A DNA stretch of 63,440 nt, filler included, from Squatina squatina (taxonomy: Eukaryota), in assembly GCA_031763465.1 (NCBI GenBank). It is 3 parts of 2 records of this genome, joined end to end, with 100 filler letters (N's around TTAATTAATTAA, not from the genome) between each part and the next. Parts side by side here need not be neighbours in the genome. Positions count along the whole stretch, not along the records: positions 1 to 30,954 come from JARFOE010000004.1; 2 more parts are not named here. One strand, 5' to 3'. Under the pieces are notes generated by a model. That model searched no databases. It had not been told where the DNA came from and worked only from the letters and a program-made list of their open reading frames with translations. Positions 1-63,440 of the stretch are shown piece by piece (position 1 is the stretch's first letter; the number at the start of each line of letters is the position of its first letter). The position numbers and the translations under genes are program-made.

Positions 1-1466
1 GGTGTTTAAAATCATGAGGGGCCTAGATAGAGTAGAGAGAGAGAGAGAGAAGCTGTTCCCAAACAGTTTGCAATGCCCTTTTCTTTGGGCCTTGAGGCCT
101 TCTTCAGCAGCAGACAGAAGGTCCGTGGAAGGCTGCCAAGCAAACAGCTGCAGGCATCTTAGGTGTACAGCTGCGCCTGTGTTCCTACATGAATACCCAG
201 AGCTGGGCCATACCTGGGGATGGGCCTGCACCGTGGATGTGACCTTTGCCACTCTAGTGGCTCAAAGCACCAAAGTTTGGGCTCACTGCAGCCTGGAAAA
301 GCTTCTGCTGCACTCGACCTGTGCCTGGGCAAGGGGAAGAACACTGGGGGGTGAAGCGTCAAAAGGGTTAGTATTCAAAAAGGAAGTACTATAAAAGTAT
401 GGCGGAAAGGCAGGAAATCGACTCTAGCATAAATAGCTCCAGGTGAAGAATTAGCACTGGCACAGGCTCAATGGACTAAGTGGACTCCTTTAGAGCTGTA
501 ATTTCTAAGACTATGAATACACAGGTGCCATTAATTATTTTTCAATAGTTCAGGTCTGTTTGCTTTTGTAGTACAGGTGACTTTTATTTTAATAGTAAAA
601 TTAAAGCACCCGTTTGACTGCATATTGGGGTGTCTGAATGTCCCATGGATAGGTGGGATGTTTAATTAACATACTAAACCGGACTTCCACAGCGCAATGG
701 AATCCCAATTTCAAATTTACTACTGCCACACAGTTTTCCCGGGGGTTGGGAAACTCAGCAGTGAAAGGGAGCTGGGAGCTGTTGGCTCCACAAGGTAAGT
801 GCCTCTTTCAGCACTCCTTGTGGATCAGGAGGAACAGGAGTGCTCCCCCCAGGCTGTGCATGGATGCCTTCGGCCTCCCCCTACCCTGATTGCTGACCTA
901 TCACCAGCCCCAAATGCTGACCTCCCCACTTCAGCCCCAATTGATGCCTTATCTCCAGCCCCAATTGCAAACCTCTTCACTCCAGCCCCAAATGCCAACC
1001 TCCCCCACCTGATCTTGCGCCTCTCCTCCCTTCCAATTGCCGGGGACCGTCCTCCTCACCCACTCATCGGCCAGGCTGTCCATTTGTCCAGCTGCCAGCT
1101 GGAAAACGGACCTCCAAAATGTTAATGGGGTCCTGCAAAGATCAGCAGGTCCTCCATGTTTCCAGCCTTGCCGGGTTCTTTGGGTGTCTTTAGGCTACCC
1201 CGTACCCTCTAGGCATCACCGTAGATGTCAGGGCCAATGTTTCCGCATAATGGCACCCTATGTGTTATATGTACAAATTAGTGAATATACCAGTGACATA
1301 ATCCAAACAGCTTCCCTGTATATTTACATTTTTCTGTAATAATGACACCCCATTTCAGCTAAATTCAATCATTCTTGTAATCTAAAAGAGTATATTGCTG
1401 GAAAAATGATATAATGATTGACAGTTCCAGTGCCAAAGCCTAACTAGCTTTCTTTATTTTAAACAG

Positions 1467-1631
1467 GTCATTGCTATTGTTATGGACATCTTCACTGATG
1501 TGGATATCTTCAGGGATGTGCTCGAGGCTGCAGCAAGAGGAGTTCCAGTCTACATAGTGCTCGATGACTCCAACTTCAATCACTTCACCAATATGTGTGA
1601 GAAACAAGGAGTTCACCTTCAGAGGCTCATG
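1467..1631 (+). CDS. FAM83B: FAM83B internal exon (DUF1669 / pseudo-PLD domain)
   Basis: Acceptor tttaaacag| and donor |gtaagg; 165 bp, phase 0/0. Translates [55 protein letters not shown], close to recalled human FAM83[41 protein letters not shown]. Confidence 0.93.
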
Positions 1632-2070
1632 GTAAGGGTTTCTTGCGTTAGAGGACCTTCGTCCTTACTCACCTGAAGTGATTATATCCTGGGTTAGAAA
1701 TCTGTTGGCGCCTGGTTTTGGTTGCAAAGGCGGTAATGCAGCTGCAAAGCGTGCCTGCTACAGGAGGCACATGGCTGGCCAGAAGTTGGGCCTCGGGCCT
1801 CAGCCGAATAATCTGGGTGAGCTGCTGGCACCTGTCGCCCGACTGGTGAAATGAATTTCGGGCCACATGTCCTGCCAGCAGCGNNNNNNNNNNNNNNNNN
1901 NNNNNNNNNNNNNNNNNNNNNNNNNNNNNNNNNNNNNNNNNNNNNNNNNNNNNNNNNNNNNNNNNNNNNNNNNNNNNNNNNNNCAGTAACTCATTTCAGA
2001 ATCATTTCGGAATCAATGTGCTAGATATTTATCTTTTTGCAACTAAATGGATGAATTATTGGTTTTTCAG

Positions 2071-4065
2071 CTTTATGTGGTCCTTTGAAAAGATAAACCT
2101 TAGCATGGTACAAGTGATCTCTGGACATTTAGTAGAATCCTATGACGAAGAATTCCGGACAATCTATGCTCGGTCAGATATCCCCAGCATGTTTTCAACT
2201 GAAAACTCCGGATTACTGGGAGAAAGAAAACAGTCATCCTTGTGGCAAAATGGTATTAACCAACATTCAGTATCTTCGTTTGCTTCATCCTCTAACCAGC
2301 GGCAGCCATTCAGTAGGAGGAATCCCACAAGGCATACACTTGACACACTGTATCAAAAATTTCACGGACGGCAAAACATGCATCTAAATGACAATATTGA
2401 TAATAAATTGAATCCACGGAATTTGCATATCAGATCTCACATTACAAATGGTTTAGATGCAACAAACAGAATGAGTCGTCTACAGACTTATGAGAAAAAT
2501 GATTACTGGAAGAGACATAGTTATGCTGGGGAGCAGCCAGAAACATCGCCATATCTTTTGCTGAATAAGGCAAAAAACCCCAGACCTTTATTTCAAAGAA
2601 GTGACCAGAATTTACAGGAAGAAACTGAAAGTGTTTCTTCTTCATCCAGAGGTGAATTTATGTCCAGAGACATTAGAAGTACCTTAGAGCACCTGAAACA
2701 TAGCCGAATAACACCAGGCTTTGAACGGAGCTCAAATATTCGGAGTACATATCATGGACCTAAAACTCTGCACCTGCCTTCCACCCACAAACTGCCAACC
2801 CTAGAACATATGAAAAAGACAGGCTTACGAAACTGGAGAATTGAAAGCTACCTAAATGATAATGTTGGACTTTCAACAAATTCTATCACTGACCAACTCG
2901 ACAACTCTACTCCGAACACAATGGACAGGTTTGATAACCCAGTAGGCTCCAGGATGCAAGGAAATTCAGAATTAATAAGCAGAACGGAAATTAAAACCAA
3001 CCCTAATTTGTCACATTCCCGGTTGCGTTCTTCATTGTTTTTCAAGACCACTATGACAGGACAGCATGAAGTCAGCAGCCATAACTCTGAATCAACAGCT
3101 TTGACTATTGGTACAACATCAGGATCAACAACTCCCCCAAACCATTCATTGAGCAGTATTGGACACTCACTGTTTAATGCAGATAAACAGCATTCCTCAG
3201 ATGATGAGAAGACTCCAACTCAAGAAGGTATCGAACAGTTATCTACCTATTCATCTTCTTTTCACAATGACACTGAGCTGAATCAAAGTCCTAACCTCCA
3301 ATATCAGCACAATTATAGTCAGAGATTCCAAACACATCTGACTGATCAAAAATCAACGCTCGATTACAATGCCAGACAGGAATCGGGACAGTACACGCTA
3401 CCTAAACCAAAATTTAATTCCTCTTCAGGCAGGACTTTGTCAATCCACTCTCTAACTGATACAAAGGGAAATGAATCTCCCAAGATGTGGCATTTGAGGA
3501 AAGACAACAAAGCACTTGAGCAACATTCAAATTTCATTAGAAGAAGCTCAGAGAAAATCAAATCTCTACTCAACATCTCACACGATAAAAGAGATCATGG
3601 GTCTAGAAGTGGAGGGTCAGCCTCATCCTATAAAAAGACGAGCAGTACTGATACTTTGACCTCTGAGGATGATCATCGGGAAAGGAGAAAATTAAGAAAG
3701 TACATATGGAATGACCAAAAGGACAAAACAGCAAGCATATCTTCAAATTCCACAAACACTCCAAAATTTGCTCGAGCCAATAAGCAAGGACAATTACATT
3801 CAGATGTTTATTTGCTTGAGAAGGATATCAAGAGGGGGGGAAATGCATCAGCTCCAAGGTTTGCCACAGAACAACAACTAGATATGGGCAACAGAGAAGA
3901 GAAACTGAGTTCCAGTCCCTCTGTAGCATCTTCCTCTTCTCTTGTGGAGAACCCCAAACACGAAGAGTCGAAAGACACAATCATTACCACAAAAACACAC
4001 TACCAACCTCACGAACGGAGAGTTTACAGTCGTTTTGAAAAAGTATGCACCACACAAAGCAAAAA
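2071..4065 (+). CDS. FAM83B: FAM83B large terminal coding exon, cut off by the gap at 4066
   Basis: Acceptor ggtttttcag|. Begins FMWSFEKINLSMVQVISGHLVESYDEEFRTIYARS (end of DUF1669), then about 2 kb open Ser-rich frame with KRHSYAGEQPE, GLRNWRIESYL, HSRLRSSL and RVYSRFE motifs recalled from FAM83B. The intervening exon was not found and may lie in gap 1884-1983. Confidence 0.92.
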
Positions 4066-5619
4066 NNNNNNNNNNNNNNNNNNNNNNNNNNNNNNNNNNN
4101 NNNNNNNNNNNNNNNNNNNNNNNNNNNNNNNNNNNNNNNNNNNNNNNNNNNNNNNNNNNNNNNNNTCACTTTAAAGTATATAGATTTATTTTTCAGAAAA
4201 TTATTTTTGGTTTTAAATAAGTAATTAAATTCTATTTTGATTACTTTTAAATGTGTAGTGTTTTTTTAAAAATCAATTTTTAGTGTTTGCAGTTTTTGGG
4301 GTACCCCATTCATATTAACGATGATTCTGAATGAACATAATCAGCATTAGTATGAAAGGGGATACACTTACCTGGATTGTCTGGGCCCGGCCATGTGACC
4401 CTATCCACACCTGCGATCCACATGCATGGATGGGATGCATGGGCCTCTATGCGTGGGGATCTGTCGAGACCCAGAAGAGGAAGCCTTCGAACCTACTGGG
4501 ACCTAAGGTCTTTCTGGTTTGACACCTCCGCACGCTGGAAGCCTCCGACTGGAATTTTCGGGCCATCATCCCGTGCTTGTTCCTCCGTTGCTTTGGAGCT
4601 TGCATACAGATGGTCCTTCGGATGCCACTCGCTACAGGATATTTTGCATCTGAGTAAATCCCTTCTGCATGACTGCAGTGATCCTAGAGCCTTATCTTGG
4701 TATGTTTCCTAATGCCACTGAATGCTTTTATATTTGCTCCAAGTATGTGGGAGCTCATTCACTCACTCGACTACCTCCATACCAGCAGCTTGGACCTGTG
4801 ATTTCACAACAAATAGCCACCACCTTTCATCATTGCACTAAGGAAGCAAGTCCTCCAGGAGTTTACTAAATGAGGAAGTCTTAGGCACAACCCTCATTGC
4901 GCAGATTTCGCGGTCTATCCTTTCACACCTCCCTTCAGTGATAGGCTGAAAAACACTAAACTCCACATTAATGGCAAGCCGCAAACCATTAAGAGCTGTT
5001 GGTTTGCCCAATTTTGTGCCTGCCAGCCAATCAAGATGCAGCATTCCTCCCCATTAAATGTGCAGGGAAAATATTGAAATGAAGGGGAGGCCAGCCCTTA
5101 CCTCCTCTAGGGCAGGTGCACCCAGTGCCACAGGTAAGTGCAGTTCCAATGTTGATGTTCCCACAAATTCAGGGTTAGTGTCCAAAATGTGGACTCACCG
5201 ATGGTTCACACAAGATTAGAATCACTGGTTTCGACTAAGATTCTATCTGGACTGGTTACCGCTCTCAAATCAAGGTCAAACTAAATCTGGAATTTCAGAT
5301 GGAAATCAGAAACTCACTTTTCTCTTTGTTTGAAATGAATAAGCTGTAATACCCAGCAACCAACAAGTGATCATTACAAGATTAAAGTTTTTCCTCAGTT
5401 ACATTCTCGTGAGAGGTCCAAAGAACATAATTTGACAGCTAGAGCAATTAAATGTGAACTTGAGAAATGAGATCATTTCCAAAAATTGTGTTCTCACCAT
5501 TAACTTGGATTTCAGAGTGAAGATAAATTGCCTGAGCCCTGGTAATAACATGGACAATGAAATAATAAAAAACCTTAATGAGTTTCAAGAAGGAAGCGGA
5601 GAGGTTCTCGTCATCAGAT

Positions 5620-5966
5620 GGGATTCAGGGTTATTAGAAATGAGAATACTGTGGCTAGGTGGGCTAGATGGGCCAAGAGGAATACTGTGGATAGGTGGGC
5701 TGAAGGGAAAACTGTAGATAGGTGGGCTAGATGGGTTGAAGGGAATATTGTGGATAGGTGGGTTAGATGGGCTGATGGGAATATTGTGGATAGGTGGGTG
5801 AGATAGGTTGAAGGGAATACTGTGGATAGGTGGGCTAGATGGGTTGAGAGGAATATTGTGGATAGGTGGGCTAGATAGGTTGAAGGGAATACTGTGGATA
5901 CGTGGGTTAGATGGGCTGAAGGGAATACTGTGGATAGGTGAGCTAGATGGGCGGAAAGGAATACTN
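5620..5966. repeat. 36-bp G-rich minisatellite (consensus GGTGGGCTAGATGGGCTGAAGGGAATACTGTGGATA)
   Basis: About 9 visible tandem units running into a gap; explains the repetitive ORFs in several frames. Confidence 0.9.
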
Positions 5967-6321
5967 NNNNNNNNNNNNNNNNNNNNNNNNNNNNNNNNNN
6001 NNNNNNNNNNNNNNNNNNNNNNNNNNNNNNNNNNNNNNNNNNNNNNNNNNNNNNNNNNNNNNNNNGTTTGTAGAAACACAGTACCCCACCCAGCACCCCA
6101 CCCTTTCACAGTCTCTTCCTCCAAACCTCCCAGTTTATAACTGGCACTTTTCTCCCTCTTCTTGCTTAATTCAACTTGACAGTCTTCTCTCTGTCCTTTC
6201 TTTTTGAATGACATACGCTTCTTCCATCTCCCTCCAGATTCAAGCTGGCACTCTTTTCAAGCACCCTTTATTCAAGCCAGCACTGCTCTTCCCTCCCTCC
6301 CCCATATAATAGTAGTGGACT

Positions 6322-6682
6322 TCAGGAGGACATAGACAGACTGGTGAAAATGGGAAAACACATGGCAGACAATGCAGAGAAGTGTAAGGTGAAGGAAGAA
6401 TGAGGAGAGGCAATACAATTAAATGGTACAATTTTAAAGGGGGTACAGCAACACAGACCTGGGGGTGTTTATAAACAAATCTTTGAATACGGCCGGACAA
6501 GTTGATAAGGCTGTTAACAGTAAATATACGGGGTCCTTGGCTTTATAAATAGAGGTATAAGGTATGAAAGGAAGGACTTTATGCTGATCCTTTATAAATC
6601 ACTAGTTAGGCCTCGGCTGGAGTATTGTGGCCAATTCTGGCACCACAATTTTGGAAGGATATCAAGACCTTGGAGTGGATGC
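6322..6682 (+). mobile_element. CR1-type LINE fragment (RT C-terminal region)
   Basis: Encodes LYKSLVRPRLEYCGQFW, the typical CR1 LY.xLVRPHLEYCVQFW motif; degenerate upstream. Confidence 0.8.
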
Positions 6683-6782
6683 NNNNNNNNNNNNNNNNNN
6701 NNNNNNNNNNNNNNNNNNNNNNNNNNNNNNNNNNNNNNNNNNNNNNNNNNNNNNNNNNNNNNNNNNNNNNNNNNNNNNNNNN

Positions 6783-6915
6783 ACTGCTGCCCTGTAGACC
6801 ATGAGCTTGGTGCCAGGTCTAAGGTCCTTGTCTTCAAACACTCTCTTCCTCAAGCGCCCAAAGACTGTGCTAGCATACTGGAGGCGATGCTGGATCTCAT
6901 CTTCTAAGTCTATTG
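6783..6915 (-). mobile_element. RTE/BovB-like LINE fragment
   Basis: Minus strand reads DEIQHRLQYASTVFGRLRKRVFEDKDLRPGTKLMVYRAA, characteristic of RTE-clade ORFs. Confidence 0.75.
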
Positions 6916-7061
6916 TCTCCCATGCTCCCCCCGTGACTGCTCTCACCCAGCTTCCCATCTAGGAATTAAAATTCAACCAATAGAAATGGCAAAGGAATGT
7001 GCAAGTAATGAAAAGACAGGGCTTTATCTTTGCTATTTCTAATTCTTTCCTTTTCTCCCAG

Positions 7062-7240
7062 TTTGTGTTGCAGTTTGGAAGAATCGCCACATGCGGACAG
7101 TCACAAACTATTTCATTGTTAATTTGTCATTTGCCGATATCCTTGTTACTATTATCTGTCTTCCTGCTAGTCTACTAGTTGATATAACCGAGACATGGAT
7201 TTTTGGGCAAGTTTTCTGCAAAATAATTCCATACCTACAG
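7062..7240 (+). CDS. HCRTR2: Orexin/hypocretin receptor 2, exon covering end of TM1 to TM3
   Basis: Acceptor ttttctcccag| and donor |gtaagt; 179 bp. (V)CVAVWKNRHMRTVTNYFIVNLSFADILVTIICLPASLLVDITETWIFGQVFCKIIPYLQ matches recalled OX2R, and the position between FAM83B and GFRAL fits. Not shown in the ORF track. Confidence 0.95.
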
Positions 7241-7966
7241 GTAAGTGCTTAATCATTTCTGAGATGTCAATGGCGATAAATGTAAGTTCCAAGCGAGTGT
7301 TCATAGCTGGTTTAAAACAAAACAAACCGATTTACATAATGCAAGCTTAAAAGTTAGAGAGCAAAAGTCAATTGTGAACATTGGAAATCTACAATGGAAG
7401 CAGAAATTACTGGAAATACATTTGTTACAGCTGAAATATCATCATTCTGTTTGATTAAAAAAATTAAATGTAACCTAAAAAGTAATTTAATTCGAGGATG
7501 GTTCAGTGGTCTGAGCACTTGACTCCCAAATAAGGGGAGGGAGTGGTGTCAAGAAGGTTTCCTCTGTCTGCTAAGTGTAACAAATAATAAATCCATTTAT
7601 AAAGAGTGCATTTCTAATTTGACTTCACGCTTGCTGTCTTACTGTGGTGAGGCACTGATTATCGTCCTTCCTGATTCACACGCAATCTCCCTTGACCACT
7701 CAGTTGATAATGTGCTGCACTTGTCCAGTGTGGATCTGGGACATGTACACCAGGAAGGTCCCATGTTCAATTCTGTTGAGTTACCTAATCTACATATTGG
7801 CCTAAGCATCTCTGGACTAGGAGGAGGGAAAGAATCAGCCAGGGTTCCTGTTCCTACCTGGTGACCNNNNNNNNNNNNNNNNNNNNNNNNNNNNNNNNNN
7901 NNNNNNNNNNNNNNNNNNNNNNNNNNNNNNNNNNNNNNNNNNNNNNNNNNNNNNNNNNNNNNNNNN

Positions 7967-8190
7967 TGTACTGACACTTAGCTGCATAGCACTGGACCGC
8001 TGGTATGCTATATGTCATCCACTTATGTTCAAATGTACAGCCAAGCGAGCACGAAACAGCATAATAATGATATGGATTGTATCCTGTGTACTAATGATTC
8101 CCCAGGCAATTGTAATGGAATGCAGCATCCTGGTGCCAGAATTAGCAAACAAAACGCTTTTATTCACCATCTGTGATGAGCACTGGGGAG
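7967..8190 (+). CDS. HCRTR2: Orexin receptor 2, exon covering TM3-TM4-ECL2; 5' end lies in a gap
   Basis: VLTLSCIALDRWYAICHPLMFKCTAKRARNSIIMIWIVSCVLMIPQAIVMECSILVPELANKTLLFTICDEHWG then |gtgagt donor; orexin-type DRWY motif. Confidence 0.95.
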
Positions 8191-8206
8191 GTGAGTGTGT
8201 CCCCAG

Positions 8207-8470
8207 CCTGAATTCCCTGGGTGCCCCTGAATTCCCAGAGTGTGCCTGAATTCTGGGTGTATGCCTGAATTCTGGGTGTATGCCTGAATTCCTTGTTTGC
8301 GCCTAAATTCCGGATGTGTGCCTGAATTCCAGGTGTGTATCTGAATTCCTAGTTTGCACCTGAATTCCTGGTGTTTGCCTGAATTCCCAGAGTGTATCTG
8401 AATTCCCAGTGAGTGTCTGAATTCCCTGTGTGTGCCTGAATTCCAAGAGTGTGACTGAATTCCCAGAGAG
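8207..8470. repeat. 17-20 bp minisatellite with CCTGAATTCC core, just after the HCRTR2 splice donor
   Basis: About 14 visible units such as cctgaattcccagagtgtg and cctgaattctgggtgtatg, running into a gap. Confidence 0.88.
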
Positions 8471-8936
8471 NNNNNNNNNNNNNNNNNNNNNNNNNNNNNN
8501 NNNNNNNNNNNNNNNNNNNNNNNNNNNNNNNNNNNNNNNNNNNNNNNNNNNNNNNNNNNNNNNNNNNNNNCATTTCAAAGAGATTAGCTTTAATGAGCTG
8601 CTTAATCTGTTTTATAGAGGAAGCTCATTTAAAAGCTTGTGGGGATGCATTCCAAGAGATAACTATTATACCCTAATGAAGACTTTGGAAATGTGTTTTT
8701 CATTAAGGCAGTTCAAGATTCAAAGTATCTAGTTTCCCATCTGATTTTTTTCTCTGCCATATCCTCCCCCAACCACCAACAGAGAGATGTCTGGTCTTTG
8801 CTTTGTACATCCTAACTGGGTGTAACTGAGCCAGGGATTAAATCTGCACCGCAGCACTCCACAGCACTGTGCTGGTACTCCGGTGCTGCGCTGTCTTGTA
8901 TCAGCACACTGCCGGCTATTGAGAGGTTATATTAAA

Positions 8937-9112
8937 GGCCCAGGAATTCGTCATGGCCGGTAGTGCCGCACCGGCGGTAGAGGATCAGCCACCCATTACA
9001 TGCAGTGCCTGATCTTGACTGCAATGGCACTGAATATCAGACGTTGCGTATAACGGGTGGCTGTTCCAATACCGCCAGTGTCACGCCACTGCCCGAGACA
9101 GATTTCTACTCC
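8937..9112. mobile_element. Palindromic MITE-like element
   Basis: Left arm ggtagtgccgcaccggcggtagaggatcagccacccattacatgcagtgcctgat is the imperfect reverse complement of right arm atcagacgttgcgtataacgggtggctgttccaataccgccagtgtcacgccactgcc. Confidence 0.7.
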
Positions 9113-9854
9113 AAAAACTGCAGATTTCTTCAAATTAGGGTAGTTTGCACACATTAATAGCCAGGAAGCCTATGGAAAGTCTATATTGAATAGAAAGTAA
9201 TATAGAAACAATGGATGCCTGAGAAGATATATTGTCAGTGTTCCTTCTGGGTGTCTGCAATTTACAGAACTCTGAATATGAGCAATAATACCGCGGAAAC
9301 TATCATTTTTACAAGGTTCAGGAGTGATACCATTTAATTGACAACCCTGCCCTTTTTAACTTTTTTCTTTTTCAAATTTTTATTCACTTCCCTTTTTAAA
9401 GAAACTATTGTATATTCTGCTTCCACCATTGCTTGCAGTAGTGGATTTCATACTAGAACAATCCTCTGTGCGAAAGAAAATTCAACTAATCTTTCTCTTC
9501 ATTCCTTTGGTAATGCCTGCCAGTAACCAGCTCACCCAATGGTGAAAATAGTTTTACCCCAATTGTCTGATTCGTAATTCAGATATGTCTTCTCAATCTT
9601 CCTTGTTCTAATGAAAACAGCCTCATTTCCACAGGTTGATTCTCATCACTCGTATNNNNNNNNNNNNNNNNNNNNNNNNNNNNNNNNNNNNNNNNNNNNN
9701 NNNNNNNNNNNNNNNNNNNNNNNNNNNNNNNNNNNNNNNNNNNNNNNNNNNNNNNTAAGATGCTCTGATTCTATGAAATTGTGCTGTATGATATTAGCTT
9801 ACAAAAGCTTAATAAAATCATATGAGTTGTTAGCCCATTTCAAACAAATGAATT

Positions 9855-11515
9855 TCCCACCAGGACGGCCTGAGGGCACTCTGCTTCTTCCTTGAACAGA
9901 GGCCCAACCTGTCTCCATCCACCACCACCCTCCTCCGCCTGGCTGAACCTGTTCTCACATTGAACAATTTCTCCTTTGACTCCACTCATTTCCTCCAAAT
10001 AAAAAGTGTTGCTCAGGGTGCTAGCTATGCCAGCCTTTTTGTGGGATATGTGGAAAATTATTTGTTCCAGTCCTACTCGGGCTCCCTCCCTCACCTCTTT
10101 TTCTGGTACATTGCTGACTCCATCAATGCTATTTCCTGCTCTTGCACTGAACTGAAAATTTTTGTTTGCTTTCAATTTCCATCCTTCCCGCACCTTCAGA
10201 TCTGACTCTTCCCTTCCCTTCCTCGACTTCTCTGTCTCCATTTCTGGGGATAGACTATCGTCAAAAGTCCACTAAAAGCCCACTGACTCCCACAGCTACC
10301 TGGATTACACTTCCTCCCACCCCGCTTCCTGTAAGGACTCTATTCCATACCCCCAGTTTCTCCACCTCCATCACATCTGTTCTGACAATGTCAGTGTTCC
10401 CGATATGTCTTCCGTTCACCACAGCCGAACATTTGCCTCTACCGTGGTTGATATGACCCTCGACCGTGTCCGTTCCATTTCCCGCACTTCTGCTCTCACC
10501 TTTTCCCCTCCTTCCCAGAACCATGATAGGGTTTCCTTGTCTTCACCTTTCACCTCACCAGCCTCCACATTCAATGGATAATCCTCCGCCATTTCTGTCA
10601 CCTCCAGTGCGATCCCACCACCAGACGCATCTTCTCTTCCCGTCCCTTTTTGGCATTCCGAAGGGACTGCTCCCTCTGCAACACCCTGGTCCATTCCTCA
10701 ATCACCCCAGCACCCCCTTCCCTTCCTACGGCATCCTCCCATGCAAGTGAAGGAGATGCAAGACCTGCATTTTTACCTCCTCCCTTCCCACCGTCCAGGG
10801 TCCCAAAAGCTCCTTCCAGGTGAAACAGTGATTTATTTGTACTTTTTGCAATTAAGTATACTGTATTCACTGATCAGGATAGTCTCCTCTACACTGGGGA
10901 GACCAAACACAGATTGGGTGACCGCTTTGCGGAACATCTCCATTCAGTCCGTAAGCGTGACCCCAAGCTTCTGGTCACCTGTCACTTTAATTCCCCGCTC
11001 CACTCCCACTCAGACCGCTCTGTCCTTAGCCTCTTACACTGTTCCAACAAAGCTCAACGTAAGCTTAAGGAACAGTATCTCATCTTTCGTTTAGGTACTT
11101 TACAGCCTTCTGGGCTCAACATGGAGTTCAACTATTTCAGACCACAACCTATACCCCTATTTATTCGGATGGCAGCTGTTGATGATTCTGCCATTCCCAT
11201 TTACACCTCGTCTAGACTCATCTTTTATTTCTTCACTTGTCCCATTACCATCTCCTTTTGCTTTATACTATCATCCCTGTTGTCATGTAATCACTTCTGC
11301 CTTTCACCCTATCACAGACCTTCCCTTTTGTTCTTTCCTTCCCTCTCCCGTCCCAGCCCTCGCCCCCGCCTTTCCCTGCCCCTGCGCTTGCTTAAAATCT
11401 GTGGCATATCTAACTCTTACCAGTTGTGATGAAGGGTCATCGATCTGAAACATTAACTCTGTTTCTTTCTCCACAGATGCTGCCTGAGTATTTCCAGCAT
11501 TTTCTGTTTTTATTA
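9855..11515 (+). mobile_element. Penelope-like (Poseidon-type) retroelement, degenerate: RT + GIY-YIG endonuclease + terminal repeat region
   Basis: RT segment LNNFSFDSTHFLQIK...SYASLFVGYVE...LFFWYIAD; GIY-YIG tail LGDRFAEHLHSVRK...CHFNS...EQYLIFRLGTLQPSGLN; frameshifted. Confidence 0.88.
11422..11458 (+). ncRNA. Degenerate minimal type-I hammerhead ribozyme at the Penelope 3' end
   Basis: AGTT-GTGATGA-AGGGTCATCGATCT-GAAA-CATT-AACT. Same layout as the copy at 36044, with C3 changed to G and the ACGT palindrome changed to ACAT. Confidence 0.6.
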
Positions 11516-12596
11516 AAGAAAATGAGCTGTTGGCCATAAAAAGTTCTAAAATTCTGTAAGATGCTGTGTTCTTTATCTACTCAGTACAGACCTCAGCCAC
11601 AGCATCACAGGTGCACGAGTCAAACCGCACAGTGAACGGGACCTGAACACAGAGAGTCACAGAGCAGGTGCACTCCCAAGCATAGAGCTAAATAGAGCAA
11701 CCAGATACAGAACATTATTGGGAAAGTCCTTGGGAACCTTTTCAGCTGGGAACCATCATGAAATGTAAAAGACTCAAAGGGGAACAAAATAACCAAATAT
11801 GGAGAGGAAGAGATGTGTTCAATCCATTAGCTGAAAACAACACCATAGTACATTGAGTACCTAGTATTCACTGCCTGAAAATGTGGTAGAGGCAGAAACC
11901 TTCATAGCATTTTAAAAGTGCTTGGATGTGCATTTGAAGGGCTGTAACCTACAAGGCTACGGACCAAGTGCTGGGAAATGGGATTAGGCTGGATGGCTTT
12001 TTGTTGGCTGGCACAGACACGATGGGCTGAATGGCCTCCTTCTGTGTTGTAAATTTCTATGATACAGTAATAGTCTCTGACTGTGGGAGGCACACAGTCA
12101 AAATCAAACAAACTTGCTAATCACAAATCTCACACCAGAGCAAATGTCTTGCATGGACCCAGCTGAAATGCTGTTCCAGTTGGCAGAAAACCTCAGATAT
12201 TGCAAAGATGGATTGCTGATCAAAAGAACTAGATTTTCAGTCCCTCTGAATTTGTTAGCATGAGATTTGACTGGAGCTAAATTAGCAGCAGGGTGGGTAA
12301 ATGTATCTCCTTTTATTTGGTTTGCTCTTGAATTGTAGATGGAGAAAAATAAGGAAACAATAAAATAAGAAAGTCATAGAACCTTTTCCAAAAATAAAGA
12401 TTTCATATGGAAAGACTCTTCTGAAGACAACTTCACAGAAACGGTAAAAATTGAAAACATGGGCCAGGTTGAATCATTTCCAATTGCAGTAATGTGAACC
12501 ATGGTTACTTGGATAATTCAGACTGTACTAAATCATCCACATTCTGGCAAATCTAACAAATACATTCAAATATAATATTCTTTTAATGTATTGCAG

Positions 12597-12749
12597 GTGA
12601 AGCTTGCACAGTAAAGAATCTCAGCAGTTGTAATATAACTATCCAATACTTAACTGACAGTTACCCGGCATTTAGAGAGTGCAGCTGTCCTGAAGATAAA
12701 TCATGCGACTTTCTCAGACAACTTGGAACACAGTGCACCAGCCAAGGAG
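12597..12749 (+). CDS. GFRAL: GFRAL (GDF15 receptor) exon, second half of domain D1
   Basis: Acceptor ttgcag| and donor |gtaatg; 153 bp, phase 1/1. (G)EACTVKNLSSCNITIQYLTDSYPAFRECSCPEDKSCDFLRQLGTQCTSQG aligns with recalled human GDPCKMRNSSYCNLSIQYLVESNFQFKECLCTDDFYCTVNKLLGKKCINKS. Not in the ORF track. Confidence 0.85.
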
Positions 12750-12984
12750 GTAATGCAACACCCACAAGTGTCTAATGAGGTGGGATCAATGAATTTGCAA
12801 ACAAATGTTCCATTTTTTCTATATGTCGTAAAGTGGCAAGATTCAATGGGACTGATGTACAGCAGCCACAACTCTGCGAGTACACCACATTTAGCCGGAC
12901 TTACACAGGAAGTAGATGCAGCGAAGATAGGCTCCCAAAGATACACTCATGTAGGAGAGCCAGTGTCCGCAACATTTTTTAATT

Positions 12985-13320
12985 CATTCTCTGGATATGG
13001 TTGTCACTGGCATTTATTGTCCATCCCTAGTTGCCATAGTTTGATATAACTGAGTATCTTGCTAGGGGGGAGGTAAGGAGGGCAGTTAAGAGTCAACCTC
13101 GAGTCAGATATAGGTCGGACCAGAAGGTTTCCTTCTCTAAACAGTTAATGAACCAGTTGGATTTTTACAACAATCCGATAGCTTCATGGTAACTTTTACT
13201 GATAGTTTTTTAAATTTCCAGATTTTAAGTGAATACAAATTCTCAAACTGCCATTTGAACTGACAATTGCTGGCTCATTAGTCCAGGTCTCTGGATTAAT
13301 AGTCTAACAACACTACTGTA
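12985..13320 (-). mobile_element. tRNA-derived SINE, same family as 23163-23568
   Basis: Reverse complement shares agactattaatccagagacctggactaatga, catgaagctatcggattgttgtaaaa and atggacaataaatgc blocks with the 23163 copy. Confidence 0.65.
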
Positions 13321-13500
13321 GCCAAATACAGACCCTGGAGTAATGAAGGGGTAGACATAATGGCCAGATGTTTTACCTGGGAACGGGAGGGGGGCCTGGT
13401 AAAGCGTGAGAAACCCAGAAGTCTGGGTGTCCCCAAATGTTANNNNNNNNNNNNNNNNNNNNNNNNNNNNNNNNNNNNNNNNNNNNNNNNNNNNNNNNNN

Positions 13501-13787
13501 TCTAAAATCCACAAATTGCAGTTCAGTGTATGCAAAGTTTAAGAAGCTGTGCAAGAACAAGAAAGATAACTGCAGCATCCCATCTGTAGGACAACAGTGT
13601 CTAACTGCATGGCAAGCATTACAGCACACAAAGCTCGCTAACTGTGGCTGTTCAAGACAGGGAAGACTAAAATGCTTGAGAATACGGACCAGCCTTTCCA
13701 ACAATGCGTGCGTGCTAATTGCACACAAAAATCTAAGTACAAGCAGTGATGAAGGAAGGAAAGAGAATAACCCTGGTGGGGGCAGCA
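13501..13787 (+). CDS. GFRAL: Additional GFRalpha-type cysteine-rich domain exon within GFRAL; 5' end in gap
   Basis: LKSTNCSSVYAKFKKLCKNKKDNCSIPSVGQQCLTAWQALQHTKLANCGCSRQGRLKCLRIRTSLSNNACVLIAHK...; 8 Cys in GFRalpha spacing including CxC. Phase-1 donor |gtacgt at 13788, with an alternative phase-1 |gtgggg at 13776. Confidence 0.8.
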
Positions 13788-13907
13788 GTACGTTTGCATT
13801 AGTTCCTTCTAACACTTTGAACACAGATTCTTTTATGTTTTGAATCTACTATTGATATCTGGGCCTAGTTTATGTACATAGTGTTTTCGCTATTCTTTCT
13901 ATTGCAG

Positions 13908-13979
13908 GTACAGCTGACTTAATGAAGAGCGGAAAATCAACAACAGAGTCCACTGCTCTTGCCAGATATGATAATGAAA
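13908..13979 (+). CDS. GFRAL: Probable GFRAL short linker exon
   Basis: Acceptor tctttctattgcag| and donor |gtaaga; 72 bp, phase 1/1, open (TADLMKSGKSTTESTALARYDNE). Joins the flanking exons in frame. Confidence 0.7.
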
Positions 13980-14893
13980 GTAAGAGACAAAAGAGCCTTT
14001 CCCATCAGGAGCATATATTGACTAATTGGCCCTAAAAGATGCAATTTTACACAGCCTCATAATTACTACAAGAAAATCCCACTAGATGCTCCTAATTTTC
14101 CTTTACTGGAGTGTAACGTCAAGCCTGAATTGCCATTAGCATGTGTCTCTGCCTAACACATCTATGTTTCCTGATGGATGCTATGCAGATGAACTTAAGG
14201 GGCCAGCTATACCACAGCTGGCAGACCAGGGTTGTATTGTTGGCTCCCTCGTCACTGACCAGGGATCACAGCACTTCATACAGAGTTCTGCTCACCAGCT
14301 TCCAATTGTCAGAGTGAAATTCTAATGTTAAGAGAGCTGATGGACTGAGTGTACAATGCTAACATTAAAAACATAGAAAATTAGGTTTAAAATGTTCCCA
14401 GATGGTCCATTGGACTGCCTGGGAACCTTTTAAACTTGGCTTCAAAATGGAGTGCAGTTATTGAGCATTTGGCATAAAACCCAGTTGGTATGAGACTACC
14501 CCTTGGAGAGTCAGGAGCTCACCCTTTTACTAGAACACAGTCAGAATGTCAACCTGGCCTCCAAGTTATACTTCTGCCTTTGTGTTGATGTGCCTCCAAA
14601 ACTATGNNNNNNNNNNNNNNNNNNNNNNNNNNNNNNNNNNNNNNNNNNNNNNNNNNNNNNNNNNNNNNNNNNNNNNNNNNNNNNNNNNNNNNNNNNNNNN
14701 NNNNNNCAGATCAGCCATGATCACGTTGAATGGTGGAACAGGCTCAAGGGGCTGAATGGCCTCCTCCTGGTCCTATGTTCCAACAACATAGAGTTCTTGT
14801 GATGTTCCAGACCTGCAGGTGTAGCTTTATTGTCTTAAACAATGCCTTTTGCATAGTGTGCTCGCTTTCTGACAGTATTCTGTTTGCATTTAG

Positions 14894-15227
14894 AGCAGAA
14901 ACATTCCATGTCTTGCTTGAAAGTAACCGAGCAATGCATTAAGGATCAAAACGTGTGTAACAGGCACTTAACTCCACAGAAGAAGGCTTGTCCTCATGCT
15001 CGTAAACATTGCAACCTCAAAAATTGTCACAGTGCAATTCGATCCTTTTACACAAAAATCTCACCAGACCTTGCTCAGAGGTTAGTGTTCTGTGGGTGCC
15101 ATCCATCCGATGAACTTTGTCTGCAAGCAAAGGAAATCCTTCATAACAATTCCTGTGCCAATCACATGGACACAAAGCCCACATGTCTACATCTGAGAGA
15201 AAAATGCCTCAGCGAAGATGTATGCAG
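14894..15227 (+). CDS. GFRAL: GFRAL exon: domain D2 and start of D3
   Basis: Acceptor gcatttag| and donor |gttagt, phase 1/2. SCLKVTEQCIKDQNVCNRHL...CHSAIRSFYTKISPDLAQRLVFCGCHPSDELCLQAKEILHNNSCANHMDTKPTCLHLREKCLSEDVCR aligns with recalled human CQAAIRFFYQNIPFNIAQMLAFCDCAQSDIPCQQSKEALHSKTCA. Confidence 0.92.
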
Positions 15228-15334
15228 GTTAGTACATTATTTAAAATATTAATATCTGAACAGATCCTTCCAGAATAATGTTGGACTGTCCCAACTCAAC
15301 ACTGATTGTGCTTGGGCCCAAAGCACAAAATGAC

Positions 15335-15435
15335 TTCTGTTTCTCTCTCCACAGTGGCTACTGGGCCTGCTGAGTACTTCCAGCATTTTCTGTTTTTATT
15401 TCAGATTTCCAGCCTCCACAGTATTTTGCTTTTGA
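15335..15435 (+). mobile_element. Penelope terminal-repeat fragment without the ribozyme core
   Basis: ctgtttctctctccacag...cctgctgagtacttccagcattttctgtttttatttcagatttccagc matches 11459-11515 and 42015-42100. Confidence 0.7.
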
Positions 15436-15952
15436 TATTAACTGACATGGGCATCTGATTTCACGGCTCACAGCTTCACCCACACAATATTGTTAAATAA
15501 AATACCAATATGCAGGCTCTAACCTTGGTCTAAAACCAAGCCTCGAAGGAGAAGTCACCAACTTGTTCTGTACATGTCAACCATGGGCTTGGCTCTGGAG
15601 GCTGTAAAAAGGGTTCTGAAACATTTTGTATGCAAAGAAGTGGTAAGTCAGGGTGCTTTGTGGAGCAACCTCGTGGAGTCCGAAATTAGTTGTTTTCATG
15701 CAAATAATATGAATGGGGGCTGAATAAGCTGATATCAGTATGGAAGTGGACCATTAGCATGTGTGCATTTGCCTGCACCATAGTACAGTTTATACTTAGT
15801 TTCTCTGTTACACAGCCTTTTATAAAAAAAGCATTGTCTACTCTGATCCATATTAGTCACAAATATAAATGAACAGATTTTAGTCTGTTAGAAAGCTGCC
15901 TTACGGAGATGTTCCAAAAATGAATTAGGTTTCACTATAGCACCAGGGAGGT

Positions 15953-16417
15953 GAAAGAAAGAAAATACTGGGATTTATGTAGCACCTTTCATGACCACCA
16001 GACGTCTCGAAGCACTCTACAGCCAATGAAGTATTATTTGGAGTGTAGTCCCTGTTGTAATGTAGGAAACGCAGCGGCCAATTTGCGCACAGCAAGCTCC
16101 CACAAACAGCAATGTGATAATAGCCAAATAATCGTTTTTTGTGATGTTGATTGAGGGATAAATATTGGCCAGGATACTGGAGATAACTCCCTGCTCTTCT
16201 TCGAAATAGTGCCATGGAATCTTTTACGTCCACCTGAGAGAGTAGACAGGACCTCGGTTTAACGTCTCATCCGAAAGACGGCACCTCTGACAGTGCAACA
16301 CTCCCTCAGCACTGCACTGGAGTGTCAGCCTATGTGCTCTAGTCCCTGGAGTGGGACTTGAACCCACAACCTCCTGACTCAGAGGCGAGAGCGCTCCCCA
16401 CTGAGCCACGGCTGACC
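15953..16417 (-). mobile_element. Near full-length DeuSINE-type SINE (SacSINE1/AmnSINE1-like)
   Basis: Minus strand has a tRNA-like head (gtggctcagtggg...gggttcaagtccc), central gatgagacgttaaaccgaggtcctgtc...catggcactatttcgaagaagagcaggg domain and a (ttct)n tail. Family name from recall. Confidence 0.8.
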
Positions 16418-17014
16418 CAGAACAGCTATTGTTCTTCCCCAAAACTGTAGTCAACACCTCAGCATAAAAGACATTTTATTCTGATATTTATTTTCCTTCG
16501 CTATCTCTGCAGTTTAGGTTCATTACCTTGGAGCAAATCCATCTTACCAAGGTTACTGGCTGCTTGTTCTCTTCGCTTTAGTCACTTGACCAACACATGA
16601 ATTAAGCATTACTGTTTTGCACTTACTCTTAGAAGGTCTTATGAGATTGAGTTATGGCATCTGCTGAGAACAGAAGGCCTTCAAAAGGATTGATGTATTT
16701 GTAATCGACAGATCAAGGATAGAAGATGCAGCTGAAGGTACGACTGAGTTTAAGGAACAATATACTTTCAGCTCCAGTTATTGATGCCCTTTTCATGAGC
16801 TTCGACACGTCTAGTGTAAATACAGGGTTTGAAGAGACAAAGTCCTTTAACCACAGGCTCAATTTCTCCTTGGGCACACTGGCACGAAAGGGGTNNNNNN
16901 NNNNNNNNNNNNNNNNNNNNNNNNNNNNNNNNNNNNNNNNNNNNNNNNNNNNNNNNNNNNNNNNNNNNNNNNNNNNNNNNNNNNNNNNNNNNNNGTGGGG
17001 TGGGTGTAGGTGGG

Positions 17015-17212
17015 AGTAGCTCCACTTCTCTTCTTTGAATAGCACTTTGGGATCTTTTATGCCCACCCAAGAAGGCAGATCGGTGGCACTTCTCCCTCAG
17101 TACTGCACTGAAGTGCCAGCCTAGATTATGTGTTCAGGTCTCTGGAGCAGGACTTGAATCCCACAACCCTCTGACTCAGATGCACAAGTGTTACACTGTG
17201 CCATGGCTGACA
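17015..17212 (-). mobile_element. Partial, diverged copy of the same SINE
   Basis: Shares tactgcactgaagtgccagcctag, cccacaaccctctgactcaga and atagcactttgggatctttta with 16200-16410. Confidence 0.7.
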
Positions 17213-19544
17213 ACCTGAGGTCAAATGCAGTTCCCATTGCTGCCCCCAACTGATATCGGCTAACTCAGCATTGCAGACTTGATCCCTTCCCTATCTATAT
17301 GACTCAATACCAGACCACATGGTGCACTAGATCATTGAGGGAGTTCTAAACTAAACAATTTTCAAGGGGCTTACGATCATTTGTTTGGCCAACAGCTGGT
17401 AGTCCTTTTAAAAACCACTGGCATCAATTCAGTGCAACACCAACAGCCAAAAGACGACATTTGACGCAGAGCATTTGGTTGATGACTGTGCTGCTGAAGA
17501 TGATAACTTGCATAAACCTGATGATGAAGGTTCAGATTTTAAAATGGTAAAAGTTGCATTCTCTCATCTGGAATTACCAAGGGGCTGGCGGGGTTCGGCG
17601 GGTGGAAGGGGAGGGGGAGCGGGGGAGTAAGCTCTGCTGATTTCCTGCCGGAACATTGTGTGGGGGTCAACACAAACACTGGAGAAATGGTGGAAGCGGC
17701 AGGGTTGCTGAACTTGCGACGGGAAATCATGAGACCTTTATGGAACTTCTACCCCTCTACATTCAAAGCACATAAAATAAGGTTGTTGCATCAGGTGGAT
17801 TGCCAGAGTCATTATTTCCTTTCCCAATAAACCAATAGGAACTCACCTATTCATGTAATTTATATTCAACTAAGTTAATCAATTATTGAAAAAGACATTT
17901 AATGTATAGAATATACATGTGTGCCCAGAAGGGAGTGGAGATCGAATGAATATGTTGCAGTAACTGTGTGATACAACGAATCTCCCATGCCATTGTTCAC
18001 AATAAGTTGGGGAATAGGCTGTAAGAAAAAGGAAAGGAGCATTCCGCCATATAATGCACAATGTATTGTCCTGTTGTGAAAGTGCAGCTGTGTGTAATGA
18101 GGTCTTTGCCTTTAAGGGCACAAGATCTAATTGCTGTAAATTGGAGCATCATAGTGTCAAACAGACACTTACTCTTATTGAAGGTAACTGTTTCTCTGTA
18201 TCCCTGGCCTCCCTCCAATGTCTGAAAAACAGGAAATGAGTGGCTTTCTTTCTTTTTTAATCCGTCACAGTGTGCAACACTGCAGTTTGATAGATGTACA
18301 CGAGATGCAAGAATTTTATTTGTCGACCATTGGATCTGCCACGTGCATTACTCACAGTAAATTAGAGGATTTACTGTTTCATAACAATAGGGATGTTTAT
18401 GCTATTTGGGCATAACACCAGGGCCCTTGATTTACAATGACCGGAATAAGTCTCAAGTTTTTTTTAATTAAATGGGATTCTTAGAAATTTACTGGTGCTT
18501 TGGGGATTGAATCCCAGAACTCTGTTCATTATTCTCTGAAAACTGAGTCGCCTTTATTTTATAAGTATTGCTTTACCTATGTATTTGCGACTTATTCCTT
18601 ACACTTTTTAAAGTTAAGAATACACAAGAGTATCTGCAAGGTGCACCAGTTAGATATCTAGGACGCAAGATTCTTTTTTTATGGAAAAGTGGTATAGTTT
18701 GGCCTAGGGGGCCAGATCCTGGAGCATTTCAGATATACCAGAGTTACACGTGTTCTAAAATATACACTAAGGGGGTCATTTTAACCAGTTGAAGGTAATT
18801 AGAGACTTGTTGTATCACCAGCGTACACTCGAGGATGGACAAGAAAGATCAATAAGTGACTTCCGCAAATGCGCAGAAATAGATGCCCCACTTTTAAACT
18901 TGTACAGTCTAAAGCCAATTTCTAATCCTAACCATGTTTTCTAAATTGGTTCAGCTCTCCAAAGCCAAATTTTGGATCATTAAAATCAGAAACATAAAGT
19001 ATTTGAATCTGACCAACCAGACCACATCTGAAGCAAAAGCCAACTCCAAAGAGCTGAAATTGAATCCTAGTATTTCTATATCCTGTATTCCTTGAACATC
19101 AGGGTCTCAACAGGATGAACGTAGACATATACCCAAGGGATAACTTGAACCAACTTTAATGCACATGGAAAAGTCAGCTTAACTGTTGAACTACAATTAG
19201 CTTTCTTAAAGCTCTTCTCTCTCCCTGCAACATCTCATCGCAGAGAGCTGCATCCCTTCTAACTAGCTGCAATATGCCAACAGCACATTAAGGGTTTAGT
19301 GACTACTCCATAGTTACATCTAATTTATGTTGGAGCAACATTGTGGCAAAGATGGCTGTCAGGTTAATAAAAGGGTTCTAGAAAGCCTGATGGGATATTG
19401 TAGTCCTGTTTGGCAGATCCCAGGGGACAGATCCTCTTGCGCTAGGACTCTGTACAGTTCAAAACCATACAGATCAATGGAGGTCATGAGGCTGCCTTAT
19501 TTCATGCTAGTTTTTATGCTAGAATATATATATATATATACTCA

Positions 19545-19712
19545 TTCAATATATTCAAGGCTGAGATAGACAGATTTTTGAGCAACAGGGGATGGAGAAC
19601 AGGCAGGAAAGTGGAGCTGAGGTCAGGATCAGATCAGCCATGATCTCATTGAATGGCGGAGCAGGCTCGAGGGGGCGAATGGCCGACTCCTGCTCCTAGT
19701 TCTTATGTTCTT
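19545..19712 (+). mobile_element. CR1-like LINE 3' end
   Basis: atattcaaggctgagatagacagattttt...agatcagccatgatctcattgaatggcggagcaggctcgagggg...ctcctgctcctagttcttatgttctt; same tail at 14707, 47310 and 61460. Confidence 0.75.
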
Positions 19713-20620
19713 AAGGCTATTGCACAGATTGATCATTGTGGGGCATGTGGTGAAGGCAGGGTTGATGTGGCGAGTCATGTCGCGAGTTGCTGAAGCTACT
19801 GTTGGCCAGAGTCTGATTGCTTCTCTTGGTGATAATATTGCGAGTGACACTCAGCCACGGGGACAAGGCAATCTGCCAAAAAAAACGATTAAGACCAAAA
19901 CAGGAACAAAGTGGAGGATGAGCCATGGAAGACTGAAGAAATTGGCAGTAAAGTATTCAGAAATATTTTGCTGAATTTTATTGACAGAAGTCTCCATGAA
20001 AAGCTGAGGTCCAACAGGATATATTGAAAAGTAGTGACCAGGTGATACTGAACTACTGTTATAAAAAAGTGCAGATTGTAAGTGGGAGGAAAGACTGAGT
20101 GAGGTAGGGAGTTCCACAGCTCTGAGACTTTCCAAAGCAATGGGTGACACGAGGGGGTGAGATGCACCTTGACTTCAAAGCCAAGAGAATTAATGCAGAT
20201 TGAAGCACAAAAAATATGGGGTAATTAAAAATTAGGAGATCAGAATACTTAATCTGACTCTGTTAAGGACACAGGAGCATTCGGACTGATAAACAGGAAT
20301 AGAAATAGGCTGGGCATTGAGTTACAGTGAGATTGGAATGCTAGAATGCCCAGAAATCATACTGACTGAGAATGCCAACTAAATGTAATTTAGTCACAGT
20401 GGACATGAGACATCAGGAACTAGAGTCAAACCTTCCTACATATAGATTGGTCAAAGCAAATTAGCAACAATGCTAGGGAGGGGGAATTCCTGGAGTGTAT
20501 AAGGGATGGTTTTTTCGACCNNNNNNNNNNNNNNNNNNNNNNNNNNNNNNNNNNNNNNNNNNNNNNNNNNNNNNNNNNNNNNNNNNNNNNNNNNNNNNNN
20601 NNNNNNNNNNNNNNNNNNNN

Positions 20621-21260
20621 TAGGGAGGGAATTCCACAGCTTGGGGCCTAGACAGCTGAAGGCACGGCCACCACTGGTTGAGCGATTAATATCAGGGAAG
20701 CTCAAGAGGCCAAATTTAGAGGAGCACAGCTATCTCGGGGGGTTGTGGGACTGGGAGAGATTACAGAGATAGGGCGAGGCCGTGGAGGGATTTCAAAACA
20801 AGGATGAAAATTTTAGAAATCAAGGTGTTGCTTAACTGGGAGCCAATATAGGTCAACAAGTACAGAGGTGATTGGTGAACGGGACTTGATGTGAGTTAAG
20901 ACACGGGCAGCCGAGTTTTAATGACCTCAAGCTTATGTAGGGTAGAATGTGGGAGGCCAGCCAGGAGTGTGTTGGAATAGTCAAGCCTAGAGGTAACAAA
21001 GGCATGGATGAGGGTTTCAGTAGCAGATGAGCTGAGGCAGGGGTGATGTTATGCAGGTGGAAATAGGAGGTCTTAGTTATAGCGTGGATATGTGGTCAGA
21101 AGCTCACAGCACAAATATGACACCAAGGTTGCGGACAGTCTGGTTCAGCCTCAGACAGATGCTAGGGAGAGGGATGAAGTCAGTGGCTGTGGAACAGTTT
21201 GTGGTGGGGACCAAAGACTTGGCTTGGGTCTTAATATTTAATTGGAAAAAAATTCTGCCA
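20621..21260 (-). mobile_element. L2-type LINE 3' fragment
   Basis: Minus-strand peptides FFQLNIKTQA...LRLNQTVRNLGVIF and GGRAFSCLGPKLWNSLP. Confidence 0.8.
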
Positions 21261-23162
21261 ATGCAGATCTTGCATTGGTTGGCGTATGAAATTGTAATTA
21301 GTGCAGTAAGTGGAGTTCTTTTCAAGAAGGATTCAAACACATCATTCGGGCAGTCTGAAGGGAGCAATTGTCTGCAAACCATGTTCCGAAGTTGGGAGTG
21401 CTAAGTGTTGACACTGGGCGAAGTAATGGAAAAATGTTCCATCTCCAGCACTCACTGATGGCTGCAAAAATTTAAAAGGAAGGAACCATACAGATTTTGG
21501 ATCATAGGAGCATCATAATTGGACATAGAAATGCAACTTTCCATCTAAATTTTGCCGATTTAACTTCAAATTGGCTTCAGACCAATTATACACAGTCTGA
21601 TGTATAAGTAGATAACTGTGCAATATTTAAATAAAACAGTCTAGTGGCAATCATCTGTGGTGCATGAAGAGAATCGTGGTTGGAATCAATGCTACTAAAT
21701 GAACTATGCAGCCATTTTAGTTTCAAAGTGTTTTCCTCAAAAAAAAAAATGTGGTCCATTTTCTCAAGTGAATGACTGGAGCTAAGTATTTAGTCGATGT
21801 TTCTATTGTTACCTGTTGGATGAGGAAGAAAGGGGAGAGGCATCATGGTCATGAACAGGAACCTGCTGAGTGGCTTTCATTCTCAATCGAAGTGTGCCAA
21901 TGGTGCTCTTGAGTTGTTGAGTGGGTGAGCATTTGTGTCACACCACCTCCCCTTCACCTACGGCCCTAAGCAGAGCTGTTAGACTGGTCTCTGAGCCCCA
22001 TTTCGCAGCCTGCTGCGCTGAGCTGCTGTTGGATACTGGACTCGAGACAAAAGAGAGAGAAGATGAAAAGCTTAACAGAGGGGGGGGAAAAAAGTACAAT
22101 TTTTAAAATAAAAACAGATGGAGTTTCTTTATGGTAGGTCTGGGAAGTCAATGCTTAAACTGGCAGTGAACAAAAAAAATAATAATGAGTCACCTTTCAA
22201 CAGAGGAACTCGCCTTCTGGGACTAATTGGGTCAATTCAGCAATATTCCACTTCTGGAAAAGTGTCACTTGAAGCATAACCTGGCTTTCGATCACAGCTN
22301 NNNNNNNNNNNNNNNNNNNNNNNNNNNNNNNNNNNNNNNNNNNNNNNNNNNNNNNNNNNNNNNNNNNNNNNNNNNNNNNNNNNNNNNNNNNNNNNNNNNN
22401 NNNNNNNNNNNNNNNNNNNNNNNNNNNNNNNNNNNNNNNNNNNNNNNNNNNNNNNNNNNNNNNNNNNNNNNNNNNNNNNNNNNNNNNNNNNNNNNNNNNN
22501 NNNNNNNNNNNNNNNNNNNNNNNNNNNNNNNNNNNNNNNNNNNNNNNNNNNNNNNNNNNNNNNNNNNNNNNNNNNNNNNNNNNNNNNNNNNNNNNNNNNN
22601 NNNNNNNNNNNNNNNNNNNNNNNNNNNNNNNNNNNNNNNNNNNNNNNNNNNNNNNNNNNNNNNNNNNNNNNNNNNNNNNNNNNNNNNNNNNNNNNNNNNN
22701 NNNNNNNNNNNNNNNNNNNNNNNNNNNNNNNNNNNNNNNNNNNNNNNNNNNNNNNNNNNNNNNNNNNNNNNNNNNNNNNNNNNNNNNNNNNNNNNNNNNN
22801 NNNNNNNNNNNNNNNNNNNNNNNNNNNNNNNNNNNNNNNNNNNNNNNNNNNNNNNNNNNNNNNNNNNNNNNNNNNNNNNNNNNNNNNNNNNNNNNNNNNN
22901 NNNNNNNNNNNNNNNNNNNNNNNNNNNNNNNNNNNNNNNNNNNNNNNNNNNNNNNNNNNNNNNNNNNNNNNNNNNNNNNNNNNNNNNNNNNNNNNNNNNN
23001 NNNNNNNNNNNNNNNNNNNNNNNNNNNNNNNNNNNNNNNNNNNNNNNNNNNNNNNNNNNNNNNNNNNNNNNNNNNNNNNNNNNNNNNNNNNNNNNNNNNN
23101 NNNNNNNNNNNNNNNNNNNNNNNNNNNNNNNNNNNNNNNTTTGCTCTACCTAACGGGATAAG

Positions 23163-23568
23163 GTAGCATAGAGGTTATGTTGCTGGACTAGTAATCCAGA
23201 GGGCTGCACTAGTGATCTGGTGACAAAAGTTTAAATCCCACCACTGGGGAATTTGAATTAAATTAAATAAATCTGGATTAAAAATCTAGTATCAGTAATG
23301 GCAACCATGAAACTATCGCATTGCCGTAAAACCCCATTTGGTTCACTAATGTGCTTTAGGGAAGGATATCTACTGTCCTTACCCAGTCTGTGACTCCAGG
23401 CCCACAGCAATGTAATTGACTCTGAGCTGCCCTCTGAAATGGCCTCACAAACCACTCAGTTATATTCAAGAAGGCAGCTCACCACCAACTTCTTGTGGGC
23501 AATTAGGGATGGGCAATAAATGCTGGCCTTGCCAGCAATGCCCACATACCAGGAATGAATTAAAAAAA
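23163..23568 (+). mobile_element. tRNA-derived SINE
   Basis: tRNA-like head tagcatagaggttatgttgctggactagtaatccagag...aaatcccacca and tail gggatgggcaataaatgctggccttgccagc...gaatgaattaaaaaaa. Confidence 0.7.
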
Positions 23569-24820
23569 ACTACCCAGGACAGGTATGCCCAGTGCCGCCC
23601 CCAGTAAACTCAACTACCTCAGCATCAACTAAACCTTATACCTGGAACCTTCTCTTGACTTCTGTGGCAAGAGGCTTTTGCCATTTAATCAATTTTCAAA
23701 AGAAATGTTCATTTATTATTTTACTGACCTAATTTGTCTAATAGTGGTTCAAAACAGCAGAAACATTTGTTTGATTGTGTTTGAATGACATATCATCGTA
23801 TTAGATGACTAACAGCTTCAGTGCAGGGTAATAACAGTGAAAGTGATGTGTCGCTAAGGTGACTGAGTGCTGCCGCATTATCCACACAATATTTTTCCAC
23901 ATAGCCAGATTAGAAAGCTTGATAAAAGCTAAATAATCATTCTCAAATGGTTTTAAATGAATACTTCGAACAAAGTCAACCCCACAATACAAAGACAGAC
24001 TAACACATTCTGTTGACTGATGCTTTCAATCTGGTTTGGTACGATCTATTGAGTACAGCAAACACTGAGGGGATAAAATGTTCCCCTTTGTGCTCATGGA
24101 AAAAAGTCTCACATTACACTTTAATGCTTAATATGTTTCTCAATACCTCAGGAATACTGCAATTGATGTGTTAGGCAGAACTCTGGTTTGTATTATACTT
24201 GATGCCAGGTATGTAGATTGGCCAGCAGTGTTTTACAGATGGTGGTTTATGACTAGCATGTGCTACTGCTGAAATAACAAGCTCCTCATATCATCTGCTC
24301 AACATTGTAGGCACATTACCTGACCACAGACCCATTCTACCTCAACTTGCTTACAATTCATTTTGACATTCACATGTTCCAAATAATTCCCAAGAAAAAC
24401 ACGATTTGAATGGCACGCTCACCAGGGAACAACCACTGCATGAATAATAAACTGCTTTCTGCGTTGGACAGTTAACTGCATTAATAGCGATGCAAGTAAA
24501 TACGGCGCAAGCCACATTCATTGACACCGTTATCTGAAAGTTCCACTGCCAATTGCTGCTGCTTTATATTTTTTAATATATTTTTTTTCAATTCTTGCAA
24601 ATGTCATTTTGTTGTATATACCATTTCCTGGTTGAAGGAGTATATAAGTAACATGCCCCCAGGCCTCAACCAATGCTGCTCTTCATCCCATTGCTAAGAG
24701 GGGTGGGGGTGGGGTGGACAAGGAGAGAAGCGGGAGTGGAAAAAAGGTATTCCTGGGCGATTCTCACTTTGATTTCTCCTCCATTCTGTGCCGCCTGAGT
24801 TAGCACAACGAAACTCAACT

Positions 24821-24928
24821 GGGGTAGATTTTGAAGTCAACGGAAATAAAATTCGGGAGAAATGTAAAATGGGCTGCTGACTCACTGTCATCCATTTTAC
24901 ACTATTGCACAATGTCAAGATCTACCCC
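24821..24928. mobile_element. Short MITE-like element with GGGGTAGAT terminal inverted repeats
   Basis: ggggtagat at the start and atctacccc at the end, with internal inverted tgtaaaatgg / ccattttaca. Confidence 0.6.
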
Positions 24929-27396
24929 TCTGTGTGAGGAATCAGAGGAGCAAAACTATACACCAGTACTTTGTGCCATAGCTCAACATCAATGCCCTGT
25001 CGCCAAGCACATTTTTGCCTATAAACAATAGCACTACGCAGGTCAGTGGTGCCATTGATCTATTGATTTCTTTGATANNNNNNNNNNNNNNNNNNNNNNN
25101 NNNNNNNNNNNNNNNNNNNNNNNNNNNNNNNNNNNNNNNNNNNNNNNNNNNNNNNNNNNNNNNNNNNNNNNNNNNNNGTGGTCACCTTCATAGCCACAGT
25201 GGGTACTGCTGGCTGGAGGTCATCATACAGTAGGTGGTAGACCAAAATTCAGGGTCAACCTCTTAAACTTTAGATGCAACTAAAAAATATCCATTCCTAG
25301 AATCCTGTTACTGCATGACTAAGAAGTCCAAAGCAAAGGAGACTGCACGGCTGGCCCAGTGTCTACTCTCGAACTTTCCCTATAGGAGCACTCCACTGCC
25401 CAGCGACAGTCAACATAACATGCTGGATAATAAATATTAGATGTCAGATAAAAGAGGCTTGGGAAATCTAGGAAACTTCCTAAATCAAGTGTACAAAGAA
25501 CAATACCAGACCAGGGTTTGGCAACTTTGCGATGTGGAAAGATTAGGAGAGTCTGACATGAAAACTTCATGGCCTTCATATAACACTATAAAATAATAGG
25601 CAACCATGTAATGAGGCCCAGCTCCCAGATTCTCTGATCAGTGTTTCCATCAAATCCATCACCACGGGCGGGACCTCTCAAAGTTGAACATAATATTCGC
25701 AGAGTGTAACTTGAAAGCTACATATTCCTCATTCTATTACTAACCTGTTTGCATCAAACATCTGTAGGCTGGAGAGTACTGCATAGTGTTAAAGCTAAAG
25801 TCTGAATGTGAAGATAGGGAGAGGTGTTTGTGTGCCTGTGTGTTCCCCTAGAGTTGGTGAGTAAATGGAATGCAGCATGAGATTGTTAGTGCTGGCAAAA
25901 GAGGCTATCTACGGAAGAGTACTTTTGTTGCTGGACACAAAATGTTCAGGCTCTGTTGCTTAAATTTCAGACTCTGACCCTTGATTGTTCTAGAAGCTAT
26001 ACTGTCAGAAGGGTGCTGTATTACAATAGGTGGATGTTGACTGCTGACACCAAATATTAGTGGTTCCTGTAACCATGTTTCATCTGACGATTCCCACCCA
26101 AAATGCAAAACATGAGGTATCGTACCATGGCACATAACATTATTTCAAGTGCTCCAGTGCAACATTGAGTTTAATATTAACACTAAATCGTATGGCTTAA
26201 GTACTTGCAGCATGGAATGTCTGTTGAGCTCCATATCATGGGTCCATATCATGGCTTGTAACAGGCCTGAGCCACTTTTGAGTTGGTCTTCCTGTTCAGT
26301 GCTTTACAGATAAAGTGACCAGCTTCCATTAACTTGCATAAATCTATTCCCTAGAGTCAAATAAAGGAACAAAACGCATTTAAAAAGTGGCACGAACAAT
26401 AAACATTCACAACTTTTTCACTAGCAGTCATTTACCGGAAAATAGATATAAAAATCAATATGAAACTAAACTGTAAGGAAATTTTAACAGAAAGGAAACT
26501 GGAAGGTCAGGGTTTTTGTCAGTACATCAAATACAGGACTACATTTGAGGTTTACAGCCCTGAATTTCTGAGAGTTGTCCCAATCTCCTGTGATTCGCAA
26601 AACCCCTAGAGAAATGGAATCATTGGTCATCTTTAGTCGTTAATGCATGGCTTCTGCAGAAATTATATTTTAAGTTCAGTTAAATATTTCTGAATTTTTT
26701 TACAGTTTTGTTAAAGTTTTAGGGTTGCAGACTGGACTTTAGGAACCAATGGTGTTTTCCTTAAGCCTCTACTTTCTTCTGCTTTGAAGACAAAGGAGAA
26801 GATCAAAATGCCAATCATATGTTCGCTCAGCTGGACAAACTCTAGCCTCTGGCCGCTACCCACTCATATCCACACCTCCCTGTTTGCAAATCCTTAAAAA
26901 GCAGTGAGTTGTGCCAGCTGCCAGGGTAGTGTGGACCCAGCTCATTGGGGAGACCTTCAGTTGACCACGATCCAAGCCCATTGCCAAATGAGTCCTACCA
27001 ACACAGTCCCCTTTCGGCAACAAACTCAGCTTGGTTGTTGGTTATCATTCAGTTCTCCTTGACAAGCTACAAGGCCCCCGTTTGAAGATCATTCTGCTGC
27101 TCCTTCGTCCCAGTCATTTCCTCACCTTGCCTCAAATCTCTTGGGAAATAAGTCCTCAATGACGATAACATCTCACTGGCAACAAATCCGGAAATCTTCC
27201 GATTGTTTAAGGCCGCCATGGCTCCCTCTTGGTGCCGGCTCTTGTCTGCCCTTTCCCTCTTGGCCTCCTACTTCTACTGTGGGAGGAGGTTCCGTGGTGG
27301 TTGACTTATGACTTACAGCAAGGGCCTTTGGACGGCTTGAGGTGGACTTCTTTGCCTTTGGTTGCGGCTCATTTTCCCTTTAAGAAAATGTAGAGC

Positions 27397-27767
27397 GTCT
27401 AGTCCTGTTAGAATTTTCTTGGTTTCTATGAGGTCCCCTTTCATTCTTCTAAACTCTAGTGAATATAAGCCTAATCGACCAATCCTCTCCTCATACGTCA
27501 GTCCTGCCATCCCAGGAATCAGTCTAATTGCACTCCCTTTATGGCAAGAACATCCTTCCTCAGATAAGGAGAACAAAACTGCACACAATACTCCAGATGT
27601 GGCCTCACCAAGGCCCTGTACAGCTGCAGCAAGACATCCCTGCTCCTGTACTGAAATCCTCTTGCAATGAAGGCCAACATACCATTCACTTTCCTAACTG
27701 CTTGCTGCACCTGAATGCTTGCTTTCAGTGACTGGTGTACAAGGACACCCAGGTCTCGTTGCACCTC
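27397..27767 (-). mobile_element. CR1-type LINE fragment
   Basis: EVQRDLGVLVHQSLK...LLQLYRALVRPHLEYCVQFCSPYLRKD and IPGMAGLTYEERIGRLGLYSLEFRRMKGDLIE. Confidence 0.9.
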
Positions 27768-27867
27768 NNNNNNNNNNNNNNNNNNNNNNNNNNNNNNNNN
27801 NNNNNNNNNNNNNNNNNNNNNNNNNNNNNNNNNNNNNNNNNNNNNNNNNNNNNNNNNNNNNNNNNNN

Positions 27868-28290
27868 TCATTGAATGGAAGCCTTTCCTGTTCATGTTGG
27901 CAATGGGTTGATGTGAGGAGCTGTGGTGTCCACAGGAAAGCCACCTCTGCTTTGTATTGTTGGAAACCCAGATGCCTGGTGACATTTCTGCCCAGCTACT
28001 GTTTGCTTTTCACAGGGAAGGTAATGAAGATGTTGCCCCATTTCGAGTGTTGCATCTGTCACTTGCTCGATATAGCTGTGGACTTGATAGTCACAGATAT
28101 CCCCTGGAATATCTTGGAAGATTCCATAGGTATAAAAGATTAATGCTGTAGTAACCTTCACAACTTCTGGAAGAGTCATCCCAGTTTTAGTAGTTTTCCG
28201 CAAGTCAGCCTGGATTAGGTGGCATGGCTTAGTTACAACCTCCCTCATCAAGTGCAGAAGGCAAAGACAGATCTCCAATGACATGTTGAT
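27868..28290 (-). mobile_element. Strongly decayed PIF/Harbinger transposase remnant
   Basis: Fragments LPEVVKVTTAL, SGFP and NRKGFHSM parallel the better-preserved copies at 28950 and 39261. Confidence 0.7.
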
Positions 28291-28329
28291 AGGTGTTTGG
28301 GTCTACAGCTGTTGGGGTAATGTTGGCTA

Positions 28330-29787
28330 CTTGGGAAATTTTAACCTGGAGGAGCACGTGGATTTGGGTGCAGGTGGCGGCTGGGTGGGGTGGGGAGTAA
28401 AACTGGCAAAAATGTGAGTGCGTCAGGAAGCTGGCTCCAACCCGCTGACTTCTGCGTTTAACTCAAGCGTGTTAGACTGCTTTTGCGCAATCCCCTTGGG
28501 AAGGGCAGGTTGCCTATTAACATATGCTAATCGCTCAATTGGAGTGATATTTCAACAAAATTTTAAATTTAGCATCTCATCCATGTGTTTCCCAGGCCTC
28601 CTGAAACTCACCAGTAAAAACAATGACAATTGAGGGGGCTGATTAAAACTGCAATAAATACTCAGTACTCACAGCTGCTTTGCTTTACCTACTAGTGGGA
28701 AAGGGTTTGTTCACAGTATTTTTGCTGAGCATTTACCTTCTACACTTTGGAGATTTTCTGAATCACATCAGGCTGGGTGGCACCTTGGCTGACCTTGGAC
28801 GAGGAGCAATATGACCAGCAGCAGCCTGCTGTTCATCGATCCCAAGCTGGACAGCTAGAGGGAAGCAGAAGAGAGGAAAGCATCAGAGGGGAGCAACTCA
28901 CAGGAGGCACTACTCACAGCACAGCACAGGGTATACAGGCAGAGGCTGAGTTTCCTTGACATGGTAGAACACCAGTACCTCAGGAGGCTCAGGTTGTTGT
29001 GTCAGGTGGTGGCAGACATCTGCAGCCTCATAAAAGATGACCTGCTCCCTGCTGGACCTAGTGGCAATGTGTTACCAGTTGCTGTCAAAGTGACCACCGC
29101 CTTCAACCTTTTTTGCATCCAGATCCTTCCAGGTCTCTGTCGGGGACATATCCAGGATCTCCCAGTTGGCAGGCCATAAGTGCATAAGACAGGTGTCTGA
29201 TGGATTGTTTGCCATGGCTGGCAATTATGTGAACTTCACCTGCGATGACACCAGACAAAGTGAGCAGGCGCTTGGGTTTGTTTTTCTGGCTGGCTTCCCA
29301 CAGGTGCAGGCTTCATCGACTGCACATACGTGGCAATCCGCGCACCCCCAGATCAACCAGGAGTATTCGTGAACCACAAGGGCTTCCACTCTATCAATGT
29401 GCAGCTGGTATGCAATCACAAAATTTTAGTTTCTGCAGATGTATGCAAGATTCCCGTGGAGCTGCCATGAAGCTTTTGTCTACGGCAGCCCAACCTCCCT
29501 TATGTCTTTGGACCTACTTAAAGGGTGGCTGCAAGGAGACAAGGGATACCCAATTCAAACTTGGCTGATAACACCTGTCAGAAACTCAACCAATGAAGCC
29601 CAATAGTGCTATAATGAATGCCACATAAATGTGGCAAAACAGCCATCAGCGTGCTGAAGATGCACTTCAGGTGCCTAGACATCTGGAGGTGCTCTTGAGA
29701 ATGCATCAGCCAGGGTCTCCAGAATGGCCGGAGTATACTGTCCTCTGCCCAACATTACACAGCAACGAGGGTGGGACCTGCAGGAGG
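28330..29787 (+). mobile_element. PIF/Harbinger DNA transposon remnant (HARBI1-like DDE transposase pseudogene)
   Basis: Fragments across frames: RRLRL...DICSLIKDDL...LPVAVKVTTAFNLF, AGFPQVQ / FIDCTYVAI, VNHKGFHSINVQLVC, GWLQGDKGYP; multiple frameshifts and stops. Confidence 0.88.
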
Positions 29788-30954
29788 NNNNNNNNNNNNN
29801 NNNNNNNNNNNNNNNNNNNNNNNNNNNNNNNNNNNNNNNNNNNNNNNNNNNNNNNNNNNNNNNNNNNNNNNNNNNNNNNNNNNNNNNCTACAGCAGTACC
29901 TCATGTGATTCCTCTCACTCTGGCCTTTTAATTGCTGTTTGCATTGGCAAAGAAAATGCACCAGGTCTGGTTTGTGCTCTGTACTTCCGGTCCTTGCTTT
30001 CACGAACATCAGCATAGGATATTGTACTAGGCACAAGTTGTGTTGTGTAAACATAAACCGGTAATTTATCCTGTCACTCCACAAAGTTCAAGCTCTAATT
30101 GCATGAGGTTGGGCGACTCAGACGAACTGTTCTCTGAAATACTTACAAACTGTTACACTCTTAGAATTATTTATTTTTCTGTGAAATTCCAATGTGAAAT
30201 GAATGAACTGCAGCAGAAATTGTGGTTGGGTTTTAATGAAATAAAATATATATTTTTTTAAATAGCAACTATAGTAAAGTAACTTGCTGCCAAAAGAATG
30301 TTTATCCATGTGAAAATACTGCTCATATCACAAGATGCTGGGGATCGCTAGTTTACATTAACCTTTATCTCAAACTGCAGGCACCGATTTGCTAAAGCCT
30401 TTAACACAAATGCAGTTTATATTATATTTTCCATTCTGGATTGCAATAATTATACTTTGTAGTTAATGGTGAACAGTTGTAATTCTGTTTTAACTCCCTG
30501 AATGTGGGTGGTACAGCTGAATACCCAGACCGCTCAGTTCAGTTCCACGTATACATAAATAGCACCCCATGCAGAGAAAATAATCTTTGCAAGGCGATCA
30601 CTGGTTGTATATATAATTTTACATACTTGCCTCTTGAATTACATGGTCCCCACAAGTACAGTGGGCACAGACCTACCTTCTACTAACTGATAGACTCAAG
30701 CCTCCTTGTTACAAATTTGTGGGACACAGTAAAATGGTTCTTGTTTAAGGATTTATTAGGGGCCGATGCTTGAGGTCCAATTTTGACTTTAATTAAGACC
30801 ATGCCAAGGTTCTTAATAACAGAGTGTGTTCTGATGAAGTTTCACTTTTTTTTTCCTTTCAATTCTAATCCAAAATAGGGTAAGCCATATTCTTGTCGCG
30901 GAAGAATTTGTATCGTAACTTTCCTCCTCTCCCCTCCCTGCCCCTGTCACTTTT

Positions 30955-31054
30955 NNNNNNNNNNNNNNNNNNNNNNNNNNNNNNNNNNNNNNNNNNNNTT
31001 AATTAATTAANNNNNNNNNNNNNNNNNNNNNNNNNNNNNNNNNNNNNNNNNNNN
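30955..31054. other. Artificial junction spacer N44-TTAATTAATTAA-N44
   Basis: Palindromic 12-mer with stops in all six frames, centred in exactly 100 positions. Confidence 0.92.
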
Positions 31055-34000
31055 CAATTCATTTTTCTAATCAATTTCGAATGCTCTTTTCATTTTTTTT
31101 TCCTCTGGTACATTATCATCATAATCCCAAAGGATGTCTCAAGCTACAGCTCAATGCTACCAGATCCTGCATATTGTGAAAACAAACAGAAAAGATATAT
31201 AATGATGCAATGTGATAATGTAGTAAAATATAACCGGCTATGGCCCATACTTAATCTATCATGAAATTAATTCCTTTACACACTTAAATATTTAATGATT
31301 GTTTTTTAAAAGTCCCAACCTCAGCTTGCTTACTTTAAAAAATGAAACAAGGGAACTAGGTAATGTATTTGCCCAGAAATGCAAAACATTGTGACAATTA
31401 CTCAGCATTTGAAATCAGTCCAGATACTTTTGAGTTTTATGGAGAAGCTGTTGATTGCCAAGATCTTGATAATTTGAGGTCTGATGAAATCTTAGTTGCC
31501 ACGGCAACACAATTAGAATCCATCAATCACAAATTCCCTACATAAAGCTGAAGTGATGAGGGCTATTTAGCATGTGCACTCACCCCAAAAAAAGGCTTTT
31601 TTTTTAATCCCTGTGTATCAAACANNNNNNNNNNNNNNNNNNNNNNNNNNNNNNNNNNNNNNNNNNNNNNNNNNNNNNNNNNNNNNNNNNNNNNNNNNNN
31701 NNNNNNNNNNNNNNNNNNNNNNNNGACAGGCAGGAAGTTGGACCACTCCCATGCATCCAGCAAGATAAGCACGGGGGGAGGGTCGAAATCATGGAGGGTG
31801 AGGGTCCCCGAGCTGGTAGCAGTCCAGATTACTTTTTTGAGGACTAGAGCAGTGGGAATGTTCTTCCTAGTCCTACAAAAATAATTCCAAACTTGTCTTG
31901 GCTGGGCCTCTTTGGCTCAATCACCTATGGAACAAGTTGCCTGTTGTCTGAGCTACACAGTGCAGACCCCTTTCAAAAGGTCAACAGTCTCTTGGCCTGT
32001 TCAACGGCATTAATGGGGCAGTAAGGCTGCCAAGCCATTTCTGCCCCTTTAACACCAAGTGATGAAAGGGAAAATTGACTCCTAGGAGTTTGTTCAAGGG
32101 CCAAATAAATATCAGCAACATAACTTTATAACCTTCCCGCAAAGTAACACAGGCACCAATCTTAGAGAAAATATCACATAGTCTGCAGTGCACAAACATG
32201 GAAGCTTTCTGAAATTTATGTCTTCAAAAGACAATGTTCTATTTTCCCACCAAATCATCCATCTCATACAGCAACCATTGACAGTACTGTGAATATCACT
32301 TACAATACCTGAAGCTTAATTGTCATAGATGATAAATTTTATTTATTAGGCCATACAATTTATGAATATTTCCACTGTGCATTCAAACACCTGTTCTCTT
32401 CTAGTCAGTCAGAGATAAAGTACACGGAGAGTGGAATTTAACATGTATATACATCTTAGTTATTACTGGGGCAAGTTAAGAATGAGGCCAGACAGCCAAA
32501 CCTTCAACTAGGATACATTGGCAAAACTAGTGACTGAAAGATTCAGGAGTATATTTTCCTTTTTTTTTTACAAAAATAGGGCTACTAACCCTATTTGTAG
32601 AATTTAAAACTGGCAATCAGAATGAGGAGTGTGTCCGATTTGGTAGTGGGTGATTTTATATGATACTAATTCAATAGCAGGAAGGTAAGAAAATCACCAA
32701 ATCACAATGCATCTACAAACATACATACAAACATACTNNNNNNNNNNNNNNNNNNNNNNNNNNNNNNNNNNNNNNNNNNNNNNNNNNNNNNNNNNNNNNN
32801 NNNNNNNNNNNNNNNNNNNNNNNNNNNNNNNNNNNNNAAATAAATTTCTCTACATCATTAGAAATATCTAAAGTATGTGACCAAAAATTACAGCGCTCAC
32901 AAATCTTCAAAGTTTTGAACAATATGCTTTAAACTTTTGCCCCTTCTTGAGATTTGCTAATAAAAGTGTAAACTTTCAAATGGATCTAGTATTATATCTT
33001 TAATTAGTGCCTTGATTAAAAAAAGCTCCTTTGCTGTAAAGTATTCACCAGAGAGAATATTGTGAAGTAAAGTCAATATCAAAGCTCCGTAACACACTGT
33101 TGAACTGAAATCACAGAAAGCAGCATGCTCAACAAAAGGAGCTTAACTGACAGTGCTCCTTCATTTTAATTTACATAATCCCAGAGATCAATGTGATCTT
33201 GAGACACAAAGGTCCCACGGGGATAGCGACATGTCTATCTCAATAAAAGGCAGCATGTTCTTATTGATCTGAACCATGGAATTCTCTATTGAAAGGAAAA
33301 GAAAAAGACATTGTGATGTGTCCCTTTTGGCCCTCTTGAGTCATGACAAGATTAGAAATATTAAGGACAAAACAGTGATCTTTTCTGTTCCTAATCCTTT
33401 TCTTTCCTGGAACAAAGTTAAACCTATCAATTTCCATAGCAAATTATATTACCAGCATGTAGGGTTTTTAAAAAAAGATTATGACTGCTAATCTTTTCTC
33501 TTTTCTTCCACCCAGTTTCCATTTAATTCTCCAATCTGTATAATGCTCAAGACATCATTCCAACATGGGGAGAGAGATATGAATTTATGTTGTTGTTATG
33601 TTAGTTTACACAAAATTAGATTTCTATGTGCTTATTTTTCCTTCCTTTGTTTCTACTGCTTTTGCATTCCTGCAACATCACCCATCAGCCAAAAAGGCTA
33701 GTTTGGTTGGGGCTCACAACTGCACCAAGGTGGCATTATATTCACTGACAGGAACTAAATACTGCCGCGTGGTATGGTTAAGCATGCCATTTTTCTTCTA
33801 CTCCGAGATGGGATGCTCTTGTAGTAGGGGCCCTTTACATTCTCCTGGCTGGCGAAGGCTTCAGTCACACCATCCGGCCTTATTCTCAAAGAAGAAAACA
33901 ACTTTTAAGAACTGTATCAATTCAAAATGTTCACAATTACAAGCTATTGAAGGTGTTTTGCGCAGTCCTGTGAGCAAAATTCAATTGTGGAAGGCAGTTA

Positions 34001-35944
34001 AGCTTAGTCTGGGATTCAAATGCATTTCTTTCATCCTGGACTCAAATGTGTTATCATCAGAACAGTGCAACAAGCCTGGACGAGTGCCTCAAGGGCTGCC
34101 TTTGAGAAACAGGGGGCCCTTAAGTTCTATTAAAAAAAATATTTTTTCTATTCACCTCTGATGGAGAAATTATGACAATTATACAAATTTAATCACCTAA
34201 AATTAGCAAATGAAGCATGTCAACTAGTTTGTGGGTGCAGAGTAGCTAAAGGTAGGGTTATTGGAGAGGAAAAGCAGTAATGATGCATGGTTTGGGAGTT
34301 TACAGGAAAACACAAATAGCAATTTAGCATTATTTCCTNNNNNNNNNNNNNNNNNNNNNNNNNNNNNNNNNNNNNNNNNNNNNNNNNNNNNNNNNNNNNN
34401 NNNNNNNNNNNNNNNNNNNNNNNNNNNNNNNNNNNNNNCTAAAATAAGATGCTGGTGAGAGACAGACAGAAATCCAATGACCTGGTGGAACTGTTGGGAC
34501 CCTTCGTAGTCCCCCTAGGATCCCAGGGCCCAGGTTGAAAATCTTAGCTGTGAAGAAACAGAATACCATGGGCACATTTCAAAAACATAACATTACAACA
34601 CGAGCAAATCAATACACAACTGCAGGAGAAACTCTGAAGAGCTGAATGCACTGCAGTTAAAATTGGTCTTACCTTTGTTCCAACTGATTCCAATGACACC
34701 CAAAGGCTGACATTCCTTTGTTCATGTAGCTTCATGAAAATGTGAATATGCGTAAAGTGGTAAAATGATGGGACAAGTGGCAGAGTGATGGCAGAAAGTG
34801 GCAATGGATTAATCATTTGTGCTCTGAGCATTCGTAGCTCTCAAAAACATTGGCGAAAAGTTGGAATAAAATCACCATCTGCATGTTAAAACCACTCTTC
34901 AAGGTCATTCAATACTGCATCCCACAATTCCTAAGGCACTTGAAAAAAGTACTTGAGAGAATTTCAGACTTGGTATAAGGGAGGATTATACATGCGAAGA
35001 GCCAGAAGTAGCTAGAAAGGACTGACAGTGAATAGTACTAAAACTCTGTGACTGTAAGCCTAGGTTTAGCAGTAATTGGCAATCTACTGTGGTGTATGTG
35101 GATACGGTGCTCCAGGAGCTCAGAAAGCTCACAAGTTACAGCAGGTACTATCCCAGTGCTTTTACTGCAATAGAGTTAACTTCCTGGGTGTGTTAGAAGA
35201 GCAGTGCCTGAGGAGGAGTCCACGGTTCATTAGCGCGTCAGTCCACAAAAAACTGCAAGGACAGTCAAACATCTACAGTGCACTACAAGTAGATCACTAA
35301 TGGCCGCACCTTTTATGCCACAGTGACCTTTCAGGCGCCCCAGGCGATATCTCGACAGCAGCCGTTTTGTCATAGTTTGGTCCACTAAGTACATAAAAAC
35401 TGCTGCTACATATCTCTCAGCAAAACCCAATGGACACCACCCTTGCCAGTTAGGCAGACAGGAGCACAACGGCCATGTTGCCTAATTCTTCCAGTGAACT
35501 CTGCAATCGAAAAGTATGGTCCTGGATTTTGCAGTGGTAATGACATCGAAATGTCAGTTTTCACTGTCAGTACCGCTCTGAAACTGACCGTAACTTCAGG
35601 ATTTAGCACGTGTAGATAAACGCAGAAATCCTGAAGTTGGGGGTTGGTCATTCCTTGCTCCGCCATAGACTGCGCTGTGGAACCTCACAGAGCCGGTAAT
35701 CAATGAAATCAGTTGAACTGATGAAAACTTAAGCTTTTCCGCTCTAATATCATTGTTAAAAACCCCATAACAAGTTAAGCCTTGTTGAAATAAGAGTAAT
35801 TGGGGTGTTTAATGGTGTTTTGACTGCTTAAAAAAAAGCTTTCTGGCTCTAAAAAAACAAATTCTATATTTGTGGAATGTCAAATTTCTCCATTACGATA
35901 AAAAAAATTCTAGATTTTTAAAATAATAAAAAAAATTAATTAAT

Positions 35945-36103
35945 ACAAAAGCAAAATGCTGCAGAAGCTGGAATCTGAAATTTAAACAAAAAATGCTGGA
36001 AAAAACTCAGCAGGTCAGGCAGCATCTGTGTAGAGAGATGCAGAGTCAACGTTTCAGGTCAAAGACCCTTCATCAGAACTGGAAAAAGTTAGAATTGTAG
36101 CAG
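35945..36103 (-). mobile_element. Penelope terminal-repeat fragment
   Basis: Reverse complement matches the 3' part of the Penelope element at 11410-11515. Confidence 0.8.
36044..36080 (-). ncRNA. Minimal type-I hammerhead ribozyme with intact core
   Basis: Minus strand AGUU-CUGAUGA-AGGGUC-UUU-GACCU-GAAA-CGUU-GACU. Stem I AGUU/GACU, core CUGAUGA, stem II GGGUC/GACCU, GAAA, and palindromic ACGU in place of stem III. Confidence 0.75.
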
Positions 36104-36674
36104 NNNNNNNNNNNNNNNNNNNNNNNNNNNNNNNNNNNNNNNNNNNNNNNNNNNNNNNNNNNNNNNNNNNNNNNNNNNNNNNNNNNNNNNNNNNNNNNNN
36201 NNNGGGAAATGACTGTAAATGATTCAGAATTTTATTTAGCAGCAAGAAATGTAACCTTTAGGTGGACAGGTGCACTGACATGTTTGATATCTGCATATTT
36301 GTACTTTTATCATGCCAAAGATTGTAATTCTAATGACCCAGGGGAATCAAATGAACAATGATAATGAGCACATTCATTTTAACAGATCGCACCAAAGACG
36401 GTGCTCTCGTGCCATGCCCTCATAATGAGTGTCTTATGAAATTAGGCCAGATTGTGGGCATGGAAGCTATACTTAACATTTTTCATTCAAAGTCACCTTG
36501 ACGTTTAAATGATTGCCAGAGTATATCCACCAGCTACATGCTGGGAGGACTACCTGCTTTGACAGCCTTGGGAAACACAGAAGCTACGCAAGGTTAAAAT
36601 ACCAGTTAAGTACGGGCTTTGTTAAAGAGGACTGATTATTCCATTTTAATATTTGAAGGTGAAGAAGATCCTAT

Positions 36675-36766
36675 GACTATTGGCATTGTAAGAGCATTAT
36701 GGCCTTTAGTTACACTGCATTAACAGTACAACTAAAGGTCATAATACTCCTGCAATTTCTATAGTC
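36675..36766. repeat. 92-nt imperfect inverted repeat (hairpin)
   Basis: 43-nt arms align without indels; by hand count 34 Watson-Crick pairs, 3 G-T and 6 mismatches. Confidence 0.85.
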
Positions 36767-38463
36767 CGACAATTTCAACTCATGTCACATAATATACTCG
36801 GATAAAAATGCAAATACTGGCACATCTTCTTTTAAATTAGAATTACCATAGCATACTTTATTTTTTTTAATAAAGACTGCATCATTTGCATATATTTCAT
36901 CACAAGAGCTGATACAACCTTCTGAAAATTTCATAAATACTTTCAGATACACTTAAACAAAGACAAAATATTCAGAGAACCCAAAGGAACAAATTGATTC
37001 ACATACCCTGGTCTGCATTACAAGGCAATAATGGCTCGTTATTAAATAGAAATAACATTTATTGATATTAAACTCAGGGTTAAGGTAGGTCAAACTAATC
37101 CAGCAATGAAGGAAGTAAAAACTGGCAGAGGAGTTGACAGGAGTACAGTGTCACGGTACAATAATTCATTAAACTTTACGTGGAGATGGGTGGCCAGGTA
37201 GAGAGGATGAAACAAGTTGTGATTGGATAAAGCTCAGCTTGAGTCTTAAAAATCTATACATAGGATATACAGCACAGAAACAGGCCATTCGACCCAACCA
37301 CTCCATGCTAGAGTTTATGCTCCACTCANNNNNNNNNNNNNNNNNNNNNNNNNNNNNNNNNNNNNNNNNNNNNNNNNNNNNNNNNNNNNNNNNNNNNNNN
37401 NNNNNNNNNNNNNNNNNNNNNNNNNNNNAGGGACCCACATTTATTTTCATTAATCTCTTCCTTTTTATATACCTATAGAAGCTTTTACAGTCTGCTTTAA
37501 TGTTTCTTGCTAGTTTACTCTAGTATTCTATTTTCTCTTTCTTTATCAATTTCTTTGAATTCTAAAATCCTCCTCAGGCTTACTACTGTTTTTGGCAACC
37601 TTTAATCTAATACTATCTTTAAGAGGGAATAGCCAGGACTTTTAAACTTAGCCATTTATGGATCAGTTCAATTTGCACTTGGACCACCAGTTGGTGTACT
37701 TCCAACTCTACAAGAAATTTGTTTGTCATCAAGTAGGCAGTAACCAAAATCCTTGTGATGTCATGTCCACACAACAGTTGCTTCAAGATAGTTTTATGGA
37801 CGATGATTAACCTCTAATGTGCATGCTTATAGTTGCTCAAATAAATGAATTTGTAGGATGAGATCTTCAGAGCTCATGGTATATTCCTTTCATTGTTCCC
37901 TAATCTGTCTGTTAATCAACTATTTGATATTTTTTGTAAAAAAAAACTTGTTGCTGAACAATTACACCTGTAATGACCTCATCCTCGAAATACATGGTTA
38001 GACAGTGGAGTCCTTCGACACAGCCTTAAAGCAGCTGATAATGAGATGGTAATCAAGGCGTCTGAATGGTAGCTGGTGTGGCAATAGGGCAACATAGCAA
38101 TAGGGCAACATAGGAATATCAAATGTTTTTTAAGACTAGAAGACTGCAATGAATATTAGTGTGCAATGTTCAAGACTGAATAGGTAAGACAGGTGGTCTA
38201 CTTTTAAATCTAGGGAACCTGGGAAGGTAAAGAAATAAATCCTGTTACGTGAAATGATATCTAATTAATTACTTTGATTAGACATTTTAACATGAAGAAT
38301 AAAGTAGGGACATGTTACAGAAAGCTGGTACAGAAGAGAGGAAGCTTACTCTACTCTATGAATNNNNNNNNNNNNNNNNNNNNNNNNNNNNNNNNNNNNN
38401 NNNNNNNNNNNNNNNNNNNNNNNNNNNNNNNNNNNNNNNNNNNNNNNNNNNNNNNNNNNNNNN

Positions 38464-39232
38464 ATGTTTACTTTTGCTAATCTCTTCATTTTTACATACT
38501 TGTAAAAGCTCTTACAATCTATTTTTATATTTCTTGTTAGTTTACTCTCATATTCTGTTTTCTCCCTTATTATTAATTTCTTGTTCATCCTTTGCTGATT
38601 TCTATATCCCTCCCAATCCTCAGGCTTACTACTCTTTTAATCTAATACTATCCTTAATTTCTCTAGTTGGCCATTCCTCAAGGGAATGGATATTCATTGA
38701 GAATTGTGAATTATTTCTTTAACTATTTGCCATTGCTTACCTACAGTCATATCTTTTAATCAAATTTCTCAACCTACCGCAGTCAACTCGCCCCTCATAC
38801 CTATGTATTTGGCTTTGTTTAAATTTAATTCCCTAGTTTCAGATTTAACCACATCACTCTCAAACTTATTATGAAATTCTACCATATTATGATTACTTTT
38901 CCCCAGAGGATCCTTTACTTTAAGATTACTAATTAACTCTGACTAATTATACAATGCTGGATAAAAAAATAAATCCTGTTCCCCAGTTGTTTCCTCAATT
39001 ATTGTTCCAGAAGAATGCCTTGAATGCATTATATGAACTTGTCCTCCAAGCTACTTTTGCCAATTTGGTTTGCCCAGTCTATATGTAGATTAAAGTTCCC
39101 CATGGTAATGGCTTTATGCTTGTCACATGCTATTCTAATTTCCTGATTCATACTCTGTCCAACACTATGATTACTGTTCAGGGGTCTATAAACTATTCCA
39201 CCAGTGTTTTCTGCCCTTTGTTGGATTCAAAT
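38464..39232 (-). mobile_element. Degenerate CR1-type LINE ORF2 (endonuclease / linker region)
   Basis: Minus peptide KKLIIREKTEYESKLTRNIKIDCKSFYKYVKMKRLAKVN plus upstream MGNFNLHIDW-like sequence; a related piece lies at 37429-37620. Confidence 0.75.
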
Positions 39233-39260
39233 GTTTGCTTTGTCGTGGCTNNNNNNNNNN

Positions 39261-40504
39261 AGAAGAGGCTGTGATGGCCATTAACAGAGAGAAGGTAAGG
39301 TGTGGGACTAATATTGAATGGAGAATTGGGGTTGTGTTCACTGTACTGCAGGTGCTTGGTTCGACCCTGGATACCCCAGCCAGAAAGGGGCAGTCTGGGT
39401 TGCCTCCTTCCTTCCGCTCGGTCCTCCTCCTCTTCCTCTTCCTTCTCCTCCTCTTCCTCCTCCTCTTCCTCCTTCTCCTTCATCTGCTCCTGAATTGGTG
39501 ACCATATCCCTGGTGGCAAGGGCTGTGTCCTCATGATGGCCATGTTGTGGCGGATACAGCAGACCACCACAAATTGGGACATATGCGCACTGTAGGGGTC
39601 TTGCAGAGTGGTCCAGACAGCGGAACCGTTTCTTTAGCATCCCAATGGTCTGCTCTATGATGTTTCCTGTGCTAACATGGCTATCGTTGTACTCACGTTG
39701 CTCACGTGTGGTTGGGTTGCAGAGCAAAGTCATAGGTCAGGCGGTCAAGGGATAGCCCTTGTCGCCCACTAGCCACCTTCTGATTTGTCTTGGTGGCAAA
39801 GACTGAGGAAACAGTGAACTGGCGCAGAATAAAACCAGGATACTGGCCATTCACCATTATGATGTGCTGAGCATGGCAGCACACCAACTGCACATTCAGT
39901 GAGTGGTAACCTTTGCGGTTGTGGTATATCTCAGTATTTAGATATTGTGCCCACAAAGCCATGTGCGTGCAGTCAATGGCACCCTGCACCATTGGGAAGT
40001 CCGCTATCCTGGCAAAGCATGTATATTCTGTCTGCTTCTCTCTGGTCAGAGAGAAGCCAATTAACTTCCTCTGCTAGCATAAAAAGTGTCTGTCGGCTCT
40101 TTTATACTCCAGTGGACGGCAAACTATGAAGTGTTACAAATGCTCCCTGCTCCAGCCTGGAAGGATCCCAACACAAAGAAATTCAGGGCCATGGTTACCT
40201 TCACAGCCACTGGCAGTGATGCCCTTTCCCTGGAGTGAGGCTGCAGGTCTGGTTGCAAAAGGTGGCAGAGTTCTGTGAGCACCTCCTTCATAAAGTGCAG
40301 ATGCCTCACACGCTGCTCCTGGCTCAGGTTGAGGTAAAAGAATTGCTCACAGGAGACATTATGTGGGTAAGGCCTCCTGCTGAGAGCCCTTTTCCCACTC
40401 CTCCTCCTCTCTCTGCAAGCAGCTTGTCCTATTCGTTGCTACCTCTGCTCCATCTCCCTGTCATGCTGAAGCCCAAGGGAGATGGCAACTGGAGCACCCA
40501 GGAT
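39261..40504 (-). mobile_element. PIF/Harbinger transposase pseudogene
   Basis: EVLTELCHLLQPDL...LPVAVKVTMALNFF, VQGAIDCTHMAL...NRKGYHSLNVQLVC, NIIEQTIGMLKKRFRCLD and an acidic poly-E tail; frameshifted. Confidence 0.9.
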
Positions 40505-41977
40505 NNNNNNNNNNNNNNNNNNNNNNNNNNNNNNNNNNNNNNNNNNNNNNNNNNNNNNNNNNNNNNNNNNNNNNNNNNNNNNNNNNNNNNNNNNNNNNNN
40601 NNNNCAGTGTGCCAAGCCCAATTGGGGAAATCAAAAAATTTTTGCTGGATGCTGCTTTTGCGCCCGGGTACCGCTGCTGTTTGGCGCTACCCGGGCACGA
40701 CAGCAGACAAATTGGGCCCCCCTAATGTCTTCAAGTGGAAGGATTGGCAATCTGGCCCATAGCACTTGCTGAGGCCTACGAAGCTGCAGCTCCTGTCAAC
40801 TTCACAGCTCTTCTGCCATTTTAAGATTCCTCTCCACCTCTTCGCGTGCTCTAGTAGTGGTCCAGCTGTGGTCTCTCCCAATATGCTGCAGTGGCATTGG
40901 TAGGCTCTCTCTTAGCAACGGGAATTCCTCCAGGTGCCTGCATACATGGGTAATTAGCCCTAACCCAAGATATTGGTTTGGGGTTGCAGCGGTGTCGGTG
41001 GGTCGGACAGATGTTCTGCATGCAGAGCAAAATCCAGCCATTATATTTGAAAAGCACTGAAAATTAATGGTAACAGCACAATGCATGGCAGTACAGTTAA
41101 TATGCATAGTTATACAAAGATGTTGCTCTGNNNNNNNNNNTGCACAAAGCATTCGTAATAAATTGGATGAATTGAACATAATTCACAAAGTTTAATAGAC
41201 TAGAAAAGAATCAGTACAGACACATACCTTCCTTAAAAATTACTTATAAGATGTGTGATGTCAATATGTGTTAAACTAATGATTCAACAAAGGCACATGC
41301 AATGCTTTAGTAAACCTAATATCCCTGGTTACAGTTCCAAAGAACATATACTACACCTCATTAAAGACAGCCATTGATGTAACTATTGTCGGATATGGGA
41401 GATACATAACCATTATTACAGCCATCAAGCCATACCAAATTGTGCATAACATTTCCATTAGAAATGGAATCACCGATACTGAATCCTTGGTGCAACCGCA
41501 GTGCACCGACTGTGTGACATGACTGTATGCGAGGTTCACAACAGATGTTGACATTCTTCAATCTCAAACATAATGCCTTGCACGTGCATGGGATTTGAGA
41601 TTAGAATCAGACGTACATAAATCATCAACATTCACCTGAACCAGTGAGCAATGAAATCAGAAAAGTTTCAACCCAATTAGATCAAACACAAATGTTTTAA
41701 GCAGAGTTCATGCAAGACATTTTACTCCATTACGTTTAGGAAAAGCTATCTGTTTAGTACACCCTCCCATCTCCCGCATAGCAGATGAATGGATGACTAT
41801 ACTTGGTAGATGATGGCAACTGAAGGACAATGGTGGGCTTCAAAGCACAACATAAGTGGAGAGAATGATGTTNNNNNNNNNNNNNNNNNNNNNNNNNNNN
41901 NNNNNNNNNNNNNNNNNNNNNNNNNNNNNNNNNNNNNNNNNNNNNNNNNNNNNNNNNNNNNNNNNNNNNNNNTGTCC

Positions 41978-42014
41978 AGTTCTGACAAAAGGTCATTGAC
42001 CTGAAACGTTAACT
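41978..42014 (+). ncRNA. Minimal hammerhead ribozyme copy with a core substitution, in a Penelope terminal repeat (to about 42100)
   Basis: AGTT-CTGACAA-AAGGTCATTGACCT-GAAA-CGTT-AACT. Stems I and II are perfect; core reads CUGACAA (G8 to A, consistent with CpG decay). Confidence 0.65.
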
Positions 42015-45000
42015 CGATTTCTCTCTCCACAGATGCTGCCTGGCCTGCTGAGTATTTCCAGCATTATTTCAGATTTCCAGCATCCACAGTATTTTGTTTC
42101 TGGACCAATCTCTTGTATCTCTGCATACATTCCAAAGGGAGCAAAGCAAACTGCTTGCATAACAATAAATACTAAAGGATTACTTTTCAACTAAAGAATG
42201 TGCTTTTAGTTTCAGCATCTTCAGCCTAAATTTGTATTTCAGAGTAGGGTTCCCAATTTTTTCTGTGTGGAAGATCCACTACAAATTATGACACACTCCT
42301 GGATACACACCATTCCAATTTCTCAAAGATAGTTCCAGTTACTCAAAGGAAAACAGTGCTATTCCTGCAGAAAACATTGACTGAAACCTTCAAACATTAG
42401 CTTTGTCACCTCCAGACTTGAATATGCCATGTTTTCATCATTCACCCTCCAGAAGATTCAGCTCACATCTTTTTATTCCCTTTTCTCTCCTGTATTTGTC
42501 TAGTTTTCTTTTGAAAGCATCTAAGCTATTTGACTCAACCACTTCCTGTTGCAAAATATTTCATCCAAAATAAATAACAGCAATGAATTCTGGCCAGCTC
42601 ACCATTGCATTGCCTCTCCTGCTGCAACACAGGACACTTGGAAGAGGGAGGTATTTAAAGCAATGCTCTTGCCAAAGCAAATTCTTGCCAATGAACTGGA
42701 TTAATCATATTCGAGAAAAATCTGAACAAGTTCATAAATTGTCAGCATTGTAATACATCTTTTTAAATGTTACTGTTAAATTATTGCCATAAAATTATTC
42801 TCCATCTAAATACTCCAAAATACCTATATTAAAAATGTTACATCGGTGTGTGTTTTCTGTATATAAAACCTTACATCATGTTGTCACATTTTTATCACAC
42901 TTTTGTGTCAACCTTCCATTAAAAATTCCAGTATCCACATTTATAATAGCTACTGCCTCTTGCAATTTTGTCACACTGTAATTACATCCTCCCACTCACA
43001 GTGGCATAACAACTCCTCAGTTTTGCATCTCCCAGCTCATCAATCTGTACTGCAGAGAAACTACTTTGCTTCAATCTACTCTACTCTTCTGCTTCTCAAA
43101 ATACAGTAACGTTTTGCTATTTAACTTTAAAATGGTATCAAATCAAAGTATTATATAAATATAAAAACCGAATGCATGACTTTAAAATGGGTACTGAATT
43201 ACATCTGTGCTCCCTGATCCAATTATTCCATCCCCTATAAACCTGATTCACCTGAAGGCTACCCTTGGTTTTATCTCCATGTGTAACGCCACGGGAGACT
43301 GACTCGCAATTAATGAAAGTTGAGGAATCCAATCGGTTACAAAGTGGTCACTAACCCATTTTCTTAGTGTCTGTTTTCAATGTCAAAGCAGCACTGTTTT
43401 AACGGAGCTTGTTCCAAACTATCTGGGACTAGCTTGCTATTAGCATCTTCCAAACTGCAAATATGGAGCTTTAAGCTAACTGAAGTTATTGCAGTGTGCT
43501 TTACTCATTCTCTGTTCCGGCTGTACGTGCCAGCACTATATTTATCAAAAGACCTTACCTCAAAATTGAATAATATAGAGAATGCATTTTGTCATATAAG
43601 TGTGTGGAGTTCTTTCTCCAATTTTAAGTCCCAGTGTCATTTACTTTGTTACTTGTGGCCCTGTATTTTTTCTCATACATACAGGAATGAGGGCAGAACA
43701 AGAAAAACTATGGAAAAAATTAAACTGTCAAGATATTTTGTTTCAAGGTTAAATTACTCTGTAACTTTCCAAGGTTCCCTGTTTCTGCCTCAAACCACTA
43801 CACGTCCCTTCTCAGCTGGGACAGCAGAAGCTGTGAACCTTGCTGTAGCCACTGTCAATGCTACTCTGGAGTCTTTCAGCTGCTAACAGCAGGCAGATAT
43901 TTTTGGTCTTTCTCTGCACGCCTCTTTCTTTTTAGTTTCTGAATATATCTCATTCTCTTCTTTTTGCACACTTTCTGTATTTTTTCCCTTTCTTTTCATC
44001 GGCTAATCCTTCAATGGTTTGGTCTCATTTTGTTTTTCTCTGTTTCTCAATCATGTCTTCCTTTTCACTGTACTTCTGGGTTTTTTTTAATTTCCCTCTC
44101 CCCTTATTACTAATTCAAAATAAATATTCAAAACACACTTTCCTCTCCTACTCTTTGGTAAAGCTGGCAGTGGTTGAGTATGCAAAACCAGGCATATTGC
44201 ACCAACTTGGAAAATTAGCCCCCTAAGGTTGGCCCAGAGAAGCCCCGCACCCAACAAAAACTGGGCAACATTGTTTTAGAAATTAGTGGTAAATGGGGGC
44301 CATTCAAGATGTATTATCTCACACAATGCTTTATTACGGACATAGGAGGGGAAATTTTCCAGTCGCGCACTCTTGGCGAGGGGCCTCGCACACTGGGAAC
44401 GCACAACAGCGAAATCGCTCAGCTCGTCGATTGCCATCCATGGAGGATATTGGCTGGCAAATCGTGGGCTGTGCGAGTGCGATTTCCCAATATCACTCGC
44501 TGGCAGCCAAGGGTCCATATCAGGGGTGTGCAAGTGGAAAAGACTTATCCGCGGATTAAATTACCAGGCAAAGCCATTGAAGCGAATAGAATAAAAAGCA
44601 CCGAGATGTGCTTGTGGGCATATGGCGTGAAGACAGGAAAGTAAGATCAAGATCAGTCCAATCTTCCAGAAGAAAAATCCTTTTTGATAATATTTGCGAA
44701 CCACTTGGGATTGACTCTCATAGTTGCTGANNNNNNNNNNNNNNNNNNNNNNNNNNNNNNNNNNNNNNNNNNNNNNNNNNNNNNNNNNNNNNNNNNNNNN
44801 NNNNNNNNNNNNNNNNNNNNNNNNNNNNNNCTAAATGTGAACAGCTATTTGTATTGGCAGCTTTAGGCAACCTAAAGATAAAGCCTTGAAAGCAAATAGA
44901 TTTTCAGTTGAAATAAAAGATTTTGTCAGTGATAGAAGGCAGGAGAGCTTTTTCGCTGCATGGTGCTTTAGCTGTGCTTTCTCAAAGGACAGCAGGACAT

Positions 45001-45225
45001 TGAGAGATTTATAACAGTACTGGGTGCAATAAGGAGCAGGTGTAAAATGTAATCAATGATGTCGGGAAATGTTAATAGCAAGATTTTCTATCTCAAAGTG
45101 CCTTTGTTCATTTACTTTTAATTAATGTGTTTTTTCCCAAGACAAGGAGAGAGAAAACATGGTGAGGCTGCCAGTTAAAATAACTTAAAAGGTAAGTAGG
45201 GATCATTCATTAATTTAAAGTTATA

Positions 45226-45838
45226 GGGCTAGAAATTCAGCTATGGTGCGCCCCATTAGCTCCTCTGCGGGGCGCTAATGGGACGAAACATGACAAAATG
45301 GCACCGGGAGGTGGTCATCTTGTCTCCCGGGGAATTCACCTGGGGCACAAAGGTCTTTACTCCTGGCCCGGTGAATTCTGCGGCGGGTCGGCGTACGACA
45401 TCATAAAGACGAGCACCAACCCGCACTGTGCAGCCGCGCCCCCTTTGCGCTCCATTTGCGTCACGCGGGTGGAAGTTTGCAGCGACAGCAAAACCTGTCA
45501 GTGCAATGGCCCTCTTAAAGGGAAGGGCCTGTCCGTCTGCGGCCAGCATCTTTATTTGTGGGCCGACTCTCATGTCGGCCGACTGATGGCGGACCATGGC
45601 CCGCTCGGGCCACCATTCCCTCACTTGGCACGTCGACTGGCGTGTCAACCTGGTGTTCTGATCGCCGTCGCCCCTGGTGGCCCAGTGACGGGCTGCAGGG
45701 TGCCATCTGGATGGCCAGCGGCCCTCCCCTTTAAGGGAGGCCTGGCAGCGCTGCTGACATCAGCGCGCTGTGTCTGACATCAGCACGCAGCAAAGCCGAC
45801 GCGGTGCAGCTGATGTCGCTAGCGTGGCGCTGAGGTCA
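45226..45838. mobile_element. GC/CpG-rich non-autonomous DNA-transposon-like repeat
   Basis: Starts gggctagaaattc, with an abrupt GC-rich block in AT-rich DNA; related reverse-orientation end gcgccccctggagg...gaatttcggcccc at 60284-60576. Confidence 0.55.
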
Positions 45839-46205
45839 CAGAAGTACAGCACAGAAACAGGCCAGTCGGCCCAACTGTTTCATGTCAGTGCCTATGCTCC
45901 ACACAAGCCGTCTCCCACCCCTCTTTATCGAATCCTATCAACATAATCTTCTAGTCCTTTCTTCCTCATGTGTTTATCCAGCTTCTATTTAAATGCATCT
46001 ATGCTATTCGCCTCAACTACTCCATGTGGTAGCGAGTTCCACATTCTAATCTCTCTCAGGGTAAAGATGTTTCTCCTGAATTCCCTGTTGGATTTTTTAG
46101 TAACTATCTTTTATTTATGGCCCCTAGTTTTGGTCTCCCCCACAAGTGGAACATCTTGTCTACGTCTACCCTATCAAACCTCTTCATAACCTTCAAGATC
46201 TCCAT

Positions 46206-46305
46206 NNNNNNNNNNNNNNNNNNNNNNNNNNNNNNNNNNNNNNNNNNNNTTAATTAATTAANNNNNNNNNNNNNNNNNNNNNNNNNNNNNNNNNNNNNNN
46301 NNNNN
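46206..46305. other. Artificial junction spacer N44-TTAATTAATTAA-N44
   Basis: Identical to the spacer at 30955. Confidence 0.92.
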
Positions 46306-46391
46306 GTGGGGGAGGAAAAGAGTAGGAGATTGTATATGAATCCAGGTGAGCATATCTGCAGAAAAGGAGAGAATTTAAAAAAAAAGTCTCA

Positions 46392-46790
46392 TCAACACCT
46401 GGCATTTATATAGCGCCTTTAACATAGTAAAATGTCCCAAGGCACTTCACAGGAGCGATTATCAGACAGAATTTGACACCGAGCCACTTAAGGAGATATT
46501 AGGACAAGTGGTCAAAGCTTGGTCAAAGAGGTAGGCGTTAAGGAGTGTCTTAAAAGGAGAGAGAGGTAGAGAGGCTGAGTAGTTTAGAGAGGGAATTCCA
46601 GAGCTGAGGGTCCTGGCAGCCAAAGGCACCACTGCCAATGGTGGAGCGATTAAAATCGTGGATGCTCAAGAGGCCAGAATTGGAGGAGCGCAGAGATCTC
46701 ACAAGGACGTGGGGCTGGAGGAGGCTACAGAGATAGGGAGGGGCAAGGCCATGGAGGGATTTGAAAACAAGAATGTGAATTTTTTTTTAA
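46392..46790 (-). mobile_element. L2-type LINE 3' end
   Basis: gcatttatatagcgcctttaacatagtaaaatgtcccaaggcacttcacaggagcgattatc...gggaattccagagc; same family at 48010-48535 and 50730-51350. Confidence 0.75.
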
Positions 46791-48702
46791 AAAGTCAACA
46801 CTTCAGGACACTGGAACATTCTTGTAAAACTTTAGCAGCGCACTTAATGTATTATCTTTAGAAGTACATTAGTATATTAGGTTAGCCATTTATTTAGTTT
46901 CATTGTAAGTGAGAGCTTAATATCACCTCAGCCATTGCTATGACTTCTTGGTATTTGTTCGTTGAGCTGAAGGAGTTTTGCAGTGAGTCATAGTCAGGCA
47001 CCCTGTGAAACACTTAACTCTTTCACTGGACTCACAGCTTGCACAATATATCAGTAGCCCATCTCATACAACACAAAACTGTACCTCAGTCCTCACAACC
47101 TCCTTTCATCAGAGATGGCAAGGTTACAGAAGCATATCCACTGATTTTAATATTGATTTCAACCGATTTTTTTGACTGGCCACCAACAGGTTTGAAATGA
47201 AGAATTGATGCACTTCATAGGGTTCCTTTATGAGTTAAAGACTGTTACCATGGTTGCAATGGATTTCCTTCTATGTAGGAAAAGGTTGTGATCTGTAATT
47301 TCTGTTAGCTAAGGGTTACAGAACCAATGTAAATGGAGTTAAGATACAGATCAGCCACAATCTAATTGAATGGCGGAACAGGCTGGAGGGGCAGAATGGC
47401 CTCCTCCTGTTCTTATGTTGTTCCCTATAGGACTATGGAGCAGCAGTTCAGGAAAGCAGGCCCAACAATAGCAATATACAGCTTGCAGAGTTGGGCACCA
47501 AACCCTCTGCAGTGACTAACTCTTTATTTTAACTTGAAGCTGGACGAGGTGAAGTCTTTATCAGTTCTGTTTTAGAACTTAAAGAACATTCTGAGGCCAC
47601 ACTATTCTATCGTTGTCGCACCAGCTGAGCTGATTTTCTACTAGCATTGTTTTTCTTCCAGTCCAAGGAGTGCAATTCTTGTGTCTCCCATTCAGATTTC
47701 TCATCGGGAGCCAGGCGCCACATATAATTGCAGAGGAGGGCAGATGGTCCGCTCCCCGCTTGCAAAACGAGTGCCCCTTGACCTAATGGCAGATTCATCG
47801 ACTCAAGTTTTTGTGGATCTACATTTCTCTCAGTTCTCCGCAAGTTGGGTCACTTGTACTTAGTGTAGTTGATGAAACAAAAACAGCATGTCTGCAGTCA
47901 GTGGCACTCCTCTAATATAAAAGGGCCTCATTACCCTCTCAAGGGTAATCGTCTTCCTTTGATTAGACAACCACAACTACAAGCACTCCTCCAGATGCCA
48001 TTATACAATAACAACAACTTGCATTTATAAAGCACCTTTAACTTTGTAAAAAGTCCCAAGCACTTCACAAGAGTGTTATCTAGCAAAATATGACACCGAG
48101 TGATGCAACCATGCCATCATACTCTTACTTTTGTATGAATAATATATTTCACATCTTTATGATTGCAAATTTCACACAAAAGCACAGGAATAGCTTTCTT
48201 GGCTGCAAACATTTATTAAATATTTAAACTCTTGTATGCCGTAAGTAATTGTTTGTCTACATATTAGTTTCATCTATTTCCTATTCGGACAGGTGGCCAA
48301 AAGCTTGGTAGAAGAGGTATGTTTTAAGGAGCGTCTTAAAGGAGGAGTGAGAGGTTTATGGAGGGAATTCCAGAGCTTAGGGCCTAGGTAGTTGAAGGTA
48401 TGGCCGCCAATGGTGGAGCGATTGTAATCAGGGGCCGGATTTGGAGGCACGCAGAGATCTTGGAGGGATGTAGTGCTGAAGGAGATTACAGAGGTAGGGA
48501 GGGACAAGGTGATGGAGGGATTTAAAAACAAGAATGACCGAAACAATTAGTCATTTCTTTTTAATTTGTTCAGGCAGCATATTTGAAATGCTACCCTTTT
48601 TGTGTTTGAGTGCACTTAGTAAAGCTCCATCCAGCAATGTGCAGAGGTTTCCAATTGAAAGTAAGAGACTACTTCTAACTCTGTATTAATGTGTTTCCAC
48701 AG

Positions 48703-48891
48703 GACAACCCAACACCCAGCAAGCATGAATGGGATACTTACAAGAACCCTAGTGACTACCAACACTATTCGCCAATGAATGTATTGGATGCAAATGCGAA
48801 AGAAGCATTAGAGTTAAGACAAGCGGAATGGGAAAAGTGTCTCTCTATACCCTTAGACGTGCAGGAAGGGGATTTTCAAACTGAAGTTTAA
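48703..48891 (+). CDS. ADGRB3: Adhesion GPCR B3 (BAI3) terminal coding exon
   Basis: Acceptor gtttccacag|. [62 protein letters not shown] matches the recalled human end [27 protein letters not shown] (PDZ-binding motif); LMBRD1 is adjacent as in human. Confidence 0.95.
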
Positions 48892-49484
48892 ATTCAAGTC
48901 AATCACAAGTAAAATCTCTTGCACTTGCACTTCAAAAATTTTTACAAAAGCCTGGTCTGTATGTCTGGACTCTCTTAGAGTAATTTAGGGACTTTATGCA
49001 CCAGGAGTAAGATGTCCATGTCTTTAACATTTCTCACTACCTTATTTAGTGAGAATACAAGATGTACAATTATTACCATCATGTGTTGTACGTTAATGTG
49101 GAATGAATTTGTAAGGTAATCTTTATAGATAAACCTCAAGCAAAGATACANNNNNNNNNNNNNNNNNNNNNNNNNNNNNNNNNNNNNNNNNNNNNNNNNN
49201 NNNNNNNNNNNNNNNNNNNNNNNNNNNNNNNNNNNNNNNNNNNNNNNNNNNNNNNNNNNNNNNNNNNNNNNNNNNNNNNNNNNNNNNNNNNNNNNNNNNN
49301 NNNNNNNNNNNNNNNNNNNNNNNNNNNNNNNNNNNNNNNNNNNNNNNNNNNNNNNAGTAATACTCTCACTTTTATATGAATAATATATTTCACATCTTTA
49401 TTATTGCAGATTTCACACGAAAGCGCAGAAATAGCTTTCTTGGCTGCAAACGTGTATAAAATATTTAAAATGTTGTATGGTGTA

Positions 49485-49490
49485 AATAAA
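49485..49490 (+). promoter_or_regulatory. Candidate ADGRB3 polyadenylation signal AATAAA
   Basis: AATAAA about 600 bp after the stop codon, followed by T-rich sequence. Confidence 0.5.
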
Positions 49491-49959
49491 TTTTTGTCTA
49501 CATATTAGTTTCATCTACTTCCTACATTTTGTAGATTATTAGAGTCTGCATTTGACAATTATAGTTTACAGTCATTTCACAAATATAAGTATGCCCTTGG
49601 AACATCGGAACGGGACATTGAAGTTGGAAAAAAAAGACCCTCCAAATAAAAGACGGGCTCGAGACCTCCAACATATGCAGATTTCCATTCATACATGAGC
49701 TTTCAGGAACTTCCTCAACGCCTGCCTGAGTGTGCAAGTTGACGGTCGCGTTTCCTACATTACAAGTGACTACACTTCAAATAGTACTTCATTGGCTGTA
49801 GACCGCTTCGGGATGTCCTGAGGTTGTGTAAGGAGCTATATAAATAGAAGATCTTCCTTTCTTAGTGAGTAAAGAACCTTCTCGATATTAGACTGACCTC
49901 TACAAATCAGCACAGTCACTGATTTGATTTGCCCTCTTGCTTTTGGGTTAGCCTAGATT

Positions 49960-50225
49960 AGTAGTGGGTGCTAGGATAGGACAGTGCTTCTGGGGACCGG
50001 TGGGAAGGAATTAGCCAGCGTTCCCACTCCTGATTGTTATCTAGTGCCTCCTGCTAGACAGTGGGAATTGCATGAGGAGAGGATCAGTCTCAATCTGTGA
50101 CATCCACCCATGGTTGAATAGCAGGCCAGTACTCACCGCCTAGGCGCACACCACATGAAGCAAAATACTGGAGGTTGCAGCAGTATCCCAGCGAGGCTCA
50201 GCGCCTTCAGGAGAGGAGGAAAGGA
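49960..50225 (+). mobile_element. LF-SINE-like repeat fragment
   Basis: ttagccagcgttcccactcctgattgttatctagtgcctcctgctag...ggttgaatagc...cacatgaag; related pieces at 53630-53860, 7820-7866 and 60830-61030. Family name from recall only. Confidence 0.45.
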
Positions 50226-50729
50226 AATGTCACTCATTGCAGTCAACTTCTTCTGCACGCCACTGCCACACTTGACGTAACCATCTCAATCAAAACCGTG
50301 GCTCTCCACAGCCGAATCTGCTACTCCAGAATCATTCTTGGGAGTAAAGGCAACCTCAGACACCTCTTATCAGCCCCTTCTCTACACACTCCATCTTCAC
50401 CTCCAAAGCATTTATGGATTTTTCATCTCCTAACCTTCATACTATCCATTGCAACAGCCAAAACTATTTATTCTTCCTCATCACACCTATCACTGACTCC
50501 TCATAACTTTGTAGCTTCTCTCTCATCTCCTGTCCCACTCAGCAGACTCATGTCCTCCCTGAGACCTATTACGCACACTTCCTATAACATGTCCACCCAT
50601 TTCCTGACCACTCTACTACCTTTCCTTGCACCAGTACTTGCCGTCTTCACCTCATTTTCAAAATGCCCGCTCTCGACTCCTATGTTCCCCCAACTACTAC
50701 CCGATTTCTAATATACCTTTCCTATCCAA

Positions 50730-51350
50730 TAACAACTTATTTATATACTCCCTTTAACATAGTAAGACGTCACAAGGCACTTCACAGGAGCGATTATCAA
50801 ACAAAATTTGACACCGAGCCACATAAAGAGTTATTAAGGCAGGTCACCAAAAGCTTGGACAAAGAGGTAGGTTTTAAGTAGCGTCCTCAAGGAGGCGAGA
50901 GAGGTGGAGAGGCAGGGAATTCCAGAGCTTAGGGCCCAGGCAGCTGAAGGCACGGCCGCCAATAAAGAAGGAAAGACTTGCATTTATATAGCGCCTTTCA
51001 CAACCTCAGGACATCTCAAAGCGCTTTACAGCCAATGAAGAATTTTTGAAGTGGAGTCACTGTTGTAATGTAGGAAACACAGCAGCCAATTTGCGCACAG
51101 CAAGCTCCCACAAATGGCAGTGTGATAGTGACCAGATAACCTGTTTTTGTTATGTTGGTTAAGGGATAAATATTGGCCCAGGACGCAATTGCGGAGCGAA
51201 GAAAATCGGGGGATGCACAAGAGGCCTGAATTGGAGGAGCGCAGAGATCTCGGGGGCATTGTGGGGCTGGAAGAGGTTACAAAAATAGTGAGGGTCAAGG
51301 CCATGGAGGGATTTGAATAGAAGGAGGAGAATTTTAAAATTGAGGTGTGT
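50730..51350 (-). mobile_element. L2 3' end interrupted by the 3' half of a SacSINE1-like SINE (about 50965-51185)
   Basis: L2 sequence stops at cacggccgccaat and resumes at gcggagcgaagaaaatcgggggatg; the insert matches 15960-16180. Confidence 0.75.

Positions 51351-63440: not shown

Follow-up and report, generated by a model that had tools for sequence, protein, structure and literature searches.

The GFRAL locus of Squatina squatina

The window, a stretch of 63,440 nucleotides of DNA from the shark Squatina squatina, carries exons of three genes in the order FAM83B-HCRTR2-GFRAL (Table 1). In humans GFRAL is the receptor of GDF15, a hormone of nausea and appetite, and it is a drug target in obesity, cachexia and pregnancy sickness. 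A preliminary description of this DNA had assigned the third gene to GFRAL, and the assignment is borne out by the match of the D2 exon to human GFRAL and by the flanking genes. The D2 exon matches human GFRAL with an E value of 1.4e-21, as against 2e-8 for GFRalpha2 and otherwise weaker matches to GFRalpha1-3, and all of its ten matches (10/10) are named GFRAL-type. The stretch 7968-8246 has its best match in orexin receptor 2 (E 1e-41), and mammalian GFRAL has the same flanking genes, FAM83B and HCRTR2, according to the available excerpts of PMC7365868. The nearest relatives are sharks, with 88% identity to Heptranchias in the extra exon and 93% to Cetorhinus in D2.

Table 1. Features of the window at and around the shark GFRAL gene
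Feature	Position	Strand	Remarks
FAM83B exons, second upstream neighbour	1422..4063	+	synteny marker
HCRTR2-type (orexin receptor) exons, upstream neighbour	7043..8246	+	two frames, 7tm_1 in both
First GFR domain, second half (called D1 in human; probably derived from D0)	12597..12749	+	153 nt, phase 1-1
58-N scaffold gap	13443..13500	.	hides the splice acceptor and the first ~127 nt of the extra exon (42 residues with 2 Cys)
Extra exon, visible part: GFR domain (likely true D1)	13501..13787	+	8/10 Cys visible
Linker exon	13908..13979	+	72 nt, phase 1-1; sits where human GFRAL keeps a short linker
D2 (ligand-binding domain in human GFRAL) and start of D3	14894..15227	+	334 nt, phase 1-2

The four GFRAL exons were found where the preliminary description had placed them, with open frames and with AG/GT splice ends wherever these are visible. 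The first of them had been taken for a D1 exon; it does belong to the first domain but comprises its second half only, and its peptide is 85-91% identical to the Heptranchias and Heterodontus models. The extra exon is a single open frame followed by a phase-1 donor (GTACGT), and its product is basic, with a net charge of +12 up to the last cysteine. It passes the Pfam GDNF/GAS1 check (PF02351) with 25.4 bits against a cut-off of 22 (E 2.4e-5), and this score, the ten cysteines and an all-helical GFR fold identify it as a real GFR domain, as had been proposed. The number of cysteines had been given as eight, which holds for the visible part but not for the full domain. The exon starts within the 58-N gap, where its acceptor is hidden; 42 residues with two more cysteines lie ahead of the visible part in 8/8 elasmobranch models, and related-organism DNA contigs (4/4 runs) carry two cysteine codons in frame immediately 5' of 13501. 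The domain therefore has ten cysteines, not eight.

When the extra exon, the linker exon and the D2 exon are joined, a stop-free translation of 230 residues results, which is 75-87% identical to all six of the elasmobranch models tested; leaving out the extra exon likewise gives an uninterrupted frame, of 185 residues. Throughout the six frames of the window, only two stop-free frames of at least 95 residues have eight or more cysteines within 72 residues, and these are the extra exon and the D2 exon. A tblastn search of the window did not find exons for the first half of the first domain, D3, the transmembrane segment or the tail, nor any other GFRAL exon; the GFRAL models of relatives end in a hydrophobic helix followed by a short tail. 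At 15079-15081 the D2 exon encodes Arg. Met stands at this place in 48 of the 66 proteins matched and Arg in none (0/66); the Arg may have arisen in the lineage or be allelic, or the base may be wrong. The introns contain high-copy short repeats with very deep contig cover at 14707-14781 and 12970-13250.

The scaffold is heavily gapped (38 N runs) and amounts to a compressed string of short contigs. The three GFRAL pieces lie on different contigs, their order being given by scaffolding and by relatives' models, and a second N gap separates the linker exon from the D2 exon. The extra exon and the linker exon are on one contig, both here and in related-organism contigs. Far downstream, 61044-61544 holds an acetylcholine receptor gamma/epsilon-type exon, which matches best to Torpedo-type gamma chains (E 6e-30) and the frame of which continues into repeat-like sequence; its presence suggests that the scaffold joins distant contigs. 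A 184-residue open frame with a coiled-coil stretch and a weak Pfam match below cut-off is found at 58693-59244, and fragments of a DDE_Tnp_4 transposase at 29264-29467 (+) and 39341-40073 (-). Positions ~576-786 of the Heterodontus GFRAL model (P0003) match repeat-like stretches at 37442-39763, and the C-terminus of this model is probably mis-predicted.

Distribution of the extra domain among vertebrate GFRAL models

A search with the extra exon gave nine matches among 30 candidates, eight of which are named elasmobranch GFRAL models, with 66-88% identity along 95-100% of its length. By profile search, 250 proteins reached E 0.001 or better; the best 150 of them were considered and 30 were looked up by name. 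Taken together with scoring by shark-domain profiles, these searches show the extra domain in the GFRAL models of at least 27 named vertebrate species, namely 8 elasmobranchs and 19 bony vertebrates. They include fish (gar, bowfin, conger, masu salmon, Denticeps and lungfish), amphibians (caecilian, newt and frog), seven sauropsids (two birds and five squamates) and three marsupials with the whole domain (bilby, Petaurus and Sarcophilus); XP_015218150 (gar), XP_032911783 (thrush) and XP_074046102 (bilby) are examples. Cysteine counts in this set range from 8 to 11, and other parts are missing in some models. The cysteines and the frame of the extra domain are kept from sharks to marsupials. 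This spread across elasmobranch and bony-vertebrate models supports the proposal that four domains were the original state of the receptor in jawed vertebrates. Automated non-mammalian gene models already contain the extra exon, a point that had earlier been left open, and the domain itself, being already in public databases, is less surprising; the automated non-placental GFRAL models contain it and carry no description of it. A search of the open literature found no description of the domain or of the D0/D1 relabelling discussed below, though Airaksinen 2006 and Hatinen 2007 (GRAL exon structure) may cover it. The available excerpts of PMC12542990, PMC4349606, PMC5415192 and PMC7529620 do not mention the extra domain, and the publications covered describe GFRAL as a three-domain protein with a D1 that has no clear role.

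Named models without the extra domain come from jerboa (2), Ranitomeya (isoform X2), Gopherus, Pleurodeles, Varanus and Acnodon; in Callorhinchus, one model begins inside the domain and a second omits it. The exon might thus be ancient and D1-derived and yet be a cassette that is usually skipped, in which case the main receptor of non-mammals would have three domains like that of humans. The phase symmetry of the exon, the open reading of the skipped form and the exon-less models of Ranitomeya, Gopherus, Pleurodeles, Varanus, Acnodon and Callorhinchus (one model) fit this reading, but it seems unlikely in view of the presence of the exon in 8/8 named elasmobranch models, in 4/4 full gar isoforms and in 5/5 of the thrush isoforms listed, and of the preservation of its cysteines and frame. 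On the basis of automated protein models, it is highly probable that the extra exon is part of the main shark transcript.

Several three-domain GFRAL models with a short linker, of 32 residues in Acnodon, are also found in the teleost clade (P0050, P0051, P0052 and P0057); as against the four-domain models of conger, Denticeps and salmon, they may reflect a separate second loss of the exon, or its skipping. Five GFR domains are present in P0104 and a repeated D2-D3 block in P0096, and P0139 is a four-domain protein the second domain of which falls within the GFRAL group on a long branch.

In agreement with the preliminary description, human GFRAL lacks the extra domain and keeps only a short linker, as is seen from alignment to a marsupial-clade model: the human chain (6q2j) aligns in two pieces, 23-108 and 249-492, with about 140 residues absent. 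The alignment of GFRalpha1/2 chains to the same model runs from the extra domain onward. Jerboa GFRAL proteins lack the domain as well. A loss in mammals as a whole, which had been proposed, does not hold, in that the whole domain occurs in the three marsupials and complete or half copies occur in placental-type proteins; judging from these protein sequences, the loss is partial and within placentals. The placental copies are those of protein models, some of them partial. P0062 has a complete 10-Cys copy after a first domain that is close to the human one (E 7.8e-39) and groups with that of jerboa (98/99), and P0129 has a second complete copy; the Camelus ferus model (P0025) has the C-terminal half, P0031 the N-terminal half and P0035 a divergent domain. 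These five placental-type domains form a clade (96/96) that is sister to the marsupial domains. That different halves are gone from the half copies suggests separate decay after the placental radiation. The start of P0038, in the placental clade, resembles by eye the last helix of the extra domain and is a possible remnant. The GDF15 propeptide has been simplified in placentals (PMC7299427), the same group in which the receptor exon decays, which may be a coincidence or a link.

Homology of the extra and first domains

Three sets of proteins, 16 four-domain ones of invertebrate type, 16 GFRALs with four domains and 6-7 of GFRalpha type, were made into class profiles, the class labels being those assigned in this analysis, with 7/16 invertebrate and 3/7 GFRalpha proteins named or in a named cluster. 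The extra domain finds its best match in invertebrate D1 in 16/16 cases and invertebrate D1 in the extra domain in 16/16, so that the two are mutual best matches between profiles, and GFRalpha D1 goes to invertebrate D1 in 7/7 and, among the GFRAL domains, to the extra domain in 7/7. The hhalign score of the extra domain is 109.8 with invertebrate D1, 61.9 with invertebrate D0 and 61.2-69.5 with GFRalpha D1; the D2 and D3 profiles each match their own invertebrate counterpart (16/16). In the tree, the extra domain, GFRalpha D1 and invertebrate D1 are on the same side of a branch with support of 89/83 (unstarred). A D1-type motif, which like the D0-type motif below was picked by eye after the alignment had been viewed, is present in 9/16 invertebrate D1, 15/16 extra domains and 6/7 GFRalpha D1, and in none elsewhere. 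The resemblance to GFRalpha D1 that had been noticed in the preliminary description is thus upheld by the class profiles and the tree branch, while the extra exon matches GFRalpha D1 chains weakly when compared with them directly (E 0.06-0.12). In GFRA1, D1 is encoded by one phase 1-1 exon, which is followed by a short linker exon and then the D2 exon. From these sequence comparisons, the extra domain is very likely to be D1.

The first domain of GFRAL, called D1 in the human protein, matches invertebrate D0 best in 13/16 cases. The D0-type motif is found in 11/16 invertebrate D0, 13/16 first domains, 1/16 invertebrate D1 and 0/16 extra domains, and in 1/6 first domains of three-domain GFRAL models. 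Against its being D0, the reverse match is found in 0/16, invertebrate D0 being best on the extra domain in 15/16 (hhalign 38.8 vs 32.0), and the AU tests given below do not set this placement apart from two others. On balance, the first domain is fairly likely to be D0.

Another explanation is that the extra domain arose in early jawed vertebrates when either the first domain or D2 was duplicated inside GFRAL, that its likeness to D1 is convergent, and that human 'D1' is an ordinary D1. AU tests on 80 columns reject none of the groupings first domain+GFRalpha D1 (p 0.455), first domain+invertebrate D0 (p 0.377) and first domain+extra domain (p 0.40), the first and the last of which suit a duplication, and the first domain is best on D1 in 12/16 among the three GFRalpha profiles. 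The hhalign scores between the first and the extra domain (22.6-25.5), however, are far below those of the extra domain with invertebrate D1 and GFRalpha D1, and the first domain scores only 16.9-18.0 with GFRalpha D1; moreover, the D0-type and D1-type motifs split the two classes, and descent of the extra domain from D2 is marginally rejected by the AU test (p 0.047). Such a duplication is quite improbable. It is hardly credible that scaffolding misplaced here a dead copy or an exon of some other GFRA or GAS1 locus, since, despite the N gaps before the exon and between linker and D2 and a scaffold of compressed short contigs with an acetylcholine-receptor exon at about 61 kb, the same exon order in chromosome-scale models of eight elasmobranchs largely refutes misplacement, the extra and linker exons share a contig here and in related-organism contigs, and the exon is without stop or frameshift.

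The stretch is best explained as part of a shark-type GFRAL gene in which an open exon encodes a fourth GFR domain; this exon is likely to be spliced in, and its domain is likely to be the true D1 of the family, so that the protein would keep the layout D0-D1-D2-D3. The order of the four domains matches that of invertebrate D0-D1-D2-D3, which argues that the four-domain form is probably older than jawed vertebrates. A bilaterian four-domain ancestor would have given rise to GFRalpha1-4 by loss of D0 and to GFRAL with all four domains. Some placentals and, perhaps independently, some teleosts would later have dropped the phase-symmetric D1 exon or let it decay. Human GFRAL 'D1' would be D0, a different and older domain than GFRalpha D1, to which it would not correspond. 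In that case D0 and D1 function could be tested directly in a vertebrate receptor that keeps the four-domain plan of the bilaterian ancestor, and fish, bird, marsupial and perhaps some placental models would have a receptor unlike the human one.

Putative function and relation to known receptors

A structure model of a relative (105 sequences) has four folded domains, with D2-D3 superposed on human GFRAL at 1.5 A. Superposed on full-length GFRalpha1/2, the model gives an rmsd of about 10 A over 239-253 residues (pTM 0.46), and the extra domain is not placed in the pose of GFRalpha D1, packed on D3. By analogy with human GFRAL, D2 would bind the ligand, which by orthology is probably GDF15, and D3 would bind RET, so that signalling would likely proceed via D2 and D3; the extra D1 would then be an accessory domain dispensable for RET activation. 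The net charge of its basic loop is +3 to +5 in 5/5 elasmobranchs and +1 to +5 in 7/7 GFRalpha D1, and it falls to zero in the caecilian (0) and to an acidic value in the bilby (-2). As far as sequence goes, shark D1 keeps the basic loop that in GFRalpha1 binds heparan sulfate, such binding by GFRAL being putative. That the loop helps to hold heparan sulfate or steadies ligand binding, like GFRalpha1 D1, is a tentative suggestion.

A broader proposal, which is doubtful as it stands, is that human GFRAL is a truncated form. The ancestor would have had D0-D1-D2-D3 with a heparan-sulfate-binding D1, and the exon would have remained intact through marsupials into the placental ancestor. Several lineages of placentals would then have lost it by independent decay, with some others retaining and splicing an intact copy, and the human intron may still hold a remnant of it or a cryptic cassette. 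If the human form is truncated, GDF15 signalling and the action of anti-GFRAL drugs would vary by species beyond what human and mouse structures cover.

Human GFRAL (PDB 5VZ4, 6Q2J), a hindbrain-restricted GDF15-RET co-receptor with three GFR domains, shares with the shark gene D2, the neighbouring genes, the first domain and the short linker, and differs in lacking about 140 residues that contain the extra 10-Cys domain. Its N-terminal domain, called D1, is invisible in cryo-EM, as is D1 of GFRalpha1 and 3, according to the available excerpts of PMC6760901; loss of the true D1, human 'D1' being D0, would explain this invisibility, but D1 of GFRalpha1 and 3 is invisible likewise. The same loss would account for the glycan site that D1 and D2 form in GFRalpha1-3 being absent from GFRAL (bioRxiv 10.64898/2026.05.20.726209). 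With D1 of GFRalpha1-3, the extra domain shares a motif before CxC, a basic loop after it and a position ahead of the linker and D2. GFRalpha D1, on the other hand, has eight cysteines, and its linker carries the SPYE motif, which docks on D3, whereas the extra domain has ten cysteines and no SPYE; SPY[ED] occurs in 10/178 proteins, nine GFRalpha-type and one GFRAL model, in which its place was not located. Invertebrate Gfr-like proteins, among them models from prawn, moth, Daphnia, an aphid relative and a nemertean, have four 10-Cys domains in the same order as shark-type GFRAL. Among them, Drosophila DmGfrl has four domains, D0-D3, the D1-D3 exons of which have been proposed to share a common origin with vertebrate GFRalpha genes, and it carries a GPI anchor and a long C-terminal region and did not mediate Ret phosphorylation, as stated in the available excerpts of PMC3527400. 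The models of relatives of the shark gene end in a hydrophobic helix and a short tail, and the D0 match is weak.
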